A stretch of 64,000 nucleotides of DNA from an uncultured Acidobacteriota bacterium (GTDB taxonomy: Bacteria > Acidobacteriota > Terriglobia > Acidiferrales > UBA7541). How positions within the stretch are numbered: position 1 is the stretch's first letter; every line of letters begins with the position of its first letter. This document shows positions 1-64,000 of the stretch, piece after piece. A program made the translations under genes and the position numbers. A model generated the notes under the pieces. That model was given only the letters and a program-made list of their open reading frames with translations, had not been told where the DNA came from and ran no database searches. The DNA lies in the NCBI GenBank assembly GCA_963803515.1, contig CAWDMQ010000002.1, positions 78,163 through 142,162 of the forward strand, given 5' to 3'.

Positions 1-33
1 GTTTCGAGCGCGGCGACGGACATACTCACGGCG

Positions 34-1224
34 GTGCGGGAAGCGGCGGCCCGCATACATGGCGCGATTTATTACACGCCGTGTCCTCACTCCGCGAAGC
101 TTTCGGCGGCGACCGGACAGCGGGTTTACCTGAAGCTCGAAAACTTGCAGATGACTGGGGCGTTCAAGGAGCGCGGGGCGCTCAACAAGATCCTGCTGCT
201 GAGCCCCGAGGAACGGAAGCGCGGCGTGATTGCGGCTTCGGCAGGGAACCACGCACAGGCCGTGGCGTGCCATGCCACGCGGCACGCGATTCGCAGCACG
301 ATCGTGATGCCGGCCGCTACGCCGCTGGTCAAGGTGGTGGCCACGCAGAATTACGGCGCAGAAGTGATCCTGCATGGTGCGAATTATGACGAAGCCTGCC
401 TGTACGCGCTCACGGTGGCCGCCGAACGAGCAATGACGTTCCTGCATCCGTTCGACGATCTCGCGGTGATCGCGGGGCAAGGCACGATTGGCCTGGAACT
501 GCTGGAGCAGTGCCCCGATCTCGAGGCGGTGGTGGTGCCGATCGGCGGAGGAGGATTGATCGCCGGAGTGGCGGGCGCGATCAAGGAAGTGCGGCCGGCG
601 GTGAAAGTGGTTGGCGTGCAAACGGCGCGACTGCCGTCGATGCTTTCGGCGGTAGCGCGCGGCGGTCCGGTAACGCTGCCGGCGGCGTCGACGATAGCGG
701 ACGGAATCGCGGTGCGACGCGCGGGCGAGATCACCTATCCGCTGGTATCGAAGTATGTGGACGAGATCGTCACGGTGGAAGACGAGGAGATCGCCAGTGC
801 GATTTTGACTTTGCTCGAGCGCGAAAAGCTTCTGGCCGAGGGCGCCGGTGCGGCCGCGACGGCGGCACTGCTGCAGCACAAAACCAGCCTGGAAGGGAAG
901 CACACGGCGGTGCTGGTCTGCGGGGGCAACATTGACGTTTCGCTGCTGAGCCGCATCATCGAGCGCGGCCTGGTAAAAGATGGGCGTCTGGTACGCATAC
1001 GCGTCTATTTGCCGGACCGGCCTGGGGCGCTGGCGGAGCTTTCGTCGGTGATTGCGGGGCAGAAGGCCAATATTGTGCAGTTACAGTTTGACCGTGCTTA
1101 CTACGGCGTGATTCTGGGCGATACGGCCATCGACATCACGCTCGAAACGCGCGGCAGCCAGCATTTATCGGAATTGCTGGCTGCCATCGTCGATGCCGGA
1201 TACACGCACGAGCGCATTCTTTAA
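34..1224 (+). CDS. ilvA: threonine ammonia-lyase (threonine dehydratase), short form with one C-terminal ACT-like regulatory domain
   Basis: 396-aa ORF with fold-type II PLP motifs (LQMTGAFKERGA carrying the PLP lysine, SAGNHAQAVA, PIGGGGLIAG) and an ACT-like tail of about 80 aa. The frame is open to base 1, so the true start may lie left of the window. Confidence 0.85.
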   Translation: MREAAARIHGAIYYTPCPHSAKLSAATGQRVYLKLENLQMTGAFKERGALNKILLLSPEERKRGVIAASAGNHAQAVACHATRHAIRSTIVMPAATPLVKVVATQNYGAEVILHGANYDEACLYALTVAAERAMTFLHPFDDLAVIAGQGTIGLELLEQCPDLEAVVVPIGGGGLIAGVAGAIKEVRPAVKVVGVQTARLPSMLSAVARGGPVTLPAASTIADGIAVRRAGEITYPLVSKYVDEIVTVEDEEIASAILTLLEREKLLAEGAGAAATAALLQHKTSLEGKHTAVLVCGGNIDVSLLSRIIERGLVKDGRLVRIRVYLPDRPGALAELSSVIAGQKANIVQLQFDRAYYGVILGDTAIDITLETRGSQHLSELLAAIVDAGYTHERIL

Positions 1225-1458
1225 CGCTGCTCTTCTTTGTCTCGATCTTCTTTTTTCCTGGCTCGCGGGTGAGTCCAATGCCCGGATGCTCCACTGTCCG
1301 GACGGCCCCACTGTGATGCACGATCCAGCATGTACGCGAGTCAGCTGTACTCAGCCAATGCGCAATCGCGTTTGATGCAGCGAATGAACGAGTCAACCCT
1401 CTGGGGTTCGGTCATGCGCGAACGCGCGGTGGCTGCGCCACGCCAACTTGCCACCCGC

Positions 1459-1513
1459 AACTGCGAACTGCGGCCTGCAATTGCGAACGGGTAACTGCGC
1501 ACCGGGGACTGCG
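1459..1513. repeat. four copies of heptamer (A/G)ACTGCG upstream of the ArsA-like gene
   Basis: AACTGCG at 1459-1465, 1466-1472 and 1493-1499; GACTGCG at 1507-1513. Offsets of 7, 27 and 14 nt. Small palindromes nearby (GCAATTGC, TGCAAC-N7-GTTGCA). Confidence 0.4.
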
Positions 1514-1642
1514 CAGCGGTGCGCAACGTTCAACTTTGGTAGCTGTGCAACTAGCGACGTTGCAAATTCCGCACAGCGGCGTGCGATTCGCCACTGAATT
1601 GGTGATAACGCGCGGGAGGCCCGCCAGCCCTATAATAGGGTT

Positions 1643-2833
1643 ATGAGAATCCTGATGTTCACGGGCAAGGGCGGAGTAGGCAAAACGAGTTTGGCGGCGG
1701 CCACGGGTTTGAAGCTCGCCGAACTGGGCTATCGCACTTTGATCATGAGCATCGATCCGGCGCACAGTCTGGCTGATTGCTTTGACCTCGAAAACGACCT
1801 GTTTCACGCACAAACGTCCGATCCGCTGCCCATCAACGACCGGCTGTCGATTCTCGAGTTGAATATACAAAAAGAGATCAAGCGGCACTGGCAGGAAATC
1901 TCGTCCTACGTCATTTCCGTATTGCGCACGACCGGCATCAGCGGCGTGGAAGCGGAGGAGTTGGCGATTCTTCCGGGGATGGAAGAACTTAGCGCCATGA
2001 TGTACATCAACCAGTATCGCCGGGAGCAGCGCTACGACGTCATCGTTCTCGATGCCGCGCCCACGGCGGAATCGCTGCGATTCATCAGCATGCCCACGAC
2101 GCTCGACTGGTACATGAAACACATCTTCCCGTTTCAGCGCAACCTGCTGAAAGCGGTGCGGCCGATTGCGAACCGGGTGGCTCCTTTCGAACTGCCTACG
2201 GACAACTATTTCGTAAACATCCGCAATTTATTCGAGAAGCTCGAAGGCATCGACGAGGTCATGGGCGATCCCCATATAACCAGCGTGCGGCTGGTTACCA
2301 ATCCCGAGAAGATGGTGTTGCGCGAGACGCAGCGGGCGTTCGTGTATTTCTCGCTGCACGGGTTAACGGTTGACTCGATTGTCGTGAATCGGGTGCTGCC
2401 GGCCGAGGTGCTGGACGCGTGGTTCAACGACTGGCACATGTCGCAGGACCATGTGCTGCGTGAAATCGACGAATACTTCGCACCTGTTCCGGTGAAGCGC
2501 GTTCCGTTGTTCGCGCACGAAGTGCTGGGGCAGCAGCGGCTGCGCGAACTTGGCGCGTTGTTGTATCCTGCGGGCGAGGACCCGATCGCGGTGACGCGGA
2601 CGGAGAAGCCGTACAGCTTTGAGAAACGAGATGGCGTCTACGAAATTCGCGTGCATATGCCTTTTGCGGCAAAGGGCGAAATCGGGCTATTCAAGAAGGG
2701 CGACGAACTTGTAGTGGAGATTGGAACTTTGCGCCGGCACATCGGCCTGCCGAGGTCGATGGCGATGCTTCTTCCGTCGCGCGCACGGCTCGAAAAAGGA
2801 GTTCTGACGGTGGAAATGAAGGAGGCACAGTGA
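1643..2833 (+). CDS. ArsA/GET3-family P-loop ATPase with a C-terminal HSP20/alpha-crystallin-like beta domain
   Basis: 396-aa ORF. N-terminal deviant Walker A FTGKGGVGKTS, the DPAHSL motif typical of ArsA/Get3, and a beta-rich C-terminal 100 aa (YEIRVHMPFAAKGEIGLFKKGDELVVEIG...GVLTVEM). TATAAT at 1631-1636 lies 6 nt upstream of the ATG (TSS expected at about the A of the ATG), which suggests a leaderless mRNA. Confidence 0.8.
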   Translation: MRILMFTGKGGVGKTSLAAATGLKLAELGYRTLIMSIDPAHSLADCFDLENDLFHAQTSDPLPINDRLSILELNIQKEIKRHWQEISSYVISVLRTTGISGVEAEELAILPGMEELSAMMYINQYRREQRYDVIVLDAAPTAESLRFISMPTTLDWYMKHIFPFQRNLLKAVRPIANRVAPFELPTDNYFVNIRNLFEKLEGIDEVMGDPHITSVRLVTNPEKMVLRETQRAFVYFSLHGLTVDSIVVNRVLPAEVLDAWFNDWHMSQDHVLREIDEYFAPVPVKRVPLFAHEVLGQQRLRELGALLYPAGEDPIAVTRTEKPYSFEKRDGVYEIRVHMPFAAKGEIGLFKKGDELVVEIGTLRRHIGLPRSMAMLLPSRARLEKGVLTVEMKEAQ

Positions 2834-3075
2834 ACGAGCAACAGGGAAATCCGAGTACCACAAGCACCACAGGCGCGGCTCCCGGTAACGAGCGCTGTCT
2901 TTGTTATGAAATGCTCGATTTGTTGCGGGCGCGCACGGGAATATCTCCGGCGGTGCGGCGGCACTTGCGGAACTCGCGGGTCGAGTTTCTGAAAGCGATC
3001 CGCACGGTGATCGACGACCGTATCGAGCACCTGTCGAAAACCAGTCAGCAGGGCACGAACATTACCGTGGAGTAG
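2830..3075 (+). CDS. small conserved-looking hypothetical protein, translationally coupled to the ArsA-like gene
   Basis: 81-aa ORF. Its GTG start overlaps the upstream TGA (GTGA, 4-nt overlap). Helical-looking core CLCYEMLDLLRARTGISPAVRRHLRNSRVEFLKAIRTVIDDRIEHL. No family recognised. Confidence 0.5.
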   Translation: MNEQQGNPSTTSTTGAAPGNERCLCYEMLDLLRARTGISPAVRRHLRNSRVEFLKAIRTVIDDRIEHLSKTSQQGTNITVE

Positions 3076-3299
3076 TGCCGCAGCGTTGCCGCAATTTTTC
3101 GGCTATCGCTCCGCGTGCCGCCTGTACGAGTTTCGTATCCCGACACAGATGTTCGGGCCGGGTATTTCCATCGGGTGTTCGCCGTCAGTGTTCGCATCAG
3201 CTGTTCGCACATCGGGTGCGTGGATCGAGCGAACAGATGCGAGCAGATGTGCGGCCAACGGACAGAAGTGCCGCCTCATTGACCGGAATTGCCGCTGGG

Positions 3300-4331
3300 T
3301 TATCGAGTGACGTGTTCGCTCGGTACCGCGCGCGGTCGCGATGGGCGTTCCATGTCCTCCATCAAGCGGGCAAACGCCGCAAGGTCGAGCGATTGCTGTC
3401 CGTCCGAAAGCGCGCGTTCCGGGCAAGGATGGACTTCGATCATCAGGCCATCCGCTCCGGCGGCGATCGCGGCGCGGCTCATCGCGGGAATCACGCTGCG
3501 GCGTCCGGTGCCGTGTGAAGGGTCGGCGATAACGGGCAAGTGCGAGAACTCCTTCGCCAACGGGATGGCCGCCACGTCGAACGTGTTGCGCAATTCGGAA
3601 TCAAACGTTTTGATGCCGCGCTCGCAGAGCACCACGTTGGAATTCCCGCCAGACAAAAGATATTCAGCGGCGAGCAGCCATTCCTTGATGGTGGCGGAGG
3701 GGCCGCGTTTGAGCAGCACCGGCAAGCGCGATTGGGCCAGGCGGCGAAGCAGCGGAGAATTCTGCATATTGCGCGCGCCCACTTGCAACATATCCGCATA
3801 TTCCGAGACGACATCCACATCTTCGACGCCCATTACCTCGGTGACGATCGGCAGGCCGGTGGCGTCGCGGGCTTCCTTTAAGAGCTTGAGAGCTTCCACA
3901 CCGAGACCCTGAAAATCGTACGGCGAGGTGCGCGGTTTATACGCCCCCCCGCGGAGAAGCGTAGCGCCGGCTTTCTTGACGCCGTGCGCGACCTCGAGCA
4001 ATTGCTCGCGCGACTCGACCGAGCACGGACCAGCGATCACCACCCACTGCGCGCCGCCAATCAAAACTCCCCCGACGTTCACAACCGTGGGTTCGTGGCG
4101 AAGCTGGCGGCTCACGAGCTTGAAGGGATGCGAAATAGGCACCAGCGCTTCCACGCCCGGGGCCGCTTGCAAGGCCTCCAATTCGCCGCGGCGGCCGTTA
4201 ATTCCCACAGCGCCGATGACGGTGTGGCTCGCGCCACGGATCACGTGCGCCTGGTAGCCGCATTCCTTGATGCGCTGCACGACATGCTCAATCTGTTCTT
4301 CGGTAGCGGTCGGACTCATATTCACGATCAT
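3300..4331 (-). CDS. aroF: 3-deoxy-7-phosphoheptulonate (DAHP) synthase, type I-beta with an N-terminal ferredoxin-like/ACT-like regulatory domain
   Basis: KDO8P/DAHP synthase I-beta motifs ([44 protein letters not shown]). Start set at ATG 4331 (MIVNMSPT), which has GGAGG about 10 nt upstream. The longer ORF reaching 4523 is an in-frame read-through of the leader. Confidence 0.9.
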
Positions 4332-4398
4332 GGCTGAGATGCCTCCTGGCATCATGGTTCGATCCCGCTGCGCCAAGCCCGCATTACAATACGGGGGC

Positions 4399-4441
4399 AC
4401 AACAAAAAAGCCAGTCTCGTTCCCGTCAGGGGAGGCTGGCT
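4399..4441 (-). terminator. intrinsic terminator-like hairpin in the DAHP synthase leader
   Basis: Minus strand AGCCAGCCTC-13 nt loop-GAGACTGGCT followed by TTTTTTGTTGTG. It sits about 70 nt upstream of the aroF start. Confidence 0.6.
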
Positions 4442-4480
4442 CTGGTAGAAACTCTATTGCGGCTTTTGTGTCTGCTTTGC

Positions 4481-4573
4481 TCAGTCCACCCGCAACCGCG
4501 CTTCTCCAGCACCGCTTCCCCATGGGGAGAAGCGGCCCGTAAAGGCGAAGCTTGAATAAAGTGCCTGTTTCAT
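4481..4573 (-). CDS. candidate aromatic-rich leader peptide (30 aa) of DAHP synthase
   Basis: Minus-strand ATG 4573 to TGA 4481 gives [34 protein letters not shown] and W fall within codons 6-18. A near-perfect hairpin at 4511-4536 (CCGCTTCTCCCCA/TGGGGAAGCGG) lies inside the ORF. Confidence 0.4.
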
Positions 4574-4620
4574 CGGCTTGACGTTTGATGATGTGATTAC
4601 GCCGAAATCAAACCGCCGCT

Positions 4621-4650
4621 AGAATAACCAGCCGCTACAACAACTGTCAA
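4621..4650 (-). promoter_or_regulatory. candidate sigma70-type promoter for the aroF leader
   Basis: Minus strand TTGACA (4650-4645), 18-nt spacer, TATTCT (4626-4621). Confidence 0.3.
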
Positions 4651-4768
4651 TAGCGGCGGATTGCTGGGAGTAAGTTTAGCTGTCGCCGGATTAGCCGTGG
4701 AGCCGGCATGTGCTGGACCGGCAGTTTGAGATTGCGCGATGTGCGCGCACTGTACGAAACTGCGTACC

Positions 4769-5344
4769 ATGGCGTCGCAAACAGATTTTCCTTTGCCCGC
4801 AGATCTGCCGCGGCCGGTTGACGATGGCGCCGCGAGCCATCTTCCGGGCATGCAGGTTCCGCACATTCCGCTCGTTTCGACGGCAGGTCGCATGGTCGAT
4901 CTCGCCAGTGTCAACGCGGAGAGAGTGGTCCTCTACTGTTATCCCATGACGGGACTGCCAGGAAAACCGCTGCCGGACGGGTGGGACCTGATTCCGGGCG
5001 CGCGCGGTTGCACTCCGCAGACTTGTGGATTTCGGGAACATTACCAAGAGTTATTAGGGTTGCAGGCCGCGGTGTTCGGCTTCAGCACGCAATCGAATGC
5101 ATATCAACGCGAGATGGCCGATCGGCTTCATCTTCCGTTTGAGATTCTGAGTGATTGCGAGTTTAAATTCTGCGACGCGCTCGATCTACCTACATTTGAA
5201 GTGCATGGCGTGCGGCTGGTGAAACGGATCACCTTGATTATGAGGGAGGGGAAGATCGAACACGTTTTTTATCCGGTGTTCCCACCGAACGAGAACGCGA
5301 GTGATGTTCTCCGCTGGCTGAAGCTCCACGCTATTGCGAACTGA
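4769..5344 (+). CDS. bcp: peroxiredoxin, Bcp-like (AhpC/TSA family)
   Basis: Thioredoxin-fold ORF with PGARGCTPQTC, the CxxxxC spacing seen in Bcp. Start taken at MASQTDF (4769); an alternative upstream ATG is at 4739. Confidence 0.75.
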   Translation: MASQTDFPLPADLPRPVDDGAASHLPGMQVPHIPLVSTAGRMVDLASVNAERVVLYCYPMTGLPGKPLPDGWDLIPGARGCTPQTCGFREHYQELLGLQAAVFGFSTQSNAYQREMADRLHLPFEILSDCEFKFCDALDLPTFEVHGVRLVKRITLIMREGKIEHVFYPVFPPNENASDVLRWLKLHAIAN

Positions 5345-5400
5345 TGGTGGGTTGCACGCTGATACACGGCCGGAAATCTGATGGTGTCCTAGCTTGAGAT

Positions 5401-5784
5401 TCATTTGCTTACAGCGTGGAAACGAGATTGCGGAAACATGTCTTCCACGTCTTGGTGCGTGAGCGAGGATTTGATTCCAGACTTCTTGAGTTGCTGAATG
5501 AAATCATCTCCTTCGGCCTGAGCAGTCATTTCTGCCTTGTCTAGACCGATCCGCTTATAGGTAAACCTGATCTTTCTGCCGTTCACAATCGATTCCCAGC
5601 CTTCCATATCGGCTCCCAGGGTTGACCGAATCAATTCCGAAACGCTCTGTTTGGATTTTCTCGCAGCAGCTTCGATGGCCCTTAAATCGTCTGGCGCGAA
5701 TCTTACGGGCACAATCCGGCCCTTCGCCTGACCGCGCGGGAGCTTGGGTCGTCCAGGCTTCCTAGTTCGCTTCCGCTGATTCAC
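5401..5784 (-). CDS. hypothetical protein with an N-terminal ribbon-helix-helix (CopG/antitoxin-like) segment
   Basis: 127 aa. KPGRPKLPRGQAKGRIVPVRFAPDDLRAIEAAARKSKQSVSELIRSTL resembles an RHH DNA-binding module, followed by an unknown 70-aa tail. It overlaps the upstream gene by 23 nt and lies in a low-GC region. Confidence 0.55.
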   Translation of the reverse strand: MNQRKRTRKPGRPKLPRGQAKGRIVPVRFAPDDLRAIEAAARKSKQSVSELIRSTLGADMEGWESIVNGRKIRFTYKRIGLDKAEMTAQAEGDDFIQQLKKSGIKSSLTHQDVEDMFPQSRFHAVSK

Positions 5785-6073
5785 GATTTTTAAACTCCTC
5801 CATGATTGCCGCTCTGACGGCCAGCAAGGGTGACGTTACTGGCCCGCTGTGAAGCACGGTTACGTGGCGGGGCCTTTTGGGATTGTCTGTTTCATAGGCC
5901 CAGGCATAAAGCCTGTTCGCTTTCGGATGGCCGATCAGATCAAACACTTCAACGACACCTTCCCATACCGTCTTACCTTGGAAGGTCTCTTTAATTGGGA
6001 CGCTCTCGACGTGCGAGGATTCGACGCCGTGTAGATGCTTGATTACATCCTGCAATTCTTCGATGTAGGTCAC
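5762..6073 (-). CDS. small hypothetical protein (103 aa), first gene of an overlapping pair
   Basis: Protein-like composition (HGVESSHVESVPIKETFQGKTVWEGVVEVFDLIGHP). No family recognised. Low-GC region. Confidence 0.55.
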   Translation of the reverse strand: MTYIEELQDVIKHLHGVESSHVESVPIKETFQGKTVWEGVVEVFDLIGHPKANRLYAWAYETDNPKRPRHVTVLHSGPVTSPLLAVRAAIMEEFKNRESAEAN

Positions 6074-6351
6074 GCGATGCCCTCAAGAACATTGCTAACT
6101 GTCCAGAAATCTCGCCAATTCCTGCGGTTATTGCAGGAGTGGTGCGGAGCGGGCTATGCCGCTTCACAAAATTGTGATGGGCGAAGTGGAGTGCGCCTGT
6201 TATGCGGCCGGAACCTCGGCTAGTGCGCTGATAATTACCCCGGCTTGTCGATGCCCACGACGCTTGCCATATGCGCTCTCCGTATCGCCCATAAGCGTAT
6301 TACAATAACCTCGCGGTATCAATAAACTTGTTGTGTTACAGTATCGCAATT

Positions 6352-7254
6352 ATGATTGGATCCTGTGTTCTCCTTGCACTTTCGTTGTTTCACCCGGTGG
6401 TCGGCCCAGCTCCACGGTCGCAAAATCCGCCCACAGCCCTCAAGAAAAGCGCCCAAGCAAGCCAGCAAAATCCCACTAATAAGCAAAAAGGAGCCAAGCA
6501 GCCGTCGACCGTAGGCCAAAGCAAGTCCCCCGCCAAACCCACTAATCCAAATGCCGAAAACATAGCACACAGCAATCAGCAGGAAATCGTACGAATAGTT
6601 TCTCTCCCCGAAGTCACAGTTGCCAGAGACAAGCCCACCTTCTATGTCTCTATCATTCTCGCTGCTATTGGAATAGCGGGCATTATCATAGCTATTTGGA
6701 CCGTTATTACCATTAAAGATCAAACGGCAGCCACCAAAGACGCTGCTAAGTCTGCCGCTAGGAGCGTTGAGACACTTGTAAATATGGAGCGGGCTTTGCT
6801 CGTACCAGAGGGTTTTGTTAGACCGAGTGAACTGCCTAAAATCCTCAGAACCCCGCAGACCGAAAGATTTGCAATTGAGATAAAAAATTGTGGTCGGACT
6901 CCCGCATGGATCACGGAATGGCGTTGCAGGACTCTGGTCAGTGATAACGAAAACATACTGGGCCTCTTGGACTACAGCTCTCCCCATAGCCACCCTGGGC
7001 GCGGCATGCCGTTTGCTCCAGAAAAAACCCAAAACTTCTTTGCCGACTTGACTACCAATCCAACTGAAATTAGCGAAATAGCCGCTGGTAGGAAACATTT
7101 TTACGTTTATGGATTTGTACGCTATAGGCATGTCTTTAGCGACGAGCCCCATGAAAGCTTCTTTTGTCAGCACTACTTCCAGCACAGTGAAGGCATCGGG
7201 CTCGTGCAATATGGCTGGAGCGTAGAACCACCAGAAGCTAATCGCTACACATAG
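6352..7254 (+). CDS. hypothetical membrane-anchored protein (TM helix plus C-terminal beta-rich domain)
   Basis: The ORF opens at 6328; the first ATG is at 6352. It has a signal/TM segment, a low-complexity P/Q/K/S linker, a TM helix FYVSIILAAIGIAGIIIAIWTVI, then a globular domain (ERALLV...FAIEIKNCGRTPAWI...HFYVYGFVRYRHVF). Preferred over the antisense ORF 6319-7209. Confidence 0.6.
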   Translation: MIGSCVLLALSLFHPVVGPAPRSQNPPTALKKSAQASQQNPTNKQKGAKQPSTVGQSKSPAKPTNPNAENIAHSNQQEIVRIVSLPEVTVARDKPTFYVSIILAAIGIAGIIIAIWTVITIKDQTAATKDAAKSAARSVETLVNMERALLVPEGFVRPSELPKILRTPQTERFAIEIKNCGRTPAWITEWRCRTLVSDNENILGLLDYSSPHSHPGRGMPFAPEKTQNFFADLTTNPTEISEIAAGRKHFYVYGFVRYRHVFSDEPHESFFCQHYFQHSEGIGLVQYGWSVEPPEANRYT

Positions 7255-7538
7255 CGAAATTAGGACACTAGCGGGAATCTACTCTTGTTGACACTGTGGC
7301 GCGAGGACCGATACAGTAGGGAGCGCGTGGAATGATACGAGAAGGGGCACTGCAACGCTGAACCGATTCGAGCATGACGGGTGCGAATTAGATTGGTGAG
7401 CCGCAAGATGCGCTACATGGGTAAAATAGCCGGGACTTGTTCGAAGCGCACGCGAATTACGCCGCCCCTTACGGGGGCGTGGGTATTTTCTGGCGCGGGG
7501 TGCGGCTAGACGGAGATAAAGCCAGCAAGCATCTCGAT

Positions 7539-7573
7539 CCCGCCGCCAGAAAACGACTGGCAGGCGGGTTTTT
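7539..7573 (+). terminator. intrinsic terminator
   Basis: CCCGCC(G)CCAG-7 nt loop-CTGG(CA)GGCGGG followed by TTTTT. It lies 285 nt after the islet gene and 120 nt before asd. Confidence 0.65.
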
Positions 7574-7692
7574 CATTTTATGAAGTGAGATGTGTCCGGC
7601 CGGGTGCTGCGTCGCCTGCACGCGGCGCAACGTTGCAGCAGCAATTTCAGAAAGAATTTCAGACTTACAGCAGCAATTCAGACAAGGATGGT

Positions 7693-8832
7693 ATGGCGCA
7701 AATGACACCGCAAATGAAAGCGAAAATGGCGGGCGACGAAAAATGGCGAGTGGGAATTCTGGGCGCAACCGGTGCCGTGGGCCAGCAGATGATTCAATTG
7801 CTGGCGGAGCATCCCTGGTTCACGATTGCGGAACTGGGCGCGTCGGAGCGTTCGGCGGGCAAGCCCTACCGCACGGCGGTGCATTGGAACCTGAACGGCT
7901 CGTTTCCGAGCAGCGTGGGTAACCTGGTGGTCAAGGCTGCCGCGCCGCCACTCGATTGCGATTTCGTGCTGTCCGCACTGGATTCGGGCGTGGCTGGGCC
8001 CATTGAAGAGGAATTCGCGCGCGCGGGCTATCCGGTCATCAGCAACAGCAAGAACCATCGCATGGCGGAAGACGTGCCGCTGGTAATACCGGAAATAAAC
8101 GCGGATCATCTCGATCTGATCGCGACGCAGCGGTCGCGGCGCGGATTTACCAGCGGCTATCTGGTGACGAATCCGAATTGCTCGACGGTAGGGCTGGCGA
8201 TGGCACTCGCTCCGCTCGATCGGGCTTTCGGGATCGCGGAAGTGTTCGTGGTTACGATGCAGGCGATATCGGGGGCGGGGTACCCCGGCGTGGCGTCACT
8301 CGACATACTGGACAACGTCATCCCGCACATCGGCGGAGAGGAAGAAAAAGTCCAGACGGAGCCGCGCAAAATTCTCGGCCGCCTGGCTGACGGAGCGGTG
8401 ACATTTTCGGAGATGAAGGTGAGCGCACACTGCAACCGCGTGCACGTTCTGGATGGCCACACGCAATCGGTGAGCGTTCGTCTGCGCAGGAAAGCCTCGA
8501 TTGCGGAAGTGCGCAACGCTCTTTCCTCGTTTACGGGCGAGCCGCAGAAGCTGCGTCTGCCATCGGCTCCCGAACACCCGATCGTGGTTACTGAAGATCC
8601 GGACCGGCCGCAGCCACGTCGGGATCGGGATGCGGGGCGGGGCATGTCGGTGGTGGTCGGACGCATCCGGCCCGATGAAATCATGGACTTCAAGTTCACG
8701 TTGTTGGTGCACAACACGATTCGAGGCGCCGCCGGGGCGGCCATCCTGAATGCGGAACTGCTGGCGCAACGCAGCGAGTTGCCGCACCGGGACCGCGTAG
8801 AACAGGGCGTTACGGCGGGACATTCTGCGTAG
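7693..8832 (+). CDS. asd: aspartate-semialdehyde dehydrogenase
   Basis: VGILGATGAVGQ Rossmann start, the active-site region NPNCSTV, and QAISGAGY. Start chosen at ATG 7693 (AAGGA 5 nt upstream); in-frame ATGs through 7726 are also possible, and the ORF opens at 7585. Confidence 0.85.
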   Translation: MAQMTPQMKAKMAGDEKWRVGILGATGAVGQQMIQLLAEHPWFTIAELGASERSAGKPYRTAVHWNLNGSFPSSVGNLVVKAAAPPLDCDFVLSALDSGVAGPIEEEFARAGYPVISNSKNHRMAEDVPLVIPEINADHLDLIATQRSRRGFTSGYLVTNPNCSTVGLAMALAPLDRAFGIAEVFVVTMQAISGAGYPGVASLDILDNVIPHIGGEEEKVQTEPRKILGRLADGAVTFSEMKVSAHCNRVHVLDGHTQSVSVRLRRKASIAEVRNALSSFTGEPQKLRLPSAPEHPIVVTEDPDRPQPRRDRDAGRGMSVVVGRIRPDEIMDFKFTLLVHNTIRGAAGAAILNAELLAQRSELPHRDRVEQGVTAGHSA

Positions 8833-9138
8833 CGCGGTAGGTAGGGACGCGCCATCGACGTGTCCAGCGGCGCGCGTCGCAGTGCGGCTGGCTGCGTGAA
8901 TTCCAGTTTGCGGCGGCTTGCGTTCATTGGCCCGCATGTAGCCAATTGGTAAACTGCTCGAGATTCTCAGAAGACCGCCCGATATTCCTCACGATGTTGA
9001 CGCGAAATCCGCGTTGGCTTGCTCTGTACGTGTGAAAACGCCGCATTCATGGTGCCCGCGCGCGGCCCGGCGTGGTGCCAGCGCGCTGCCGAGCGAAGGA
9101 AATTCCGGCGAGGCACCGGCGCAGTGCAAAAGTTTCTC

Positions 9139-9166
9139 TTGACATCCCTACTGCCGCAGTGATATT
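9139..9166 (+). promoter_or_regulatory. candidate sigma70-type promoter of the TonB-receptor (pseudo)gene
   Basis: TTGACA (9139-9144), 16-nt spacer, GATATT (9161-9166). Confidence 0.3.
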
Positions 9167-9302
9167 CGCCATCCCAATAAAACAGGTTCGTGTCCGAGTT
9201 TAAATTTAAGTCGCTGAGGAATTTTTCGGTTTACGGCCCCGGAGTTTGGTTTTCAGCGTCACGAGAGAGGTGCGGTAGAGGACGGGATCGCTGGTAACAC
9301 TT

Positions 9303-12300
9303 GTGTCAAAAAGGGGGTGTATTCCTATGGGCTCTTGGTACGCACGGGTGTGGAAGAATTCGCTTCAGCTAACAGGTCTGGGCTTGGCGTTACTGCTTGC
9401 TTGCCTGCCGTCGTTCTCACAGGGTAATGGTGGCCGCATTACGGGCGCGGTTACCGATCAGACCGGAGGCGCCATTGCCGGCGCTACGATCACGATAACA
9501 GACGTGCAACGAGGTGTGTCCCGCTCGCTGGTTACCGACGACTCAGGCGCATACAACGCTCCCAACTTGACCCCGGGCAATTACAAAGTTCGTGCCGAAT
9601 TCAAGGGGTTCAAGGCGGTCGAGCGCGACAACGTTTTATTGGAGACGGGCGGCGAAGATCGCGTGGACCTCACGCTGCAGCCCGGCGAACAGACGCAGAC
9701 GATCACGGTGACGGAAGCGCTGCCGCTGGTGGAAACTACCAACGCGGAACTTGGCGGCACACTGCAGAGCGATATCGTCAACAATTTGCCGTTGAACGGC
9801 CGCAACTTCTCGAATCTGCTGCAATTGCGTCCCGGCGTGACCATTTATCCGGGCGGCTCCGGGTGGACGCAAAGCACCAACGGCATGCGGGCGCATGACA
9901 ATGTGTACATGGTGGATGGAATCAATGGCGACGATCCCTGGATGGCGCAAGCGGTGTGGGATTCGGTCATGGCTTCGGGTGATTCCGGCACGCTGATCTC
10001 CGTAGATGCGATTGACGAATTCAAGACCGAGGAAAATCCGCGCGCGGAGTATGGCTGGAAGCCAGGAGCGGTCGTCAACGTCGGGATTAAATCTGGGACG
10101 AATGCCCTGCATGGAAGCGCTTACGCCTATGGCCGCGATGGCAGTTGGGACGCGCTCAACTATTTCCACGTGCCTGGAACTCCGGTTCCTCCTGTCGAAC
10201 TCGAGCAGTTTGGCGGCACGCTGGGCGGCCCCATCGTCAAAGACAAACTGTTCTATTTTTTGACCTATGAAGACCAGCGATATGCGGTAGGAAGCGTGCA
10301 AAGCGATTACCGATCCGGTCACGGCTAGCAGGACATTGGCTCGGCGTCAAAAATAACCTTATCGCCGCGTGCCAGGCAGCCTTGGCCATCGGGCCAATCG
10401 GATCAACAACGCCGGGATCACTGACTGCGCTGAGCGCACAGCTGGCCGGCCTCAGCCCGACGTGCACGCCGCTATCAAATTATCCAGGCTTGTTTCCGGT
10501 CAATGCCGGAACGAATTCGCGATCATCACCACGATTCCGAACGGCTTGAATAACACCAACCGGATTGATTCCGGCCTCGGGAAAGTGAACTACCACCTCA
10601 GCGACAAGAACTCGATCACTGGGCTGTATTACATCAGTCCGGGCATCGGAATTCTGAATGATTCTCCGACCCAGTCGAATCCACGTTGGGAGACGAACCA
10701 ATACGCGCGTTCAATGGCTTTTGCCGGAAACTGGACATACACTCCGAGTTCCCAGGTGGTGAATGAAGTCCGGGTGGGCTACTCCCACTATTACCAGGTG
10801 TTCGAGCCTCAGGATGCTGGGTTGAACCCAGCAAACTACAGCTTTAACGGCTCCACGTATAACTATCAACACAGGCCAGACGAACCCGTTGTACTACGGG
10901 TTTCCGGGGCTCAGCATCAGCGGGTTGACCGGCGCATTGGGCGCCAGTTGGCCCAAGATCGTTGGTCCGGACGGCGTGTTGCAGGTTACCGATCACATCT
11001 CGTATTTGCGCGGCAAGCACGCCTTCAAGTTCGGCGGCGAAGTGCTGGAAAATCAGAGCACCTCGAACGTGACTGCGAATGCCAAAGGTCCGATTCGATT
11101 CGATAGCTTGCAGGATTTCTTCAATGGCTTCCCCGATGGGTTTCCAGGCGGCCCTACCGGTACGAGCACGAAAGGAACAGCTACCATTCTCACGGGCGAA
11201 CCTGTTGCGCCACTTCACTTATGCCGGATACGCGCTTTTCGTGCAGGACGACTGGCGGATCAAACCGAGGCTGACTTTAAACCTCGGATTGCGATATGAG
11301 ATCAACACAGTTCCGAAGGAGCGAAACAATCTCCAAGGCAACTTCGATCCGAACGCGCCCACGGGAGTGGAGCAGGTTGGATTCGGCTGTACTTCAGTTT
11401 ACAACGGCGATCACAACAATTTCGGTCCGCGCCTGGGTCTTGCGTGGGACGTGTTTGGAACCGGCAGGACAGTGCTTCGCGCAGGCGCCGGCATTCTCTA
11501 CGAGCAGCTGAGTCTTGATGTTTTCAACGGCATCGGCAACTCGTTCGGTCTGCGAACCGCGCCGACCGGAGCAACGCTCGTTTATACGAACAGTACAGGG
11601 CAGACTGTCGTTCAGCCGGGTAACGGAACGATCGGCGTGATAAACACTGCGTTCGCGTAACACTCCGATTATCAGGGGCTACACGGGCACTCCTACGGCT
11701 CCATCACGGCTGCAAACCCTGGTTCGATTCCGTACCAGTGGGCTAACAATTCGCCCACAAACCCGATCTTTCAGTTTCAAGCGTATTGCGGGGATGGCCA
11801 TACGGCGGTCCCCTCCGGGCTGCTCAAGGGATTTGTTCCCCAGGCAGTGCAATGTGATGGGAGTGGACCCGAATCTGCGCTCCCCGTACGTAGCGGATTT
11901 CAGCCTCGATCTTCAGCAGGCGATCACGCACAACGTATCGCTGGATATCGGTTACGTCGGTAACCACGGGACGAAGTTGATCAGCGCTCTGGACATCAAC
12001 CAGCCGAGCTGTCAGGCGGCGTTAACTCCTGCAGCGATTGCGGCTAGGCGCCGTTCCTTGCGCTCCTGGAGTCGTTGGCCCCGGGTGGACATCGGCGGCT
12101 GTAGCGGCTTGCATCGCTAGCCCTGCCACCGGTTGCACTCCTAACACGAAGAATGAGACGGTTTCCAGGCCCTTTTATCCACAGTTCCCCTATTGGAGGT
12201 ACATCGATGAGTACGGAAACAATGATACCTCCAACTACAACAGCCTGCAGGCTGTTCTGACGATGCGGAATTACCATGGACTGACTCTGACCGGCGGCTA

Positions 12301-13175
12301 CACATTCTCCAAAGCTTTAGCCGACGCTTCGGACCAGGGGACAGGCGGTGGCAATTACATCCCCATCAACAGCTACGGCAGTCTGCGCAGCCAGCTGTAC
12401 ACCGCTACGAATTTCGACATCCGAAACCGCGGCACGATTTCGGCAACCTACAATATTCCCGGCAGGAATGGTTTTGGCCAGATCCTGCAAGGCTGGTCTC
12501 TCAATGCCGTGGCGATCATCCAGTCTGGCTTGCCGTGGGGCGTCAGCGATGCCAGCACGGACTTCGCCGGCAACAGTGAATTTGCCTTGGCAACTCGGCG
12601 GTGAACGAAGGCGGACAATGGGATTTCTTCGGCAATCCCGCCGCTTGGGAAGCCATTCACAATTACAACAACGTCACTCCACGTCCCGGCGGGGTGCCCG
12701 GAATTCCTTGGTACGCGGGCACCAGCAATCCGACTTGCTTAGCCAAGTCCACGGCGATGGGTCCATTGGCAGTGGCTTCGCTCGACAAACCTGGGCTGTT
12801 ATGCATTGAATGGCTGCGTACATGGTTCCACCGCCGTATGGCCAATACGGCACGATGAACCGCAACATTTTCCGCGATCAGGGTTTCCGAAACTTGGACT
12901 TGTCGCTGACCAAACAGTTCAAATTCAAGGAGCGACTCACCGCGCAATTCCGCGCGGAAGTGTTCAACATTCTCAACCATCCCGAATTCGTCAATCCTGC
13001 CGGTGGGCCCGGCGGTGGTGGTGCGACTCTCGATCCAACGGTCGCAGGCGCCACAAATAACTCCGGACAAGGTTTGGCTTACGTCACCAATACGCCTGAC
13101 CAGGCGAGTTCCAATCCCGTGCTGGGTTCGGGCGGCTCGCGCGCGATTCAGTTGGGGTTGAAGCTAATCTTCTAG
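9303..13175 (+). pseudogene. TonB-dependent receptor with an N-terminal carboxypeptidase-regulatory-like domain, disrupted by many frameshifts and a nonsense codon
   Basis: Signal peptide, then RITGAVTDQTGGAIAGATITI..GNYKVRAEFKGFK, a plug region (NLLQLRPGV), barrel segments and a typical C-terminus AIQLGLKLIF. Recognisable receptor sequence jumps between ORFs 9303-10328, 10369-11106, 10889-11299, 11079-11660, 11794-12120, 12038-12604, 12601-12858 and 12810-13175, which lie in three frames. In-frame TAA at 11658-11660, with protein-like sequence continuing after it. Confidence 0.85.
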
Positions 13176-13250
13176 TGAGCAGTTGATAGTTCGTAGCCGG
13201 GTGGACGGCGCGAGGGTAGCTGCTGCGAAGATGGTTCAGGTAATCACGAA

Positions 13251-13283
13251 GGGCCGGACGCGAGTCCGGCCTTTCGTTTTTTT
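13251..13283 (+). terminator. intrinsic terminator after the receptor pseudogene
   Basis: GGCCGGAC-GCGA-GTCCGGCC followed by TTTCGTTTTTTTT. Confidence 0.75.
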
Positions 13284-13395
13284 TCGCGTGTTCCACACAC
13301 GAGCGCTTTTGAAGGAGATGATTGCGTAAACGTGTTCTGTGATTTCAGGGCGTGCTGGGCTGCTACGTGCGAAGTGGGGGCGCCCTGCGCGGCGT

Positions 13396-14723
13396 TCAGG
13401 CCGACTGTAGCAGGACGCCTTCGAGCGCCGCGCGCAACTTCTCCCGATCGGCCTTAACGTGCAATTTCTGGCGATTCAGGTCTTCTTCGCTGCGGTGGCG
13501 CAGAAAAATTTCGGGGTCCTTGAGTTGATGGCCGGTAAGAATCGCCACAACGTCCGCGCCTGCTTCGATCACGCGGGCTTGCGCGAGTTTGCGAATGCCG
13601 GCAATGGATGCGGCGGACGCGGGCTCGCAGCCGACGCCATCACGCGCGAGCGCTGCTTTGGCGGCGAAAATTTGCTCGTCCGTCACCGATTCGCATAGCC
13701 CGTGCGTCAGGCGAATCGCGCGCAACGCCTTTTTCCAGTTGACCGGATCGCCAATGCGAATGGCTGAAGCTTCGGTGTTGGGCTGGGTGACGGGCACGAC
13801 ATCGGAAGCGCCGCTCGCCAGCATCTTGTAAAAAGGATTTGCGCCCTGCGCCTGTACGACGATCATGCGCGGCAGCTTGTTGATCAATCCCACTTCCTGC
13901 AGCTCGGCCAGGCCTTTGCCAATCGCGGACACGTTTCCCAGGTTGCCGCCCGGCACGGCAATGTAGTCGGGCACGCGCCAGTCGCGCTGCTCCAAAATTT
14001 CCATCAGGATGGTCTTCTGTCCCTCGAGGCGAAACGGGTTCAGCGAGTTGACGAGATACAGGCCCATTTCCTGCGTCAGCGAGCGCAGCATCAGGAAGGC
14101 CTGGTCGAAGTTGTCTCCAATCTCGATGACCACCGCGCCAAACTCGAGCGCCTGGGCCATCTTCGCGGCGGAAATTTTGCCATAAGGGCACAAAAACAAC
14201 AGCCTTCATTCCTGCGCGCGCGGCATATGCGGCCATTGATGCCGACGTGTTCCCCGTCGAAGCGCACGCGGTCACGCGGCTGCCCACGGCGGCGGCTTGC
14301 GTAATGCAGGCGGTCATACCCAAGTCCTTGAACGAACCCGTGGGATTGTTGCCTTGATGCTTGACCGCCAGCCGCACGCCTCCCACCCACTCGCCCGTGC
14401 GGGATACGTCTACCAGGGGGGTGCGCCCTTCCGACAACGTTACGATTTCGCGGCCTGCGGGAACGAACGGCAGCAATTCACGAAAGCGCCAGACGCCGCT
14501 CTGGTCGATGACGGAGGTGCTGGCTTTGCGCTGCTCCCACGTCTGTCGCAGCTCGCGCGGCTCGAGCGATGCGATACGCGCCGCATCGTGGGAGTGCTAG
14601 GGCGCGAAAATCATAATGCACGTCCAGCAAATTGCCACACCGCTCGCACTTGTGCTCTTTGTAATCGAGCGGGAATTGTTCGCGGCAACTTTCTTCAATG
14701 CACCGCAGGTAAGCAGTCGACAT
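13396..14723 (-). pseudogene. thrC: threonine synthase interrupted by two frameshifts
   Basis: N-terminal Zn-ribbon part MSTAYLRCIEESCREQFPLDYKEHKCERCGNLLDVHYDF (14478-14723). It continues in another frame as HSHDAARIASLEPRELRQTWEQRKASTSVIDQSGVWRFRELLPFVPAGREIVTLSEGRTPL...NPTGSFKDLGMT...AGMKAVVFVP (within ORF 13640-14476), then in a third frame as YGKISAAKMAQALEFGAVV... (13396-14199). The frame changes are near 14600 and near 14200, the latter in a T5/C3 run. Confidence 0.8.
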
Positions 14724-15331
14724 CCGGTGTCCTCATCAATTGTTTCGATGGCGATTAAGATGTTTCAAGGAATCGAGGGCGTCTGTTGACGCCTGCGTCG
14801 ACCCAGCGCCAGCTTCGGTTTAGTATCTCCCAGGCCAGTTTGCGTAACCCGATTGTGCCACTCACCCGATTTCAACCGCCGATTCCAACCGCGTCACTCA
14901 CCGAGACTCCAATCGCGCCGGTTAACGTGACTGCGATCGCGCTCGTCATCGCAAAACTCGAATCGAGCGCGCGGAGTCGAACGGCACGCGAGAAAAGCAG
15001 AATTTGTATTGTAGCCGTTCTCGGGATTCGTGGGGATGCTGTTTCCGCAGATGCTCGGGTATGGGCACTTCACCCACCCGGGGGAATTATTGCGCTGCAC
15101 TTTACGATGATTATTTACCAGCGCAGTATCGGAGGCCTTGAACGCGCGTGTGCAACACTCTGCGCGGTGAAATGTTGCTGTGCTGCACGTATTTTTTCTG
15201 TGGGAAATGTCTTAAATATTTCAGCGCCAGCAGAAGAAATCGCGCGACATTCCGCGAATGCGCGTGTTTCACAGCCATAGGTCACCGGGAAACAGTGGCC
15301 GGATTCGAAACCGCATTCGAGGAGACAGGTC

Positions 15332-15931
15332 ATGAAATTTAATCGGGCAATTACAGTGGTGGCGCTGGCGGTGGGCTTGGGTTTCACGTTAACGGCGGGC
15401 GCGCAATCCACGACCACCACCGATCCCACGGTCGGGCAGCGCAAGGAAAATCAGCAGGATCGTATCGCGAACGGCGTTCAGAACGGGTCACTCACGCCAG
15501 GGGAGACGTCCAATCTTGAAGGGAAGGAAGCGAAGATCAATAACGAGACGCGGCAGATGCGCAGCGCGGACGATGGTCATTTGACCAGCGCGGACAAGAC
15601 CAAGCTCAACAACCAGCAGAACAGGCTGTCGAACAATATCTACCAGGACAAGCACAATGCCGCATCCGATCAGTTCGGCTCCGGCACGGTGGGGCAGCGC
15701 AAGGAAAACCAACAGGATCGCATCGCGCAGGGTGTGCGCAGCGGCCAGTTGTCCGCCGGCGAGACGCATAACCTGGAAGCCAAACAGCAGGCTCTCAACG
15801 GCGAAACGAACAACATGCGCAAGTTGAACAATGGGAAGTTGAGCGCGGGCGATAAGAAGGTGGTGAACGCGCAGCAGAATAAGCTGTCCAGGAACATCTA
15901 TCGCGATAAGCACAACGGGCGGCGTCAGTAA
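15332..15931 (+). CDS. secreted protein built from two tandem repeats of about 85 aa
   Basis: Signal peptide MKFNRAITVVALAVGLGFTLTAGAQS. The unit GQRKENQQDRIA.GV..G.L..GE..NLE.K......ET..MR....G.L...DK...N.QQN.LS.NIY.DKHN occurs twice (nt about 15430-15660 and 15688-15918). Confidence 0.75.
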   Translation: MKFNRAITVVALAVGLGFTLTAGAQSTTTTDPTVGQRKENQQDRIANGVQNGSLTPGETSNLEGKEAKINNETRQMRSADDGHLTSADKTKLNNQQNRLSNNIYQDKHNAASDQFGSGTVGQRKENQQDRIAQGVRSGQLSAGETHNLEAKQQALNGETNNMRKLNNGKLSAGDKKVVNAQQNKLSRNIYRDKHNGRRQ

Positions 15932-16160
15932 CGCCCGTTATGTCGCGGTATGGCCGTCGAGGATGTTTGTGAAATGCGCTGTACAAACGCTGTACGAAGA
16001 AGATTTACGAAAATGGCTGTAACACGCTTGGGTTACACAGATTATCGGCGAGGGACAATCACAAAGGGGAATCACACGGAGTATTCAAAATCACCTCATC
16101 CCAATAACGCATCGAGTACGGGGTGCCTCTTCTCGGGGCACCCTCTTTTTGCTTGCGTGT

Positions 16161-17030
16161 TTAACTGCCTTTCGTTTCGCTGGCGGATGGTTGTGCGGCA
16201 ACGTAACAGCCCAGAATGCGCAGTTCACGGGTTTGCCTGCGTAATTCGCTGAGCACCTCCTGCGTCTCCCGTGATTCGGGCGAGGCCAGCAAATCCAGGT
16301 AGAAACAATATTCCCACGGGTGCCCCACCAGCGGGCGGCTCTCGATTTTTACCAGGTTCAGCTTTTGCCGGGCGATGGGCTCAAGCGCCTGGTAGAGAGC
16401 GCCAGGCTGGTGCGATAACAGCACGACGAGCGAAATTTTGTTCGCGTCTTTTATGGTCGATGGGGATTTGGAGAGCAGCAGGAAGCGCGTGTAATTTTCC
16501 GGATGATCTTCCAGGTGCGATTGCACGATGTCGCCCCCGTAAATTTCCGCGGCGCGGCGGCTGGCAATGGCGGCGCGCGACCGATCGCCTGCACGGACTA
16601 CTTCGCGGACGCTGCCGCCGGTGTCCTCGGCCACGATGCGCTGGATGTTTGGATGCTCCTCAAAAAATCGCGTGCATTGGGCGAGCGCCACAGGATGCGA
16701 TTGCACGGCGAGCACTTGCTCGATTTTCGCTCCCGGCGGGCCAATCAAGTTGTGCCTGATGGGCAGGATCACCTCGGCGTGAATGGCCAGCCGGCTTTCG
16801 AGCATCAGGTCGTAGCAGCGATAGACCGAGCCGGCAAGGCTGTTTTCGACGGGCGCGAGAACCAAGTCCGCGCCGCCGTCCACAATGGCCGCGAACATGG
16901 CCTCGAAGGTGGGTCTGGGTATCAGCTCGATTTGCGGACCGAGCAGCTTGATGGCGGCTTCTTCGCTGAACGCGCCGCGCTCACCTTGAAAGGCGACTCG
17001 CGGTTTTGTTTCGGCGTCAGTCATCCACAT
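16161..17030 (-). CDS. pheA: prephenate dehydratase with a C-terminal ACT domain
   Basis: VAFQGERGAFSEEAA start, the TRF motif region (ENYTRFLLL), and an ACT tail with ESRP (KIESRPLVGHPWEYCFYLD). Confidence 0.9.
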   Translation of the reverse strand: MWMTDAETKPRVAFQGERGAFSEEAAIKLLGPQIELIPRPTFEAMFAAIVDGGADLVLAPVENSLAGSVYRCYDLMLESRLAIHAEVILPIRHNLIGPPGAKIEQVLAVQSHPVALAQCTRFFEEHPNIQRIVAEDTGGSVREVVRAGDRSRAAIASRRAAEIYGGDIVQSHLEDHPENYTRFLLLSKSPSTIKDANKISLVVLLSHQPGALYQALEPIARQKLNLVKIESRPLVGHPWEYCFYLDLLASPESRETQEVLSELRRQTRELRILGCYVAAQPSASETKGS

Positions 17031-17094
17031 GCTCGATCCGTTTGGTCGCCTATGAACAAATGTGAAACATTTCGGTGCGCGAACATTTTTTTAT

Positions 17095-17159
17095 TTCGTT
17101 TTTACTTCGTTCAACTTTGTTGAGCTAGTTCGTTGAACTGGTTCGTGGGACTGCTTCGT
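17095..17159. repeat. array of five TTCGT pentamers between the ICMT-like gene and pheA
   Basis: TTCGT at 17095, 17106, 17129, 17142 and 17155 (plus strand), with spacings of 11, 23, 13 and 13 nt. TTCGTTCAAC / TTCGTTGAAC is a longer direct repeat. Confidence 0.4.
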
Positions 17160-17173
17160 GGAACCGGGCGCCC

Positions 17174-17776
17174 TCAGGCCCTTTCATTGCTGCGATGCGT
17201 CCGCAGCCGAAATGGCAACAGTGCGGGAACGCGCCGCGCGTAGTCCGCGTAGGCGGATCCAAAGCGCGTGCGGAGTTCGCGCTCTTCCAATGCGATGGAC
17301 GCGAGCGCCGTCATGCACCATAGCACGCTCGCGATCCACAGCGGCCGCGTTCCGGCCAACAGGCACACGCCGAACACGCACGCGATCATTCCCAGGTAAC
17401 GTGGATGGCGGACGCGCGTGTAGAGTCCCGCCGTCGTAAGTTGCCCGCTGTGCGTCAGTTCGGCATGGCCTACCAGGCGGCGCGCTCCAAGTTCCATTTC
17501 AGCGATGGTGAATGTAAACACATCAAACGCAATCAGCGCCACACCAGCGGCTACCAGCCAGGGAGACGCGGAACTTTGCCGCCAATCAAAAAGGCTGCGG
17601 CGAAAGTGATAGAGCAGCCAGTCTCCGCCGCCCCAGGCGACAATTATGGCGATCCAGTAGCCGGCGCGTACGTGCCTCCGCCAGAATGCGATGGGCCCGT
17701 GCAGCACCAGCCAATAGACGGGCACGGGCATTTCGAAACCGATGATGATGGCCGCGAGCCAATGCAGTTCCTTCAT
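17174..17776 (-). CDS. isoprenylcysteine carboxyl methyltransferase (ICMT)/phospholipid methyltransferase family membrane protein
   Basis: Multi-TM protein with the family motif GLYTRVRHPRYLGMI. Start taken at MKELHWLAAIIIG (ATG 17776); the ORF opens at 17899. Confidence 0.75.
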   Translation of the reverse strand: MKELHWLAAIIIGFEMPVPVYWLVLHGPIAFWRRHVRAGYWIAIIVAWGGGDWLLYHFRRSLFDWRQSSASPWLVAAGVALIAFDVFTFTIAEMELGARRLVGHAELTHSGQLTTAGLYTRVRHPRYLGMIACVFGVCLLAGTRPLWIASVLWCMTALASIALEERELRTRFGSAYADYARRVPALLPFRLRTHRSNERA

Positions 17777-18203
17777 GCGTTTGTTGCGCTTTCCTGTGAA
17801 TGAAAGTGGTGCAGCATAGGTTCTGTACGCGCGCCGCTCTGCCGCGTGCCGGCCCGTTACCCTGGCGGCAGATGCCATTGACGACGCGTCCCATTTCAAG
17901 CGACGATCAAGTTACGATCAGGTTACGATCTGGCACCGGCCTGGTACAAGTTTGGCGGCGGCTGCGACGATCTCGCTCGAGCTTCGCCCCAACCCGGCGC
18001 AAGCCTGGCGCAAAATCCGCGCGACATTTCGGCCAGGATTGTCCAATGGGGCAGGTTATCACAGACGGCTTAACGCAAGCATGCAACGAGTTCGGCGGCG
18101 AGGCAGCGAGCTTGCAAGCGAGTTTGCAAAAAGGCTCGCACGGCGGGTGGAATTTGCAAATAATCGGGGGCCTGTTGCTTCGCAAACGCTACAGGGAGCC
18201 AGC

Positions 18204-18995
18204 ATGGATTTAGGTCTTACCGGGCGTGTCGCGATTGTCGCCGCGGCCAGCAAGGGATTGGGCCGCGCCGTGGCCATGGAACTGGCTCGCGAAGGCGCGG
18301 ACGTGACGGTGTGTGCCCGCAGCGAGGCGAATCTCGCCGCAGCGGTTGCAGCCATCCGCCAAGTGACCGGGCGCACCGTGGCCAGTGAAGCGCTCGATGT
18401 CACCGATGCGGACGCGGTGGCGCGCCTGGTCGCGAGCGTCGAGCGCCGTTCGGGTCGGGTGGACATTTGTGTGATCAACGCTGGAGGTCCTCCTTCCAAG
18501 GCGTTCCTCGATACTTCGCCGGCCGAGTGGCGCGCCGCCTTTGATCTCACGCTCATGAGCGCGGTCTCGTTCGCGCGAGAGGTTTTGCCGCGCATGCAGA
18601 AAAATCGCTGGGGCCGAGTCGTGACGATTACCTCGATGTCCGTGAAGCAGCCGATTGACGGGCTGATGCTGTCGAATTCGCTGCGCGCCGGTGTCGCCGG
18701 AATGGCGCGAACCCTTGCCAACGAATTTGGCTCCTACGGCATCACTGTTAACAATGTCTGCCCCGGTTATACCCTTACCGAGCGGCTTGCAGGGCTGCTG
18801 GACGGCCGGGCGCGCCAGGAAGGGGTTACGCGGGAAGCCATGCTCACCAAAGTCGCCTCGCAGGTGCCCGCCGGACGCATCGGAACGCCCGAGGAGTTTG
18901 CGGCGGTGGTGGCGTTTTTGGTCTCCGAGCGGGCCAGTTACATCAATGGCGCAACCATTCCGGTGGATGGCGGTTACGTTCGCAGCCTGTTGTGA
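18204..18995 (+). CDS. SDR-family oxidoreductase (3-oxoacyl-ACP reductase-like)
   Basis: VAIVAAASKGLGRAVA cofactor motif and the classical SDR layout. Start at ATG 18204 (MDLGLTGR); the ORF opens at 17952. Confidence 0.85.
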   Translation: MDLGLTGRVAIVAAASKGLGRAVAMELAREGADVTVCARSEANLAAAVAAIRQVTGRTVASEALDVTDADAVARLVASVERRSGRVDICVINAGGPPSKAFLDTSPAEWRAAFDLTLMSAVSFAREVLPRMQKNRWGRVVTITSMSVKQPIDGLMLSNSLRAGVAGMARTLANEFGSYGITVNNVCPGYTLTERLAGLLDGRARQEGVTREAMLTKVASQVPAGRIGTPEEFAAVVAFLVSERASYINGATIPVDGGYVRSLL

Positions 18996-19071
18996 CCTGA
19001 ACTCGTGCCAGGTACTTGCGTGCTAACCCTCCGGCCAAAAACGGTGTTTTCCTGCCCCTGAAAATGGCGCT

Positions 19072-21927
19072 ATGCAGAGAGCGCGCGTAGAACAATTGGA
19101 GAAACGACAAATGTTTAGCGACACGAATTGCGGAGAGAGTGTCTGCGCGACGGAAGCGGTGCCGCCGTTCGCGTTTCGTTTGCAGTGCCATTTCCGCCGC
19201 ATAACGCGACGCGTGGCTAATGGCGCGGCCATCGCTCTCGTCTTTCTCTTTGTGGCCGCCTTCGCAGGCCCCGCGCGCGCCGATGAGCCCTTCGCTCCCA
19301 CCCGCGAATATCATTTGCAAAACGCCCGAATCGAATTGCGCTTCGACCTGGATCAGAAACAGGTTTTTGGGCAAGTGACGCACACTGTTTCCGCATTACA
19401 CGACGGTTTGCGGCAACTCGATTTCGATTCCGTCGCACTCGAGATTTCGAGCGTGCGCGTGAATGGCAAAGATGCACACTTCTCGACCGACGCGTCTAAG
19501 CTGCACATCGATCTCGAGCGCCCGAGCGCATCCGGCCAGAAATATGAAATTGCGATTCGTTACCAGGGCAAGCCGAAAAAGGGTTTGTACTTCATACTTC
19601 CTGATAAGAGTTACCCCGGCCAGCCCAAGGAAGTGTGGACCCAGGGGGAGGCCGAAGATACGCGGTACTACATCCCTATCTACGATTATCCCAACGATCG
19701 CACCACGACGCAGATGATCGTAACCGTGCCACTCGATTGGGTCACCGTGTCGAACGGAAAGCTCGAGAGTGTTGTCGACGCGGCCGGCGGCATGAAGACG
19801 TGGACGTGGCGGCAGGACCTGCCGATCTCCACATATTTGATTTCACTTGTTGCCGGGGAATTTGACGAGAGCAAGGAAACGTGGCGCAACATCCCGGTGG
19901 ACTACTACGTGCCGCACGGCGAACGCGACCGCATCGCGCCGACGTTCGCGCATACGCGCGATATGCTGACGTATTTTTCAGGGCGCTTGGGCGTGCCTTA
20001 TCCGTGGGTTAAATACGACCAGTCGGTCGTGGATCAATTCGTCGAAGGCGGCATGGAAAACGTCAGCGCCACCACCCTGACGACGCGAGGCCTATTGCAT
20101 CCATTGCTGGCCGGCGAAAGCCTTGAAGGCTCCGATAACCTTATCTCCCACGAGATGTCGCATCAGTGGTTTGGCGATTTGGTGACCACCAAGGATTGGG
20201 CCAACCTTTGGCTGAACGAAGGTTTCGCCACGTTCATGGCGCAAATGTGGGAGGAGCATCAGTACGGCGTCGATAATGCCGATTATTCCCGGTGGCGTTC
20301 CCAGGCGGGCTGGCTGCGACAGGGTCGGCTGTCCACGGTGCCCATCGTAACGCGCGACTTCAATGACTCGATGAAGTATGCCGGCAATATCTACGGCAAA
20401 GCGGGGCTGGTTCTCGAGATGCTTCGCGAGCAACTCGGTGATGAGACTTTTTTTCGCGGTTTGCAGCACTACCTGGAAGTGAACCGGCTCGGCAACGTGG
20501 TTACTTCCGATCTGATCAAAGCGCTCGAGGAATCCACGCACACGAATCTCGATCGCTTTTTCGATGAATGGATTTTTGGCGCGGGTGCGCCGCGATTTAC
20601 GGTTGACACCACTTACGATTCCACTGCGAAATTGCTGCGCGTGCAAGTCAAGCAGACGCAGGACGTCCGCGGCTCTGTCGGACTGTTTGACGTGCCCGTC
20701 ACCATCGGCGTGACCACGGCGCAGGGTTCCAAGGACTTTCCCATTCATGTTTCGAAAGCCGACGAGACGTTTTCGCTTCCCGCCGCATCCGAGCCGCTGA
20801 TGGTGCTTTTTGACAAGGACGACAAAGTTTTGAAAACCGTCGAGTTTCACAAATCGTCCGCGCAATGGATCTACCAGTTACAGAACGCCCCGCACGTCCC
20901 GGACCGGGCCGACGCGGCCAAGGCGCTCGGCAGCGAGGGCGGACAAGATGCCGTGGTGCAAGCGCTGGGCGACGCGGCGGTGCGCGATTCTTTTTGGGGC
21001 GTGCGTGTGGAATCGCTTCTAGCGCTGGGCCGGCTGGGCGGGGAGGCGGCGGAGAACCGCGTGCTGGCCGCGCTCAATAATTCCGACCCGTGGGTGCGCG
21101 ACGTAGCGGTTGCGCAGTTGGGCCACTTCCATGACGACGCGGTACTCGTTCCGCGGCTTACGGAAATTTTCCATAATGATGCCGCTTTTCGCGTGCGGGC
21201 TGCCGCGCTCTCCGCTCTGGGAGATACGAAGGCCACTGGCGCGCGCGACACACTCGAAAGCGCCGCGAAAACCGATTCTCCCGACGACGTGATTCGGCGC
21301 GCCGCCCTGCGGGCCATGGGATTGCTCGGTGATGATCGGTCGGCACGGACGCTGCTCGATTGGTCGTCACCAGGCAAGCCGGTGCGCCTCCGCGCGGTGG
21401 CTATCGGCAGTCTCGCCCGTCTGGATAAGACGAACGAAAACATCGAATCGCAACTGATTGCGTATCTGAAAGATGAAAATTTCGAGATTCGCTTTGCGGC
21501 GCTCGCAGCTCTGGGTGAGCGTGGCGATCCCGCCGCCATCGCTCCCTTGACTGCGCTGCTCAACAGCAACGACATGACCTCTGGCCTTGAGCCCGTGATC
21601 GAGGATCAGTTGGCGCGCCTCAAAGCTCCACAAGCTGCTCGTAGTGGGGAGGAATCGGCATCCGCCTCGCCCGCGACGCCGGCGGGGAATTCTGCTCCCG
21701 TTCCGCAGGGCAATCCCGCGCCCAACCAGCGTGCAGCGCAGCAGGGTGCGAGAGCGACAGATGCGAGATCCTCAGACGCGAGATCCTCGGACGCGCAAGC
21801 GCGTGATACACAATCAGTGGACGCGCAACTCGTGGAGCGGCTCGATCGGCTCGAGCGCACCATGACCGAAATGAACGATCGCCTCAAGCGCATCGAGCAG
21901 GAAATACCCGCTAAAACGAGTCAGTAG
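19072..21927 (+). CDS. M1-family zinc aminopeptidase (aminopeptidase N-like) with C-terminal HEAT/PBS-lyase-type repeats and a low-complexity coiled tail
   Basis: GAMEN-like GGMENVS, zinc motif HEMSHQWFGD...WLNEGFATF, then repeated ...VR.AA..ALG... HEAT-like units. The tail contains the tandem ARSSDARSSDA. The exact start is uncertain (candidates at 19072 and 19111). Confidence 0.85.
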   Translation: MQRARVEQLEKRQMFSDTNCGESVCATEAVPPFAFRLQCHFRRITRRVANGAAIALVFLFVAAFAGPARADEPFAPTREYHLQNARIELRFDLDQKQVFGQVTHTVSALHDGLRQLDFDSVALEISSVRVNGKDAHFSTDASKLHIDLERPSASGQKYEIAIRYQGKPKKGLYFILPDKSYPGQPKEVWTQGEAEDTRYYIPIYDYPNDRTTTQMIVTVPLDWVTVSNGKLESVVDAAGGMKTWTWRQDLPISTYLISLVAGEFDESKETWRNIPVDYYVPHGERDRIAPTFAHTRDMLTYFSGRLGVPYPWVKYDQSVVDQFVEGGMENVSATTLTTRGLLHPLLAGESLEGSDNLISHEMSHQWFGDLVTTKDWANLWLNEGFATFMAQMWEEHQYGVDNADYSRWRSQAGWLRQGRLSTVPIVTRDFNDSMKYAGNIYGKAGLVLEMLREQLGDETFFRGLQHYLEVNRLGNVVTSDLIKALEESTHTNLDRFFDEWIFGAGAPRFTVDTTYDSTAKLLRVQVKQTQDVRGSVGLFDVPVTIGVTTAQGSKDFPIHVSKADETFSLPAASEPLMVLFDKDDKVLKTVEFHKSSAQWIYQLQNAPHVPDRADAAKALGSEGGQDAVVQALGDAAVRDSFWGVRVESLLALGRLGGEAAENRVLAALNNSDPWVRDVAVAQLGHFHDDAVLVPRLTEIFHNDAAFRVRAAALSALGDTKATGARDTLESAAKTDSPDDVIRRAALRAMGLLGDDRSARTLLDWSSPGKPVRLRAVAIGSLARLDKTNENIESQLIAYLKDENFEIRFAALAALGERGDPAAIAPLTALLNSNDMTSGLEPVIEDQLARLKAPQAARSGEESASASPATPAGNSAPVPQGNPAPNQRAAQQGARATDARSSDARSSDAQARDTQSVDAQLVERLDRLERTMTEMNDRLKRIEQEIPAKTSQ

Positions 21928-21963
21928 GCGTCGGCAGTATCTGGCTGACGGCGTGCAAATCCG

Positions 21964-23607
21964 TTATTCCGCGAGCAGGACGCGAAGATCGCGGAGATTA
22001 TTTCCGGTTGGTCCCGTTTCGATGGTGTCTTCCAGCCTGCGAAAAAAATTGTAGGAGTCGCTGCGTTGCGCGAATTCCCCGGGATCGAGGCCGCATACAG
22101 CCGCACGCGCCAGCGTTTGTTCGTCCGCCACGGCACCCGCCGCCGGACTTGAGCCATCTTTGCCATCGGTTCCAGCGCTTAGAACGGCGATTTTCTTTCG
22201 CGCAATGTGGATGTTGTCGCCAGCAATTTGTCCCGCAGGGTGACGTGTGATCTCCGCGATTTTTCGGGCACACGCGAGCACGAACGCCGAATTTCTTCCG
22301 CCGCTCCCGGTGCCGGTAACGCGTGAACTCACTTCCCCATCGGCAATTACGGCGACGCGCCGTCCGGGATGCGCGCTGGCGAGGTGCGCTAGCTCTTGCA
22401 GCAGGTAATCGGCCGCGCGGGCGAGTGGCCAGTCGTCGGTGGCGTTGTCGCAAACCGTGACAAATCCCTGGGCTTCCGCCGCGCGATGCGCGTGATGAAA
22501 CAGATCGCGCATTCCGAGCAGCAGTGTGAAATGGGAACGCGCAAAAGCCGCGTCGCCTGCCTTGGGAGTTTCGGGAATGTCTCCCGGATGGTCGAACTTC
22601 GCGCGAATCGCGGCAGGCAGTTTCGATGACAGCGCGTAATGCTCGACCACGTGGCGCGCATCGGAAATGGTGCTCGGGTCGGGAATCGTCGGGCCGGATC
22701 CCAGCGCCGACTCGCAACCGACGGGAACGTCCGTCACTCCCAGCGTCAACTTCATCGCCTCGGGCGCGGCAGCGGCCAGCCGTCCTCCTTTTACCGCGGA
22801 CAGGTGCTTGCGTACGGCATTTATTTCATCGATGGAAGCGCCGCAACTCACCAGCAGTCCGTGCAGTTCACGCATTTCCGCCAGCGTAATTGTGGGGTCA
22901 AGCGGTAATTCGACGAGCGATGAACCACCACCGGAAAGCAGAAAAAATACCAGCGTGCGCGCGTCGCATGCACGCAATAAATCGAGAATCGCCCGCGCTC
23001 CTCGCAGACTGCCTTTGTCGGGCAATGGATGTCCGGCGCGAATGATTTGGAATCCCGCCAAGTCGACCGGCGCCTCCGCGGGAATTAGCTGATTGACCGA
23101 CCGTGCGCTTTCCTGCGGCGTGGCCTCGTGCTCGGCGGAGTTGCGCGGTGCGCTGGCTGCGGCGGCCTGCGCAGCGATACTGATATTTGGAGTAAGCACG
23201 ATGGTCGAATCAGTGACAAGGTGTGAACTCCCGACCATGTTTGGAGCAACGATGTGGGGACCCACGACGACGCCTTCCACGCCCCAATCATGGCCAATCA
23301 CACTCATTAGGCCGCGGGTCATCTCCACGGAAGCTTTACCAAACGCGACCACGCGGATGCGCTCGTATGCCGCGAGATCTACGCTGAAGTTTGCGTTTCC
23401 ACTCATCGCTGGCTCGATCGGCCCCTCGAAGTCTCCGGTGAGCGCCATCTCGATCGCGCTCTCGGGCGGGCCGTCAAGCCCCGCGAAATTTCTGACCGAC
23501 AGGCGGGAGCCCGTGAGGGTTAACTTTCGTTGCATGGTTTCGGCGATGGCGACGCCGGCGAGTGTTTGATGGAAGATGAGGCGCGCCAACTGCTTCAGGT
23601 CGGACAT
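21964..23607 (-). CDS. glycerate 2-kinase (DUF4147 + MOFRL; often annotated hydroxypyruvate reductase TtuD)
   Basis: N-terminal DUF4147-like region (VVAFGKASVEM), a C-terminal MOFRL region (LLSGGGSSL..., AGTDGKDGSSPAAGA, GPTGNNLRDLRVLL), and a low-complexity insertion of about 60 aa in the middle. Confidence 0.75.
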   Translation of the reverse strand: MSDLKQLARLIFHQTLAGVAIAETMQRKLTLTGSRLSVRNFAGLDGPPESAIEMALTGDFEGPIEPAMSGNANFSVDLAAYERIRVVAFGKASVEMTRGLMSVIGHDWGVEGVVVGPHIVAPNMVGSSHLVTDSTIVLTPNISIAAQAAAASAPRNSAEHEATPQESARSVNQLIPAEAPVDLAGFQIIRAGHPLPDKGSLRGARAILDLLRACDARTLVFFLLSGGGSSLVELPLDPTITLAEMRELHGLLVSCGASIDEINAVRKHLSAVKGGRLAAAAPEAMKLTLGVTDVPVGCESALGSGPTIPDPSTISDARHVVEHYALSSKLPAAIRAKFDHPGDIPETPKAGDAAFARSHFTLLLGMRDLFHHAHRAAEAQGFVTVCDNATDDWPLARAADYLLQELAHLASAHPGRRVAVIADGEVSSRVTGTGSGGRNSAFVLACARKIAEITRHPAGQIAGDNIHIARKKIAVLSAGTDGKDGSSPAAGAVADEQTLARAAVCGLDPGEFAQRSDSYNFFRRLEDTIETGPTGNNLRDLRVLLAE

Positions 23608-23818
23608 ATGCAGAGTTGTGCGAATTTATTCGCGGGCCGGGCGTTCATTCGATACAAGGTTGCGCGCGGCGGCACGGCAACGGGCGGCGTGGGAATGCCC
23701 GTGTGGCGCGGTGCACGAAACGCGGAGCACAGCGATCTTTTGTGCAGTGAAATGCGCCCCACGTTAAGCTGCTGCCCGAGGCATGCGCGCCCACGCTTCG
23801 TGGAGTTAAGCGGCCGCT

Positions 23819-24253
23819 TCACGCGCCGGCCAAAGCACGGACGCCCGCCTCGGCGACGTCCACGTCTTGATCCTCATTGCCGTTGCTGACGCCGATGGCT
23901 CCTACGCATACTCCATCAGTTTCGAGCGGCAGCCCGCCCCGCAGCGGGATTTGCCGGCCGTGGCTGCTGATTGCCAAGCCGAGCGACACGGCTACATTCA
24001 CCTGCTCGCCATTGCGCACGGGGCCGGTGGGTTTGCGGCGGATCGCGGCGCAATGCGCCTTGGCAATGGCGATTTCCACCGACGATAGTTTCGCGCCGTC
24101 CATACGCGAGAAGGCCAGCAGATGGCCGCCGTCGTCCACGACCGCGATATCCATGGGCAAATCAATTTCGATCGCGCGCCGTTCGGCGGCGGCGAGCACC
24201 GCCTTCGCGCCCTCGAGCGTCAGCCGCGGTGTGTTGCGGGTCACAAGCGTCAT
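23819..24253 (-). CDS. GlcG/HbpS-family (DUF336) haem-binding-like protein
   Basis: 144 aa with the family pattern ...VAVVDDGGHLLAFSRMDGA...IAIAKA...GGLPL...G..VGAIGVSG. 4-nt overlap with the upstream dehydrogenase gene. Confidence 0.8.
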   Translation of the reverse strand: MTLVTRNTPRLTLEGAKAVLAAAERRAIEIDLPMDIAVVDDGGHLLAFSRMDGAKLSSVEIAIAKAHCAAIRRKPTGPVRNGEQVNVAVSLGLAISSHGRQIPLRGGLPLETDGVCVGAIGVSNGNEDQDVDVAEAGVRALAGA

Positions 24254-25239
24254 AAGAAAGTCCTCCCTTCCAGGATGCCGGGATTCAGAATGTTGGGCGG
24301 CCGGCGGCCGTCGAACAGCGCAATTACATTTTCGACCGCAATCATGGCCATCTTGGTTCTCGTTTCGGTGGAGGCCGAAGCGAGGTGCGGCGCCAGAATA
24401 ACATTCGACCGGCGCAGGCCGTCACCGATCCGCGGCTCGTTTTCATAGACGTCGAGCGCCGCACCGGCAATCGTCTTGGTTTCGAGCGCAGCGACCAACG
24501 CGGCTTCCTGCACCACCGGTCCGCGGGAAGTGTTGATCAGGAAGGCGGAGGCCTTCATTCGTGCAACTTCCTCGCGGCCGATCATTCCGCGCGTTTCCGG
24601 AAGCAGCGGCACGTGCAGCGAGAGAAAATCGGATTGCGCCAGAACCTGATCGCGCTCGAGAAATTCCGCGCCCAGCTCCCGTTCCAGCTCTGCGGTGGCA
24701 CGCGTGGCATCGTTATATACCACGCGCATGTTAAAGCCGCGCGCGCGTCGCGCCACCGCGCGGCCGATGCGCCCGAATCCCAGGATGCCCAGGGTTTTTC
24801 CCCAAACGTCCGCGCCGCACAATTGATCGAGATTCCAGCCGTGCCATTTGCCGGAGCGGGCCAGCGCGTCACCCTCAAGCAATCGTCGCGCGACCGCGAG
24901 CAGAAGCGTCCACGCGAAATCGGCCGTGGTCTCGTCCAACACTCCGGGTGTGTTGCTTGCGGCGATATAGCGACGCGTACATGCGTCGAGATCGATGTTA
25001 TCGAATCCGACTGCCACGTTGGCGACGATGCGCAACTTAGGCGCCGCGGCCAGCAATTCGTCATCGATTTTTTCGGTCAGCAAGCAGATCAAGGCGTCCT
25101 GGTCCGCTACCCGTTGCAAGACTTCAGAGCGTGACGGGCGCTCGGCGTCGGTCCAGTATTCGGCCGCGAACCGCTCGGCAATTCTCTGGCGCGGCGTCTC
25201 GAAGAGTGCGTGGGTCGAAAATAGTTTGGGCTTAGCCAT
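24250..25239 (-). CDS. D-isomer-specific 2-hydroxyacid dehydrogenase (glyoxylate/hydroxypyruvate reductase-like)
   Basis: GILGFGRIGRAVARR NAD motif, a catalytic R/E/H layout (SRGPVV...E..L, LAPHLASAS), 329 aa. Confidence 0.85.
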   Translation of the reverse strand: MAKPKLFSTHALFETPRQRIAERFAAEYWTDAERPSRSEVLQRVADQDALICLLTEKIDDELLAAAPKLRIVANVAVGFDNIDLDACTRRYIAASNTPGVLDETTADFAWTLLLAVARRLLEGDALARSGKWHGWNLDQLCGADVWGKTLGILGFGRIGRAVARRARGFNMRVVYNDATRATAELERELGAEFLERDQVLAQSDFLSLHVPLLPETRGMIGREEVARMKASAFLINTSRGPVVQEAALVAALETKTIAGAALDVYENEPRIGDGLRRSNVILAPHLASASTETRTKMAMIAVENVIALFDGRRPPNILNPGILEGRTFL

Positions 25240-25321
25240 TCATGTATCCATCTATGTATTCCCGGTGCTGCGTCTCCAAATTTGGAGAGTGAGATTCGCA
25301 GAAGCTCCGCAGAGTAACATA

Positions 25322-25347
25322 TCTGCAATGCGCGTCTGCAATGCGCG
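25322..25347. repeat. perfect tandem 13-bp repeat abutting the glcD promoter -35
   Basis: TCTGCAATGCGCG at 25322-25334 and again at 25335-25347, immediately followed by TTGACG. Confidence 0.7.
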
Positions 25348-25376
25348 TTGACGACACCTTGCGCGGTGGCTATAGT
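25348..25376 (+). promoter_or_regulatory. candidate sigma70-type promoter of glcDEF
   Basis: TTGACG (25348-25353), 17-nt spacer, TATAGT (25371-25376), 95 nt upstream of the glcD GTG. Confidence 0.5.
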
Positions 25377-25418
25377 GGCCGAAGAACCTCCCGCACCTCG
25401 CCGCCGATGTACACTGAT

Positions 25419-25458
25419 AACGTAAACTGATCGATGCAAGCCGACCAACGTAAACTGA
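25419..25458. repeat. two copies of AACGTAAACTGA in the glcD 5' untranslated region
   Basis: AACGTAAACTGA at 25419-25430 and 25447-25458, 28 nt start to start. Confidence 0.6.
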
Positions 25459-25471
25459 AGGACGCACACTC

Positions 25472-26932
25472 GTGAACGCCGAACTGATTCGCGAACTCGA
25501 GCACCTTTTAGGAGCCGCCGGAGTCCTGGCTGGCGCCGAAGATTTGCTGTTGTACGAGTACGACGGTTCGATTGACGAAGCGCGCCCCGATTGCATCGTT
25601 TTCCCGCGCAGCACGCACGACGTGGTCGAAATCGTGAAGCTGGCCAATCGTTACGACATGCCCCTGGTGGGACGCGGCTCCGGCACGGGCCTTTCCGGCG
25701 GCGCGATTGCGCGGCGGGGAGGCATCGTCGTCACATTTTCACGGATGAAACGCATCCGCGAAATCGATGTCGTTAATCAGCGCGCCGTTGTCGAACCCGG
25801 CGTCGTGAATCTGGACCTGACGCGTGCCGTCGAAAAATACGGCCTCTATTTTGCGCCAGACCCTTCCAGCCAGAAAGCGTGCACGATCGGGGGTAACGTT
25901 GCGGAAAATTCCGGCGGTCCGCACACGCTGGCGTACGGCGTGACGTCGCGCCACGTGACCGAGCTCGAGTTGGTGCTTCCGGATGCGCGGGTTTTGCGCG
26001 TGGGAAGCCGCGCGTTGGAGACGCCTGGTTACGATCTGACGGGGCTGGTCGTCGGCTCCGAAGGAACGTTCGCGCTGGTCACCGAAATCACGGTGAAGCT
26101 CTCACGTTTGCCCGAAGAGGTGGCGACACTGCTGGGTGTTTTCGATACGGTGGAAGATGCTACCGACACCGTTGCGGAGATCACTTCGCGCGGCATTACT
26201 CCCGCCGCGTGCGAAATGCTCGATGCCTGGACGCTGCGCGCCGTGGAAGCTTTTGTTCACGCGGGATTTCCGCTCGACAGCGCGGCGGTGTTGCTGATCG
26301 AGGTGGAAGGCGTGCGCGAGGCTGCGGAAGCACAGGCGGCGGAGATTGCCGAAGTGTGCCGGGTGCACCACGCGCGAGAAGTGCGGCGCGCCGCCGATGG
26401 ACGCGAGCGCGAATTGCTCTGGAAAGGCCGCAAAAACGCCTTTGGCGCGATTGGCCGCCTTTCGCCCTCTTATTACGTGATGGATGGCGTGATCCCGCGC
26501 ACCAAATTGACGGTCACGCTGCGGCACATTGCGGAAGTAGGAAACCGCTACGGGCTGCAAATCGGCAATGTATTTCACGCGGGAGACGGCAACCTGCACC
26601 CGCTAATTTTGTTCGATCAGCGCGATCCCGCGCAGCTCGCGAGCGCGATTGCGGCCGCAGGGGAAATCATGAAGTTTTGCGTGGAGATGGGTGGCGCGCT
26701 TACGGGTGAGCACGGCATTGGCATGGAAAAAAGCGAGTTGATGCCGCTGATGTTCTCCGATGCGGACCTGGACTTGATGCGGCGCGTACGCGCGGCGTTT
26801 AATCCTACGGGACGCCTGAATCCGGACAAAGTCCTGCCGCTGGGAAAGGGCTGCGGCGAAACGCGCGTAAATGTCGCGCAGGTTACCGCGGGCGGAACTG
26901 CCGGGACGGCTTCGTCGTACGCGCGCACGTGA
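25472..26932 (+). CDS. glcD: glycolate oxidase subunit GlcD (FAD-linked oxidase)
   Basis: FAD-binding PCMH domain (VVPRSTHDVVEIVKLANRYDMPLVGRGSGTGLSGGA) and a C-terminal FAD-oxidase domain (GDGNLHP, GEHGIG). Followed by glcE and glcF. Confidence 0.85.
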   Translation: MNAELIRELEHLLGAAGVLAGAEDLLLYEYDGSIDEARPDCIVFPRSTHDVVEIVKLANRYDMPLVGRGSGTGLSGGAIARRGGIVVTFSRMKRIREIDVVNQRAVVEPGVVNLDLTRAVEKYGLYFAPDPSSQKACTIGGNVAENSGGPHTLAYGVTSRHVTELELVLPDARVLRVGSRALETPGYDLTGLVVGSEGTFALVTEITVKLSRLPEEVATLLGVFDTVEDATDTVAEITSRGITPAACEMLDAWTLRAVEAFVHAGFPLDSAAVLLIEVEGVREAAEAQAAEIAEVCRVHHAREVRRAADGRERELLWKGRKNAFGAIGRLSPSYYVMDGVIPRTKLTVTLRHIAEVGNRYGLQIGNVFHAGDGNLHPLILFDQRDPAQLASAIAAAGEIMKFCVEMGGALTGEHGIGMEKSELMPLMFSDADLDLMRRVRAAFNPTGRLNPDKVLPLGKGCGETRVNVAQVTAGGTAGTASSYART

Positions 26933-27102
26933 TGAAGGGATTGCAACGCCCATATCGGCGCGCGGGAATTGTTTTCTTTCCATGATTTTCCCGCGCACCA
27001 GACGCTGCGACGCGATAGCTGCCCGATGACCGCTCCAGGGGGGACCGATAACTGCTTGAGGAGCGCTCGATAACTGCCCGAGGATTCCCCGATGATGCGC
27101 CG

Positions 27103-28671
27103 ATGACCGACAGCGCCACACGTCTCACCGCGTCGAGCATGACAACCGGCGCTGCATTACGTTTACCTGATTTAGTCGGCGCGGAACACGTTCTCGTGGG
27201 GCCCGCGCTCTGCGCGCCTTACGAGGTGGATGGATGTCAGCCTGCGGCTGTCCTGCGTCCCGGTTCCGCGGAAGAGATTGCGGAGATTTTGCGTTTTGCC
27301 GCAGGGGAGCGGCTCGCGGTGATACCGATGGGCGGGCGCACTAAGGTCGCGATGGGGATGCCTCCGCAGCGGTTCGATGTGGCGCTCGATCTTTCGCGGA
27401 TGTCGCGGGTACTCGCTTACGATCCCCGAGATCTTACGTGTGGCGTGGAAGCGGGCGTGCGTTTTGCCGATCTCGCGGGACTGCTTGCGGGCGAGCGCCA
27501 ATTTCTGCCGCTGGCTCCGGCATTCGCCGCGCGCGCAACGCTGGGAGGCATTGTCGCTGCCGGCGCGGATTCGCCGCTGCGGCACGCCTATGGCAGCGCC
27601 AGGGATTATCTGCTTGGCGTCGAATTTATCACCGGGGATGCAGTACCGTCGAAAAGCGGCGGCCGCGTGGTCAAAAACGTCACCGGGTACGACCTGCATA
27701 AATTGCTGATTGGCTCGCTGGGCACGCTGGCCGTGATCACGCGATTGAATTTCCGCACATTTCCGCTGCCGCCGGAGCAAGGGACATTCGTGGCGTCATT
27801 CTCGAGCGCTGATGCGGCGCTCGGGTGGTGCGCGGCTATTGCGAAGTCTCCGCTCGAGCCGAGAATGGTCGAGGTGCTTGACTCCGGAACGGCGCGGCTA
27901 TTTGCGCAGAGCTACCGAGGATTGGCGGCTGAGGGCTGGTGCGTGGTGGTCAATGTGGCCGGGCATCGCGCCGTTGTCGAGCGTCACGCGCGCGATCTCG
28001 GGCGGCTTGCAGGCGAAAAAAAGGCGCGGGAATTTGTCAGCGTCGATGCAGCGGAACAGGGTGCTCTGTTCCGCTGCATCAGCGAGTTTCCGAGTCTGGT
28101 CCTCGAAAACTTTCCCGATGCGGCGATCTTTCGCATGGCGGTTCTGCCGTCCGCAATGCCGGAACTGCTGCGCCGGGTAGGCGAACTGTTGGAGCGCGTG
28201 CCCGTGGACACGAATGGTGAAGGGCAAACGACAGCACGCAATGCCCTGAATCGGGCAACACTGGTGCGCGCCTCGGGCGTCGTATATGTCGCGCTGCTGC
28301 CTGCGAACGACGGCGCTCATGCGGATGGTGCTGGAGGCTCGAGCGCAGGAGTTACCAGTGCTGATCGGGCTCACGGGGCTCACGGCGAGCACGGGGTACA
28401 TGTAGCCCATGAGGCCACTCGCACTGGGGATGGCGGCGAGGCGCACCTGCACCTGCTGCAAGCTTGCCGTGACTTGATGGATGTAGGCGTGGCGATGGGT
28501 GTACGGCCCGTGATCGAGCGGTGTTCGCTGGCGGTGAAGCGCGCGCTCGCGGCAGAGGGGCGATCGATCTGGCCGCCGCCCGGCGCGGAGCACGTGCTCG
28601 CCGAACGTTTGAAAAAAGTGTTTGATCCGCACGGCATTCTCGCGCCGGGCCGTTTTCAAGGAGGAATCTGA
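27103..28671 (+). CDS. glcE: glycolate oxidase subunit GlcE (FAD-binding), unusually long because of a His/Gly/Ala-rich insertion
   Basis: FAD-binding PCMH-type domain (IPMGGRTKV..., VKNVTGYDLHKLLIGSLGTLAVI), position between glcD and glcF. At 522 aa it is clearly longer than the GlcE length I recall for E. coli (about 350 aa); the insertion is ANDGAHADGAGGSS...HGAHGEHGVHVAHEA. Confidence 0.7.
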   Translation: MTDSATRLTASSMTTGAALRLPDLVGAEHVLVGPALCAPYEVDGCQPAAVLRPGSAEEIAEILRFAAGERLAVIPMGGRTKVAMGMPPQRFDVALDLSRMSRVLAYDPRDLTCGVEAGVRFADLAGLLAGERQFLPLAPAFAARATLGGIVAAGADSPLRHAYGSARDYLLGVEFITGDAVPSKSGGRVVKNVTGYDLHKLLIGSLGTLAVITRLNFRTFPLPPEQGTFVASFSSADAALGWCAAIAKSPLEPRMVEVLDSGTARLFAQSYRGLAAEGWCVVVNVAGHRAVVERHARDLGRLAGEKKAREFVSVDAAEQGALFRCISEFPSLVLENFPDAAIFRMAVLPSAMPELLRRVGELLERVPVDTNGEGQTTARNALNRATLVRASGVVYVALLPANDGAHADGAGGSSAGVTSADRAHGAHGEHGVHVAHEATRTGDGGEAHLHLLQACRDLMDVGVAMGVRPVIERCSLAVKRALAAEGRSIWPPPGAEHVLAERLKKVFDPHGILAPGRFQGGI

Positions 28672-28674
28672 GCG

Positions 28675-30057
28675 ATGGCCGGGGTGAAAGATCTGGCTGA
28701 CAATCCTGCGCAGTCCATCGCCACGCTGCCGGGCGGATTTCGCGGCCCTGACAAGCCGGAGTATGAAGATTACGCGCGCTGCATACATTGCGGGCTCTGC
28801 CTGAACCATTGCCCCACGTACCGGCTATGGGGGCTGGAGGCGGATTCGCCGCGCGGCCGTATCCGGCAGATGCTGCTGGTGGATGAGGGACGCCTGCCCT
28901 TGGGCGACACTTTCGTGCAGCACATCGACCGGTGTCTCGATTGCCGGGCGTGCGAGACCGCGTGTCCGTCGGGAGTGGAGTACGGGAAACTGGTGGAGGC
29001 GGCACGCGCGCAGATCGAGCAGAATTACCGCCGGCCGTTTCTTTCGCGCATTGCGCGCAGCCTGGTGTTTCGGCACTTGCTCCCTTACCCACGGCGCATC
29101 GCGATGCTGGCGCGGCTGGTGCGGTTCTACCAGCGGTCTGGGTTGCAAACGATCGTGCGGCGCTCGGGCTTGCTGCGCTGGCTTGGTGTTGCCGAACGCG
29201 AACGCCTGATGCCGCGGATCGATGACCGGTTCTTTTTTTCGCAGCTCGGGCGCACGTTTCCGGCGCAGGGTCCGCGACGTGCACGCGTCGCGCTGTTTGC
29301 CGGGTGCATCGCGCAGGTGAGCTTCACGGCGCTGCAGGAAGCCACAATTCGCGTGCTCACCGCCAATGGATGCGAGGTGGTGATTCCCAGCGGACAGCTT
29401 TGCTGCGGCGCACTGCCCGCACATGCGGGCGTGCGTGATGTGGCGCGGCAGCTTGCGCGCGTCAATATTGCGGCGTTCCTTCGAGAAGATTTCGATGCCA
29501 TCCTGACCAATGCGGCGGGATGCGGCTCGACGCTCAAGGAATACGAGCAGCTTTTGGGACCGGGCGATCCGGCGCATGAAGCGGCGGTTGCGTTTGGCGC
29601 GAAAATGCGCGACCTGACGGAATTTTTGGGCGAGCTGGGGCTGAACGCACCGCTCGGCGAGCTGCGGATGCGCGTGACCTATCAGGACTCCTGCCACCTG
29701 CTGCACGGGCAAAAAATTCGCGAAGCGCCGCGGCGGCTGATCCGCGCGATTCCCGGAGTTGAGTTGGTGGAGATGCGGCTTGCCGACAATTGCTGCGGCT
29801 CGGCGGGCGTCTACAATGTGACGGAGACGCGCACGTCACTCGAACTGCTGGAGGAAAAAATGGCGTGCGCGCGGGAGACGGGGGCCACAACGATCGTGAC
29901 CGCGAATCCCGGCTGCCTGTTGCAAATGCGCGCTGGGGCAGCGATACACGGGACGAGTCAGGAAGTGTTACATGTGGCGGAATTGCTCGACCGCGCTTTG
30001 TCGGCGGCTTCGCCGCGAGATGTTTCGCGTGATGTCTCGCGTGATGGTGCCGCCTAG
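28675..30057 (+). CDS. glcF: glycolate oxidase iron-sulfur subunit GlcF
   Basis: Two ferredoxin-type cluster motifs (CIHCGLCLNHCP, CLDCRACETACP) followed by two CCG domains (CCG at ...QLCCGALP and ...NCCGSAG). Confidence 0.85.
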   Translation: MAGVKDLADNPAQSIATLPGGFRGPDKPEYEDYARCIHCGLCLNHCPTYRLWGLEADSPRGRIRQMLLVDEGRLPLGDTFVQHIDRCLDCRACETACPSGVEYGKLVEAARAQIEQNYRRPFLSRIARSLVFRHLLPYPRRIAMLARLVRFYQRSGLQTIVRRSGLLRWLGVAERERLMPRIDDRFFFSQLGRTFPAQGPRRARVALFAGCIAQVSFTALQEATIRVLTANGCEVVIPSGQLCCGALPAHAGVRDVARQLARVNIAAFLREDFDAILTNAAGCGSTLKEYEQLLGPGDPAHEAAVAFGAKMRDLTEFLGELGLNAPLGELRMRVTYQDSCHLLHGQKIREAPRRLIRAIPGVELVEMRLADNCCGSAGVYNVTETRTSLELLEEKMACARETGATTIVTANPGCLLQMRAGAAIHGTSQEVLHVAELLDRALSAASPRDVSRDVSRDGAA

Positions 30058-30100
30058 GCGGGCGGCTCCTGCGTTTAGGTTGCGGACTTAAGTGGTGAGC

Positions 30101-30898
30101 TTAGGTGGTGGGCTTGTGTTGCGGCTTGTACAGATGCGCGATGGCCCGTGTCACCCATGAGCGTGGAACCGCGCGCTGCGCTTCCATGCCGAACAGGTTT
30201 TTAAACCCGGAGATGACCATCGGCTTACCGGCGGCGAGAGCCTCGAGTCCCACGCGCGATACTTTTTCGGCGGACTCCTTGGGTCCGCCCATGCTCATGG
30301 TCTGGCCCGCGACCTGTTGAAATTCAGTGGAAGTGCCCCCCGGACACAAAGCGCACACGTGAACACCATGCGGGCGCATCTCTTCGGCCAGCCCCTCCGC
30401 GAGAAGCAAATCGAAGGCTTTGGTAGCGGCATAAGCGCTCAGGTAGGGCACAGATTGAAAAGCGGCGGTGGAGGCCACGATCATCAGATAGCCGGAATGG
30501 CGCTCGACCATGGGCGGAAGAAACAGGCGCGCGAGATGCATGACGGCGACCACGTTCACGCGCGTCATGTCCAGGAGGCGCCGTTCGTCAGCACGGAGAA
30601 ATTCGCCGTTGATCCCAAAGCCGGCGTTGTCGATCAGAATGTCGACGGGCAGGTTTTTCTGTTGCGTGAAACGAAAGATTTCCTCGGGTGCCTGCGGGTC
30701 GGTGAGATCGGCAACAAAAATTTCAGCCTGCACGTGGAATTGGCCCCGAAGTTCGGCGGCCAATTCCGTCAGGCGGTCCGCGCGGCGCGCCGTCAAGACG
30801 AGATTGGCTCCGCCTTGTGCAAGCTGTTTAGCTAGTTCACGGCCAATGCCGGCGCTTGCGCCGGTGACGAGAGCCCATTTTCCACACCAGATGGACAT
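30101..30898 (-). CDS. SDR-family oxidoreductase
   Basis: ALVTGASAGIGRELA cofactor motif and YAATKAF catalytic YxxxK. Start at ATG 30898 (MSIWCGKW); the 406-aa ORF extension is not protein-like. Confidence 0.85.
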   Translation of the reverse strand: MSIWCGKWALVTGASAGIGRELAKQLAQGGANLVLTARRADRLTELAAELRGQFHVQAEIFVADLTDPQAPEEIFRFTQQKNLPVDILIDNAGFGINGEFLRADERRLLDMTRVNVVAVMHLARLFLPPMVERHSGYLMIVASTAAFQSVPYLSAYAATKAFDLLLAEGLAEEMRPHGVHVCALCPGGTSTEFQQVAGQTMSMGGPKESAEKVSRVGLEALAAGKPMVISGFKNLFGMEAQRAVPRSWVTRAIAHLYKPQHKPTT

Positions 30899-31013
30899 GC
30901 GCTCCCCACAGTGAGAAAGGGCACCGGCTGGCCGGTATTGGCACGGGCGATGCCGATGAATATGACGGAGTGTATTATACCGATTGTGGGGTAGAGGAAG
31001 GCAGCGGTGCAGC

Positions 31014-32744
31014 ATGGAACCGGAACTGTTTCCATTATTTCTGAAAATTGCCGCGCGTAAGTGCCTGGTGGTGGGCGGGGGCAAAATCGCGGAAGCGAAG
31101 ATCGCCAGCCTGGTGCGATGCGGAGCGAAGGTGCGGGTGGTGGCTCCCAGCGCGACCGAGGGTATTCGCAGAGCGGCAGAGGCGGGCGCGATCACGTGGG
31201 AGAGGCGCACGTTTGCGCCGAGCGACCTTGCGGATGTTTTCATGGTGATTGCGGCGACATCGTCTCCGGAACTGCACGAGCAAATTTTCCGACAGGCGCA
31301 GCGGGATGGGATTTTGTGCAATGCGGTCGATGAACCCGAACGCTGCGATTTTTACTATCCGGCGGTGGTGCGGCGCGGAGCCTTACAGATTGCGATTTCG
31401 ACGGGCGGGCGCGCTCCTGCGCTTGCCCAGCGGTTACGGCAGGATTTGGAAGCGCAGTTCGGGGCGGCGTATGGGACGTGGGTTGAAGAACTGGGGCGCG
31501 CGCGCGGCGAATTGATGAATCAGGAGATGGTTCCTGAGGAACGACAGGAATTGCTGCGGGGGATGGTGAGCCACCGAGCGTTCGAGGTGTTCAAGCAGTC
31601 GCTGGGCAAAACGGATGCAGGGGCGGCTTTGCAAGCGAATGGCGGGGATACCGAGAACGATTCGAAGAACGATTCGCAACACGATTCTCAACTCCATGCG
31701 AAGAATGACATGGAGAGTAAGGACCACCGCGGCAAAGTTTATTTCCTCGGTGCCGGGCCGGGCGATCCGGAATTGCTGACGCGCAGGGCCTGGAAAATTC
31801 TGCGAAGCGCCGACGTGGTGTTGCACGATGCACTGGTGGCGCCCGAGGTTATAAAGCTGGCGCGGGAAGGTGCGACGGTGTGCGACGTGGGTAAGCGCTG
31901 CGGGCAGAAATCGATCACCCAGGAGGAGATACACGCGTTGATGATTGCGCATGCTTCGGAGGGGCGCACGGTAGTGCGCTTGCAGGGCGGCGATCCTCTG
32001 ATTTTTGGCCGGGCCGGTGAGGAGATGAGCGCGTTGCAGGCGGCTGGAATTAATTTCGAGATTGTGCCGGGAGTCACCGCCGCTTCGGCGGCGGCGGCGG
32101 CCGTGCGCATCCCGCTGACGGACCGGAGGCTCGCATCGACGTTGATTTTTGCCAGTGCGCACCGGCGGGCAGGGAATGCGCCAGAGAATTCCATGGACAC
32201 ACAAAATGCAGATGAGAGGGGGAGTGGCGGAGCGGCCGGAGCGGCGATGGAAGATGCCGGGGTGGGAGAGGCGGCAACCGAGGATGCTTCGGGGAATGCG
32301 GCTGGAGATACCGCGGAGAATGGGACGGGCAATGCGGCGACAATGAAGAGCGGGGCACGGCAGCGACCAAATGCGGGGCTGCCGGGTGCGTCGGTACTGG
32401 TTGCGTCGCCGAATGTTGGCGGCGCCGGTACCACGCTGGCGATCTACATGCCGGGTTTGAACTATGGCAGGATCGCGCGCGATCTGCTGGAGGCAGGCTG
32501 GGCTGCGGATACGAATTGCGTGGTTGTCTCGCAGGCTTCGACGGCGCAACAACGGGTTTGCCGCGCGCAAATCGGGTCGTTGTCTCAGGCGGAACGGTTA
32601 CCTGCGCCGGCAATACTTATCGTTGGCGACGTGGCGGGAACGGCGTTGGGGAGCGGTTCGGATCAAGCTGCACATGAAGAGAACGGCAGGCAGCCGGATG
32701 AAGGGGCAACAATCGTAACGAACGTGGCTTCTTCTATGAGGTAA
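31014..32744 (+). CDS. cysG: siroheme synthase (precorrin-2 dehydrogenase/ferrochelatase domain fused to uroporphyrinogen-III C-methyltransferase) with low-complexity insertions
   Basis: N-terminal LVVGGGKIAEAKI Rossmann motif. C-terminal SUMT motifs VYFLGAGPGDPELLT and VVRLQGGDPLIFGRAGEE. A linker with three 12-nt tandem repeats (31653-31688) and an insertion of about 60-80 aa rich in A/G/D/E/N (about 32170-32430). Confidence 0.85.
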   Translation: MEPELFPLFLKIAARKCLVVGGGKIAEAKIASLVRCGAKVRVVAPSATEGIRRAAEAGAITWERRTFAPSDLADVFMVIAATSSPELHEQIFRQAQRDGILCNAVDEPERCDFYYPAVVRRGALQIAISTGGRAPALAQRLRQDLEAQFGAAYGTWVEELGRARGELMNQEMVPEERQELLRGMVSHRAFEVFKQSLGKTDAGAALQANGGDTENDSKNDSQHDSQLHAKNDMESKDHRGKVYFLGAGPGDPELLTRRAWKILRSADVVLHDALVAPEVIKLAREGATVCDVGKRCGQKSITQEEIHALMIAHASEGRTVVRLQGGDPLIFGRAGEEMSALQAAGINFEIVPGVTAASAAAAAVRIPLTDRRLASTLIFASAHRRAGNAPENSMDTQNADERGSGGAAGAAMEDAGVGEAATEDASGNAAGDTAENGTGNAATMKSGARQRPNAGLPGASVLVASPNVGGAGTTLAIYMPGLNYGRIARDLLEAGWAADTNCVVVSQASTAQQRVCRAQIGSLSQAERLPAPAILIVGDVAGTALGSGSDQAAHEENGRQPDEGATIVTNVASSMR

Positions 32745-32879
32745 GAACCGGTTGAGCAATGACCTAACGCTGACGCAAAGGCGCGTGGCAATGGCCGGTT
32801 GAGGGGCAGGGCTGGTTGAGGTAAGTGCCGGATGTAGGAAGGTAACCGGCTGGAATCTCTCGCCTTGTGCGGAAATACG

Positions 32880-32907
32880 TTGCATTTGAATGGCTTTCAA
32901 GTATGCT
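32880..32907 (+). promoter_or_regulatory. candidate sigma70-type promoter of the sbp-cysTWA leader
   Basis: TTGCAT (32880-32885), 16-nt spacer, TATGCT (32902-32907). Confidence 0.45.
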
Positions 32908-32926
32908 TGAGCCCGTGAAACTGCAT

Positions 32927-32998
32927 ATGTCGCAAGCCTGCGCGTGTTGTACCCCCTGTTGCCGTTGTGTGTCTTCTGGCGCGAAGGGGCTGACCTAG
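32927..32998 (+). CDS. Cys-rich leader ORF (23 aa) upstream of sbp
   Basis: ATG 32927 to TAG 32998 gives MSQACACCTPCCRCVSSGAKGLT, with 6 Cys codons among codons 5-14. It is homologous to the small ORF upstream of sat. Confidence 0.6.
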   Translation: MSQACACCTPCCRCVSSGAKGLT

Positions 32999-33025
32999 AA
33001 AATTTATCCAAATCAGCGCTCCTTG

Positions 33026-33070
33026 AACCCACCGCCAGAGACGATCTGGGAGGTGGGTTTTTTGTTGTTG
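33026..33070 (+). terminator. intrinsic terminator (attenuator) in the sbp leader
   Basis: AACCCACCGCCAGA-GACGA-TCTGGGAGGTGGGTT followed by TTTTTTGTTGTT, 70 nt upstream of the sbp start. Confidence 0.75.
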
Positions 33071-33140
33071 GGGCATTTTCATGGGACAGGAACGCCGATG
33101 AAGCAGGAACGGCCAAGCACGAACAGGAGAGCGAGAACCC

Positions 33141-34160
33141 GTGAGCGTTAAAAAAATTGTTTTTGCAGCGACTGGAGTCGCGGCGCTAATTTCCCTGTTC
33201 GTTTTTGCCAAGCCATCGGGCAGCAATGCCACACTCCTCAACGTCTCCTACGATCCAACGCGAGAGTTTTACAAGGATTTCAATACGGCGTTCGCCGTGG
33301 CGTGGAAAGCGAAAACCGGCCAGGCAGTGACCGTAAACCAGTCACATGGTGGTTCGGGTACTCAGGCGCGCGCGGTGATCGACGGTTTGCAGGCGGATAT
33401 TGTGACGCTGGCGCTGGCCTACGACATTGACTCGATTGCCGAGCGCGCGAAATTGCTGCCTGCCGACTGGCAGGCGCGCCTGCCGGATCACAGCACACCG
33501 TATACCTCCACCGTGGTGTTTTTGGTGCGCAAGGGCAATGCCAAGCAAATCAAGGATTGGGACGATCTGGTGAGGCCCGGCGTGAGCGTGATTACCGCGA
33601 ATCCCAAAACGTCAGGCGGAGCGCGCTGGAACTACATGGCTGCGTGGGGTTACGCGTTGCAGAAAAATGGCGGGACGGAAGCGACGGCGAAGGGTTTCAT
33701 CGCCACGCTTTACAAAAATGTGCCGGTGCTCGACAGCGGATCGCGGGGCGCGACCGATACGTTTGTACAGCGGGGAATCGGTGATGTTTTGATTGCCTGG
33801 GAAAATGAAGCCAAGCTGGCCATCAAGGAATCGGGCGGAGATAAGTTTCAAATTGTGGTGCCTTCCATCAGCATTCTGGCGGAGCCTCCCGTCAGCATTG
33901 TCGATAAAAATGTGGACCGGCACGGCACGCGCGCGATGGCCCAGGCGTATCTCGAGTATCTGTACACGCCGGAAGGACAGGAAATCGCGGCGCGTAATTT
34001 CTATCGTCCGCGCCTGAAGGCCGTGGCCGACAAGTATGCCGCGCAATTTCCGCAGCTGAAATTGTTCAGCATCGATCAGTTTGGCGGGTGGCAGAAAGTA
34101 CAGAAAATGCATTTTTCGGATGGCGGGGTTTTCGATCAGATTTATCAGCCGGCGCGTTAG
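33141..34160 (+). CDS. sbp: sulfate/thiosulfate ABC transporter substrate-binding protein
   Basis: Signal peptide followed by Sbp/CysP family sequence ([35 protein letters not shown]). AGGAGA 11 nt before the GTG start. Confidence 0.9.
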
Positions 34161-34268
34161 CGCGGAAAATCGCACGCGTGATGGCCTTAAGGGTTCTTGG
34201 TTCGATGGGCGAGTGAATGCCCAATGAATGCTGAATGAGTGAAGGTCAGCCGATGAAGGTGGAAGGTA

Positions 34269-35147
34269 ATGGGGCTGCGGCTAAAAAAACAAAGCGTGCT
34301 GCCGGGGTTTGGCCTGGCGATGGGCTGGACGGTGTTCTACCTGTGCCTGATCGTTCTGATTCCACTGAGCACGATTTTCATGAAATCCGCTTCCATGGGG
34401 TGGACCGCTTTCTGGCAAGTCATCAGCAGTCCCCGAGCGCTGGCGAGTTACCGGCTGAGTGTGGGAGCTTCGCTGATCGCGGCCGCCATCAATGGTTTTT
34501 TCGGGATGCTCGTGGCGTGGGTGTTGGTGCGCTACCGGTTTCCCGGACGGCGACTGCTCGACGGATTGGTGGATCTTCCCTTCGCGCTGCCCACGGCGGT
34601 GGCCGGCATCGTGCTGACCACGATTTATTCGCAAAACGGGTGGGTGGGGGGCCAGCTAGCGAAAATTGGGATCAAGGTGGCCTACACACCGCTGGGCGTA
34701 ATCGTGGCGCTGACATTCATCGGCCTGCCGTTTGTGGTACGAACCATTCAGCCGGTATTGGAGGTGCTGGACGTGGGCGTCGAAGAGGCCGCGGCCAGCC
34801 TGGGCGCGGGGTTATGGCAGACATTCCGGCGCGTGATTCTTCCCGAACTATTTCCCGCATGGATCACCGGGGTCACGCTGGCGTTCGCCAGGTCGCTCGG
34901 CGAGTACGGGTCGGTGGTTTTTATTGCGGGAAATATGCCGATGAAAACCGAGATCACGCCGCTGCTGATTATGATCAAGCTCGATCAATTCGACTATGCG
35001 GGAGCGAGCGCGATTGCGCTGTCGTTTCTGGTGGTTTCGTTTTCGCTGCTGCTTTTGGTGAACGTAATGCAACGGCGGCAAGGTATGGCGACAGCGCTGC
35101 GGTGGTGCCGGTGTTCAGGCCTGCTGAGGAGAATTTGCACGCGATGA
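34269..35147 (+). CDS. cysT: sulfate ABC transporter permease CysT
   Basis: Six-TM MetI-type permease with the EAA loop ([21 protein letters not shown]). Second gene of the sbp operon. Confidence 0.9.
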
Positions 35148-35154
35148 GAGCACG

Positions 35155-36069
35155 ATGACCGGAGTGATTTCCGCGGAACTACCAGCGCGCGCGAAGGCGC
35201 CGGTGGGGGCGCGCATGCATCCCCGGTGGGTGCGCTGGCCGCTGATCGCGGTGTGCTTCGCATTCCTGGGGCTGTTTCTACTGCTGCCGCTCGCCGCGGT
35301 TTTCGCCAATGCGCTGTCGAAGGGCGCGGGGGTTTACTTTCGAGCGCTGTCCGATCCCGAAGCGCTGTCAGCCATACGGCTGACGCTGCTGACCGCGGGG
35401 ATTGCGGTTCCGCTCAACTTGATCTTTGGATTGGCCGCTTCCTGGTCCATCGCGCGTTTTGATTTTGTGGGCAAGCGCGTGCTGATTACGCTGATCGACG
35501 TACCGTTCAGTGTTTCGCCGGTGATTTCGGGCATGGTGTTCGTGCTGCTGTTTGGCGCGCAGGGAGTGTTTGGGCGTTGGCTGATTGACCGCGATATCCA
35601 CATCGTTTTTGCTGTTCCCGGACTGATCCTGGCGACCACGTTCGTTACGTTTCCGTATATCGCCAGAGAACTGATACCCACCATGCAGACGCTGGGAAGC
35701 GAGGAAGAGGAAGCGGCGCTCACGCTCGGAGCGAGCGGCTGGAGCACGTTTTTTCGTATCACGCTTCCGAACGTCAAGTGGAGCCTGCTATACGGCGTCA
35801 TTTTGTGCAACGCGCGGGCGATGGGCGAATTTGGCGCGGTTTCGGTCGTGTCGGGCCACATTCGCGGCCTGACGGATACCATGCCGCTGTACATCGAAAT
35901 TCTCTACAACGACTACCAATTTTCCGCGGCTTTTGCGGTTGCTTCGCTGCTGGCGATTCTGGCGCTGGTGACACTCATCGCCAAGTCCATCGTGGAGTGG
36001 AAGTCCGAAGTGGAAGTTCCAGAAATACAAAAGCTGCCGGCCGAGTATGCCCCGGGGGATGCGTCATGA
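35155..36069 (+). CDS. cysW: sulfate ABC transporter permease CysW
   Basis: MetI-type permease with [21 protein letters not shown]. Its stop overlaps the cysA start (ATGA). Confidence 0.9.
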
Positions 36070-37103
36070 GCATCGAAATTCGCAACGTATCGAAACGATT
36101 TGGACAATTTGAAGCGCTGAAGGACGTCGATCTGCTGATTCCGGATGGCGAGCTGGTGGCCTTGCTGGGACCGTCGGGATCGGGAAAGACGACCTTGCTG
36201 CGCATCATTGCGGGCCTTGATTTTCCGGATCGCGGTGAGGTGGTGTTCGATGGACAGGAAAGCACCAATCGGAAAGCGCGGGAACGCGGCGTGGGGTTTG
36301 TGTTTCAGCATTATTCGTTGTTCCGGCACATGACGGTTTTCGATAACATCGCGTTTGGGTTGAGTGTGAAGCCGAGGAGTACGCGGCCATCCAAAGAGCA
36401 GATCAGCTCGAAGGTTCACGAGTTGCTGCGGCTGGTGCAGCTCGATTCGCTGGCCAACCGTTATCCTTCGCAGCTTTCGGGCGGCCAGCGGCAACGCGTG
36501 GCGCTCGCTCGGGCACTGGCGGTCGAGCCCAAGGTGCTGCTGCTGGATGAGCCCTTTGGGGCGCTGGACGCCAAAGTACGCAAGGAACTGCGTTCCTGGC
36601 TGCGCCGGCTGCACGATGATATTCATGTGACCAGCGTTTTTGTGACCCACGACCAGGAAGAGGCGCTGGAAGTGGCGGACCGGATTGTGGTGATGAACCA
36701 GGGGCGGGTGGTGCAGCAGGGCGCTCCGGAAACGGTTTACCATGAGCCGGCGAATGCGTTCGTCTACAATTTTCTTGGCAGCCTGAATTTGTTTCATGCG
36801 CGGGTGGAAAATGGGGACACGTTTATCGGCGATCCCGCGGCCAGTTCGGCTTCGGCTGGAAAAACGCCCATGGTTTACGTGCGGCCTCACCTGATGCACA
36901 TCGAGCGGTATCCCTTCAGTCAGAATCATTTTCCTGGGAGGATCGTGCACATCAATCCGGCGGGGCCTATCGTGAAACTGGAACTCGAGACCGAGCGCGG
37001 CCACACGATTCAGGTGGAGCTGTCTCACGACCGTTTTCAGGAGCTGCGGTTGTTGAAAGACGATACGGTGTTCGTCAGCCCGCTGGAAATGAGAGTCTTC
37101 TAA
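36066..37103 (+). CDS. cysA: sulfate ABC transporter ATP-binding protein CysA
   Basis: Walker [10 protein letters not shown], signature LSGGQRQR, Walker B LLLDEP and a C-terminal TOBE-like regulatory domain. Start at ATG 36066 (MSIEIRNV); the ORF opens at 35778 inside cysW. Confidence 0.9.
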
Positions 37104-37169
37104 GCGGCAGGGGTTCGTAGCAGAAGTTCGCGCAGCGATGGCTGCACAGCGATTGCTCGTGCAAAGCAA

Positions 37170-37210
37170 AATAAAAAGAGCCTGGCTCGATCGCCAGGCT
37201 CTTTTTATTT
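37170..37210. terminator. bidirectional intrinsic terminator shared by the convergent cysA and cysH genes
   Basis: AAAATAAAAA-GAGCCTGGC-TCGATC-GCCAGGCTC-TTTTTATTT. The A-run and T-run flanks allow termination in both directions. Confidence 0.8.
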
Positions 37211-37235
37211 GCCTGCGTTTTGAATGCGGGTGCGG

Positions 37236-37931
37236 CTATTCCTTGACGTGCAGGCCGCATTCGGTTTTGTTGAATCCAGACCAGCGCCCGGCGCGGGGAT
37301 CTTCGCCCGGCTGCACGGGACGCGTGCAGTAGGTGCAGCCGATGCTGGGATAATTCTGATCGTGCAGGGGATTATAGGGCACGCTGTTTTCGCGGATGTA
37401 ATCCCACACCTGGGCGGAAGTCCAGTCGGCCAGCGGATTGAGTTTTACCAAGCCGAATTTCGCGTCCCACTCGAGTTTTTTTGTGTTGGCACGGGTGGGA
37501 GCCTGATCGCGGCGAACTCCCGTAACCCAGGCCCGCAGCCCCGACAGGTGTTTCTTCAGCGGCTCGACTTTACGCACGTTGCAGCATTGATCGGGATGCG
37601 AGGCCCACAATGCGGGGCCGAACTTGTCAGCCTGCGCCTCGGGGGTGAACTCCGGGCGAGTGCGCTCGACTTCGAGGCCGTACTGCTTTTCTACGCCTTC
37701 GATCAGCGCGTAGGTTTCGGGGAAAAGGAAATCGGTGTCCAGTGTGAACACTCGAAACTTTTTGCCCAGGCGTGCTGCGAGGTCGATCAGCACGACGTCC
37801 TCGGCGCCAAAACTGGAGGCCACGCCCAGCGTCTGGTCAAATTGCGACAGTCCCCATTGCAAGGCCTGGCCCGGGTTCCAACTCTCTGCTTCCGCTTGCA
37901 ACTCGATCACCTGCTGTTCGCGCGCGTCCAT
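37236..37931 (-). CDS. cysH: assimilatory adenylylsulfate (APS)/PAPS reductase, Fe-S cluster type
   Basis: PAPS_reduct fold, C-terminal ECGLH, plus the CC...CxxC cluster ligand pattern (DQCCNVRKVEPL, SIGCTYCT) typical of APS-specific enzymes. No APS kinase gene is present in the locus. Confidence 0.85.
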   Translation of the reverse strand: MDAREQQVIELQAEAESWNPGQALQWGLSQFDQTLGVASSFGAEDVVLIDLAARLGKKFRVFTLDTDFLFPETYALIEGVEKQYGLEVERTRPEFTPEAQADKFGPALWASHPDQCCNVRKVEPLKKHLSGLRAWVTGVRRDQAPTRANTKKLEWDAKFGLVKLNPLADWTSAQVWDYIRENSVPYNPLHDQNYPSIGCTYCTRPVQPGEDPRAGRWSGFNKTECGLHVKE

Positions 37932-38020
37932 GCATTCCTCCCGGAGTTAAACTTTACGATTTTTTCTAAGTGCGAATAGGTTGCTGCACGAGTTCAACGG
38001 CCTCGACTGCGCTCGATATT

Positions 38021-39262
38021 TCAATGGTATCGACTGGGCTCGACGGGTTGAACGGGCTCACGGGCCTCCCGCGCCGCGTCGGACAAGATGGCCGCGATTT
38101 CCGGGCGCGTGAATTCCACGGGGAGCGGCAGGCCTTCCCGCAGGCGGCGCCGCACTTCCGTGCCGCTCAGTATCAAGTGATCCGATACGGGGTGAGCGCA
38201 GGTGCGGTTGCTGGCCATCGAGCTGCAGCGGCGGCAGTAGAAAATTTCGTTGAAACAGATGGGTTCGATTCCCAGACCCTCGCTGGCGAGAGAGCGAAGC
38301 AGATGCTGGGCATCGAATGCGCCGTAATAACCGCCCATGCCGGCATGATCGCGGCCCACCAGGAAATGGGTGCAGCCGAAATTTCTGCGCACGACCGCGT
38401 GCAGGACGGCTTCGCGAGGACCGCCATAGCGCATCCAGGCGGGGAGCACGGCAAACAGGACGTTTTGACGCGGCAAATACTCGTTCAGGAGTGCCTGGTA
38501 ACAGCGCATGCGCACGTCGGCGGGGATGTCCTCGGGACGGGTTTCGCCGACCAGCGGATGGAGCAGCAGGCCGTCGGTGACTTCGAGTGCGGTGCGCAAT
38601 ACGTATTCGTGAGCGCGATGCACGGGGTTGCGTGTTTGAAAGCCGGCCACGGTCTTCCACCCGCGCTGCGCCATGGCGGCACGCGTTTCACGAGGAGTGA
38701 GCCAGTGTTCATCAAGGCCCAGCGCCGCGGTATCGCCAAACCATTCGATTTTGCCTGCGAGCGAAACGTCGCCCCCGCTCAAGAAACCCGCGACGCCAGG
38801 GTGGGCCGCTTCGGGGGTGCCGAACAGCTTCTTCGCCCAGTCGAGTTGCGGGATTGCGAATGACTCTTCGAAGTGGAGAATGGCGAGTGGCTGACCATTA
38901 TATTTGAGCGTGACATCAGTGTGCGGCCGCAGGGCTTTGGCATTCGCGGCCTCGGTCTGCAGGAGGATGGGGAACGGCCAGACCTTCCCATCGGGCAAAC
39001 GCATATTTTCAACGATGCCGGCCGACGTCTGGAAATCGGTGAAGCCTTCGAGGGGGCTGAAGGCGCCGGTGGCGAGGAGTAGCAGGTCGCTCGCGGCGCG
39101 GGAATTCAATTCGACGGCGGGCAGATGGGCGGCGCGGGCGATGGTCTCCGGTTGAGCTTCCTTGGGAACGACGCGATCAACCAAGTTATCCGTGCGCAAG
39201 TTATTCGTATGGGTGTTGGTATTGCTCTGGGTGTCAGCGGGATTTGCGGATACGGTTTCCAT
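38021..39262 (-). CDS. sat: sulfate adenylyltransferase (ATP sulfurylase)
   Basis: QTRNPVHRAHEY and VGRDHAG motifs, with a PUA-like N-terminal domain. GGAGA 12 nt before ATG 39262. Confidence 0.9.
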   Translation of the reverse strand: METVSANPADTQSNTNTHTNNLRTDNLVDRVVPKEAQPETIARAAHLPAVELNSRAASDLLLLATGAFSPLEGFTDFQTSAGIVENMRLPDGKVWPFPILLQTEAANAKALRPHTDVTLKYNGQPLAILHFEESFAIPQLDWAKKLFGTPEAAHPGVAGFLSGGDVSLAGKIEWFGDTAALGLDEHWLTPRETRAAMAQRGWKTVAGFQTRNPVHRAHEYVLRTALEVTDGLLLHPLVGETRPEDIPADVRMRCYQALLNEYLPRQNVLFAVLPAWMRYGGPREAVLHAVVRRNFGCTHFLVGRDHAGMGGYYGAFDAQHLLRSLASEGLGIEPICFNEIFYCRRCSSMASNRTCAHPVSDHLILSGTEVRRRLREGLPLPVEFTRPEIAAILSDAAREAREPVQPVEPSRYH

Positions 39263-39351
39263 TCTTCTGTGGTCTCCGTGATGAATGCGATTGAGAATCG
39301 TCTTGCGTTATAACGCGATCTTGCTGATGGCAGCCACCCTTGCAGGCGGCC

Positions 39352-39394
39352 AAAAACAAAAAACCCACCGGCCGGTTTTTCCTTTGGCGGTGGG
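39352..39394 (-). terminator. intrinsic terminator (attenuator) in the sat-cysH leader
   Basis: Minus strand CCCACCGCC-AAAGGAAAAACC-GGCCGGTGGG followed by TTTTTTGTTTTT, 90 nt upstream of the sat start. Confidence 0.75.
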
Positions 39395-39428
39395 CTCAAA
39401 CTGATGCTTTGAATTCGGAGCTAGTTCG

Positions 39429-39524
39429 TCACCTCGCCTTGCCAGAGGATGCCGCCAGACAGCGACAACAGGCGCAACACGAACCCGGACAGCGGTTGCA
39501 GGACTTGGTAAGGTGAAGAAACAT
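39429..39524 (-). CDS. Cys-rich leader ORF (31 aa) upstream of sat
   Basis: Minus-strand ATG 39524 to TGA 39429 gives MFLHLTKSCNRCPGSCCACCRCLAASSGKAR, with 7 Cys codons. It shares the core CC-x-CCRC-[VL]..SSG.K with the sbp leader ORF. Confidence 0.6.
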   Translation of the reverse strand: MFLHLTKSCNRCPGSCCACCRCLAASSGKAR

Positions 39525-39537
39525 CGTTGCGAAGTCT

Positions 39538-39567
39538 AAGATAGCGTTGGGCGTAAGTCAAGGTCAA
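39538..39567 (-). promoter_or_regulatory. candidate sigma70-type promoter of the sat-cysH leader
   Basis: Minus strand TTGACC (39567-39562), 18-nt spacer, TATCTT (39543-39538). The small-ORF ATG is 14 nt downstream of the -10. Confidence 0.45.
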
Positions 39568-39741
39568 AGGTGGCCGTTTGCAGGAGATTGCGGGCCACAG
39601 CTGTAGCGCGGATGGGCAGCGTAGGACATGGGCTTTACTGGCGCCCGAGCGCCGAGGTGCGGCCGTCGAGGTGACATCCCCACTGGCCGCATCGGCGCCG
39701 CGACTTCGGTGGTAAAGTGACCCGAGTGGGCGATCAACGAT

Positions 39742-39789
39742 GAAATTATGGGTGAAATTATGGGAGAAATTACGGGTGAAATATGGCGG
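39742..39789. repeat. four tandem copies of a 12-nt unit (GAAATTATGGGT)
   Basis: GAAATTATGGGT, GAAATTATGGGA, GAAATTACGGGT, GAAATATGGCGG. Located in the intergenic region between the sat leader promoter and the Znf-UBP gene. Confidence 0.8.
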
Positions 39790-39908
39790 ACCAAGTCGGG
39801 CGTGATGCGTCGCGCGTTTATTCCTCAGTGTTTTATCAAGGGTATTTTATGAGGGTACTTTTACAGGGCGTTTGATGAGGCCAGGGTACTTTGCAAGGAG
39901 GAATGGTT

Positions 39909-40169
39909 ATGGCGACTTCCTGCGTACATGTGAAAGAAATTCGTAAAGTGACACCGAGTGGCAACGGGTGCAAGGAATGTCTCGCGATGGGAGATGACTG
40001 GGTGCATCTGCGCTTGTGCCTCACATGCGGCCATGTAGGCTGCTGCGATAGTTCGAAGAACAAACATGCGACCAAGCACTTTCACCAGACGAAGCACCCG
40101 ATCATTCAGTCGTTCGAGCCTGGGGAAGATTGGCGCTGGTGTTACGTGGATGAGGTCGAGTTGGATTAA
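39909..40169 (+). CDS. UBP-type zinc-finger protein
   Basis: CxxC/H-rich pattern C.ECLAMGDDWVHLRLCLTCGHVGCCDSSKNKHATKHFHQTKHP, typical of Znf-UBP. Start at ATG 39909, 7 nt after AAGGAGG. Confidence 0.8.
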   Translation: MATSCVHVKEIRKVTPSGNGCKECLAMGDDWVHLRLCLTCGHVGCCDSSKNKHATKHFHQTKHPIIQSFEPGEDWRWCYVDEVELD

Positions 40170-40268
40170 GCTGCGGCGCTGACACTGAATTGTCAGCTGC
40201 ACAATTTGTGAGTGGGACTGGCCTCGAGCGTGAAGGCTCGTGTGTCGCCTGGCGGGAAGGATCGATAA

Positions 40269-41165
40269 ATGGGGAAGCAGGAAGAGGCCTGGCCGCAATT
40301 GCCGATTGCGGAATGGCAAAGCACGCGCGACACCCTGCACATGTACATGCAGATCGTGGGGAAAATTCGCCTGGCGCTTAGCCCGCGGGTCAATCACTGG
40401 TGGGAAGTGCCTCTCTATGTCACGGCGCGTGGCCTGACGACTTCCCCGATCCCTTACGAGGCGGAAATCTTCGAAATTGTCTTCGATTTCATCGAACATC
40501 GCGTGATCGTACAAACGAGCGCAGGCGCGGTGAAAGTGATTCCGCTGCGACCTTTGGCGGTGGCGGATTTCTACGAGGAGTTGATGTCCACGCTGCGAGA
40601 GCTGGGGATCGCCGTCAATATCTGGACCAAGCCGTGCGAAGTGCCTGATCCCATCCATTTCGAAGAGGATCGCGTGCATGCCGCATACGATCCGGAATAT
40701 GCGCATCGGTTCTGGCGCGTGCTGGTTGCGACCGACACGGTATTTAAGGAGTTTCGTGCAAGATTTTTAGGGAAGAGCAGCCCCGTTCATTTTTTCTGGG
40801 GAAGCTTCGACATGGCGGTGACACGCTTCTCCGGGCGGCGCGCCCCGGAACGTCCCGGCGCCGACTCGATCACTCGTGAAGCCTATTCGCACGAAGTGAT
40901 CAGCGGCGGATTCTGGCCTGGCACGGGAGAAAACGACGCGACGTATTACGCCTACGCGGCGCCCGAACCTCAGGGATTTGCGAAGGCGACCATTTCTCCG
41001 AGCACTGCTTTTTACTACCCGCAATTGTCGGAATTTCTTCTGCCATATGAGGATGTCCGCAAGGCGGCGTCACCGCGCCAAGCTGTACTCGCTTTTCTGG
41101 AATCCACGTACGAAACGGGAGCCACTCTGGGGAACTGGGATCGGCAGCAGATAGAGCGAACCTAA
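40269..41165 (+). CDS. conserved hypothetical protein (DUF5996-like by memory of the N-terminal pattern)
   Basis: 298-aa ORF with good protein-like composition (WQSTRDTLHMYMQIVGKIRLALSP..NHWWEVPLYVTARGLTTSPIPY). The family name is from recollection only. Confidence 0.7.
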   Translation: MGKQEEAWPQLPIAEWQSTRDTLHMYMQIVGKIRLALSPRVNHWWEVPLYVTARGLTTSPIPYEAEIFEIVFDFIEHRVIVQTSAGAVKVIPLRPLAVADFYEELMSTLRELGIAVNIWTKPCEVPDPIHFEEDRVHAAYDPEYAHRFWRVLVATDTVFKEFRARFLGKSSPVHFFWGSFDMAVTRFSGRRAPERPGADSITREAYSHEVISGGFWPGTGENDATYYAYAAPEPQGFAKATISPSTAFYYPQLSEFLLPYEDVRKAASPRQAVLAFLESTYETGATLGNWDRQQIERT

Positions 41166-41233
41166 TCGTGGCGGCATACCACGGGCGGCATACTGTGTCG
41201 TGCTAAAAGCGTGAAAGAAACGCTGCCTCGGGA

Positions 41234-42370
41234 GTGCGCATGGCTACTTTGATTGGCTTGGCGGGGCTCGTCCTGCTGTTCTTCATGTTGTGGGACGCAT
41301 TTGAAACCGTGATTTTGCCGCGCCGCGTCATTCGGGAGTTCCGGCTGGCGCGCCTGTTCTTCCGGTCCGTCTGGTGGGTTTGGGCCGAGAGCGCGCGGAA
41401 GATTCGGTCGGTCAAAACGCAGCAATCCTACCTGGCCTATTACGGGCCATTGTCGTTGCTCCTGATCTTCGCGGTCTGGGCTGCCGGGTTAATTCTCGGT
41501 TTTGCAATGCTGCAATGGGCGGTGGGTCTGCATGTGGGCGGTGCGGAAGCGAGTTTTCGGAATGAATTTTATTTGAGCGGCTCAACGTTCTTTACGCTGG
41601 GGATGGGAGACGTTGTACCCAAAACCACGCTCCAGAGAGTAGTTGCAGTTTTCGAGTCGGGGACGGGTTTCGGGTTTTTGGCGATCGTTATTTCTTACCT
41701 TCCGACCATGTATGGCGCCTTCTCGCAACGCGAGGTGAACATTTCACTGCTGGACGCGCGGGCCGGATCGCCTCCGACGGCCGGAGAATTGCTGCGCCGC
41801 CACGGACATGACCACATTCAGGAAGGGTTGGCGATGCACCTGCGCGATTGGGAAACGTGCTCCGCACAGTTGCTGGAGAGCCATCTAACGTATCCCGTAC
41901 TGTGCTTTTTCCGCTCGCAGCACGACAACCAATCGTGGCTCGCGGCATTTACGGCCATTCTGGATCTCTGTTCCTTGCTGATTGCATATGGCGACGGGGA
42001 AACGAAATGGCAGGCGCAGCTCACGTTCGCAATTTCACGTCATGCTGTAGCAGATTTGTCGGAGATTCTTAAAGCGCGTCCACGCGAGTCGTTACCCGAC
42101 CGCCTGCCGGCAAATGATTTGCCGAAGGTACGGCGCTTTCTAGTGGAGTGCGGAGTGCCGGGTTGCGCCGACGTGGGCGATGCAAAGTTGCAGGAACTTC
42201 GTGGCATGTACGAGCCCTATGTGGACGCCCTTTCGAGAATGCTGTTGATGCCGCTGCCGTCATGGGGAGTGGACCCGGCACCCAATCGGGACACCACAGT
42301 GTGGGGCAGAATATCGTCAGCGCACACGGCTGATAAGGATCCTAAGAGCCACGGCCGTCCCCACTTCTAG
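41234..42370 (+). CDS. two-TM potassium-channel-family protein with a large cytoplasmic C-terminal domain
   Basis: TM1, a pore helix and filter-like FFTLGMGDVVP, then TM2 (GFGFLAIVISYLPTMY). The C-terminal 200 aa are of unknown function. Confidence 0.7.
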   Translation: MRMATLIGLAGLVLLFFMLWDAFETVILPRRVIREFRLARLFFRSVWWVWAESARKIRSVKTQQSYLAYYGPLSLLLIFAVWAAGLILGFAMLQWAVGLHVGGAEASFRNEFYLSGSTFFTLGMGDVVPKTTLQRVVAVFESGTGFGFLAIVISYLPTMYGAFSQREVNISLLDARAGSPPTAGELLRRHGHDHIQEGLAMHLRDWETCSAQLLESHLTYPVLCFFRSQHDNQSWLAAFTAILDLCSLLIAYGDGETKWQAQLTFAISRHAVADLSEILKARPRESLPDRLPANDLPKVRRFLVECGVPGCADVGDAKLQELRGMYEPYVDALSRMLLMPLPSWGVDPAPNRDTTVWGRISSAHTADKDPKSHGRPHF

Positions 42371-42463
42371 TCCCGATTTCTAAGTGCCCATTTCTAAGTG
42401 ATTGAACTTGCGCATCGAGGACCCGCGTAGCGGGAGATTCGCGATATATGTAGCAACCTCAGC

Positions 42464-44155
42464 TCAGCGGACGAAGGTCAATCCGTGAGGAATGAACTGC
42501 GGCAAGACGTAGGCGTAGACGAGCACGATGATGCCTACGAGTGCTGCCAGTGCTACCGAATGCCAGAATACAAAACGAAAAATTATGCCTTCGTTGCCGA
42601 CCTGATTGGTTGCCGCGGTGGCCACCGTAATGGATTGTGCGTCGATCATTTTGCCCATGACGCCGCCCGCGCTGTTGGTGGCGCACATCAAAATCGGACT
42701 TAAATTGAGCTGCTGAGCCGTGAACCGCTGCAGACCGCCGAAAAGGGCGTTGGACGAAGTGTCGCTGCCGGTCAAGGCGACACCCACCCACCCGATGTAG
42801 GTCCCAAAGAACGGGTAAAGCCAACCCGTGCGCGTAAACGCGAGGCCGAGTACGGCATCCATACCGGAGTAGCGGGTCACGTACCCGAGGCCAAGCATGC
42901 AAGCCATGGCGATAATGGCCAGACGCATCCGGTACACCGTATAGGCAAAAATTTGCGCCAATCGTCTCGGGCGTACGCCAAGCAGGGCGCCCGCGAGCAA
43001 TGCGGCGAGAAAGCAGCCGGTGCCTGTCGCCGTGAGCCAGTTGAAATCAAACAGAGCGGGTTCGGGTGTGGGCCTGGCGACGACCGGCGGCGCCCGCAAC
43101 ACGGTTTTATGCAGCAGCGGAACTTCCCAGCCGCCGCTGGCGAATGCCGGGGTTGTCGCGCGGCCCATCATGTTCTTTACCGAAGGAAGACCCCAGAGCA
43201 AGACCACGACCGATAGCACCGCGAAAGGAAGCCACGCGCGAGCGATCTGGGGAATCGTGTACTGCGGTGACACGATCTGGCGCGGCTCGGAGCCCGCAGG
43301 TGCCATGGGTGCGGAGCGTTCGCTGGCGAAGCGCCAGATGCGTTTGGGTTGCCAGATTCGCAGGAAACCGAGCGTCGCACAGATGGAAACGATACCGGAA
43401 ACAATGTCGACGAGGTTGCTGTCCATGTAGTTGGACCAGAAATATTGCGTACCGGCGAATGACAGTCCCACCACCAGAATGGCAGGAAGAACTTCGAAGG
43501 TTTCGGCCCAACTGACCATCGCGCGAACCAGCCAGAATGGTACAAGCACCGACATGAAGGGGAGAATGCGGCCGATCATGGCGTTTAAATCGGACTCGGG
43601 TAGAGCGGACACGACGGCGAGCGTATGCACGGGGGTGCCGATGGCTCCCCAAGCTACCGGTGCGGTGTTGGCGATGAGATTGAGTGCGGCAGCGTGAAAT
43701 GGTTCGAATCCAAGACCGATCATGAAGGCGCCGGCGATTGCGACGGGGGCACCGAACCCGGCCGCACCTTCAATGAACGAGCCAAAACAGAAGGCGACGA
43801 GCAGAAGCTGCAAGCGCCGGTCCGGCGTGATTGCCGCCACCGAATGCTTCATGATTTCAAACTGGCCCGCATCGACGGAAATATCGTACAGGTAGACCGC
43901 GGCGACAACGATCCAGACAATTTTTAGCAATCCAAACGAAACGCCGTAGACAAAACTGATGGCCGCCATACGCGCCGGCATGCCGAATATCAAAATGGCA
44001 CATAATATTGCACTGGCGGCGCCGGCAATCGCGCAGATATGCGGGCGCGCTTTCACTCCAGCCAGCAGTCCTAGAAGAACGAAGATCGGTATGCCCGCGG
44101 CGAGGCTCGAAAGCCACCAGTGGCCGAGCGGATTGTATGCTTGCGTCCAGATCAT
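42464..44155 (-). CDS. L-lactate/glycolate permease (LctP family)
   Basis: 563-aa polytopic protein with a typical LctP N-terminus MIWTQAYNPLGHWWLSSLAAGIPIF and conserved segments throughout. Confidence 0.85.
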   Translation of the reverse strand: MIWTQAYNPLGHWWLSSLAAGIPIFVLLGLLAGVKARPHICAIAGAASAILCAILIFGMPARMAAISFVYGVSFGLLKIVWIVVAAVYLYDISVDAGQFEIMKHSVAAITPDRRLQLLLVAFCFGSFIEGAAGFGAPVAIAGAFMIGLGFEPFHAAALNLIANTAPVAWGAIGTPVHTLAVVSALPESDLNAMIGRILPFMSVLVPFWLVRAMVSWAETFEVLPAILVVGLSFAGTQYFWSNYMDSNLVDIVSGIVSICATLGFLRIWQPKRIWRFASERSAPMAPAGSEPRQIVSPQYTIPQIARAWLPFAVLSVVVLLWGLPSVKNMMGRATTPAFASGGWEVPLLHKTVLRAPPVVARPTPEPALFDFNWLTATGTGCFLAALLAGALLGVRPRRLAQIFAYTVYRMRLAIIAMACMLGLGYVTRYSGMDAVLGLAFTRTGWLYPFFGTYIGWVGVALTGSDTSSNALFGGLQRFTAQQLNLSPILMCATNSAGGVMGKMIDAQSITVATAATNQVGNEGIIFRFVFWHSVALAALVGIIVLVYAYVLPQFIPHGLTFVR

Positions 44156-44282
44156 GAAGGTGGCCTCGTGCCCGGTTGGAATGTCCGCCGTGACCGTACT
44201 GGGCTATATGGTAGTTTGCGTCACTTCTGTCAAGCACTCTCTGCTGCGACTCGTTTTTGATGGCGCCTTAATGGCGCCGTGT

Positions 44283-45410
44283 TCATTCGCCGGCCTCGAA
44301 GCGAATCAGCACGATTTCAGGTTTCGTGCCCACGCGCATCGGAGGCCCCCACGTGCCGGCACCCCAATTTGTGAATACGAGCAAGTTCCCGATGCGGCTG
44401 AGCCCGTGAACGAAACGTCCGTACACGCGAGACGCGATCCAGGTGTATGGCATGAATTGACCGCCGTGCGTGTGGCCGGAGAGTTGTAGCGAGACGCCCT
44501 CTTCTTCGGCAACGCCCGGGCGGTCAGGGGCATGCGTGAGCAGAATGCTGGCGCGGCGGCGATCGAGCGAAGCGTTCCTGAGAATGGAGCGAAACAACTG
44601 CGGGTTAGCCGATTCGCGGTACTCGATGCCCACGATTTGCAAGCCCTCAACGGTGACTTTCTCATTCTCAAGAATGCGGATGCCAACGCGCGAGAGGGCT
44701 TCGAGATATTTCGCGGGATTGGTAAACTCCTCATGATTTCCGGTGGTGAAAAAAATGCCGTGCGGAACCTGAAGCTGCGACCAGGGCTGCGCCAGGCGGT
44801 CGATATTCGCTTTTGTCCCGTCGAACAAATCGCCATCGATGAAAACGATGTCCGGGTGAGCGCGCTGGAGCATGCGCACGATACGTTTTACGAAGGAATA
44901 ATTTCTGATATGGCCCAGGTGGAGATCGCTCACCAGGGCCGCGACGCGGCCGCGCCACGCGTCCGGTAAGTTGGATAAGTGGACGGTGATGTGCGTCACC
45001 CGCGTCCATGCGGCGTTGATGATGCCGTAAACGACGATCAGCACGGCCACACCAAATGTGCCGATGACCACGTGTCTTGGCTGCCAGGAAAGGCCGGAGA
45101 GGAGACTGCCGCCGAGAATGATCCAAGTGGCACACGCGGCAAAGAAAAAATAATTCAGGGTACCCAGCCAAACTGCCGCGAGGGTGTAAAGCACGCGGAT
45201 GAAAATATTGGAGTAACGAAAGGCGAGCAGAGAGATGGGGACAAAGCTGACCGACAAGAGAGCGATGCTGATTTGCAGCGCGAGACGCGAGTGTGATTCA
45301 TGCGGCGGCGAAGCGTACAGGAGACGGCTCCAAGTCTCGTACAGAAACCCATGCGCCACGAACATGAGCAGTTGCATAACACTGATGAATCTGACGATTC
45401 GTCGACGCAC
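44283..45410 (-). CDS. membrane-anchored metallophosphoesterase (calcineurin-like)
   Basis: Four N-terminal TM helices, then SDLHLG, GDLFDG, GNHE and GHTHGGQ motifs. Confidence 0.85.
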   Translation of the reverse strand: MRRRIVRFISVMQLLMFVAHGFLYETWSRLLYASPPHESHSRLALQISIALLSVSFVPISLLAFRYSNIFIRVLYTLAAVWLGTLNYFFFAACATWIILGGSLLSGLSWQPRHVVIGTFGVAVLIVVYGIINAAWTRVTHITVHLSNLPDAWRGRVAALVSDLHLGHIRNYSFVKRIVRMLQRAHPDIVFIDGDLFDGTKANIDRLAQPWSQLQVPHGIFFTTGNHEEFTNPAKYLEALSRVGIRILENEKVTVEGLQIVGIEYRESANPQLFRSILRNASLDRRRASILLTHAPDRPGVAEEEGVSLQLSGHTHGGQFMPYTWIASRVYGRFVHGLSRIGNLLVFTNWGAGTWGPPMRVGTKPEIVLIRFEAGE

Positions 45411-45695
45411 GCGCGGGTATCCTCGATATTGATTGGAAGCTGCCGGTTGTGAGAGCTGGCCTATTGTCCGATTCCGGCCGCCGGAGAAAGTGTACAGGAG
45501 CAGATCATTTTGCGGTTCATTTGCGGTTCATTTCGCGGTCCAGGGGACCTATATGCACGCCTATATGCATTTGCAGCGGATCTATTTCACCGCGGATGCC
45601 CATCCCATACGGTTTGAGATAGACTCTCATGGGGATGGTGCCGGCGTTCGTGCATCCAGCGTAATCGGCATTCAAAGCTCATTTTCCCCAGCGCT

Positions 45696-47714
45696 ATGGC
45701 CTCTACGCAGTCAAAACCTACGCATGCAGCCAAGACGGCCCGGCGCGCTATCGATCTGATTGCGGTGCTCGCCATAGCCGCTTACCTGTTGACGAGGATT
45801 TGGCGGCTGGCAGGGAACATACCTCCAAACAACCTGTGGAACCTGTTATTGGCAGTAGCGCTCGCTTACCTGCTTTTCTTTCGGGGATTCCCCTGGGCTC
45901 GCGCGCATTTGCCGTGGAGACTGCGGAACCGTTTAATTGTGGCCTATTTGTTTATAGCCGTGGTGCCGCTGCTGTTGCTTTTCGCCATGGCGATGCTGGC
46001 GGTCTACCTGTTGTACTGGCATTTCGGTGCGTATCTGCTGTACGCGGACATACAAAATCGCGTGCAGGAGGTGAGCGAGACCGCTGAAACCATTGCTGAG
46101 TCGTATGCCATTGAAATTGCTTCGACAGGTACTTCGGTAGCCGCACTGTCCTCGGAAACGCCGCCGCATACAGCGATGTTTTTGGCCGCGGCGCGTGAAG
46201 CTTTACCCGGGCTCAAGATCGAAGTTGGACAGGGTCAAGAGCTGCTGCAAAGGGGCGCAGACAGGCGGCACACGGAATTCGCGGGCTTGGTGCAGATGCA
46301 GGATAACGTGGGCATTTATGCGGTCATGGCGCGACGCCTCGGGGGTGAGCGCCTGATCGTGTCTGTTTCCGTTCCGCTGTCGCCGGAGTTTCTGGCGACT
46401 CTCGAGCCTGGGCTGGGACCCATCCAGATTGACGTGCTGCAAGCGACCAGCCAGTCAAGGCCAGCGGGCGTCGTATACCGGAACGGCGGGCGAGCTTACG
46501 TTCGCAAGGCTCAAATTCAGGCGCCGGATCGCACCCTGCCTGCGAAGGCGCACTGGTTTGATTACAGCGTGACGGGCTATGCGAAACTAACGGCGATCGA
46601 TGCTGACTCGGTCGGAAATGCCTCGGCAGATGTCCCGGTGCTGGCCAGATTTACGACCCGGTCGTCGCTCTTGAGCCATCGGCTATTCACTCTGGTTGGC
46701 GAATGGGCGGGTTTCGCGGTGACGGCGTTTCTCGTGGTCGGCGCAGTTTTTCTGGTGATCGAGCTCGGAGCGCTGGCCGCGGGCATTGGACTGACGCGCA
46801 CCATCACCAACGCGGTGGATGATTTATATAGCGCCACCCTGCGCGTGCGGTCGGGCGACCTCACCCACCGGGTGGAGATCAAGCAGCACGACCAGCTTGG
46901 AGACCTCGCGGAATCGTTCAATTCCATGACTGCTTCGGTTGCAACCCTGATCGAGGAGCATAGCCGCCGCGAGCGGCTCGAGAACGAGCTGCGGATCGCG
47001 CGGGAAGTTCAGGCGCAGCTTTTTCCGAAGGCGCGACCCAAAGTACCGGGAATCGAGGTCGATGCAATTTGCCGGCCCGCGCGGATCGTGAGCGGCGACT
47101 ATTACGATTTCCTGCCGCTCGGGCCCACGCGGCTGGGCATCGCATTGGCGGACATCAGCGGAAAGGGAATATCGGCGGCATTAATCATGGCCAGCCTGCA
47201 GGCCGCCTTGCGCAGCCAGGCAGTGATTGGTGTGCAGGAACCCGGCCACACGGCCGAGGTGGTCACCCGGCTGAACCAGCATCTGTATCACAGCACTTCG
47301 GACGAGAGGTATGCGACGTTGCTTTATGGCATTTATGATGCAGAGGCGCGCACGTTTGAATACACGAATGCAGGACACCCGCCGCCGCTGTATATTTCTG
47401 GAGACAAAACACGGTGGCTCGATACCGGCGGGACCGTGCTCGGGCTGTTCAATGAAACGCATTACGAGCAGGAAACAATTGCGCTGCCTGCGGGCAGCCT
47501 GATCGTGATGTACAGCGACGGCCTCACGGAACCGGAAAATTCGCGTGAGGAAGAATTTGGTAACAAACGGCTGCTGGAAGTGGTGCAGAGCAACCGCGAT
47601 GCTTCGCCGCCCGAAATTGTAAAGGCGTTGGTCAACGCGACCGATCGATGGTCGGGCACCACGGAGCAGTCGGACGATGTAACCATTATTGTCGCGCGTT
47701 TCCGCCCGGCATGA
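45696..47714 (+). CDS. membrane sensor PP2C-type (SpoIIE/RsbU-like) protein phosphatase with a HAMP domain
   Basis: Two TM regions flanking a periplasmic segment of about 280 aa, a HAMP domain (TRTITNAVDDLYSATLRVRSGDLTHRVEIKQHDQLGDLAESFNSM), and PP2C motifs GDYYD, DISGKG, YSDGLTE and DDVTIIV. Confidence 0.85.
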   Translation: MASTQSKPTHAAKTARRAIDLIAVLAIAAYLLTRIWRLAGNIPPNNLWNLLLAVALAYLLFFRGFPWARAHLPWRLRNRLIVAYLFIAVVPLLLLFAMAMLAVYLLYWHFGAYLLYADIQNRVQEVSETAETIAESYAIEIASTGTSVAALSSETPPHTAMFLAAAREALPGLKIEVGQGQELLQRGADRRHTEFAGLVQMQDNVGIYAVMARRLGGERLIVSVSVPLSPEFLATLEPGLGPIQIDVLQATSQSRPAGVVYRNGGRAYVRKAQIQAPDRTLPAKAHWFDYSVTGYAKLTAIDADSVGNASADVPVLARFTTRSSLLSHRLFTLVGEWAGFAVTAFLVVGAVFLVIELGALAAGIGLTRTITNAVDDLYSATLRVRSGDLTHRVEIKQHDQLGDLAESFNSMTASVATLIEEHSRRERLENELRIAREVQAQLFPKARPKVPGIEVDAICRPARIVSGDYYDFLPLGPTRLGIALADISGKGISAALIMASLQAALRSQAVIGVQEPGHTAEVVTRLNQHLYHSTSDERYATLLYGIYDAEARTFEYTNAGHPPPLYISGDKTRWLDTGGTVLGLFNETHYEQETIALPAGSLIVMYSDGLTEPENSREEEFGNKRLLEVVQSNRDASPPEIVKALVNATDRWSGTTEQSDDVTIIVARFRPA

Positions 47715-47849
47715 ACGGTAGCCCCGAAAACAGGCAATAACTTCAGCGCAGCAACTTGATGGCATCAGCGTCGCCATTCATGTGGCGAGCCATTAAACTA
47801 TACACGCCGATTGTGTGGGGTCGAGCACGGCAGGCGAGGGATTCGATCA

Positions 47850-49280
47850 ATGGAAAACGCCTGGAAGCAATGGGAAGGCCAGGTTGTAGAGGGACGATTT
47901 AAGCTGCGGCAGTATCTGGGCGGATCGCAACGTGGCGTGGTATTTCTAACGGAATATGCCGGCGAACCATCCGGAAAAGCGGCGATCAAACTTGTGCTGG
48001 TGGATCCTGGAAACGTCGAACTACAACTATACCGGTGGAAGCAAGCGGCCAAACTGAGGCATCCGTGTTTGATGCGGCTGTTGGAGACGGGGCGATGCCG
48101 GGTCGATAACATGACGCTTCTCTATGCGGTGATGGAATATGCCGAAGAGGACCTGTCGCAAATCCTTCCGCACCGGGCACTTACTTCCGATGAAGCGCGC
48201 GCGATGCTGGCTCCGGCGCTCAACGCTTTGGCTTACATTCACGCGCAGCGATTTGTGCATGGCGGGCTGAAACCGGCGAACATTCTGGCGGTGAACGATC
48301 AAGTAAAACTGTCCAGCGACTCGATTTGCGAGGTCAACGAAACGATTGCGGGGATACGGGGAGCGACAGCATACGACGCGCCAGAAAGGGCCTCTGGCAG
48401 GACCTCTCCCGCCGCAGACATATGGTCGCTTGGCGTCACGCTAACGGAAGCGTTGACGCAGCAACTCCCCACGTGGGACGAGCGACGAGAACCCGTTTTC
48501 CCCGAAGCGTTGCCGAAAGATTTTGTCTTCATTGCGCGCCAGTGTTTACAAAGTGACCCGCTCAAACGGCCCACCGTTGCCAGCATTCAAGAGTCTCTAA
48601 ACGGAAAAGTAGTGCGCGCGGCGGTTGCAGATATACGGGCCGTTCCAGTAGATCCACGGCAGGAAATTCGTCCGCCCAGCATCGCTCGAAAACAGTCGCT
48701 GGCGAAGCGCCGCGCTATTTTTCCGGTGATTGCGGCTATTGTAGGTTTGGTCGTGCTGCTCGGAGCATGGGGGATTCTGCGCCATAGGACTCAGCCTCCG
48801 CAAAGCACGGTCGGGCAAACAGAAGCGCCGCCGGCGGCTTCCGCGCAGCTACCGGAGAAGCCCGATACTGCACCAGGGGAACAAAATACTCGCAAAAACG
48901 AGCAAAATTCCAACGCGATGCCCGCCGTGCAGCCATCTACTCCGGCGGAGCATGCTCGAGGAGAGACCGCGGGCTCCGTTCCTGGTGCGGTGCTGCATGA
49001 ACCATTGCCGGACGTATCCCGCAGCGCGAGGAGCAGCATTCACGGGACACTCCGGATGAGCGTAAAGGTTCATGTTGATGCTGCCGGCCGCGTAAGCAAC
49101 GCTGAATTCGACTCTGCTGGATCAAGCAGATATTTTGCCGATTTAGCGCTCATGACGGCGCGCGAATGGACGTTTCAGCCGGCGAAGATTGGCGGCGAGA
49201 ACGTCCCGAGCGAATGGATCCTGCGATTTGAATTCACGAACCGTGATACTCGCGTAATTCCCATGGAAACGGCGCCCTAA
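47850..49280 (+). CDS. Ser/Thr protein kinase-like protein (predicted pseudokinase) with one TM helix and a C-terminal TonB-C-like domain
   Basis: Hanks-type fold (AAIKLV, Y.APE as AYDAPE), but HGGLKPAN replaces HRDLKPxN and LSSDSI replaces DFG. TM helix IFPVIAAIVGLVVLLGAWGIL. C-terminal TonB-like beta domain (GTLRMSVKVHVDAAGRV...WTFQPA...ILRFEF). Confidence 0.75.
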   Translation: MENAWKQWEGQVVEGRFKLRQYLGGSQRGVVFLTEYAGEPSGKAAIKLVLVDPGNVELQLYRWKQAAKLRHPCLMRLLETGRCRVDNMTLLYAVMEYAEEDLSQILPHRALTSDEARAMLAPALNALAYIHAQRFVHGGLKPANILAVNDQVKLSSDSICEVNETIAGIRGATAYDAPERASGRTSPAADIWSLGVTLTEALTQQLPTWDERREPVFPEALPKDFVFIARQCLQSDPLKRPTVASIQESLNGKVVRAAVADIRAVPVDPRQEIRPPSIARKQSLAKRRAIFPVIAAIVGLVVLLGAWGILRHRTQPPQSTVGQTEAPPAASAQLPEKPDTAPGEQNTRKNEQNSNAMPAVQPSTPAEHARGETAGSVPGAVLHEPLPDVSRSARSSIHGTLRMSVKVHVDAAGRVSNAEFDSAGSSRYFADLALMTAREWTFQPAKIGGENVPSEWILRFEFTNRDTRVIPMETAP

Positions 49281-49422
49281 GTTCTGTGTCCGACCGAAGC
49301 AAGTGGAATGCTGCCGGGGTTCTAATCTGTGAGTGCGTGAATGTGCGCGGTCCTATCAGAATGTCATACGTTGCTGTCACACGCAAAATGCGAAATCTGG
49401 CGGAGGGAGACTTCGTCGCGAG

Positions 49423-49452
49423 GCTTGCGCAAGCTTGCCTCGGCAAGCTTGC
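49423..49452. repeat. overlapping perfect palindromes (GCTTGCGCAAGC; GCAAGCTTGC twice)
   Basis: GCTTGCGCAAGC at 49423-49434; GCAAGCTTGC at 49429-49438 and 49443-49452. About 260 nt upstream of the CDF transporter gene. Confidence 0.6.
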
Positions 49453-49709
49453 TGCGGGTCGCTCGGTAGCGCGCGGTGCTCATCGGCGGCTTCAGGAGAA
49501 TGGCTTGTGGGTGCAAAGACAGCGTCGCGATATTCACTTTCGTAGCGCATCCTCTACGCGGGCGAGCCATGTGTGAAGGCCGAGTAGCGTGTCAAATTCT
49601 CACGGCTGCTGATTGAGTCGGTTGCACTGCGGACGCAAGCTACACTGCGGTGCATCGCGCTGAATAGCGAAATTGACCGACATCAGGCAGAACGATAGAG
49701 TGTACGTTG

Positions 49710-50639
49710 ATGCAAACTAATCGATTAGGGATCATGAAGCGATTTGCCGATCGGGGCATGCAGTCTTCCCGCACGGGTATTTTCGCCAACCTGGTCCTGG
49801 CGATTACGAAATGTTTGGCTGGCCTCTTGGGGCACTCATTCGTATTGGTCGCGGACGGCCTCGAGTCGGTCGCCGACGTCGTGAGTGGGCTGGTCGTCTA
49901 CTTTGGGCTCAAAATTTCCATTAAGCCGCCGGACTCGGACCATCCGTACGGGCACGGGAAAGCCGAACCCATCGCGGCTCTGGTCGTCGGGCTGTCGCTA
50001 GTAGCGGCAGCGGTGGCCATTATTCTGGAAAGCATTCATGGCATTCGTACACCGCACGCTTTGCCCAAAGCATATACGTTGGTCGTGCTTGCGGGCGCGC
50101 TGGTGGCAAAGGAAATTCTTTTTCGGCATGTCGGGGATGTCGCGGACAACATCGGCAGCGTCGCCGTAAGAGGCGATGCCTGGCATCACAGAAGCGATGC
50201 GATTACCTCGGCCTGCGCGTTCGTGGGAATTTCGATTGCGCTGTTGGGAGGATCTGCGGCCGCCGATGATTGGGCCGCGCTCGGAGCCGCAGTTGTGATT
50301 CTTTATAACGCGATGAGACAAATACGGCCGGCGATTCTTGAACTGGCGGATCGGGCGCCGGACCCTAGTCTCGAGACGCGGATCAGGGCCATTGCGCGAA
50401 AAGTACCGAACGTCATTGGCCTGGACAAGTGTTTCGTGCGGAAGATGGGCTTTAGCTTCTATGTTGATTTACATATTGTCGTAAATGGGCAGCTCACGGT
50501 GCGAGAAGGCCACCGGATCGCACATGATGTGGAAGCCGAGGTACTCAACGTGATGCCGCAAATCGCCGAAGTCCTGGTTCACGTCGAACCGGAGGAAGAA
50601 TTAACCAGCAAAGTGCAGGCGGGCGTTCATCAGCTTTGA
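49710..50639 (+). CDS. cation diffusion facilitator (CDF) family metal efflux transporter
   Basis: Six TM helices with ADGLESVADV (TM2) and HHRSDAITS (TM5) metal-site motifs, and a C-terminal cytoplasmic domain ending VLVHVEPE. Confidence 0.85.
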   Translation: MQTNRLGIMKRFADRGMQSSRTGIFANLVLAITKCLAGLLGHSFVLVADGLESVADVVSGLVVYFGLKISIKPPDSDHPYGHGKAEPIAALVVGLSLVAAAVAIILESIHGIRTPHALPKAYTLVVLAGALVAKEILFRHVGDVADNIGSVAVRGDAWHHRSDAITSACAFVGISIALLGGSAAADDWAALGAAVVILYNAMRQIRPAILELADRAPDPSLETRIRAIARKVPNVIGLDKCFVRKMGFSFYVDLHIVVNGQLTVREGHRIAHDVEAEVLNVMPQIAEVLVHVEPEEELTSKVQAGVHQL

Positions 50640-50892
50640 GAAAGCTTTGAGAACTGTCACTGCGCCGGGCTTTTTGGTCGACGGGCGGCATCGTCTAGGA
50701 ACGAACTTGTTCTCACAGTTCTACTGTTACAGCACTGCGCTGCGGCTGATTTGTTGCGTTGCGCGAAAACATCGCGAGTCACATTTCATTTTGCCGATGT
50801 GGCGCTCACGACAAAAGATGGCGACAAATTTGGCCGAGCCTGCAGCACGCTGGCGACGGATTCAGTGACGGAGTCCCGGAAATATCTACAGG

Positions 50893-51288
50893 CTAGAAAG
50901 CAGCGACCGCAGCCTCGGCGACTGCATGGTCCTGATCGCCGGACCCGCCGCTCACTCCCACGGCCCCGACTACTTTTCCTTCGCGCTTCAGGGGTATGCC
51001 ACCGGCGAAAATCATGATCTTTCCGTCATTCGAGGCATGGATGCCAAAGAATTGACCTCCTGATTGGGAATGCGTGGCCAGGTCCTTGGTCGCGATATCA
51101 AATGCCCGCGACGTGTAGGCTTTCTTGATCGAAATATCGATGCTGCCAATCCAAGCTCCGTCCATTCTGACGTGTGCGACCAGGTTTCCACCCGCATCGG
51201 CCACCGCAATATTCATCGGCTGCTTAAGTTCAAGCGCCTTTTTCTCAGCGGCAGCGATTATCCTGCGCGCGTCGTTCAGCGTCACCAT
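50893..51288 (-). CDS. GlcG/HbpS-family (DUF336) haem-binding-like protein, second copy
   Basis: 131 aa with NIAVADAGGNLVAHVRMDGAWIGSIDISIKKAYT...GGIPL...VGAVGVSGGSGDQD. Confidence 0.8.
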   Translation of the reverse strand: MVTLNDARRIIAAAEKKALELKQPMNIAVADAGGNLVAHVRMDGAWIGSIDISIKKAYTSRAFDIATKDLATHSQSGGQFFGIHASNDGKIMIFAGGIPLKREGKVVGAVGVSGGSGDQDHAVAEAAVAAF

Positions 51289-51421
51289 GTCAGTGTCCTC
51301 CTGGGCTGGTTAGTAGCGATTGTGCACCTACAGGCTTGCATAGAAACAGGCGGTTTATCTACTCACTGCCTACACGCTGGGTACGTTTGGGCTGCTCCAA
51401 ACCACCGCTCGCATCGTCAAG

Positions 51422-52246
51422 TTAGAGCTTTTCCGCGCTGATGAGAACATACCCCAACTGACGTTGTTCAACTGCGGCGTGGGCACTTTGCGCCATTTTT
51501 TTAGCGGCCGCGAAGCCCATTCCTGGAAGGTGCAGTTTTTTCAGGCCCACCAGAATTTCCGCTCCGAACAATTTTTTCTGAACCTGCTCGACCATGTCGC
51601 GGAGCGCATCATCGTGTTTTTCAACGTCCACGATGCTCAGGCCGGCTTCGACAAGGAAGCTGGTGTAACCCTCGATGGGTTGGGCATCCGCAATGCACGC
51701 GAGGTGCGCAAGCAATCCTTGCAAGTCTTCACTCAGTACGGAGGTTCGCGTGATATCGCTGATTCCGACGCGCCCTCCAGAACGAAGCGCGCGTGCAAAC
51801 TCGCGGGCCACGGCTGCTTTGTCCGTGAACGTACAGAATGCGCATTCGCAGAAAATGGCATCGAACGCGGCATCATCCACAGGCAGCGATTCCGCATCGG
51901 CGCGCTCAAAACGGACACGCGGGGCAACGCCGCTGGCAGCCGCCAAATCCGCCGCCCTTTGCACATTTTCGCCGCCGTAGTCCAAACCGAGGACCTCGCA
52001 GCCAAACTGCTCGGCCAGAAATATCGCACTGGTGCCTCTTCCGGAGGCCAGGTCGAGAACCCGGCTCTCGGATGTCAGGCCGAGCATTTGGGCTAACCTT
52101 CTCGTCAAATCGACCCCGCCGGGGTGAAATGAATCGCCCAGAAGCAATCTGGCGAGATCGCTCTCGTACAGCTGGGAGCAGCACTGCTTTACAGTGTCAC
52201 CATCCATCGCCGGTGTGGCCGCTTGTGAATTGCCAGAATCAGTCAT
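51422..52246 (-). CDS. class I SAM-dependent methyltransferase
   Basis: SAM motif I VLDLASGRGTSAIFLA, acidic motif II GLDYG, and an N-terminal CC-containing segment (VKQCCSQLYESDLARLLLGDSFHPGG). Its ATG overlaps the stop of the upstream radical SAM gene (4 nt). Confidence 0.8.
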   Translation of the reverse strand: MTDSGNSQAATPAMDGDTVKQCCSQLYESDLARLLLGDSFHPGGVDLTRRLAQMLGLTSESRVLDLASGRGTSAIFLAEQFGCEVLGLDYGGENVQRAADLAAASGVAPRVRFERADAESLPVDDAAFDAIFCECAFCTFTDKAAVAREFARALRSGGRVGISDITRTSVLSEDLQGLLAHLACIADAQPIEGYTSFLVEAGLSIVDVEKHDDALRDMVEQVQKKLFGAEILVGLKKLHLPGMGFAAAKKMAQSAHAAVEQRQLGYVLISAEKL

Positions 52247-53826
52247 CGTGCATCCGCCCGCGGCGCAATTTTAACCGGTGTCTCACCGCTGATTTCACGC
52301 GTCGAATTGAAGCTGAACTGAATGGGCCTGGGCTCGAACCGTTGTCCTTGGGCTTTGGCAAGGCGCCGCTCCGGCTCGAGGGCTTCCAGCTGTGCGCGGG
52401 CCTGTTCGCGATAACCGACGCTGTTATACGCGCAGAACGGAATTTGTTTGCCGCCGGGAAGGAGAAACTCCTTGCAGCATTTCATCAGATTCTTTTGGTT
52501 TAAGGTCCACGGATCCATGAAGTCTTGCAACATGATCATGATCACGTGACCGGCAATGTCGCCCAACGTGACGCTGCCCGGCAGTCCACAGGATTCGCAG
52601 GAGAGCGCCAATTGATCGACGGATTTCTGCGATCCGGCCACGCTGGACGAGGACCATAGGCTTTCGAGCGCGCCCTTGATTTCCCCGCGGAAGTCGGGAA
52701 AAACGCGATTGGTTATGTAGTCGAGGTAATCATAGACGTTCACAATACGCGGTATCGGCGTGATCGTCTCGCCATCAATGAAGGCGTAAGTCACCGAGTT
52801 GCATGTCGGGAAACAGCACGGCACAGGCACAAAGTCTGAAACTCGGAATTTACTTTCCGTTTGCGCTTCGATAAGCCGCAAAATATCCGGGATCGTCATA
52901 CGCGTCATCGGATCGTGCTGCACGTGCCGCCCGGAGTGAAACGCGGGTTGGAAATTAATCCCGCGGACCGCGGGATGCTTGATGGCGAACTCGATGATCT
53001 TTCCAATTTCATGCTCGTTTACACCACGCTCGATGGCCGGCACGAGCGTCACGTTCAAGCCAATTTGCGCCAGCCGGTCGAGTGCGCGCATCTTTTCTTC
53101 CAGAATTTTGGCTTCGCCGCGAAGAATCCGGTAGGTGTTGGCATCGAACCCGTCGAATTGAAAATAAAGCGAGGGGCGCACTTCATTCAGCTCATCCAGG
53201 AAGCGGTCATCTCTGGCGATGCGTTTGCCATTCGTATTGATCATTACCGACCGGATACCGCGGAGCTTTGCCGCTCGAACGAAATCGATGATTTGCGGAT
53301 GAATCGTGGGTTCGCCTCCCGAAAATTGCACGACCTCGGGAGCACCCTCAGTACGCACGAAGTCATCGAGGACTTGTTCTACCTCTTCCATCGAGAGGCT
53401 GAAACCCGGTCCAGCTTCGGAAAAGCACAACGGGCAGTTCATATTGCACGCGCTATTCACTTCAATAATTCCGAGGCATGCGTGCTGCTGATGATCGGGA
53501 CACAATCCGCAGTCGTGCGGGCATCCTTCGTGAATCTCCGTCCCGTATGCGAGGGGAATCGTCCCCGGCTTGTTGTATTTCCCGAATGTCGTATAGGCCT
53601 CCGCGTCGGCGTATACGAGTGCCTCGAAGGGGCCGCAGTCCGGGCAACGCTTCCGCATGTACACTTTGCTGTCGCGGAGCACAATCTGGGCATCAATAAC
53701 TCTCCGGCAGTTCGGACAGATGCTCCTGGTCAGCTCGTAGAAGACGTAGTCAGCGTCTTTTTTTGTGGGCGCGGGATTGGCGCGGCCATTTCCCTTCGCG
53801 GTAATTTCATGGGTCGCCATTCGCAA
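52243..53826 (-). CDS. radical SAM enzyme of the MJ0619 / Tes (GDGT-MAS, tetraether lipid synthase) family
   Basis: N-terminal rubredoxin-like CPNC...CPDC, an auxiliary cluster motif GCPHDCGLCPDHQQHAC, the radical SAM motif CNMNCPLC, then FSGGEPT, INTNG, YFQFDG and RGINFQP blocks. These match my recollection of the archaeal MJ0619-type proteins. Confidence 0.7.
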   Translation of the reverse strand: MRMATHEITAKGNGRANPAPTKKDADYVFYELTRSICPNCRRVIDAQIVLRDSKVYMRKRCPDCGPFEALVYADAEAYTTFGKYNKPGTIPLAYGTEIHEGCPHDCGLCPDHQQHACLGIIEVNSACNMNCPLCFSEAGPGFSLSMEEVEQVLDDFVRTEGAPEVVQFSGGEPTIHPQIIDFVRAAKLRGIRSVMINTNGKRIARDDRFLDELNEVRPSLYFQFDGFDANTYRILRGEAKILEEKMRALDRLAQIGLNVTLVPAIERGVNEHEIGKIIEFAIKHPAVRGINFQPAFHSGRHVQHDPMTRMTIPDILRLIEAQTESKFRVSDFVPVPCCFPTCNSVTYAFIDGETITPIPRIVNVYDYLDYITNRVFPDFRGEIKGALESLWSSSSVAGSQKSVDQLALSCESCGLPGSVTLGDIAGHVIMIMLQDFMDPWTLNQKNLMKCCKEFLLPGGKQIPFCAYNSVGYREQARAQLEALEPERRLAKAQGQRFEPRPIQFSFNSTREISGETPVKIAPRADAR

Positions 53827-54916
53827 CCGCCTTTCGTGATCTCGATCCGCGTACGATTTCCGAGAGGCCTCGTATAACTTTGCCGGATATCCCTGAGAGT
53901 TGTGCTTCGACGGCCGCCTCGGTCAATACTAGCTGGACTCCCGATGAATAGGTGGGATATGCGTGAATCGTTCCGGCAAGGTCCCTGACGGTCATTTTGC
54001 GATTCATGGCCAGGGCCAGTTCCGTAATCGCCTCACCGGCACGGCTGGCAACGATGGTCGCGCCCAAGATCGTGCCCTGGCGCTTGCTCATAATCTTAAT
54101 AAAACCTTCGCGGTCGTCATCGCACACGGCGTCTCCTGCCGCAGGCTACGAGCAACAAATCGCCACGCGTCTCTTCATTCGAGGTGGATACGACCGTGCA
54201 CGCGCCATCGCGCCGGCATTCTTTAGCTCGCCCCACAAAAAGCGAATTCCCTCGCCCTCAAGGACCTTGCGCATAAGTTCGCGCACATCGGTGTCTTCTT
54301 TGGACAGCAGACGGTCAGCAACGACTGTAACGCGGGCCCCGAGCCGCTGATACGCCTGCGCAATTTCCAGTCCCACCGGGCCTCCGCCGACCACAATCAT
54401 CGATTCAGGGAGGCGATCGTTGTCGAAAATATCCTGGTAAGTCGAAAACGCAATTTCGGAGATACCCACAATCGGCGGAAGGATTGGCCGCGCGCCTGTG
54501 GCGATAAGGAATTTTTTCGAGCGAAGCGTCTGCTCGCCCATCCGAACCGTCCAAGCGTCGAGAAAACGAGTGGGGCCGATAAAAACATCCATGCCCTTCA
54601 CTTTGAGTGCCTCGGGCGTTGTTCCCGCGTATACCTGCTGAATTTTGCTGCGAAGGCAGGCCCGCACTTCGCTCATGTTAATTACGGGTGGGCTCGACTG
54701 GATGCCGTAAGTGGAGGCCAAACGGACCTCGTGCGCGATCTTCGCCACCTTCAACAAGGCCTTGCTGGGAATGCACCCGGTCCAGGTGCAATCGCCGCCG
54801 ATGCGGTCCTTTTCAAGGGGTGCCACGCGCGCGCCAAGCTGAACCGCGAATTCCGCCGCGATCAGACCTGCTGCTCCAGCGCCGATGATAATGAAGTCAT
54901 ACTGTTTGTCGGCCAT
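53807..54916 (-). pseudogene. pyridine nucleotide-disulfide oxidoreductase (dihydrolipoamide dehydrogenase/mercuric reductase-like) remnant with an internal deletion and a frame break
   Basis: ORF 54146-54916 carries the FAD motif FIIIGAGAAGL, the redox-active GGDCTWTGCIPSK and the NAD motif VVGGGPVGLE, then runs out of frame. ORF 53807-54127 encodes only the C-terminal dimerisation domain (GFIKI...HAYPTYS). Roughly 100 residues of the central/NAD domain are missing relative to the usual length of about 460-480 aa. Confidence 0.7.
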
Positions 54917-55309
54917 TCGTTACAATCTCAAGTGGAAACGGGCCGTCTCACTTCCGATTGCGAGTCTCTATCGAGCAAGCCTGCGGGAGAGCGCGAGGAC
55001 TTGCTATGCGCTCGCCCTCTGCTTCAATACTGAGCTCCATGCTCAGGATCCTGCGGCGATGTCTGTGACGCGAATGGTCTTTGCGGCTTTGTACGGAGTG
55101 CAAGATTTCACCTGCGGCCCAGCGGATCGTTCATGTTTTGTCTGGCCGTCTTAATTCAAAGCTTCTTTGGCTGCACGTCGCGATGTAGCATCGTATCTGC
55201 CGTGGCGACCAGCCGGCCTGAGGTAAGGAGTATTCCCGGCCGCGCGGCTCATTGACGGAGATCGAAGAAGCAAAGTAGTCTACGCACAATGATGGGTTAA
55301 GGATCTAGC

Positions 55310-56332
55310 ATGAATCATCGAAGGTACCTCCGAGTCATCGGGCTGATTTTAGTAATGGCTGCGCCGGTGCTTGGGCAGCAGCCACAGAACGATCTCCGGG
55401 CTCCTATGGCGTTTGTTCCGCTTCGCAATCCACGCTTTGTACCGGCTGCAAAAGCAGATTTTCTCAAGAGCGACGATCGGGTCGTCGGCGTCAGCGAGAA
55501 CGGAGTTTCGAAGGCTTATCAGCCGAGCGTGTTGGCATTCCACCATGTTGTCCAGGACAGTTTGCAGGACATGCCCATCATCGCAACATGGTGCTCGCTC
55601 TGCAACACTCCCCTGGTATACAAAAGTGAAGTGGATGGCAGGAAATTGACGTTCGAGAGGGCCGGCAATAGAGGAAATAATTTCTTCATGGTGGACGCGG
55701 AAACCGGCAGTCACTGGCAGCAGATTGGAGGCGACTGCTTCGAAGGACCCATGAAAGGAAAACGCCTGACGATGGTTCCTTTCCTATATACAACCTGGGG
55801 GGAGTGGCGCAAGCAGCATCCGGATACTCTGGCGTTAGTTCCCGAGGCCGCATACAAAGCAGCTTACGAGTTCATGTCTAGCAGGTTTTCGGATATTCCT
55901 TATGGCAGCAACAAGAAACCGGGCCGCGAATTGGTTCGCCAGGAGGACAATCGCCTCCCTAACTACGAACAGGTCATCGGCATTGAGGTTCATGATTCCA
56001 CAAAGGCTTACCCGGTATCGGCGCTGCGCAAAGAACCCGTGGTGAACGACAATATCGCTGGAACGCCCGTTCTGGTCGCCTACGCCGCCGCGAGCGATAC
56101 CACCACCGCATTCTCCCGGAAGATTGGTGGCCAGACATTGACGTTTCATCCCGCTACATCGACGACCATGACCGACTCCGAGACTGGTTCTACCTGGAAT
56201 TTTTACGGCAAATGTCTTGCGGGCAAGCTCGCAGGCCAGCAGCTTGATCGCATGATTCCCCAACCGGGATCATGGTTCGCGTGGGCCGAGTTCCACCCGG
56301 ATACGCAGGTTTATTCCGCACGTTCGCATTAG
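55310..56332 (+). CDS. DUF3179 domain-containing secreted protein
   Basis: Signal peptide, then the family pattern DDRVVGVSENGVSKAYQPSVLAFHHVVQD...PIIATWCSLCNT...F.MVDAETGSHWQQ. Confidence 0.75.
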   Translation: MNHRRYLRVIGLILVMAAPVLGQQPQNDLRAPMAFVPLRNPRFVPAAKADFLKSDDRVVGVSENGVSKAYQPSVLAFHHVVQDSLQDMPIIATWCSLCNTPLVYKSEVDGRKLTFERAGNRGNNFFMVDAETGSHWQQIGGDCFEGPMKGKRLTMVPFLYTTWGEWRKQHPDTLALVPEAAYKAAYEFMSSRFSDIPYGSNKKPGRELVRQEDNRLPNYEQVIGIEVHDSTKAYPVSALRKEPVVNDNIAGTPVLVAYAAASDTTTAFSRKIGGQTLTFHPATSTTMTDSETGSTWNFYGKCLAGKLAGQQLDRMIPQPGSWFAWAEFHPDTQVYSARSH

Positions 56333-56465
56333 AGTTCAACCGGCGACCCTGGGGAACTTTGGTGTTATAACCGAGCGGGCAGGTCCAAACGCGGGATTTA
56401 GCCCGTGCCGAGTGGCTCGGCGTCTGAATTTTCAGATTCGCCCGTGAAAGAAGAGAGGCGGCCCC

Positions 56466-58427
56466 ATGACGACTCCCAAAATACCCAACAAGGCCCCAGA
56501 CGTGCAAAAGAGCGCCACCGGTATTTTCTCGAGGCGCGATTTTATTGCCGCCACCGCCGCGAGTGGGATTGCCATGGGACTCGGCCAAACCGCTGCCGCT
56601 TCTCCCCCCGCTGCGGCTTCTCCCCAAGTTCTGACGCCACAGCCTGAAAACTCACTACCGAGTGGCGAACCGCAAATGTACATGGGTACTCCCGCCGGGG
56701 CTGTACTCGCGCAATTAAGGGCCGCGGGCGTTCGCACCTTGTTCCACACAAATACGAGTGGTTTCGTGCCGTTCTGGGAAGCGATCAATGAAGCGGGCGA
56801 CGTGCAAGTCATCAACATGACGCACGAGGGTCAGGCGGTCGCGGCAGCAGCTGGATATACGATGGCCAGCAAGAGCCTGGGTTTTTTCTTTGGGAGTCAC
56901 GTCGGGACTTGCAACGCGTTGAGCAACATCTATTGCGCCTGGAAAGACCGGGTTCCGCTACTCGTCACATTTTCTGGCGGAGGGTTAGGCGAGCAAGGCA
57001 AAGATGGTTTCGAGTACTGGGATAACCCGCTGGGACCGACCCAGCCTTTTACGATGTGGAATGGAACGCTTTTGCCCGAGGACATGACCGGCGTGCTGCG
57101 CCGTGCGATCAAATTCGCGTTTGGGCCGCCGAGCGGGCCGGTGACTTTGAGCTGGGGCGCGGGCGGACCGAATGGGCAGGTGGAGGCCCCGATTTACAAG
57201 ATCGATCTGGCCAACATGCGTTACAAATCCCGGGCTCCAGCCGACGCGATCCAGAAAGCCGCGCAATGGCTGATCGAAGCGAAAAATCCCGTGTTTGTTG
57301 CGGGCTCCGAGATTGGCGTCGAGGGAGCTTACGAGGAAATTGTGGCGCTGGCGGAAAAGCTCTCGGTGCCGGTGGCGGAAACGATGCATAGCCTTTATGC
57401 GAATTTCCCCAACGATCATCCGCTGTTTCTGGGTGAACTTGAGGCGCAGAGGTTTCCGCGGCAAAAAGATTTGCTGATCAGTTTCGGCGAAAGCTTCACG
57501 GCCGGCAATGAAGATGATCGCGGACTGATGGGCCGGAACAGACCGATTGTCCACATCAGTCACGATCCCAATACTCTCGGCAGATCGCTGGCTCCCGACC
57601 TGAGCATTCTTTCGGAAGTGCGCACGGCGATCCGCGACCTTTCCGACGCATTGGATGCCATGTTGACCAAGGATCGCATGGCCAGGATTCGCTCCAGCAG
57701 ACTGGCGGAAGTTTCCATGCTGACGAGTGAGCTAAAACAATCCCGGGAAACGGCGCTACACGCGCGCTTCGATAACAACCCCTTGACTTGGGAGCGCGTG
57801 GGATATGAGCTGCAGAAAGCACTTGATAAGGATGCTGTGATTGTGCCGGAACTCGGGACCGAATATTACAAATTGCTGAGGCAGATGAGTTTGGGAGGAG
57901 CGAATAAGCAAAAGATTGGACGCACGAAAGGCGACGCACTGGGGTGGGGCGTAGCCGCGGCGTTTGGCGTCAACGTCGCGTTGCCCGAGCGGCAAATCGT
58001 CGCGGTGCAAGGCGATGGCGGCTTTCTGTTTGGCCAATCGGAGACCTTGTGGAGCATCGCGCGATATCAGGCGCCTATGCTCATCGTGATTATGAATAAT
58101 CGGCTGTACAACGAGAGTCGTGATCGCAATATGCTCAACGGCGGTCCGTTGTATGAGGCCGGCAAGGACTTCAACGGCTACCTGGGAGATCCCAATGTCG
58201 AATATACAAAAATTGCGGAAGCTTACGGCCTGAAAGGCGAAAAGGTAAAAATCGCGGGTGACTTGCCGGCAGCATTACAGCGATCTCTGAAGAACATGCG
58301 GGATGGCAAAGCGGTGGTGCTGGATATTGATATCGCGCCCGATGGTCCGGCGCTGAGCCAGGGTACCTGGTATCAGCGGCACTCGATTGCGGAGATCCGC
58401 AAGAAAAAGCTGAACGCCGCCGGATAA
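56466..58427 (+). CDS. Tat-exported thiamine-diphosphate-dependent enzyme (acetolactate synthase/pyruvate oxidase superfamily)
   Basis: Twin-arginine signal SRRDFIAATAASGIAMGLG, a Pyr domain with the catalytic Glu (MTHEGQAVAAAAGY), and the PP-domain ThDP motif GDGGFLFGQSE...IVIMNN. Confidence 0.8.
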   Translation: MTTPKIPNKAPDVQKSATGIFSRRDFIAATAASGIAMGLGQTAAASPPAAASPQVLTPQPENSLPSGEPQMYMGTPAGAVLAQLRAAGVRTLFHTNTSGFVPFWEAINEAGDVQVINMTHEGQAVAAAAGYTMASKSLGFFFGSHVGTCNALSNIYCAWKDRVPLLVTFSGGGLGEQGKDGFEYWDNPLGPTQPFTMWNGTLLPEDMTGVLRRAIKFAFGPPSGPVTLSWGAGGPNGQVEAPIYKIDLANMRYKSRAPADAIQKAAQWLIEAKNPVFVAGSEIGVEGAYEEIVALAEKLSVPVAETMHSLYANFPNDHPLFLGELEAQRFPRQKDLLISFGESFTAGNEDDRGLMGRNRPIVHISHDPNTLGRSLAPDLSILSEVRTAIRDLSDALDAMLTKDRMARIRSSRLAEVSMLTSELKQSRETALHARFDNNPLTWERVGYELQKALDKDAVIVPELGTEYYKLLRQMSLGGANKQKIGRTKGDALGWGVAAAFGVNVALPERQIVAVQGDGGFLFGQSETLWSIARYQAPMLIVIMNNRLYNESRDRNMLNGGPLYEAGKDFNGYLGDPNVEYTKIAEAYGLKGEKVKIAGDLPAALQRSLKNMRDGKAVVLDIDIAPDGPALSQGTWYQRHSIAEIRKKKLNAAG

Positions 58428-58484
58428 GTGCCGAAGGATAAGCCTTCGCAAAGATTTTCCAGGAATGGTCCGAGGAGGAGTCCG

Positions 58485-59078
58485 ATGCAGGACGGCCGCA
58501 AGAAACAGCGAATCGTTTCGCTCGCCTTCTCGAGTCTTCTGGTGTGGGTTGCCGCCGCGCATTCGACGGGAAGACTTGCAGCCCAGGCGGCGGCGAAGGC
58601 CTCAAGCGACGAACAGGCTCAGATCGAAAAAGGCAGACAGGTGGTGGGGCAAACGTGCGTGGCGTGTCACACAAATATATTGCGGATGGCGCAGGTCCAT
58701 AAACAATCCCCAGAACAGTGGCGGGACACGGTGTACTCGATGATTGGCCGGGGCGCGCAGATTTTGCCCGACGAAATCGAGCCCCTGACCGCTTTTTTGG
58801 CGGCGACCTACGGTCTTAAGGAGCCCGCGCAAGCAAGCCAGACGCCGGCCGCGGGCCGCCCGGTGGGTGGCAGAGTGGAGCAACAATCGCCAGACGCTGA
58901 GGGCCGGGCCATACTTCAGCGCAGTTGCCAGCAGTGCCATAGTCAGGCGGTGGCCTCGACAAAATTGGCTTCCGAAGATTGGGGCGCGGTCATCGCCAGG
59001 ATGATGACCTATGGCGCAAAACTCACTCCCGCGGACCAACAAAAGCTGATCGGATATCTCAGCGGGCCCGGACGGTAG
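58485..59078 (+). CDS. dihaem c-type cytochrome
   Basis: Signal peptide and two CxxCH sites (CVACH, CQQCH). Start at ATG 58485 with GAGGAGG 6-8 nt upstream. It begins 58 nt after the ThDP enzyme stop. Confidence 0.8.
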   Translation: MQDGRKKQRIVSLAFSSLLVWVAAAHSTGRLAAQAAAKASSDEQAQIEKGRQVVGQTCVACHTNILRMAQVHKQSPEQWRDTVYSMIGRGAQILPDEIEPLTAFLAATYGLKEPAQASQTPAAGRPVGGRVEQQSPDAEGRAILQRSCQQCHSQAVASTKLASEDWGAVIARMMTYGAKLTPADQQKLIGYLSGPGR

Positions 59079-59183
59079 AGGCAGCAGCCTGCTTATGCAC
59101 CGAAGCAGGCGACTCTTCGCAGGATACATTTTCGAAGCCGGATACATTTCCGAACCCTGATACATTTTCGAAGGAGTTCACGA

Positions 59184-59813
59184 ATGAAAAATCGCGCTTT
59201 TATTGGATTACTCGTACTGCTGGCCGCCTCGCCGCTTTTGGCGCAAGTGCCCAAGGGATGGATGGTGCGGGTCGACCGCAGTGCCAGCGCTTCGGACCCG
59301 GACGCCGCAGGTAGTATCAAACTTGTCGCCACAGGATCAGGCTTCCGCGCGACAGCGCCCCAAGCCGCAACCTTCTGGAACCCGGCGAACACGGCCACCG
59401 GAAACTACACACTCAAGGCCACGTTCACGCTTCTGAAATCGACCGGTTACCTCGAGTATTACGGGCTGGTTTTCGGCGGGAGCAATCTGGAAGGTGCGGC
59501 GCAGGATTACCTCTACTTCATAATTACGGACGATGGGACTTGGATGGTGAAACGTCGCACCGGTTCCGCAACCCAGAACGTGACCGCAAAGACATCAAGT
59601 GATGCAGTGAAAAAGCCCGACGCCAGCGGAAAGTGTACCAACGCTCTCGAAGTGCGCGTAACAAATGACAAAATCGGATTGCTGGTTAACGGCACGGTTG
59701 TCGGTACGATTCCTAAGTCGGGGCAAGCGGCCAAAACCGACGGCATCGCTGGTTTTCGGGTGAATCATCATCTTGACGTACAAATAGACGGATTCTCGAT
59801 TACGAAAGAATAA
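59184..59813 (+). CDS. secreted hypothetical protein (beta-sandwich/LamG-like appearance)
   Basis: Signal peptide MKNRAFIGLLVLLAASPLLAQ and a beta-rich sequence (YTLKATFTLL, YLYFIITDDGTWMVKRR, LEVRVTNDKIGLLVNGTVVG, GFRVNHHLDVQIDGFSI). Confidence 0.65.
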   Translation: MKNRAFIGLLVLLAASPLLAQVPKGWMVRVDRSASASDPDAAGSIKLVATGSGFRATAPQAATFWNPANTATGNYTLKATFTLLKSTGYLEYYGLVFGGSNLEGAAQDYLYFIITDDGTWMVKRRTGSATQNVTAKTSSDAVKKPDASGKCTNALEVRVTNDKIGLLVNGTVVGTIPKSGQAAKTDGIAGFRVNHHLDVQIDGFSITKE

Positions 59814-60003
59814 AAGCTACCCAGATTCTTAGTTGCCTTGAAAGTGGGATGGTGTTCGGGAAGGAAATTGCCGGATAACCCGCTGGTCTAGAACCCGCCG
59901 AGCGCTGCGTTACGTATTTGTCCGGTCGGACCTTCGTAATTGATGGCGCAGAGGGTGGGAATACCCGAATACATCGGTCTGCACGCAGGAAGCCTGACAG
60001 CCG

Positions 60004-60408
60004 CTATTTGAATATTACCAGCCCGAGAATTATCGCGATGAGGAGGTCGAAAATCACGGGCGTGAGAAAGAAATAACGCAGGGTCAAAGCCGCATGAGCT
60101 ACGTTCGCAGCCAGGAGGATCGCTACTAAGGGCACGACGGACACTGAGCCGTTGCGAGCCATAAAGACCAACTGCCACAAAATGGCAATCTCCACATAAC
60201 CCCAGAGGATCGCAAGCAGTCCGTAACCAAAGTAGAAGTCCCAGTAACTCCGTTCGAATCCGTTAAACTTCCACCGCTGGCCCTTCATCCGGGCCAGCAA
60301 ATCGGCTTCGTCCTTGCCGTGCTGCGGCTTGGCTCGAAGAAACAGAACCGTGTGCGCCAAGTACTGAATCGATGCGAGAACGGCGGCGATGGACAAAAGC
60401 AGTGACAT
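60004..60408 (-). CDS. hypothetical four-TM membrane protein
   Basis: 134 aa with four hydrophobic helices. No family recognised. Confidence 0.6.
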   Translation of the reverse strand: MSLLLSIAAVLASIQYLAHTVLFLRAKPQHGKDEADLLARMKGQRWKFNGFERSYWDFYFGYGLLAILWGYVEIAILWQLVFMARNGSVSVVPLVAILLAANVAHAALTLRYFFLTPVIFDLLIAIILGLVIFK

Positions 60409-60616
60409 TGCGGCACGTCACGATCATGGTACCTTTCACTCGCTGAGTTGCCAATAAATGGCCAACAAAAACCCAAGAAAAGGTCTGCACTCGACAATTG
60501 ATGTGAAGTAAAGCCACTGCTTCCGCATCCGCATCCGTGCAAAGCAAAGCTGCCACGCCAGCGACATAACGGAATTGCTGCGAGCGTTCATTGCCATCGA
60601 GCGGGACGCCGAGAGA

Positions 60617-62074
60617 CTACTTTTGGCGGTTCGTGCCGACCGGAGAGTGCAAGCCGGACTTTGAGAAATTGTATTCGAAGTACGCGTAGGGGTAGGAGTA
60701 ATCGTTACCTCGGGTACTTGTCTTGAGAAATTGCCCCGCGAACAATCGAGCGTAACCAAAGCCGAGGCGCAATCCTTCATTCAGCTGGTATTCGGCAATC
60801 AAATCGAGTTCGTTGCCGATATGGCTACTCGCGCCAGGATGGGCGAGAACGGCAATCGCTCCGCTGCCGGCGTAGAAATTGTCGTGTGAGGTGGCCAGCC
60901 AAAAGCCTTCGAAAGCCTGTTTGAGCTTCCATTTCTTCGTGAGCTGTTCCTGCACGCCTGCTCGGAACTGCACAAGATTGCGGCGACCGAACTGATCGGT
61001 AAACCCGTACTTGTCATGATTAGAAGGATAGAGCTGGTCAAAGGTGTTCCATTCGCGGCCAGTTGGATTTTTCGTCCCGGAGGCGTAGTTACCTTCGATA
61101 AAAACCCGCGGGGCTGCGGCAAGCTTGTGGAATGTCTTGCCGGCACTGGCATAGCCCGCCCATGCGGCAATGGAGTATGTGCCGAGCGAACCTGTCTGTC
61201 CGTCAAATTCGCTGTTGTAATCAAAGTTCTGGGGAAGTGTGCCCTTCCAGTGGAGGCCGACGGTGACTTCATTGAGGTGCCCCCGGCCGACCTCTTCTGC
61301 AAGAGCAGACTTCGAGGGTGCTACGCGCCATAGCACATAAGGCTCGAAGGTGGCGTTGGGAATAATGTTCTGAACGCTTCCGTAGACTCCATACAGATTG
61401 TTGCCGGGGATCGCCCCGTGTAAGTCACTGCTATTGCCCGGCACAACGGAAGAGGCGAAGACGCTCACCATGTATCCAGGGTGATGAAGATCGACGCGCG
61501 CAACATTAAAAGTGCGGCCCACATTGAGCCAGTCGGAGGGCCCGATTACCCGTTCGTCCCCGAAACGGAGCACTTGGCGGCCGCCTAAGACATCCACCCA
61601 ACCTTCTGTGGAACTGCCAACTTGAGTGTAGCCCTCCCAGAGGGTCCAAGTATCCTGGTAAGGATTGGCATCGGGAATGTGATGATTGAAAAAAATGCGA
61701 GCGTCTTGTACTTCACCATGAAAGAGTAGCCAACGTTCCAGCTGAATGGTCGCATGCACCCGCAAACGGTCCAGCAGGTACAAATCGCGAGTTCCCGTGT
61801 AGCCGATGCCTACGGGACCCTCGAGTCGATCCCGATACTCACCGCCGAGACGTAGCCAACTGGGCAGAGACTCGTTGAGTCTGGCAACCGGAAATAACCA
61901 TTCTGGCGAATCATTGGCTGAAGGAGGATCGGGTGCGGCACTGGGCTGCGCAGCCGAAGCTGAGCCGGAAGTCTCTTGAGCATTAAGCCGCCCTGGAGCG
62001 GTGCTCACACCGATTAAAAGGACCAGCATCAGCAGAACGTGTGCTACGGCAGCCCGTGCTCTCTTATCTTGCAA
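60617..62074 (-). CDS. alginate-export-family outer-membrane beta-barrel porin
   Basis: Signal peptide, then WLRLGGEYRDRLE..., alternating beta-strand pattern and a C-terminal aromatic-rich end (YPYAYFEYNF). Confidence 0.65.
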   Translation of the reverse strand: MQDKRARAAVAHVLLMLVLLIGVSTAPGRLNAQETSGSASAAQPSAAPDPPSANDSPEWLFPVARLNESLPSWLRLGGEYRDRLEGPVGIGYTGTRDLYLLDRLRVHATIQLERWLLFHGEVQDARIFFNHHIPDANPYQDTWTLWEGYTQVGSSTEGWVDVLGGRQVLRFGDERVIGPSDWLNVGRTFNVARVDLHHPGYMVSVFASSVVPGNSSDLHGAIPGNNLYGVYGSVQNIIPNATFEPYVLWRVAPSKSALAEEVGRGHLNEVTVGLHWKGTLPQNFDYNSEFDGQTGSLGTYSIAAWAGYASAGKTFHKLAAAPRVFIEGNYASGTKNPTGREWNTFDQLYPSNHDKYGFTDQFGRRNLVQFRAGVQEQLTKKWKLKQAFEGFWLATSHDNFYAGSGAIAVLAHPGASSHIGNELDLIAEYQLNEGLRLGFGYARLFAGQFLKTSTRGNDYSYPYAYFEYNFSKSGLHSPVGTNRQK

Positions 62075-62137
62075 TTACAAACTCCTTTTTCGAAGGGATT
62101 TTCGCGATTTGTTGCCGGTCAAGACTCAGATGAGAAG

Positions 62138-62841
62138 TCACACCTCGGGAGGCACACGCCTGAGCCAGTTCTTCAGGGAGACGTCAACAAACTGATCCGC
62201 CTTGAACATTTCCAGAAAAATGGCGTCCGTGTTGCCGGTGTTCTCGATGTTCTCGATGTAATGACCAGCAAGCCTCGGCACGAAACCTACATCGTTGGCA
62301 TTGAAGTCCAGAGTGCGTGCTCTTCCCTCGTTCAGGACTATGGTCATGCGTCCTTTGCCGGCAAGCCAGAACTGCAATTCGCGCACGGCTGGAGGGTTAA
62401 GAGTGACGACCACGGAGGCGACGTTCTTCGAGACGGGGAAATTACGCGAGTCCACGATGCGGACTTCGCCTCCGGCTGTTTTTCTCGTCGTGTCCATGGC
62501 CGACATCTTGAACGTATATTGGATAGGAGATTCCACACGTTGTCCACCGATTGCTGCCTTGTCTTGCGGAGAGATAGAGGAAGGTCTGCCGGAAAAATGT
62601 AGAGCTCTAGTGTTTGCAGTTTGGCGATAGCGGCCTTGCCGATGCCGAAGTTTTTCTCCGAGACCTCTGGCGGCGTGTGCGCGATAAGCTCGGAAAGGAG
62701 GAACGTGCCGTCTTCCGCGAAGTCACCTTCATCGAACACCAGCAGGACCTCGCATCCGTACGGCTCAAGTCCCTGAATGGAATGTGGAAAACCCGCGGGA
62801 AACAGCCATAGGTCGCCGGTGCCGATGTCATCGATGAACAT
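62138..62841 (-). pseudogene. bicupin oxalate decarboxylase/oxidase-family remnant (5'-truncated, frameshifted, internally deleted)
   Basis: ORF 62344-62841 starts mid-domain (FIDDIGTGDLWLFPAGFPHSIQG...LIAHTPPEVSEKNFG...ELYIFPADLP). ORF 62138-62536 holds cupin 2 in another frame, but RELQFWLAGKGRM lacks the His-rich metal site (compare RELHWHP....W.Y...G), and the protein stops early at ..NWLRRVPPEV. Confidence 0.7.
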
Positions 62842-62854
62842 CGTGCCGTCGGGA

Positions 62855-63334
62855 TGCCTGCTTCACGTTGACGAAAACAATGTCGGGCGTTCGGCGGTGT
62901 TCACCGCGAAGGCACGCGGGGCCACCGTGATCGCGGGAGTTTTGAAGAGGCAGACCGATGAAGTGAAGACGGTCGGCGCGGATCAGGTGATCGCAACCGA
63001 TGACGATACCGCGATTGCGGATCTTCCGCCGGTGGAGGCGGTGGCGGATACGGTCGGTGGAAGGACCGCCGAGAAGATGATCGCCAGGGTCACGCCGGGG
63101 CGAGTCTATGCATCGGTTGTGGAGGCGCCGCAGAACGCCGCGGAGTACCCGTCGGTAAAGGTCGTGAAAGTATTCTCGAAATTCGACAGGAAAACGCTCG
63201 AGTTCATGGCCGAAGCGGTGCGAGATGGAAAGCTAGTAATACCGATTGGCCTGAAACTGCCACTCAGCGAAGCAGTCAGGGCTCACGCAATGGCGGAGAA
63301 GGGTGGCATGGGGAAGATCCTGCTGGTGCCTTGA
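62855..63334 (+). pseudogene. C-terminal fragment of an MDR-family NAD(P)H quinone oxidoreductase/zinc-type alcohol dehydrogenase
   Basis: Only the Rossmann half is present (VGRSAVFTAKARGATVIAG...GKLVIPIGLKLPLSEAVRAHAMAEKGGMGKILLVP). The catalytic N-terminal half is missing, and homology starts about where the bicupin remnant ends. Confidence 0.65.
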
Positions 63335-63395
63335 AATTGTGTTGCGAACAGAGGACTTGTATTTCTAGTGAGTGCTCTATCGAAAGGAGTCGTCA

Positions 63396-63842
63396 ATGAA
63401 CGCCGTACAAATCGAACAGAAGAGCTACGAGATGCCGCCGAAGGAAGGGATGAGCATCGCGCATTTTCTCACCGTTGCCGACGTCGAGCGATCGGCTCGC
63501 TACTATGAAAAAGTATTCGGCGCTCGCATTCTGACCATGGGGGACGGCAACGCACCTCCGTACCTTCAGCTTGCGAATATCTGGATGATTTTGAACGTGG
63601 GGGGCGGCCCGACCCCGGACAAGCCGACGGTAACGCTCAGCGTCCCCGACCCGAACCACATCAACAGCTTTATGAATTTCCGCGTCGCCGATATTCAAGC
63701 GTGCTACGAATTATGGAAAAGTCGGGGAGCCGAGTTTCTCACGGAACCGATTGCCAAGTACGGCGAGATCCGCTGCTACATCCGCGACCCAGACGGTTAC
63801 ATCATCGAGGTCGGACAAAGCACTTCCCTCAAATACGGTTAG
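63396..63842 (+). CDS. VOC-family (glyoxalase/bleomycin resistance/dioxygenase) protein
   Basis: HFLTVADVERSARYYEKVFGARIL and a C-terminal YIRDPDGYIIEVGQ, typical of VOC modules. Start taken at MNAVQ (63396). Confidence 0.75.
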   Translation: MNAVQIEQKSYEMPPKEGMSIAHFLTVADVERSARYYEKVFGARILTMGDGNAPPYLQLANIWMILNVGGGPTPDKPTVTLSVPDPNHINSFMNFRVADIQACYELWKSRGAEFLTEPIAKYGEIRCYIRDPDGYIIEVGQSTSLKYG

Positions 63843-64000
63843 TGCTTGGAGCGGATTGGGAGAAGCCTCTGCGCCTCGGCCTTGCGCTTCTGCCAATCTT
63901 TGCCTGGAACAGTCACCTGCGTTGACATCGAAAGGAGTACCAGATGCCTGGCACACATGGGCTGAAACAGCCCATGCTTTAGCGTGAACGTTCTTACCAC

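Follow-up and report, generated by a model that had tools for sequence, protein, structure and literature searches.

Acidobacteriota are among the most abundant phyla of soil and few of them have been cultured; to our knowledge, almost nothing is known about gene regulation in this group. The locus under study raises such a regulatory question: in an uncultured member of the Terriglobia, a short open reading frame (ORF) crowded with cysteine codons and a strong hairpin stand in front of the sulfate-import operon sbp-cysTWA, and one may ask whether this leader couples expression of the operon to the supply of cysteine. The analysis covered a stretch of 64,000 nucleotides (the window), together with related genomes and metagenome loci. 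As judged from sequence, we consider it quite probable that sbp-cysTWA is gated by a ribosome-mediated transcription attenuator which reads cysteinyl-tRNA and belongs to a regulon-wide family of the Terriglobia.

An earlier inspection of the bases alone (the sequence-only reading) had pointed out a promoter-like TTGCAT-16-TATGCT, which is indeed present, agrees with the consensus at 7 of 12 positions and aligns with TTTACA-17-TATATT of the related genomes L001 and L002. Since a consensus scanner called neither this promoter nor the bulged terminator of the sbp leader, both were judged by direct reading, folding and conservation. The small ORF, which had been placed at 32927–32998 (MSQACACCTPCCRCVSSGAKGLT from ATG to TAG), is also there, with its six Cys codons (starting at 32939, 32945, 32948, 32957, 32960 and 32966, and including two CC doublets), and is absent from the annotation of the public gene caller; it is its length of 23 codons that probably has to be revised. 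The ORF has no SD and its start codon is ambiguous, being either GTG 32915 or ATG 32927. The frame is open upstream of the ATG, and as the in-frame GTG follows the −10 box by 7 nt, at a position conserved in L001 and L002, where a GTGAA motif is invariant, the ORF is probably leaderless and 27 codons long. The GC hairpin with T-run that had been noted before sbp is borne out by folding (−22.8 kcal/mol, z = −2.9; 2 of 200 shuffled sequences reached this stability) and has nearly the same sequence in L001 and L002. Behind it, UUUUUUGUUGUU runs to 33070, and the GTG of sbp comes 71 nt later, with an AGGAG at 33125–29 before it. The genes behind the leader match the Pfam families SBP_bac_11, BPD_transp_1 (twice) and ABC_tran with TOBE and CysA_C_terminal, the start of cysA being uncertain within ORF 35778–37103. 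The upstream neighbour of the leader is cysG, whose stop lies at 32744.

Table 1. Coordinates of the predicted leader elements and of the genes behind them in the 64,000-nt window.
Feature	Coordinates	Strand	Description
sbp leader, promoter-like site	32880–32907	+	−35 TTGCAT 32880–32885, 16-nt spacer, −10 TATGCT 32902–32907; direct reading
sbp leader ORF	32915–32998	+	(V/M)KLHMSQACACCTPCCRCVSSGAKGLT, then stop; predicted leaderless start GTG 32915, alternative ATG 32927, stop TAG 32996–98
Cys sensor tract	32939–32968	+	6 Cys in 10 codons: TGC, TGT, TGT, TGT, TGC, TGT
Antiterminator 5' strand	32971–32981	+	GUCUUCUGGCG, pairs with 33033–33042; nascent-RNA folding
Stop-codon hairpin	32984–33024	+	AAGGGGCUGA...UCAGCGCUCCUU; nested inside antiterminator helix; folding
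Intrinsic terminator	33025–33070	+	hairpin 33025–33060, 5' arm holds antiterminator 3' strand 33033–33042, then U-run
Operon behind sbp leader	33141–37103	+	sbp 33141–34160, cysT 34269–35147, cysW 35155–36069, cysA end 37103
Second, paralogous Cys attenuator (putative)	39350–39561	−	before sat-cysH; promoter, ORF, terminator
sat-leader promoter	39561–39533	−	TTGACT 39561–56, 17-nt spacer, TAGACT 39538–33, then 8 nt to start
sat-leader ORF	39524–39429	−	encodes MFLHLTKSCNRCPGSCCACCRCLAASSGKAR, then stop
sat-leader terminator	39397–39350	−	hairpin 39397–39361, U-run to 39350
Operon behind second attenuator	37236–39262	−	sat (ATP sulfurylase) 39262–38021, cysH (PAPS reductase) 37931–37236
Third attenuator (putative), Thr/Ile-type sensor	7417–7573	+	same 3' platform as Cys leaders; upstream of asd
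Thr/Ile leader ORF	7417–7509 (or from ATG 7408)	+	encodes MGKIAGTCSKRTRITPPLTGAWVFSGAGCG, then stop; strand UUCUGGCGCGGGG
Thr/Ile-leader terminator	7539–7568 plus U-run	+	
asd behind Thr/Ile leader	ORF 7585–8832	+	Pfam Semialdhyde_dh and Semialdhyde_dhC

We have analyzed how the leader RNA may fold. The complementarity between TCTGGCG (32975–32981) and CGCCAGA (33033–33039), on which the sequence-only reading had based a competing antiterminator, is exact, while its extent was understated: the pairing of GUCUUCUGGCG with CGCCAGAGAC comprises 10 bp and one bulge, and it excludes the terminator. When the nascent RNA ends at 33044/33045, without the 3' arm of the terminator, it folds into this antiterminator (−24.1 kcal/mol), and in all 12 leaders compared the stretch of ORF directly behind the Cys run is the pairing partner of the terminator 5' arm. 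At equilibrium the terminator of the sbp leader prevails (−38.6 versus −27.5 kcal/mol) and its pairs have a probability of 0.96–0.97 at any ribosome position, so that the switch in this leader must be kinetic; in the sat leader, the antiterminator persists even in the full-length MFE. A model in which the ribosome masks part of the RNA predicted less antiterminator pairing, in 12 of 12 leaders, when the ribosome sits at the stop than when it sits on early Cys codons; in the sbp leader of the window the two positions are weakly separated (0.52 versus 0.40). A ribosome stalled at the Cys codon at 32966 would cover part of the antiterminator strand.

From these elements the following scheme can be proposed. 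Transcription would start about 7 nt after the −10 box, so that the mRNA begins at or beside GTG 32915 and the short ORF is translated without a leader. When Cys-tRNA is scarce, the ribosome is expected to stall within the first five Cys codons (32939–32962), leaving the antiterminator 5' strand free to pair with the terminator 5' arm as RNA polymerase makes it; the stop-codon hairpin would close the loop between the two strands, the terminator would be blocked and the polymerase would read into sbp. When Cys-tRNA is plentiful, the ribosome would reach the stop codon, which lies 15 nt after the CUGGCG strand in the sbp leader and about 17–18 nt after it in most family members; there it would melt the stop hairpin and cover or crowd the CUGGCG strand, upon which the hairpin 33025–33060 could form and transcription end in the U-run. 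Both the kinetic choice between the structures and the cysteine response of the sbp leader are what we infer from its architecture. A trp-like hairpin (1:2 pause or anti-antiterminator) covering the first Cys doublet seemed plausible for part of the sequences and was rejected, as its stability is close to that of shuffles (−3.8 versus −3.1 kcal/mol) and it is absent from the window leader; with no convincing 1:2 hairpin, an untranslated leader would default to read-through, unlike in trp.

Translational attenuation, alone or besides termination, would account for the same leader in another way, since pairing of the leader with the sbp ribosome-binding site could be opened by a ribosome stalled on the Cys codons. 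This is the mechanism of the only Cys sORF dissected experimentally, and in the full-length MFE of the window the SD and start of sbp (33124–33143) pair with nucleotides 32926–32940 of the leader ORF with a probability of about 1. We regard this possibility as unlikely on account of the relatives. The search for small Cys ORFs in related genomes proposed by the sequence-only reading retrieved a Cys-rich ORF upstream of sbp, with an intrinsic terminator at every locus, in eight Terriglobia genomes (L001, L002, L006, L008–L012), yet the SD pairing is not conserved: the partners of the SD are local or weak in L001, L002, L009 and L010. Also, the fold of the whole sbp leader region is not unusual (z = −1.4), and SD sequestration does not need the strong hairpin and U-run that stand in every member 70–90 nt upstream of the SD.

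The eight sbp loci have two unrelated terminator sequences that obey the same logic, and their leader peptides are unalike outside the Cys run. In L006–L012 the terminator is unrelated to the window type (GCGGCCCACGA...TCGTGGGCCG), and a CGUGGGC in the leader repeats the terminator 3' arm, pairing with the 5' arm; L006 shows a joint change of the leader (to CAUCGU) and of the 5' arm (to ACGAUG). The Vicinamibacteria MAG L059 carries a CCCCCC leader and terminator before cysH-sat. No Cys leader was found within 600 nt of sbp in the Acidobacteriaceae L003 and L004, in L005 (an unclassified bacterium MAG), in L013 and L014, or at the sbp loci of Bryobacteraceae and non-Acidobacteria, which indicates that the Cys leader is clade-restricted.

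The transcription attenuator proposed for sbp has counterparts within the window itself (Table 1). A second, paralogous Cys leader precedes sat-cysH on the opposite strand (Pfam matches ATP-sulfurylase with PUA_2, and PAPS_reduct) and scores 74.6 bits with the covariance model R1, in whose seed it was included; the same arrangement of leader and sat-cysH is found in L002. The third, Thr/Ile-type leader upstream of asd was outside the seed and is recovered by R1 with 47.8 bits (E = 1e-7). Another Cys-rich frame, around 62230 on the forward strand (CCRCSRCSRC), lies inside longer ORFs with no terminator visible, and was treated as a chance occurrence.

The extent of the family was assessed by a metagenome scan in which the terminator sequence alone served as query, and which returned 120 loci. 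At least 4 Cys per 12 codons were found within 130 nt upstream of the terminator in 79% of these loci and in 1.0% of control positions, and at least 5 in 51% and 0.1%, respectively. The genes that follow are rhodanese (40), cysD-like (39), cysG (7), sulfite reductase (4), TauE (3), sulfonate-binding protein (3), sat (1) and ABC ATPase (1), while upstream neighbours differ among the more than 100 loci; Thr-type leaders with the same 3' part precede asd and aspartokinase. As the same device stands before many sulfur-assimilation genes, soil Acidobacteria most likely gauge cysteine by the speed of ribosomes on Cys codons. The ORFs of the family have 24–35 codons, and are probably leaderless because in most leaders the start codon follows the −10 box at 6–10 nt (78 of 115 metagenome leaders have an in-frame ATG or GTG at this distance). 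In 70 of 90 leaders, 26 nt separate CUGG from the end of the stop codon.

Conservation and covariation in the family were then considered pair by pair. Applied to the MAFFT alignment A4, RNAalifold yielded the outer terminator stem alone and no covariation; for this reason the antiterminator and the stop hairpin were specified by hand and evaluated with pair counts and a covariance model. The outer terminator stem was fixed by the search pattern and thus does not constitute independent evidence. CUGGC is at least 90% conserved among 95 family members, and the antiterminator pair x2:y2 covaries (UA 32, CG 27, UG 10, GC 3, counts which ignore phylogeny); the antiterminator-state structure has standard pairs in 86–88% of cells, versus 34–50% in slid registers. 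A helix across the stop codon is formed in 69 of 70 members, a raw count with no shuffle control; the mean ΔG of the stop-codon hairpin is −11.6 versus −9.1 for shuffles, and it shows 6–14 double changes per pair in a model-guided alignment that ignores phylogeny. The antiterminator foreseen by the sequence-only reading is supported by the folding of nascent RNA and by covariation, and its broader proposal of trp/his-type attenuation keyed to Cys-tRNA gains support, at the level of sequence, from the sat paralogue, the eight orthologues, the 120 metagenome loci and covariation.

The Cys-rich ORF could instead encode a functional micropeptide (metal- or redox-active, or the precursor of a modified peptide), or the terminated leader RNA could act in trans, the link to sulfur being one of co-expression. 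Cys-rich peptides of 24–35 residues are able to bind metals, the C-terminal motif SSGAGRL appears conserved, and trans functions are reported for the trpL leader peptide and attenuator RNA in Sinorhizobium. However, it is the nucleotides of the conserved C-terminal part that are under constraint: among 95 sequences the Gly codon ends in C in 92 and in U in 3, both of which pair with G, as expected from a constraint on RNA and not on peptide, and with third codon positions either fixed or covarying with the terminator, selection on the SSGAGRL peptide was rejected. Outside the Cys run the peptides differ between clades, the same 3' part accompanies the Thr-type leaders, and a terminator stands between ORF and operon. 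We thus hold this explanation to be rather improbable, although a trans role in addition to attenuation is possible.

Even less credence is given to a leader RNA bound by a protein or ligand (a riboswitch, or a TRAP-like binder of UGU repeats) that controls the terminator while the frame is incidental. The UGU/UGC repeats could act as a protein-binding motif, and the leader RNA is partly structured and conserved; against this, the TGY triplets keep to one frame, which runs from a promoter-adjacent start to a stop placed at a fixed distance from the antiterminator strand, leaders differ freely in how many Cys codons they have (3 to 10 per 12 codons) and in how these are spaced, and both synonymous codons are used (TGT 279 and TGC 157 in the leaders; TGC 63 and TGT 16 in 14 long ORFs of the window). 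The platform also carries non-Cys sensor tracts, and when 32000–34000 was compared with Rfam by cmscan at E values up to 10, the sole match was a chance one to RT-15 inside sbp (12.7 bits).

A chance origin of the leader is excluded. In a six-frame scan of the whole window no ORF is as dense in Cys as that of the sbp leader (6 in 10 codons), the sat leader coming second, and both are followed by a terminator of one type, whose pattern CCCACC-N(10,34)-GGTGGGTTTT has two occurrences in the window versus 0.00 expected. While no terminator was noted from the cysG stop to 33025, so that the hairpin may end cysG transcripts too, the idea of a fortuitous ORF between an ordinary promoter and the ordinary terminator of cysG is effectively refuted by the copy before sat on the other strand, the recurrence in eight related genomes and more than 100 metagenome loci, and the Cys enrichment over control positions, and we find it barely conceivable.

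If the cysteine attenuator is real, ribosome pausing on Cys codons, and not a CysB- or CymR-like protein, would coordinate sulfate uptake, activation and reduction in these bacteria, with siroheme synthesis and the use of thiosulfate and sulfonates under the same control; one expression platform would be reused with different sensor codons, showing how attenuators evolve and multiply, and the mycobacterial 'ribulon' idea would reach a second phylum and the classical terminator mechanism. The unannotated small ORFs would explain the 'empty' leaders of 250–400 nt in these genomes, and the model R1 or a simple terminator pattern can annotate such leaders, and hence the sulfur regulon, in metagenomes. 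A bolder generalization, to which we assign slightly less than an even chance, is that a single modular attenuator cassette, conserved in sequence (leaderless ORF, CUGGCG antiterminator strand, stop-codon hairpin at fixed spacing and CCCRCCGCCAGA terminator), regulates a large part of amino-acid and sulfur metabolism in Terriglobia. It would be re-targeted by swapping sensor codons (Cys in the case of the sulfate-assimilation regulon as a whole, Thr/Ile in that of asd and aspartokinase) and spread by duplication within genomes, the ribosome replacing CysB-type factors as master regulator of sulfur assimilation in a major soil phylum.

We found no report of a terminator-based Cys attenuator in Acidobacteriota in the literature. 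The view of the sequence-only reading that Cys-rich leaders had at most been suggested computationally does not hold, because in mycobacteria polycysteine leaderless sORFs are experimentally shown cysteine-responsive attenuators that form a 'Cys ribulon' (Canestrari et al. 2020, Mol Microbiol 114:93, bioRxiv 10.1101/834739); Cys leaders of Actinobacteria had been predicted earlier (Seliverstov et al. 2005, PMC1262725). Like these sORFs, the Terriglobia leaders have at least two consecutive Cys codons (here two CC doublets) before a cysteine-related operon, an ORF with a Cys run at or beside the 5' end of the transcript, as promoter geometry alone suggests here, and several cysteine or sulfur operons as targets, making up a multi-locus regulon that needs no regulator protein of its own. 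In the mycobacterial case that was dissected, the SD of the following gene is sequestered in a duplex until stalled ribosomes open it, and no conserved terminators were found (bioRxiv 10.1101/834739), whereas the Terriglobia conserve a strong intrinsic terminator and a covarying antiterminator. The elements are probably unrelated in sequence. They belong to different phyla, their leaders being too short and too variable to show relatedness, and an independent origin of the acidobacterial and actinobacterial Cys leaders is likelier. In Deinococcus deserti, TSS mapping led to the prediction of leaderless leader peptides, including one of 10 residues with two Cys before cysS, for which transcription attenuation was proposed (de Groot et al. 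2014, PMC4007540). There too the first codons of a leaderless transcript form a short peptide enriched in the relevant amino acid, but this is a single case with two Cys, and no sulfate-assimilation regulon or conserved platform has been described.

The leaders trpL, hisL, leuL, thrL, pheL and ilvL of Proteobacteria are the classical leader-peptide attenuators, which follow the Yanofsky model and are represented by Rfam leader families. The Terriglobia leaders resemble them in that codons for the end product are enriched in a short ORF, antiterminator and terminator are mutually exclusive, and the position of the ribosome would decide between them. They differ in that the amino acid is cysteine, initiation is apparently leaderless and not SD-led, a conserved hairpin encloses the stop codon, whose distance from the antiterminator strand is fixed, many paralogous leaders, Thr-type included, have one sequence-conserved 3' platform in common, and no Rfam family matches the sbp leader. 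They also differ in having no convincing 1:2 pause or anti-antiterminator hairpin, which is typical of the trp type, yet not universal among attenuators. Other controls of sulfur assimilation are CysB (a LysR-type activator), CymR, S-box/SAM riboswitches and Cys T-boxes, and the predicted target set is the same as for these systems, namely sulfate transport, activation and reduction, siroheme synthesis, and the use of thiosulfate and sulfonates. As in T-boxes, tRNA charging would be read through a terminator/antiterminator pair; unlike in CysB, CymR or T-box control, no regulator protein or tRNA-binding RNA domain would take part, the sensor being the translating ribosome.

Direct reading of window positions 32400-33400 recovered each of the elements that the sequence-only reading had placed ahead of sbp, that is, the promoter-like site, the short ORF with its Cys codons, the terminator hairpin and the sbp start. 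The neighbouring genes are likewise those it had stated, with sbp, cysT, cysW and cysA following the leader and siroheme synthase (cysG, true start ATG 31015) preceding it. The hairpin (-22.8 kcal/mol, z = -2.9) is matched in stability by only 2/200 shuffles, and may additionally terminate cysG transcripts. The window cysG has no leader of its own and is divergent from an SDR-like gene (30101-30897, -). The pairing of TCTGGCG with CGCCAGA proposed from sequence is present, but its length had been understated, as GUCUUCUGGCG (32971-81) is complementary to CGCCAGAGAC (33033-42). The expectation from folding was also borne out: in the nascent RNA lacking the terminator 3' arm the minimum-energy fold is exactly the GUCUUCUGGCG/CGCCAGAGAC antiterminator, within which a hairpin containing the stop codon is nested.

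Coordinates of leader elements in the window and at related loci
Feature	Position	Strand	Detail
Promoter-like site, sbp leader	TTGCAT 32880-85, TATGCT 32902-07	+	16-nt spacer
Probable leaderless start, sbp leader	GTG 32915	+	same frame as ATG 32927; aligns with GTG of loci L001 and L002
sbp leader ORF	ATG 32927 to TAG 32998	+	product MSQACACCTPCCRCVSSGAKGLT
Cys codon starts, sbp leader ORF	32939, 32945, 32948, 32957, 32960, 32966	+	
Stop-codon hairpin, sbp leader	32984-33024	+	nested within antiterminator
Terminator hairpin, sbp leader	33025-33060	+	followed by UUUUUUGUUGUU
sbp start	GTG 33141	+	
sat leader ORF	39524-39429	-	MFLHLTKSCNRCPGSCCACCRCLAASSGKAR
sat leader terminator	39397-39361	-	CCCACCGCCA...GGTGGGTTTTTTG
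Third attenuator	7417-7573	+	UUCUGGCGCGGGG strand as in Cys leaders, stop hairpin, CCCGCCGCCAGA terminator
asd ORF	7585-8832	+	
Thr-rich leader, L133	~3640-3743	-	
Thr-rich leader, L146	2584-2689	+	
cysH-sat leader, L059	1913-2090	+	MPSTRIARMCCCCCCRE... / MPSTRIARMCCCCCCREARKG...
cysG leader, L001	8019-8141	+	MWECRHNACLAGAVLV
cysG leader, L002	7981-8091	+	MWECRHNACLAGAVLV

When all six frames of the window are ranked by Cys density, the sbp leader ORF comes first (6 Cys/10 codons), and the runner-up is the ORF located 5' of sat (ATP sulfurylase) and cysH (PAPS reductase), which has a promoter and start of the form TTGACT-17-TAGACT-8-ATG and a terminator that shares its 5' arm with that of the sbp leader. 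Two copies of the terminator pattern are present in the window, where 0.00 would be expected. Thus, both convergent sulfate-assimilation operons of the locus have a Cys-rich leader with a terminator. A frame encoding CCRCSRCSRC (5 Cys/10 codons, ~62230-62260, +) lies within overlapping longer ORFs; no terminator is visible near it, and we rejected it as a further leader, since it probably arises from reading a coding region off frame.

The results obtained for relatives agree with the conservation that had been anticipated in related genomes. Among 80 loci from a scan for Sbp using one genome per species, a Cys-rich short ORF with an intrinsic terminator lies directly 5' of sbp in eight (L001, L002, L006, L008, L009, L010, L011 and L012), all from Terriglobia or other Acidobacteriota MAGs, and L002 also has the sat leader. 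The leader peptides have little in common except the Cys run. In L006-L012 the terminator is a different one (GCGGCCCACGA...TCGTGGGCCGUUUGCUUUU), and the 3' part of the leader holds CGUGGGC, which duplicates the terminator 3' arm and could pair with the 5' arm; L006 shows a compensatory change (5' arm ACGAUG, leader CAUCGU). A Vicinamibacteria MAG (L059) has a poly-Cys leader with its own terminator (-25.6 kcal/mol) before cysH-like and sat genes, unrelated in sequence to the others, which points to the same attenuator logic in another acidobacterial class. No Cys leader was found within 600 nt at the loci that the scan gave for Acidobacteriaceae (L003, L004), an unclassified bacterium MAG (L005), L013 and L014, or Bryobacteraceae and other phyla. 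The leaders 5' of cysG in L001 and L002, with just two Cys codons, are weak family members (33-37 bits). In L006 and L008-L012, ~60-30 nt 5' of the leader start codon (e.g. L012 ~6990-7020), there is a conserved dyad, GTCTA-N11-TAGAC, inside ATAATGTCTATCATATTAGTAGACTTA; it overlaps the sbp leader promoter at its -35 region. Its likeness to the LysR-type T-N11-A box suggests that a protein regulator could complement attenuation in this clade.

With nothing but the terminator (CCCACCGCCA-N(8,26)-GGTGGGTTTTTTG) as query, a metagenome collection yielded at least 120 loci (L081-L200 here). Among the matches listed, 79% have an ORF with at least 4 Cys/12 codons within 130 nt 5' of the terminator, compared with 1.0% of control positions from the same contigs, and 51% have one with at least 5 Cys/12 codons, compared with 0.1%. 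The leader ORFs listed are 24-35 codons long, end 26-32 nt 5' of the terminator and typically finish in ...CC.CC..VSSGAGRLxx before the stop. The genes downstream, again among the matches listed, encode rhodanese-type sulfurtransferase (40), cysD-like PAPS_reduct protein (39), siroheme synthase (7), sulfite reductase (4), TauE (3), NMT1/sulfonate-binding protein (3), an ABC ATPase (1) and sat (1); in function, this predicted gene set corresponds to the CysB regulon. A sub-family before cysD-like genes (L081, L082, L088, L097, L126, L143, L145, L162, L177 and L194) has leaders of the form M..(V/I)(Q/R)M.GVCCCPHPTVTAAASCLD.KPAF with a CCC run only, and GUCUUGUUUGG in place of the CUGGCG strand (~37 bits with the covariance model built from the antiterminator-state structure of the family).

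Among the matches listed, in 78/115 leaders a -35/-10 pair is followed 6-10 nt on (mode 6) by an in-frame ATG/GTG, so the leader mRNAs should be leaderless or nearly so. The sensor tract holds 3-10 Cys/12 codons; its Cys codons are 64% TGT in L081-L200 (TGT 279, TGC 157), and 80% TGC in 14 long window ORFs (TGC 63, TGT 16). The TGT excess in the sensor reflects either a preference for the wobble-read codon or a third position constrained by RNA structure. Located 3' of the Cys run, the antiterminator strand (U)UCUGGCG (CUGGC conserved in at least 90%) has CGCCAGA of the terminator 5' arm as its partner, and 70/90 leaders measure 26 nt from the C of CUGG to the stop codon end. Farther 3', a GGG is able to pair with the CCC that opens the terminator arm. 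The stop codon lies inside a hairpin in 69/70 members, a count made without a shuffle baseline; its stems differ in sequence among members, and the hairpin is 2.4 kcal/mol more stable than shuffles. In counts that ignore the phylogeny of the leaders, the next outward antiterminator pair covaries (UA 32, CG 27, UG 10, GC 3; 78% paired vs 58 +/- 3% with permuted partners), and the antiterminator-state structure has standard pairs in 86.4% of cells of a MAFFT alignment vs 34-50% in slid registers. The alignment guided by the covariance model, itself fitted to the structure, gives 87.7% vs 37-49%, a covariation score of 0.150 vs 0.094 +/- 0.005 and 6-14 double changes at each pair of the stop hairpin. 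The Gly codon of the conserved SSGAG ends in C (92/95) or U (3/95), either of which pairs with G, and the third position of the Ser codon before it covaries with the terminator, which indicates a constraint on the RNA and not on the peptide.

We have here a candidate for ribosome-mediated transcription attenuation at Cys codons, a mechanism that we consider probable; the finding is real and supports the attenuation originally proposed. A ribosome stalled at the early Cys codons would leave UCUGGCG unmasked, and the free strand would capture the terminator 5' arm as it emerges, resulting in read-through; an unstalled ribosome would arrive at the stop codon, open the stop hairpin and cover or crowd the UCUGGCG strand, resulting in termination. 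We folded 12 leaders with a 28-nt ribosome footprint masked, placed in turn on the Cys codons and on the stop codon. In 12/12, with the terminator 3' arm withheld, the 5' arm pairs with the ORF segment that directly follows the Cys run, and in 12/12 a ribosome at the stop codon leaves less antiterminator pairing than one at early Cys codons (L001, 0.69 to 0.20; L009, 0.70 to 0.09; window sbp leader, 0.52 to 0.40). The last Cys codon is too near the antiterminator strand for a stall there to help. At equilibrium the terminator is favoured in the sbp leader (-38.6 vs -27.5 kcal/mol), so that its choice must be kinetic, as in classical attenuators; in the sat leader the full-length MFE still has the antiterminator. 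A search of the leaders for a trp-like 1:2 hairpin gave no convincing candidate, and therefore an untranslated leader should default to read-through. We infer the transcription start, the translation of the ORF, the stalling and the response to cysteine.

Outside its seed, the covariance model matched window positions 7455-7581 (+; 47.8 bits, E = 1e-7), where a third attenuator precedes asd (aspartate-semialdehyde dehydrogenase). Its ORF is not Cys-rich, encoding a Thr/Ile-type leader (MGKIAGTCSKRTRITPPLTGAWVFSGAGCG). Among the metagenome loci, L133 and L146 have Thr-rich leaders (e.g. MTLSITQTTRITVCTTTSTSMRITCLLGEGTC) with the CCCACCGCCA terminator 5' of aspartokinase genes. The 3' platform thus looks like a module that can be redeployed, its specificity being set by the sensor codons combined with it. 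L115 and L173 have the terminator without a Cys-rich ORF, L115 before an aspartokinase-like fragment.

As an extra role, the leader may yield a functional micropeptide or act in trans as an RNA, but such roles leave unexplained the terminator, the RNA-level constraint and the occurrence of the platform with sensor codons other than Cys. Sequestration of the sbp SD, in mycobacterial style, is predicted by the window full-length MFE, where the SD and start codon (33124-33143) are paired to the leader ORF near its 5' end (32926-32940) with probability ~1; however, this pairing is conserved in none of L001, L002, L009 and L010 and is probably incidental. A protein- or ligand-binding leader RNA is unlikely, as the TGY triplets are frame-locked from a promoter-proximal start to a fixed stop, both synonymous Cys codons are used, and Rfam has no relevant match up to E = 10 for the sbp leader region. 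A chance ORF is excluded by the Cys-density ranking in the window, the metagenome recurrence and the enrichment among the matches listed.

These results support a Cys-sensing, apparently leaderless, terminator-based leader-peptide attenuator of a predicted sulfur regulon in Terriglobia. Cys-rich leader peptides were predicted before actinobacterial cys operons, where terminators were noted to be missing (Seliverstov et al. 2005, PMC1262725). The sequence-only reading had regarded such leaders as at most computational suggestions, which is corrected by a study that introduced the term 'ribulon' and demonstrated, at six M. smegmatis loci, attenuation by leaderless polycysteine sORFs that respond to cysteine, the dissected case acting via SD sequestration (Canestrari et al. 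2020, bioRxiv 10.1101/834739). The leaderless leader peptides predicted in Deinococcus deserti include one with two Cys ahead of cysS (de Groot et al. 2014, PMC4007540), and almost none of the attenuators predicted in Acidobacteria had an assigned function (Naville and Gautheret 2010). Full-text literature searches returned no report of Cys leaders in Acidobacteria or of terminator-based Cys attenuators of sulfate assimilation. The Terriglobia element resembles classical attenuators and the mycobacterial Cys ribulon in its predicted working but has no sequence kinship with either, and the combination of their features that we propose seems undescribed so far. The principle is familiar; what is new is its specificity, its phylum, its use across a regulon and its modular platform, all of them readily testable.

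Follow-up and report, generated by a model that had tools for sequence, protein, structure and literature searches.

Cysteine-rich leader ORFs with candidate attenuators flank the sulfate genes of an uncultured acidobacterium

Results

Organization of the sulfate module

In the window, the whole 64-kb stretch of DNA that was analysed, two convergent operons, sbp-cysT-cysW-cysA and sat-cysH, end in a shared bidirectional terminator, and each is preceded by a short cysteine-rich ORF (Table 1). The two small ORFs, their Cys clusters and their terminators were found where a first-pass annotation had placed them, and its description of a sulfate module bracketed by two copies of one arrangement was borne out. 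In each copy a promoter-like site, the short Cys ORF and a GC-rich hairpin with U6 are followed by the operon, which begins 78-96 nt beyond the terminator (from the coordinates); an AGGAG or GGAGA stretch can be read 5' of each structural-gene start. Cys accounts for 6 of the 23 codons of leader 1 and 7 of the 31 of leader 2. We propose that leader 1 controls sbp-cysTWA and leader 2 controls sat-cysH.

Table 1. Features of the two leaders, their operons and the third scaffold copy (window coordinates)
Feature	Position	Strand	Details
Third scaffold copy	7417..7573	+	Leader not Cys-rich; 5' of asd
Third-copy ORF	7417-7509	+	MGKIAGTCSKRTRITPPLTGAWVFSGAGCG, then stop
Third-copy region 2	7486-7500	+	UUUUCUGGCGCGGGG
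Third-copy terminator	7539-7573	+	CCCGCCGCCAG...CUGGCAGGCGGGU5
asd	7693-8832	+	Downstream of third scaffold copy
Promoter-like site, leader 1	32880..32907	+	-35 TTGCAT 32880-32885; 16-nt spacer; -10 TATGCT 32902-32907; read from sequence
Leader ORF 1	32915..32998	+	ATG 32927, MSQACACCTPCCRCVSSGAKGLT, stop TAG 32996-32998
Cys codons, leader 1	32939..32968	+	6 Cys in 10 codons; 4 of 6 UGU
Region 2 (putative antiterminator 5' strand), leader 1	32971..32989	+	GUCUUCUGGCGCGAAGGGG; codes for ..SSGAKG
Stop-codon hairpin, leader 1	32988..33019	+	GGCUGA...UCAGC; encloses stop codon
Intrinsic terminator (candidate attenuator), leader 1	33028..33063	+	5' arm CCCACCGCCAGAG 33028-33040; 3' arm CUGGGAGGUGGG 33046-33057; U6
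Sulfate ABC transporter operon sbp-cysT-cysW-cysA	33141..37103	+	3' of leader 1
sbp	33141-34160	+	
cysT	34235/34269-35158	+	Named by position only
cysW	35155-36069	+	
cysA	36066-37103	+	
Bidirectional intrinsic terminator	37168..37210	both	A-run, GAGCCUGGC/GCCAGGCUC stem, T-run; common to the convergent operons
sat-cysH operon	37236..39262	-	3' of leader 2; convergent with sbp operon
cysH	37931-37236	-	
sat	39262-38021	-	
Intrinsic terminator (candidate attenuator), leader 2	39358..39394	-	5' arm CCCACCGCCAAAGG 39394-39381; 3' arm CCGGCCGGUGGG 39375-39364; U6
Post-stop hairpin, leader 2	39397..39428	-	CGAACU...AGUUUG; directly 3' of stop codon
Leader ORF 2	39429..39524 (39524-39429)	-	MFLHLTKSCNRCPGSCCACCRCLAASSGKAR, then stop
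Region 2, leader 2	39430..39448	-	CCUCUGGCAAGGCGAGGUG; codes for SSGKAR; overlaps UGA stop
Cys codons, leader 2	39500-39459	-	7 Cys; 5 of 7 UGU
Promoter-like sites, leader 2	39533..39567	-	-35 TTGACT 39561-39556; -10 TAGACT 39538-39533, 8 nt 5' of ATG

The promoter-like site of leader 1 is conserved in the orthologues of two relatives, L074 and L076. An in-frame GTG lies at 32915, 7 nt past the -10 hexamer, and the sequence GTGAAAC is kept, in frame, in the same two relatives; leader 1 may start at this GTG and be leaderless. Leader 2 has a second possible promoter pair (TTGACC/TATCTT), and L074-L076 keep CTTGACTTA and a -10 of the form TAnAnT in its promoter region. Judged by the -10-to-start spacing, leaders throughout the family (see below) look leaderless, the ORF probably beginning where transcription starts or right beside it and lacking a Shine-Dalgarno sequence. 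As for the structural genes, the listed ORF for cysT (34235-35158) matched no Pfam family, and BPD_transp_1 is present in the equivalent genes of L074 and L076. Sat orthologues are 386-395 aa long, and the true start of sat may lie further downstream than the listed one.

Similarity of the two leaders

The two leaders had been called homologous because of blocks shared beyond the Cys codons, and all of these (CGTGTTG..CCTGTTG.CG.TG, TCTGGC, AAGG.G, TGAC..CTAG, ATCAG and CCCACCGCCA...GGTGGGTTTTTTGTT) were recovered in the pairwise alignment. When compared with dinucleotide shuffles, the terminator parts scored 48 against 15.3 ± 2.8 (0 of 5000 shuffles), whereas the similarity of the ORF parts alone was weak (23 against 16.0 ± 2.9; 145 of 5000 shuffles, p about 0.03), and the pre-terminator parts were equalled in 54 of 2000 shuffles. 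Since the pairwise similarity of these upstream parts is weak, the two copies by themselves are no proof of homology 5' of the terminator.

At the level of the family the claim of homology stood. A profile HMM built from 80 metagenome copies, with the window and its close relatives left out, matched leader 1 at E 1.9e-22 and leader 2 at E 5.2e-18, and after removal of the terminator columns it still matched both (E 6.2e-9 and 1.6e-3, respectively). The shared blocks occupy identical columns in an alignment of 90 family sequences, and a covariance model, whose training set included both leaders, gave 96.1 bits for leader 1 and 83.8 bits for leader 2. Six-frame translation of the 64 kb yielded 22 segments of 10 residues that include 4 or more Cys, only two of which, leaders 1 and 2, precede the conserved terminator. 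These comparisons support the view that one and the same control element stands, as leaders 1 and 2, at both ends of the sulfate module.

Distribution of the family

A Cys-rich leader with a terminator precedes a sat-containing operon in all seven acidobacterial relatives examined (including L074-L079; Sat identity 62-85%); in L078 this operon begins with sulfite reductase. The same arrangement precedes sbp in L074 and L076, the two relatives whose contig reaches that gene. Scanning of metagenome contigs with the terminator motif gave at least 120 stretches (124 matches listed). Among the 124 matches listed, at least about 90 follow a Cys-rich ORF located 26-33 nt upstream; the 83 distinct leaders among them contain a median of 6 Cys (range 4-12), differently spaced from leader to leader. 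UGU makes up 64-69% of the Cys codons in leaders versus 25% in the long ORFs of the window.

Among the matches listed, the first downstream gene, as identified by blastx, was sulfite reductase in at least 34 cases, a rhodanese-type sulfurtransferase in at least 24, cysH in at least 4 and cysG in at least 2; at least about 10 more that blastx left unassigned were judged to be cysD by N-terminal sequence, two representatives of which were confirmed. Further copies had been predicted upstream of cysK/cysE, sulfite reductase and sulfonate uptake genes. The association with sulfur genes was confirmed and sulfite reductase was correctly named, but among the matches listed none was seen before cysK, cysE or sulfonate transporters, the rhodanese-type sulfurtransferase, cysD, cysH and cysG appearing instead. 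An Rfam search (E <= 10) matched no leader family, only terminator-like fragments at 37.1 kb. Leaders 1 and 2 belong to a large family of switches in soil Acidobacteriota that apparently has not been described before.

Predicted antiterminator pairing

Its pairing potential identifies the conserved SSG-K tail as the 5' strand of a predicted antiterminator: (U)CUGGCG..GGG (region 2) can pair with the terminator 5' arm, CCC..CGCCAG(A) (region 3), in exclusion of the 3' arm. The 12 proposed pairs are formed in 84.6% of the cells in 90 sequences, against 34-50% in controls with the partner slid by 1-3 columns; these sequences were collected with an invariant terminator pattern (CCCACCGCC/GGUGGG), which leaves no room for variation in it or, as a consequence, in the GGCG and GGG partners. 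The covariation score was 0.133 as against 0.092 ± 0.007, with 47 double-change cells where 26.5 were expected (0 of 500 shuffles for both), values resting on 4-5 pairs in related sequences, so that a single event may be counted many times. Individual pairs switch between U-A and A-U and between U-A and C-G.

Folding gave a consistent picture. RNAalifold, applied to sequences ended before the 3' arm, returned the antiterminator helix in the sulfite-reductase and rhodanese subfamilies alike. In both window leaders region 2 pairs with the 5' arm in folds mimicking a stalled ribosome (33028-33040 for leader 1, once the 3' arm is removed), and the terminator forms in folds with the ribosome at the stop codon. 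The terminator hairpin of leader 1 has a predicted energy of -18.9 kcal/mol. In leader 2, GGCGAGGUG can be read as the complement of CACC-GCC if one nucleotide is bulged, and the equilibrium fold of this leader still prefers the antiterminator when the 3' arm is included; here it would take the ribosome, or kinetics, to bring about termination. The stop-codon hairpin of leader 1 includes the shared blocks TGAC..CTAG and ATCAG, and in 89% of 90 family members the corresponding segment gives a better fold than shuffled sequence. Folding established no conserved 1:2 (anti-antiterminator or pause) hairpin, with different results for the window leaders and their orthologues.

A scaffold copy upstream of asd

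The window contains a third copy of the scaffold, upstream of asd, whose leader is not Cys-rich. Absent from the training set of the covariance model, it scored 52.2 bits (E 2.8e-11). Elsewhere Thr/Ile leaders precede ask (aspartate kinase) or asd, with the same tail nucleotides in another frame. Because the same antiterminator/terminator chassis occurs with non-Cys leaders before asd here and ask/asd elsewhere, the scaffold as such is not strictly sulfur-specific; the pathway is reflected in the codons that the ORF contains, Cys for sulfur genes and Thr/Ile for ask and asd, on one and the same RNA scaffold.

Discussion

Proposed mechanism

The likely function of both leaders is ribosome-mediated attenuation of transcription, of the trp/his/thr type, with cysteine (Cys-tRNA) as the signal. 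Transcription would start at, or a few nucleotides 5' of, the leader start codon, and the short ORF would be translated while RNA polymerase makes the next ~100 nt. With Cys-tRNA(Cys) scarce, the ribosome would stall in the Cys cluster, mostly at wobble-read UGU, and region 2, the (G)UCUUCUGGCG..GGGG sequence in the 3'-terminal part of the ORF, would stay free to pair with the terminator 5' arm, CCC-AC-CGCCAGA(G). The resulting helix (about 8 base pairs, a 2x2 internal loop and GGG/CCC) would close over the small hairpin carrying the stop codon, so that no terminator forms and sbp-cysTWA or sat-cysH is transcribed. With cysteine plentiful, the ribosome would reach the stop codon, where its footprint and unwinding would mask the stop hairpin along with the 3' half of region 2. 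The 5' arm would then pair with the 3' arm, and transcription would end at the U-tract. UCUGGCG, 18-24 nt 5' of the stop codon, falls at the limit of the footprint of a terminating ribosome; the argument for masking at the stop codon extends only to the GGG half and the stop hairpin. Since region 2 and the stop hairpin are encoded within the ORF, this scheme would account for the conserved non-Cys residues (SSG, K/R and the stop context) as by-products. The sulfur genes are probably switched on when cysteine is scarce. We found no characterisation of intrinsic termination in these Acidobacteriota in the literature.

Alternative readings

Cys-tRNA might be sensed with a different output, translational attenuation or Rho-dependent termination, with the hairpin and U-tract of minor importance. 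Experimental work on Cys short ORFs is confined to elements that unmask a ribosome-binding site downstream (Canestrari et al.), no terminators accompany the Cys leaders of Actinobacteria (Seliverstov et al.), and the present leaders look leaderless as those do. However, in all family members the ORF is followed by a canonical GC-rich stem with 5 or more U in a row, which is the best-conserved part, the alternative pairing competes specifically with the terminator 5' arm, and the AGGAG/GGAGA stretches of the structural genes, which start 78-96 nt beyond the terminator, lie outside the conserved pairings. We hold this reading to be unlikely.

Beside RNA structure, the first-pass annotation had suggested a function of the peptide itself, for instance through nascent-chain arrest or as a micropeptide binding thiols or metals. 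Such a function, in cis or in trans, is quite unlikely. The tail of the canonical family, ..V(S/C)SGAGRL(L/G)(T/S) before the stop, is strikingly regular, and peTrpL is a precedent for a leader peptide acting in trans (PMC7298713). Yet conservation tracks RNA pairing, not codon periodicity: four-fold degenerate third positions in region 2 have entropies of 0.31 and 0.57 bits, first and second positions 1.18-1.48 bits, so synonymous sites are conserved at least as much as the others. The positions varying most are internal-loop nucleotides, whose encoded residues (A, V, T, M, E, N, S) are free to differ. The reading frame and the place of the stop move while the nucleotides are kept. Orthologous tails read AKGLT, VEGLRN and VEG before the stop, through non-synonymous changes and a frameshift, and the 9-mer GUC[U/C]UCUGG encodes (V)SSG in at least 28 Cys leaders and CLL in at least 11 Thr/Ile leaders among the matches listed. 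In lineages with other terminators the tails are unrelated, each matching its own terminator: GUGGGUCGC pairs with GCGGCCCAC in the second sulfite-reductase leader of L078 (tail RMEWVAWRNAL), GGGGCGG with CCGCCCC in L004 (MPDQGRRFGTI), and CCUGAAGGG with CCCUUCAGG in L013 and L015 (TPLKGGGL). Cys number and spacing are variable, and the 'conserved Arg' of CCRC varies across the family and even between orthologues: in L074 and L076 the sbp leaders read CCPC and CCLC instead. Pairing, covariation and synonymous-site data thus agree with the other suggestion, that RNA structure constrains the non-Cys residues with TCTGGC in the antiterminator; what is shared beyond the Cys codons is, on these comparisons, RNA structure and not peptide.

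Sulfur genes of Firmicutes are controlled by SAM riboswitches and T-boxes. A riboswitch or protein-binding leader sensing a sulfur metabolite, with the ORF incidental, would fit a region 2, stop hairpin and terminator more conserved in sequence than a plain attenuator requires. This is very unlikely, given the Rfam result and the fact that codon content, not scaffold, tracks the regulated pathway; unrelated Chloroflexi leaders have in common only a Cys ORF and matching antiterminator logic. Finally, that these are free-standing, non-regulatory genes for small Cys-rich proteins with their own terminators, alike by chance or composition, is barely credible and largely refuted: Cys clustering alone is not rare in the window and ORF-only similarity is weak, but the leave-out profile matches are significant, no other Cys-dense segment precedes the conserved terminator, and placement before sulfur-assimilation operons is kept across dozens of contigs.

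Comparison with known systems

In Deinococcus deserti leaderless leader peptides have been predicted, including a 10-aa peptide with two Cys before cysS, whose start codon is the transcription start and for which Cys-responsive transcription attenuation was proposed (de Groot et al. 2014, PMC4007540). That case, in another phylum, concerns a single tRNA-synthetase gene and two Cys codons, and the parts of the account drawn on here describe no family, antiterminator analysis or sulfate-assimilation control. Candidate Cys leader peptides predicted by comparative genomics in Actinobacteria, upstream of cys/cbs operons, are likewise short ORFs with Cys-codon runs near the stop (Seliverstov et al. 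2005, PMC1262725). They have no conserved terminator hairpin and their mechanism was left open, possibly Rho-dependent, whereas terminator and antiterminator are both defined here.

The mycobacterial polycysteine leaderless short ORFs (Canestrari et al. 2020, bioRxiv 10.1101/834739; Mol Microbiol 114:93) resemble the present leaders in being Cys-rich, probably leaderless ORFs at the transcript 5' end of cysteine/sulfur-metabolism operons, with several independent loci forming one ribosome-read Cys regulon. The phylum is different, there is no sequence similarity, and the element studied lacks an intrinsic terminator and acts by unmasking the ribosome-binding site downstream (10.1101/834739), whereas the conserved core here is a canonical terminator with a covarying antiterminator.

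Closest in kind are the classical attenuators (E. coli/Salmonella trpL, hisL, thrL, leuL, ilvL and pheL; Rfam Trp, His, Thr and Leu leader families), which share a short ORF rich in end-product codons, an intrinsic terminator that precedes the first structural gene, an antiterminator with a strand in common with the terminator, and a stop codon sited so that a non-stalled ribosome blocks the antiterminator. In contrast to these, the present leaders match no Rfam leader family, are probably leaderless and without Shine-Dalgarno sequence, place the antiterminator 5' strand within the ORF, upstream of the stop codon, and, in the phylum Acidobacteriota (class Terriglobia), would sense cysteine and control sulfate uptake and assimilatory sulfate reduction.

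Two related leaders precede the sulfate operons

Each of the two convergent sulfate operons is preceded on its own strand by a short ORF rich in cysteine codons (6 of 23 residues in leader 1, 7 of 31 in leader 2), followed by an intrinsic terminator; the structural genes start 78-96 nt past the U-tract, with an AGGAG or GGAGA stretch ahead of each (see table). The first-pass annotation had described these ORFs, Cys clusters, terminators and shared sequence blocks, and the observation was confirmed as a whole, including the single bidirectional terminator shared by the operons, which was found as an A-run, a stem and a T-run. The longest sat ORF is 413 aa, compared with 386-395 aa in close orthologues; translation may really begin at a TTG further down (39199 or 39184), or at the ATG, which would give an N-terminal extension. 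The possibility that the terminator of leader 1 is merely the end of cysG was rejected: it lies about 285 nt past the stop codon of that gene, a promoter-like site intervenes, and sulfur genes whose upstream neighbours are unrelated are preceded by this element as well.

Positions of the features in the window (nucleotides), and related leaders on fetched contigs of relatives and metagenomes (L numbers)
Feature	Position or contig	Strand	Description
Third scaffold copy	7417-7573 (covariance-model match 7461-7581)	+	52.2 bits, E 2.8e-11, outside the training set
Siroheme synthase gene (cysG)	30984-32744		upstream of the leader 1 region
Leader ORF 1	32927-32998	+	MSQACACCTPCCRCVSSGAKGLT-stop; upstream of sbp
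Leader 1 terminator	33028-33063	+	CCCACCGCCAGAG...CUGGGAGGUGGG, U6, -18.9 kcal/mol
Sulfate-binding protein gene (sbp)	33141-34160	+	first gene of the + operon
cysT	34235-35158	+	named by position only; listed ORF without a Pfam match; counterparts in L074 and L076 carry BPD_transp_1
cysW, cysA	+ operon, ends 37103	+	downstream of cysT
Bidirectional terminator	37168-37210		A-run, GAGCCUGGC/GCCAGGCUC stem, T-run; between the convergent operons
cysH, PAPS/APS reductase	37931-37236	-	second gene of the - operon
sat, ATP sulfurylase	39262-38021	-	first gene of the - operon
Leader 2 terminator	39394-39358	-	CCCACCGCCAAAGG...CCGGCCGGUGGG, U6, -15.2 kcal/mol
Leader ORF 2	39524-39429	-	MFLHLTKSCNRCPGSCCACCRCLAASSGKAR-stop; upstream of sat
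Thr/Ile leaders before aspartate kinase	L098, L099, L111, L118, L128, L132, L139, L148, L162, L167, L184, L187, L188, L204, others
Thr/Ile leaders before asd	L137, L176
Second sulfite-reductase leader	L078		region 2 : 5' arm GUGGGUCGC : GCGGCCCAC; tail RMEWVAWRNAL
Dehalococcoidia leader	L004		region 2 : 5' arm GGGGCGG : CCGCCCC; tail MPDQGRRFGTI
Chloroflexi leaders	L013, L015		region 2 : 5' arm CCUGAAGGG : CCCUUCAGG; tail TPLKGGGL

When only the two leaders were compared, the terminator halves were clearly similar (score 48 versus 15.3 ± 2.8, reached by 0 of 5000 dinucleotide shuffles), whereas the similarity of the ORF halves alone was marginal (145 of 5000 shuffles; 54 of 2000 for the whole pre-terminator part). 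Because the ORF halves are only marginally related by this measure, the argument that a duplicated element is hard to dismiss as chance was weak from the pair alone, but it became strong when relatives were included. A profile HMM built from 80 metagenome copies, with the window and the contigs of its relatives (L074-L079) left out, matched leader 1 at E 1.9e-22 and leader 2 at E 5.2e-18, and without the terminator columns it still matched them at E 6.2e-9 and E 1.6e-3, respectively. The two leaders are therefore members of one family, and the homology assigned to them by eye is borne out, the alignment by eye agreeing with the family alignment of 90 sequences. An Rfam 15 scan of the 28-44 kb region at E <= 10 matched neither leader; it returned sub-threshold matches only, at the bidirectional terminator (about 37.1-37.4 kb) and a weak FinP at 28015.

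The family and the genes downstream

The ATP sulfurylases most similar to that of the window (62-85% identity) carry the names Candidatus Acidoferrales/Acidiferrales and so belong to Acidobacteriota, class Terriglobia. The contigs of these relatives are syntenic with the window (L074-L076) or rearranged (L077-L084). In every acidobacterial relative (L074-L079) a Cys-rich ORF and a terminator lie ahead of the sat-containing operon, and in the two contigs that reach the region upstream of sbp (L074, L076) a leader and terminator precede this gene as well. Examples of the peptides are MQKHSQACACCTCCCPCVSSGVEGLRN-stop, MFGHTNKIATCCACLCCRCCACCRCLAALCGEVR-stop and MNDQIQKTACCCGVVCCCIMCCCAPCCCMPASSGGILTS-stop. 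One relative (L078) has two sulfite-reductase genes with a leader before each.

Metagenome contigs were scanned for CCCACCGCC-N10-22-GGTGGGTTTTT, which yielded at least 120 stretches (124 matches); as this fixed terminator motif was used to collect the sample, its outer pairs could not vary in it. In about 90 of the 124 matches listed a Cys-rich ORF ends 26-33 nt upstream. These leaders have a median of 6 Cys per about 30 codons, and among the matches listed the tail ..V(S/C)SGAGRL(L/G)(T/S)-stop recurs. The first-pass annotation had expected further copies before sulfite-reductase genes, and this was indeed the most frequent first downstream gene by blastx among the matches listed (34), followed by two- or single-domain rhodanese (24), CysH (4) and CysG (2); about ten further genes there that blastx left unassigned are CysD by their N-terminal sequence, as confirmed for two representatives. 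When all 2 Mb of fetched loci were searched with the family profile (nhmmer), further Cys-type variants were not found, and the extra matches were reverse-strand palindromic terminators and one more Thr-type copy in L163.

Behind Cys leaders there are also genes outside the core pathway (L129:459 (-), L086, L172, L199): a 209-aa protein that resembles beta-carbonic anhydrase by eye and has no NCBIfam match, a redoxin/AhpC-domain protein, a FadL/TodX-type outer-membrane protein and a TPR/CarboxypepD_reg protein. These are candidate Cys-starvation genes. The leaders of a cysD subgroup (L089, L097, L101, L114, L131, L138, L141, L189) read M..GVCCCPHPTVTAAASCLDRKPAL-stop; they have just three Cys codons in a row, and their tail ahead of the same terminator is different. 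No convincing antiterminator was found in these leaders.

A probable antiterminator strand inside the leader ORF

The conserved block (G)UCUUCUGGCG-NN-GGG(G) of the leader ORF (region 2), which encodes V-S-S-G-x-G, is complementary to the 5' arm of the terminator (region 3), CCC-AC-CGCCAGA(G). In the 90-sequence alignment the 12 proposed pairs between regions 2 and 3 are paired in 84.6% of cases; sliding the partner by 1-3 columns lowers this to 34-50%. Covariation scores 0.133 versus 0.092 ± 0.007, and changes on both sides occur in 47 cells versus 26.5 expected, neither value being reached in 500 shuffles. Pairs switch between U-A and A-U (55/6) and among U-A, C-G and U-G (32/22/14), and the helix extends past GGCG further than in any of 2000 permutations. 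RNAalifold applied to the mixed 90-sequence MAFFT alignment gave the outer, invariant terminator stem alone, as indels in the loop put the inner stem out of register, so anchored columns, truncated subfamily alignments and structure-pair counts were used instead. With sequences cut before the 3' arm, RNAalifold found the antiterminator helix in the sulfite-reductase and rhodanese subfamilies.

Folding of the window leaders without the ribosome-covered part and the 3' arm paired region 2 with the 5' arm (-22.4 and -29.6 kcal/mol), and with a ribosome placed at the stop codon, the RNA beyond it folded into the terminator. The intrinsic terminator is invariant across the family alignment, a sample collected with a fixed terminator motif. 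A small hairpin encloses the stop codon, with the shared blocks TGAC..CTAG and ATCAG as its strands; in 89% of the 90 aligned sequences the corresponding segment is more stable than its shuffled versions (Wilcoxon p = 2.5e-14). The stop codon keeps its place with respect to region 2, its T and A columns being at least 90% conserved; UCUGGCG precedes it by 18-24 nt and the GGG half of region 2 by 13-15 nt. Going by the standard footprint of a terminating ribosome, only the GGG half and the stop hairpin would be masked with certainty, UCUGGCG being at the edge of the footprint.

In folds of the naked leaders region 2 pairs upstream (UGUGUC/GGCGCG in leader 1, CACCUUACC/GGCGAGGUG in leader 2), pairings that orthologues do not conserve; an anti-antiterminator or pause hairpin (1:2) common to the window leaders and their orthologues was not found. 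Between operons, regulons and many contigs the terminator stem CCCACCGCC/GGCGGUGGG hardly varies, and its rare variants are compensated (alignment A2; window 33028-33057, 39394-39364 and 7539-7568). A constraint from three-way pairing could be the reason, or recent spread, or a factor that binds. A purine-rich, Shine-Dalgarno-like GGGGAGG in region 2 is also conserved.

Conservation outside the Cys codons

For the conserved Arg and SSG-K residues, either RNA structure or the peptide itself had been offered as explanation. The Arg of CCRC proved not to be conserved, being Pro or Leu in orthologues. Four independent lines point to RNA. First, four-fold degenerate third positions are among the most conserved of region 2 (UCU, 0.31 bits; GGC, 0.57 bits), and variation is greatest at the two nucleotides of the internal loop and at the covarying y3-y5; the residue after Gly can be A, V, T, M, E or others. 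Second, orthologous sbp leaders end in AKGLT, VEGLRN or VEG before the stop; the VEG tail results from loss of 1 nt, which puts a previously out-of-frame UGA in frame, and the nucleotides that follow are retained, the old UAG among them. Third, leaders with another terminator have a region 2 and a peptide tail that have changed along with it (L078, L004, L013/L015; see table). Fourth, the shared GUC[U/C]UCUGG is read as (V)-S-S-G in 28 Cys leaders and as C-L-L in 11 Thr/Ile leaders. These lines leave a function of the peptide without support, and of the two explanations that of RNA structure stood, through pairing and covariation.

Leader start, codon usage and proposed mechanism

A sigma-70-like promoter was predicted for 61 family members; in 35 of them the first start codon in frame is 6-7 nt after the predicted -10 hexamer, and in all but 2 it is within 10 nt. 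In leader 1 the predicted -10 TATGCT (32902-32907) is followed after 7 nt by an in-frame GTG (32915) that is conserved in orthologues, and in leader 2 TAGACT (39538-39533) is followed after 8 nt by the ATG at 39524. No Shine-Dalgarno sequence was found before either window leader start. These distances, with promoters predicted by consensus match, suggest that the leader ORFs are leaderless or nearly so, as in mycobacteria and Deinococcus. UGU accounts for 9 of the 13 Cys codons in the window leaders, 350 of 546 in the family (83 leaders) and 41 of 162 in the 34 long ORFs of the window. This bias would fit slower, wobble-read codons that make the stall sharper, or else a constraint from RNA structure.

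Taken together, the leaders probably act by Cys-sensing transcription attenuation. A ribosome stalled at the Cys cluster would leave region 2 free to capture the 5' arm, resulting in transcription read-through, and translation to the stop codon would unwind and cover the stop hairpin and the GGG half of region 2, allowing the terminator to form. Stalling, ribosome-polymerase coupling and the response in vivo are inferred.

Leaders with Thr/Ile codons on the same terminator

Among the matches listed, terminator motifs without a Cys leader almost always have a Thr/Ile-rich leader ahead (MNTAIQKATRITSTGTGMSTRITCLLEDGIG-stop, ..TTTITTIMCTTTALGDGRNG-stop and ..KATRITSTGTGMSTRITCLLEDGIG-stop are examples), whose region 2 nucleotides are common with those of the Cys leaders in another frame. 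Seventeen of these precede an aspartate kinase gene and two precede asd. Cys-type and Thr/Ile-type copies occur together on single contigs (L111, L128, L163, L188). Upstream of asd (7693-8832) the window has a third copy. Its region 2 (UUUUCUGGCGCGGGG) matches that of the leaders, its terminator shows a compensated A-to-G/U-to-C change (CCCGCCGCC/GGCGGG), and its ORF, MGKIAGTCSKRTRITPPLTGAWVFSGAGCG-stop, is not Cys-rich. This copy is probably a Thr/Ile-type attenuator of the aspartate pathway, though it has few regulatory codons. With a probable Thr/Ile-type copy besides the Cys leaders in the window, and both types on these four contigs, one chassis seems to serve at least two amino-acid regulons.

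As a tentative generalization, possible but far from secure, soil Acidobacteriota may use one modular chassis, (U)CUGGCG..GGG : CCCACCGCCAG : CUGGCGGUGGGU5+ with a leaderless mini-ORF, that is re-targeted by swapping codons and even the frame: Cys codons for the whole assimilatory sulfate pathway (sbp-cysTWA, sat/cysDN, cysH, sulfite reductase, cysG, rhodanese) and Thr/Ile codons for ask and asd. If true, this would document attenuator evolution by duplication and recoding, and a phylum-wide 'Cys ribulon' acting through classical termination. A chassis common to Cys and Thr/Ile leaders makes the origin of attenuators and their change of specificity tractable.

Discussion

Acidobacteriota are among the most abundant soil bacteria, and to our knowledge their gene regulation is almost unstudied. 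The elements described here predict that sulfur sufficiency is gauged by stalling at Cys codons, with one signal for sulfate uptake, activation and reduction. The model also serves as a regulon predictor, pointing to the rhodanese-type sulfurtransferases, redoxin, FadL-type protein and beta-carbonic-anhydrase-like gene behind Cys leaders. For the annotation of small proteins it is a worked example in which the seeming conservation of a micropeptide would be RNA structure inside an ORF.

The contig scan of genomes with Sat as query returned only distant phyla (Chloroflexota, Planctomycetota and others, 43-59% identity), which said little on orthology but gave three analogous Cys leaders. These Chloroflexota MAGs (L004:7462-7660, L013:169-370, L015:2060-2240) have analogous Cys-rich leaders (..CLCCCMPDQGRRFGTI-stop, ..CSCTCLCCCTPLKGGGLLTP-stop) with unrelated terminators, and in each a region 2 inside the ORF is complementary to the 5' arm of its own terminator. 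From these sequences, Cys-keyed attenuation seems to have arisen or diversified outside Acidobacteriota too.

In Actinobacteria, Cys-rich leader ORFs were predicted before cys and cbs operons, explicitly without terminators (PMC1262725). Leaderless polycysteine sORFs of mycobacteria are Cys-responsive attenuators that act by unmasking a ribosome-binding site (10.1101/834739), and a 2026 paper on rifampicin resistance in M. tuberculosis labels Cys uORFs as translation attenuation (PMC13236596). In Deinococcus deserti, leaderless leader peptides are predicted to work in transcription attenuation, one of them a peptide with 2 Cys ahead of cysS (PMC4007540). Up to now, the only Cys leaders known or predicted were those of Actinobacteria, which lack terminators, and one predicted for Deinococcus cysS. 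In the literature searched, which left out most subscription journals, neither a family of Cys attenuators with a terminator nor attenuation in Acidobacteriota, their sulfur metabolism included, was found described.

The output of the mycobacterial polycysteine sORFs is unmasking of the ribosome-binding site without an intrinsic terminator, whereas a canonical terminator is the conserved core of the leaders described here, which therefore fall outside that translational class. The family is large, clean and apparently undescribed, in an understudied phylum and with a possibly modular evolutionary history, and not a new principle. Its leaders would work like attenuators of the trp, his and thr type, and share with them these features of the sequence: an upstream ORF on the same strand, enrichment of codons for the pathway's amino acid, an intrinsic terminator and a covarying, mutually exclusive antiterminator. 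Cysteine would thereby be added to the amino acids under classical terminator-based leader-peptide attenuation.

Follow-up and report, generated by a model that had tools for sequence, protein, structure and literature searches.

What is the function of the short cysteine-rich reading frame and the hairpin that precede sat-cysH in this Acidobacteriota genome? In the window, that is, the whole stretch of 64,000 nucleotides analysed here, the operon is preceded on the minus strand by a promoter, a 31-codon Cys-rich ORF and an intrinsic terminator (Table 1). We consider, with a probability of about 0.78, that this leader is a ribosome-mediated transcription attenuator sensing charged tRNA-Cys. 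The first-pass annotation had already read the Cys-rich ORF and the hairpin as an attenuator for sat-cysH. That reading, which is drawn from the DNA sequence, is now supported by the occurrence of the same layout in 12 further leaders and by the enrichment of Cys codons.

Table 1. Features of the sat-cysH leader and of its copies in the window (positions are those of the window).
Feature	Position	Strand	Basis
Promoter, sigma-70 type: TTGACT (39561-39556), 17-nt spacer, TAGACT (39538-39533)	39533..39561	-	promoter scan
Leader ORF, 31 codons and TGA, MFLHLTKSCNRCPGSCCACCRCLAASSGKAR (ATG 39524; TGA 39431-39429)	39429..39524	-	ORF list, translation
Predicted local hairpin UGUCGCU (Cys codons 20-22) : GGCGGCA	39450..39467	-	truncated and full-length minimum-energy folds
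Proposed antiterminator 5' strand UCCUCUGGCAAGGCGAGGU (UCCUCUGGC..GGCGAGGU)	39431..39449	-	truncated-transcript fold
Middle hairpin CGAACU..AGUUUG, between stop codon and terminator	39397..39428	-	predicted in all folds
Intrinsic terminator, stem AGCCCACCGCC..GGCCGGUGGGUU (39396-39362), U-tract TTTTTTGTTTTT (39363-39352)	39352..39396	-	fold
Regulated operon sat-cysH	37236..39262	-	Pfam
sat	39262-38021	-	PF01747 and PF14306 (PUA_2)
cysH	37931-37236	-	PF01507
Paralogous leader before sbp-cysTWA	32880..33069	+	promoter, ORF, terminator, covariance model
Third antiterminator/terminator module, before an asd-like gene	7408..7579	+	covariance model, ORFs, Pfam

Elements of the sat-cysH leader

The Pfam assignments of the two downstream genes agree with the earlier statement that sat and cysH follow the leader. 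An exact look-up of the window Sat protein returned no record. The order sat-cysH and the METVS start are kept in five of the related loci described below (L154-L158). The sole minus-strand ORF upstream of the leader, at 39861-40706, overlaps a zf-UBP gene (39909-40169) and a DUF5996 gene (40269-41165) on the plus strand. This ORF gave no match in the Pfam search and is antisense to two supported plus-strand genes, and it was rejected as an upstream gene. Since no supported minus-strand gene lies upstream, the leader hairpin terminates no upstream gene, as had been proposed.

The leader ORF carries the seven Cys codons that had been noted, at codons 9, 12, 16, 17, 19, 20 and 22 (39500-39459), with consecutive pairs at codons 16-17 and 19-20. 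The window contains 481 small ORFs of 20-45 codons, and no other one of them has seven Cys codons. Over the leaders as a group, Cys accounts for approximately 23-24% of the codons, versus 1.1% in the long ORFs of the window. Two other Cys-rich stretches in the window were treated as chance occurrences. One is the minus-strand ORF at 15606-15665 (MRHCACPGRYCSTACSAGC), which lies inside the plus-strand ORF 15332-15931 and matches neither the covariance model nor the terminator motif. The other is the Cys-rich start (MCPAGCCVAC..) of the ORF at 7590-7922, which runs for 110 codons out of frame over asd.

The first-pass annotation had named TTGACC-18-TATCTT (39567-39538) as the promoter-like element. 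These hexamers are present in the sequence, but they are not the pair conserved across relatives, and the element was rejected as the leader promoter in favour of TTGACT-17-TAGACT. L154-L158 have kept the -35 element TTGACT and its 17-nt distance from a -10 element of the form TAnAnT. The promoter scan alone was at background in this region (2 sites versus 2.2 expected). Eight nucleotides separate the end of the -10 element from the ATG, and no Shine-Dalgarno-like sequence was found at -17 to -5. In 13 of 16 leaders, the -10 element of the best promoter likewise ends 6-11 nt before the start codon, without a Shine-Dalgarno-like sequence. The short distance and the lack of a Shine-Dalgarno sequence imply that the leader ORF is probably leaderless or nearly so, although a distance of 6-11 nt is somewhat greater than expected for transcription starting at the A of the ATG. 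Having no Shine-Dalgarno sequence, the ORF would depend on such leaderless or near-leaderless initiation for its translation.

The hairpin and U-run that had been placed at 39394-39352, 90 nt before the sat ATG (39262), were borne out by folding. The hairpin CCCACCGCC..GGCCGGTGGG with its U-tract, which has the form U6GU5, gave -19.4 kcal/mol and a z-score of -2.8. The terminator scan left this hairpin out because its loop is longer than the limit of 8 nt. A canonical GC-rich hairpin with U6GU5 is found in every family member; the sat ribosome-binding site follows it at a distance of 76-90 nt. CCCACC/GGTGGG and the T-run are invariant across 13 leaders, and the copy before the asd-like gene shows the compensatory variant CCCGCC/GGCGGG. 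The sequence of the terminator 5' arm is conserved far more strictly than a simple stem requires. The sequence of the middle hairpin is also kept in the sat-type leaders, whatever the reading frame.

Copies in the window and leaders in other genomes

The layout of the sat leader had been described as a second copy of that of the sbp leader, and a paralogous leader was indeed found before sbp-cysTWA. Its promoter is TTGCAT-16-TATGCT, its small ORF (..MSQACACCTPCCRCVSSGAKGLT) starts at GTG 32915 (or ATG 32903 or ATG 32927) and ends at 32998, and its terminator lies at 33028-33069. This ORF is one of two 6-Cys ORFs among the same 481 small ORFs. The covariance-model score of the sbp leader was 83 bits, the sequence itself being in the training set. 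The third module, before the asd-like gene, is outside the training set and was matched at 7475-7576 with 43.3 bits (E=3.5e-8); the z-score of its terminator was -4.6. The leader ORF of this module (MRYMGKIAGTCSKRTRITPPLTGAWVFSGAGCG) is not Cys-rich, with only two Cys. Since the same module stands before asd with a 2-Cys leader, the module itself is not Cys-specific.

Relatives within the Acidobacteriota gave 12 further distinct leaders with the same order of promoter, small ORF and terminator, all before sat or sir operons and on 10 distinct contigs (L154-L161, L165, L168, L074 and L169). The relatives with the leader include Acidiferrales MAGs and one Thermoanaerobaculia MAG, and have Sat proteins that share 58-85% identity with the window Sat. 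Among the matches listed, the Sat scans of genome and metagenome contigs gave mostly relatives of 43-59% identity without the leader family. L074, L094 and the Chloroflexota loci were obtained from these Sat scans; back-translated patterns were too specific or too universal. Independent leaders with unrelated terminators and the same architecture before sulfur operons were found at L160b, at L094 and in three Chloroflexota MAGs (L004, L011 and L026). Over all the loci compared, 25 of 29 matches to a Cys cluster plus terminator lie on the strand of the sulfur genes.

The in-frame codon enriched across the leaders of the relatives is always Cys, and in 17 of 18 leaders no other residue is as frequent as Cys. 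TGY was counted 97 times in frame, versus 29 and 11 times in the two other frames. The leaders differ in the number of Cys (5-12 in the 12 orthologous leader ORFs), in Cys spacing, in ORF length (26-39 codons) and in the frame at the stop codon. These differences fit selection on the codons, not on the protein. In L156 and L157, the C-terminal frame is shifted relative to the window leader, with the nucleotides still conserved. The leader peptides also show recurrent MF.. N-termini and ..SSG.. C-terminal motifs.

Predicted antiterminator, proposed switch and alternative explanations

When the transcript was truncated before the 3' arm of the terminator, the fold paired 39449-39431 with 39395-39380 in a duplex of -17.3 kcal/mol. 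The first of these strands spans the last seven codons of the leader ORF together with the initial nucleotide of its stop codon. The second, which comprises the terminator 5' arm and loop, is thus predicted to double as the antiterminator 3' strand. Since the 5' strand is at -18 to 0 nt relative to the stop codon, it would be masked by a terminating ribosome; six of the seven Cys codons, when occupied, leave it free. In all the leaders compared, the antiterminator strand is situated downstream of the Cys cluster and ahead of the stop codon. The best-pairing strand of 4 of 13 leaders is 14-30 nt upstream of the stop codon, where a ribosome parked at the stop would cover only part of it.

Another strand, CTGGCGG (39458-39452), had previously been singled out as complementary to CCGCCA (39390-39385) in the terminator 5' arm. 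The complementarity is real, but CTGGCGG was rejected as the main antiterminator strand of the window leader. Most of it is held in the predicted local hairpin, a ribosome stalled at the last Cys codons would cover it, and 39449-39431 is better supported. As a separate observation, a CTGGCGG-type strand is plausible as the antiterminator in L157 and L159.

Across leaders, sequence changes at the 3' end of the ORF are matched in the terminator arm and loop, and not in the ribosome-binding site. Matched changes of strand and arm were found in L074 (UGCAUCCGG/CCGGAUGCA), L161 (CGUCUUCUGG/CCAGAAGACG) and L169 (CCGGCG/CGCCGG). Cognate duplexes between ORF end and terminator were more stable than non-cognate ones (sum of -284.9 versus -244.7 +/- 9.8 kcal/mol; permutation p=4e-5, and p=3e-4 in a reduced set). 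The antiterminator of the window leader itself is among the weakest, ranking 7 of 13, and 42 of 500 shuffles were as good. In the MAFFT alignments A2 (terminator) and A3 (antiterminator), column-wise covariation was significant for neither helix and did not exceed the shuffle controls; the stems in these alignments are mostly invariant or register-shifted.

In the ribosome-masking simulation of the window leader, the paired probability of the 5' arm was 0.8-0.88 with the ribosome at the Cys codons, versus 0.35-0.7 with the ribosome at the last codons or the stop. The change was in the expected direction in all nine leaders simulated. At equilibrium, the terminator dominated at any ribosome position in six of the nine, including the window leader. 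A switch would therefore have to be kinetic, and the equilibrium probability of the terminator with a masked ribosome is uninformative on a kinetic switch. In the read-through fold, the sat Shine-Dalgarno sequence (39277-39274), which lies 76 nt downstream of the terminator, has no stable partner in the leader. The absence of sequestration argues against control at the ribosome-binding site.

From these elements we infer the start site, the translation of the ORF, the stalling and the regulatory outcome as follows. Transcription from TTGACT-17-TAGACT would begin at or within a few nucleotides of ATG 39524, and translation of the ORF would be leaderless or nearly so. When Cys-tRNA is plentiful, the ribosome would pass the seven Cys codons, reach the stop codon at 39431-39429 and mask the G-rich last codons (39449-39431). 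With this strand masked, the C-rich segment 39395-39380 would pair with GGCCGGUGGG to form the terminator, and RNA polymerase would halt in the U-tract 39363-39352, 90 nt short of sat. When Cys-tRNA is scarce, the ribosome would stall at the Cys codons (39500-39459), and the exposed G-rich strand would pair with the emerging 5' arm and loop of the terminator. The terminator would then not form, and transcription would read through to sat-cysH. Paralogous leaders stand before sbp-cysTWA in the window and before sir operons in relatives; the sulfate-assimilation genes would therefore respond together.

Several other explanations should be weighed against the attenuator. The ORF may sense Cys-tRNA while the output is translational control or Rho-dependent polarity, the hairpin being only a leaky or constitutive terminator. 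Such an output has a precedent in the polycysteine leader Ms5788A, which acts on translation by unmasking a downstream ribosome-binding site (10.1101/834739), and it would suit the prediction that the terminator forms at equilibrium whatever the ribosome position. We nevertheless regard it as quite unlikely, as every family member has conserved the GC-rich hairpin with U6GU5, the sat Shine-Dalgarno sequence does not pair with the leader in the read-through fold, and the changes at the ORF 3' end follow the terminator arm and loop rather than the ribosome-binding site. Alternatively, the product of the small ORF could be a Cys-rich micro-protein with a function of its own, such as a metal- or redox-binding peptide, expressed with a separate promoter and terminator, in which case the linkage to sat-cysH would reflect co-function. 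The ORF is conserved with its recurrent MF.. and ..SSG.. motifs, it has a strong promoter of its own, and the Sinorhizobium leader peptide peTrpL is reported to function in trans (PMC7298713). It is difficult, however, to reconcile a protein function with the variable number and spacing of Cys and the variable length of the ORF, or with the frame shifts over conserved nucleotides in L156 and L157. The conservation of the SSG codons is accounted for by the RNA pairing UCUGG:CCAGA, in Chloroflexota the corresponding position is taken by poly-Cys ORFs that are unrelated, and the sulfur operon is the only gene set that follows the terminator in the same orientation. A micro-protein is therefore highly unlikely.

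Even less credence is given to the idea that the conserved C-rich CCCACCGCCAGA and G-rich UCUGGCG make up an RNA switch that binds a protein or a ligand and responds to a sulfur metabolite, with the ORF being incidental. It would explain why the 5' arm is conserved far beyond the needs of a simple stem and why the module also stands before asd, where the leader lacks Cys enrichment. The strict conservation of the 5' arm is, however, explained by its part in both pairings. The element has neither a conserved junction nor a conserved pocket, only two helices that exclude each other, and the independent leaders retain the Cys ORF with other terminator sequences. No Rfam family, including the T-box, the SAM/S-box riboswitches and the known amino-acid leaders, was matched at the gathering score in the whole window, and a search with the two leaders at E<=10 gave only chance-level matches (TCV_H4, 17.7 bits against a threshold of 50; nse_sRNA, 14.6 against 75). 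As for a chance juxtaposition of a Cys-rich ORF and a terminator, promoter-like matches do occur at the background rate in this region. The only 7-Cys ORF among 481 small ORFs would then have to stand there by accident, and the full layout recurs in 12 further distinct related leaders and is duplicated within the window. This conservation effectively refutes chance, to which we assign almost no probability.

Significance and comparison with known systems

The principle of attenuation is familiar; the combination of amino acid, pathway and phylum is new. In well-studied bacteria, sulfate assimilation is controlled by the proteins CysB and CymR or by S-box/T-box RNAs. If the proposed attenuator is correct, sulfate uptake, activation and reduction in Acidobacteriota, a dominant yet little-studied soil phylum, would be under terminator/antiterminator attenuation keyed to Cys-tRNA. 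Chloroflexota would apparently use Cys-tRNA attenuation independently. Translation of the leader peptide would probably proceed with no Shine-Dalgarno sequence, and the leader would offer a natural case for how leaderless initiation is timed with transcription. It would also be usable as a small, portable sensor of cysteine, and its sequence as a signature by which sulfur regulons in metagenomes could be annotated. A literature search, the coverage of which was incomplete, found no account of Cys leaders in Acidobacteria or Chloroflexota; this is an absence of evidence and no more.

Between the sat, sbp, sir and asd leaders, and between two Acidobacteriota classes, the C-rich arm CCCACCGCCAGA and the G-rich strand that pairs with it hardly vary. 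By analogy with rnTrpL/peTrpL of Sinorhizobium, the attenuated RNA of approximately 170 nt, which would be abundant, or the poly-Cys peptide might, beyond the switches in cis, coordinate the sulfur regulon in trans, or some factor might read the sequence. We consider this extension unlikely. If it held, a phylum-wide, ribosome-driven 'Cys ribulon' would centre on the element and replace regulators of the CysB or CymR type.

Among known systems, the nearest are the classical trp/his-type leaders and the mycobacterial polycysteine leaders. The classical leader-peptide transcription attenuators are trpL, hisL, leuL, thrL, ilvL and pheL of enterobacteria. Like these, the sat leader has an ORF rich in codons for the end product and an intrinsic terminator before the first structural gene. 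Mutually exclusive antiterminator and terminator helices of the kind found in them are predicted for the sat leader, and its stop codon is placed so that completed translation would favour the terminator. It differs from them in the amino acid, which is cysteine, and in the target, which is sulfate assimilation (sat-cysH, sbp-cysTWA and sir). The sat-type leader ORF further differs in having no Shine-Dalgarno sequence and a start 6-11 nt past the -10 element, and no clearly conserved 1:2 'protector' helix was identified in the sat-type leaders.

To our knowledge, Ms5788A is the only polycysteine leader that has been characterised by experiment, and Cys-sensing leader peptides are experimentally known from mycobacteria only. 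The mycobacterial polycysteine leaderless sORFs are the first cistrons of Cys and sulfur operons, occur several per genome, and are coordinated through ribosome pausing in a 'Cys ribulon' (Canestrari et al. 2020, Mol Microbiol 114:93, 10.1101/834739). As in the sat leader, a promoter-proximal short ORF with runs of Cys codons and no Shine-Dalgarno sequence heads a Cys or sulfur operon. The mycobacterial case is translational and has no intrinsic terminator, whereas the sat leader has a conserved canonical terminator with a U-tract and a predicted antiterminator that overlaps it and is conserved too, and leaves the sat ribosome-binding site unsequestered. The mycobacterial leaders belong to Actinomycetota and have no sequence relationship to the Acidobacteriota leader. 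The leaderless start of the sat leader is deduced from promoter spacing.

Two further groups of candidates may be compared. The uORFC-8-2 motif of cysS in Rhodobacterales is a predicted ribosome-mediated attenuator with two tandem Cys codons (Brewer et al. 2021, PMC8632094). As in the sat leader, an intrinsic terminator stem with its U-run comes after the Cys codons of an upstream ORF. It differs in having only two Cys codons, in targeting cysteinyl-tRNA synthetase rather than the assimilation pathway, and in being alphaproteobacterial. In Actinobacteria, Seliverstov et al. (2005, PMC1262725) reported candidate leader ORFs with Cys runs near the stop codon for cys/cbs operons, with no conserved terminator hairpin, and proposed Rho dependence instead. 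These are also short Cys-run ORFs upstream of Cys-biosynthesis operons. No conserved terminator was reported for them, whereas the terminator is the best-conserved part of the Acidobacteriota element.

Leader elements and promoter

A sequence check recovered, on the minus strand, every element that the first-pass annotation had listed upstream of sat. The sat ATG lies at 39262, and the terminator ends 90 nt 5' of it. The sat-leader hairpin was predicted to fold at -19.4 kcal/mol (z-score -2.8); a terminator scan overlooked it solely because its loop exceeds 8 nt. In the window, Pfam identified sat by PF01747 and PF14306 and cysH by PF01507, and sat-cysH is convergent with sbp-cysT-cysW-cysA on the plus strand. 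The claim that no minus-strand gene lies upstream also held. The sole ORF there (39861-40706, 281 codons) was rejected as a gene, since it has no Pfam match and is antisense to the zf-UBP and DUF5996 genes. A divergent zf-UBP gene is also found beside the sat leader in relatives.

The promoter originally proposed, TTGACC-18-TATCTT, is present at 39567-39538, but the conserved promoter is the second match of the scan, TTGACT-17-TAGACT. L154-L158 (L-numbers denote loci from other contigs) all have TTGACT and the 17-nt spacer, with a -10 element of the form TAnAnT. The best promoter of 13 of the 16 leaders has a -10 element ending 6-11 nt 5' of the start codon (8 nt in the sat leader), and there is no Shine-Dalgarno-like sequence. 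On these grounds the leader mRNA is probably leaderless, or its 5' UTR measures just 1-4 nt. L165 and L160b (the second leader in L160) instead have a longer UTR with GGAG or AGGA. The sat and sbp genes, unlike the leaders, have ordinary Shine-Dalgarno sequences.

Other features were observed around the sat leader. Tandem repeats occupy the divergent intergenic region between its promoter and the zf-UBP gene; the upstream regions read in L154-L156, with their shorter intergenic region, lack such repeats. Some 150-190 nt 5' of the leader -35 element lies a conserved motif, CACTTTACCACCGAA; its opposite strand, TGGTAAAGT, is an extended -10-like element facing the zf-UBP gene. Each sat leader also has a short palindrome or hairpin 3' of the terminator and 5' of the ribosome-binding site of sat; its position is conserved, its sequence is not.

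Coordinates of leader elements and neighbouring features (window positions unless a locus is named)
Feature	Position	Strand	Details
sat leader ORF	ATG 39524, TGA 39431-39429	minus	31 codons, MFLHLTKSCNRCPGSCCACCRCLAASSGKAR, 7 Cys codons
sat leader terminator	39394-39352	minus	GC-rich hairpin CCCACCGCC..GGCCGGTGGG, then TTTTTTGTTTTT
Conserved promoter	39561-39533	minus	promoter scan and comparison with L154-L158
Palindrome	39307-39318	minus	GCGTTATAACGC
Palindrome, L154 and L158			GGATCC..GATCC
Palindrome, L157			CCATGAATG..CATTCATGG
Motif CACTTTACCACCGAA	39700-39716	minus	L154 ~360-375; L155 ~3590-3606; L156 ~1880-1895
Tandem repeats	39741-39786, 39831-39868	plus	12-mer TGAAATTATGGG x3.9; 14-mer x2.8
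zf-UBP gene	39909-40169	plus	antisense to ORF 39861-40706
DUF5996 gene	40269-41165	plus	antisense to ORF 39861-40706
sbp leader	32880-33069	plus	paralogous Cys leader before sbp-cysTWA
asd cassette	7381-7580	plus	antiterminator/terminator before asd-like gene
L160b leader	4960-5058		before sir-sat-tauE
L094 leader	245-420		before sat; unassigned metagenome contig
L004, L011, L026 leaders	23-175; 755-950; 955-1150		before tauE/cysH-cysC-sat; Chloroflexota (Dehalococcoidia) MAGs

Recurrence of the layout

Sat of the window is closest (82-85% identity) to proteins from soil metagenomes and from a 'Candidatus Acidoferrales' MAG, a relationship that puts the window in class Terriglobia of the Acidobacteriota. 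In contigs encoding Sat 58-85% identical to that of the window, we found a recurrent order of promoter, small ORF, 26-43 nt and a CCCACC..GGTGGG hairpin with a T-run, 5' of sat or of the sulfite-reductase gene heading a sir-sat-tauE-cysH operon (L154, L155, L156, L157, L158, L159, L160, L161-L164, L165-L167, L168, L074 and L169). L169 is a Thermoanaerobaculia MAG. Two tandem attenuator units precede sir in L074 (446-700; two Cys-containing small ORFs, one terminator each) and in L169 (2260-2670; a 12-codon ORF MTNVLRMCWGCR with a terminator, then a leader containing a run of six Cys codons, with a CCCACCGCC terminator).

Cys accounts for about 24% of leader codons versus 1.1% in the long ORFs of the window, and no residue is more frequent than Cys in 17 of the 18 leaders. 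TGY triplets number 97 in the leader ORF frame versus 29 and 11 in the other two. TGT is over-used (TGT:TGC of 57:40, versus 36:105 in the long ORFs), a preference that may tune the sensitivity of the leader to ribosome stalling.

The same design with unrelated terminator sequences also heads sulfur operons in L160b, L094, L004, L011 and L026. Over all loci compared, 25 of 29 matches to a Cys cluster plus terminator are on the sulfur-gene strand. In the last four, the promoter, where its region was available, lies 7-10 nt 5' of a poly-Cys small ORF (for example MISRASVCCCCCTSEG.., MRHTCFCMCCCRTEE.. and ..RMCCCCASV..), followed by an intrinsic terminator. The best promoter of the sbp leader, TTGCAT-16-TATGCT, ends 7 nt 5' of GTG 32915; its ORF may therefore start there and not at ATG 32903 or ATG 32927. 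Immediately 5' of this leader is the end of a gene for a cysG-like siroheme synthase (30984-32744).

Leader peptides and complementary strands
Locus	Leader peptide	ORF strand	Terminator arm and loop
L154	MFGHTNKIATCCACLCCRCCACCRCLAALCGEVR
L155	MFVVTLKSCRPCLCACCPCRRCRTVSLGLRQWVV
L156	VFVQNSCGYACTPPCRCLCGSWRGELTN
L157	MFFHQARPCIRCNCVCCPCCCCLAAT
L158	MFVRPNKMCMRCPCLCRLCCPCCRCLAALFGKVR	GCGCUCU	AGAGCGC
L159	MIANTTAMFMGCQSCCCTCCMPTSGGLRCVRD
L160	MRCEMESRAQKTPTIGCSMCCCMGTSSGAGRLLT	UCCUCUGG	CCAGAGGA
L161	MNDQIQKTACCCGVVCCCIMCCCAPCCCMPASSGGILTS	CGUCUUCUGG	CCAGAAGACG
L165	MFDPSQDGRCARCMCCGVCCRTVPSSGAGD
L168	MLTHCQKLCCTGCCVCACTCASSGVGRLLT
L074	MTCNPHQMCCLCGATYVAASGECVHR	UGCAUCCGG	CCGGAUGCA
L169	..MCCCCCCRCPPGVYLVASRR	CCGGCG	CGCCGG
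Window sbp		GUCU(U)CUGGCG	CGCCAGAGAC

Predicted RNA switch

In the full-length fold of the sat leader the terminator forms. When the RNA was truncated before the terminator 3' arm, an extended antiterminator helix was predicted between UCCU/UGGC/GG/G/GGU (39449-39431, made up of the final seven codons plus the first stop-codon base) and GCC/C/CC/GCCA/AGGA (39395-39380, the terminator 5' arm and loop). The conserved hairpin CGAACU:AGUUUG (39428-39397) in the middle is enclosed by this helix. The first-pass annotation had singled out CTGGCGG (39458-39452) as complementary to CCGCCA (39390-39385), which it is. This segment is predicted to fold locally, in a hairpin formed by Cys codons 20-22 (39467-39461) and 39456-39450. 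In each leader, the ORF strand that follows the Cys cluster and precedes the stop codon complements that leader's own terminator arm and loop, and the recurrent 'SSG' near the C-terminus of the peptides is the translated form of the UCUGG strand.

Statistical support for this pairing is mixed. Cognate duplexes were more stable than non-cognate ones (-284.9 versus -244.7 +/- 9.8 kcal/mol, p=4e-5; p=3e-4 with close duplicates removed). Dinucleotide shuffles gave weaker support, 0-110 of 500 being as good per leader, and column-wise covariation in MAFFT alignments was not significant for the terminator or the antiterminator helix.

In all 13 leaders the proposed antiterminator strand comes after the Cys cluster and before the stop codon. 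In the sat leader it lies at -18 to 0 nt from the stop codon and is free with the A site on six of the seven Cys codons. With a 28-nt ribosome footprint forced unpaired on the truncated transcript, the terminator 5' arm was sequestered (0.80-0.88) with the A site on codons 2-21 and less so (0.35-0.70) once the A site had reached codon 23 or any later position up to the stop; the shift had the same direction in all nine leaders tested. In six of nine leaders the terminator prevails when the full-length RNA is at equilibrium, and any switch must therefore be kinetic.

A search of the window with a covariance model of 12 leaders revealed a third module copy, outside the training set, at 7475-7576 on the plus strand (43.3 bits, E=3.5e-8), before an asd-like gene likely starting at ATG 7694. 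Its terminator stem, CCCGCC/GGCGGG, is a compensatory variant, and its ORF tail UUUUCUGGCG (7486-7495) perfectly complements CGCCAGAAAA (7544-7553). The promoter, TTGACA/TACAGT (7290-7319), is about 80 nt upstream, and this leader is therefore not leaderless. The peptide MRYMGKIAGTCSKRTRITPPLTGAWVFSGAGCG has only 2 Cys, a PP pair and many codons for Met, Lys, Ile and Thr. The same cassette can therefore be reused, and the codons of each leader would determine its specificity. This copy supports the attenuator reading, but it also shows that Cys specificity does not reside in the RNA module by itself. In L160 (2924-4949), an aspartate-semialdehyde-dehydrogenase-like gene lies inside the sulfur cluster (sir, rhodanese, asd-like, leader-sir-sat-tauE), which may explain the same-family cassette at the asd-like gene of the window (7585-8832).

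Favoured and alternative readings, and known systems

Given the observed elements, their conservation and their complementarity, the sat leader is most likely a classical Cys-tRNA-sensing transcription attenuator. A ribosome translating the ORF and stalled on the Cys codons would keep the G-rich ORF tail available for pairing with the terminator 5' arm, resulting in read-through. Unimpeded translation to the stop codon would cover the tail, and the terminator would form.

Other explanations are less well supported. The Cys-rich ORF could encode a functional micro-protein; however, the peptides vary in Cys number, Cys spacing and length, and in L156 and L157 the stop codon is in another frame or position while the flanking nucleotides are conserved. 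To judge from the sequences, this pattern bears the mark of selection for codons and RNA, not for a protein. As to chance, 7 Cys codons occur in the sat leader alone among 481 small ORFs (20-45 codons) in the window. A translational or Rho-type output would share the Cys-rich ORF; the predicted fold showed no sequestration of the sat Shine-Dalgarno sequence by the leader. As for a ligand- or protein-binding switch, no Rfam family matched.

No report on Cys leaders in Acidobacteria or Chloroflexota was found in the literature searched. The attenuator proposed here can be compared with four closest systems. The classical trp/his/leu/thr leaders share its output logic and differ in the amino acid and in Shine-Dalgarno-led initiation. 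In Rhodobacterales, cysS is preceded by the uORFC-8-2 motif, which combines two Cys codons with a terminator (PMC8632094). The candidate Cys leaders of actinobacteria were reported without terminators (PMC1262725), unlike the sat leader. The polycysteine leaderless short ORFs of mycobacteria resemble it in sensor logic and probably in the leaderless start, whereas their output is unmasking of a ribosome-binding site (10.1101/834739).
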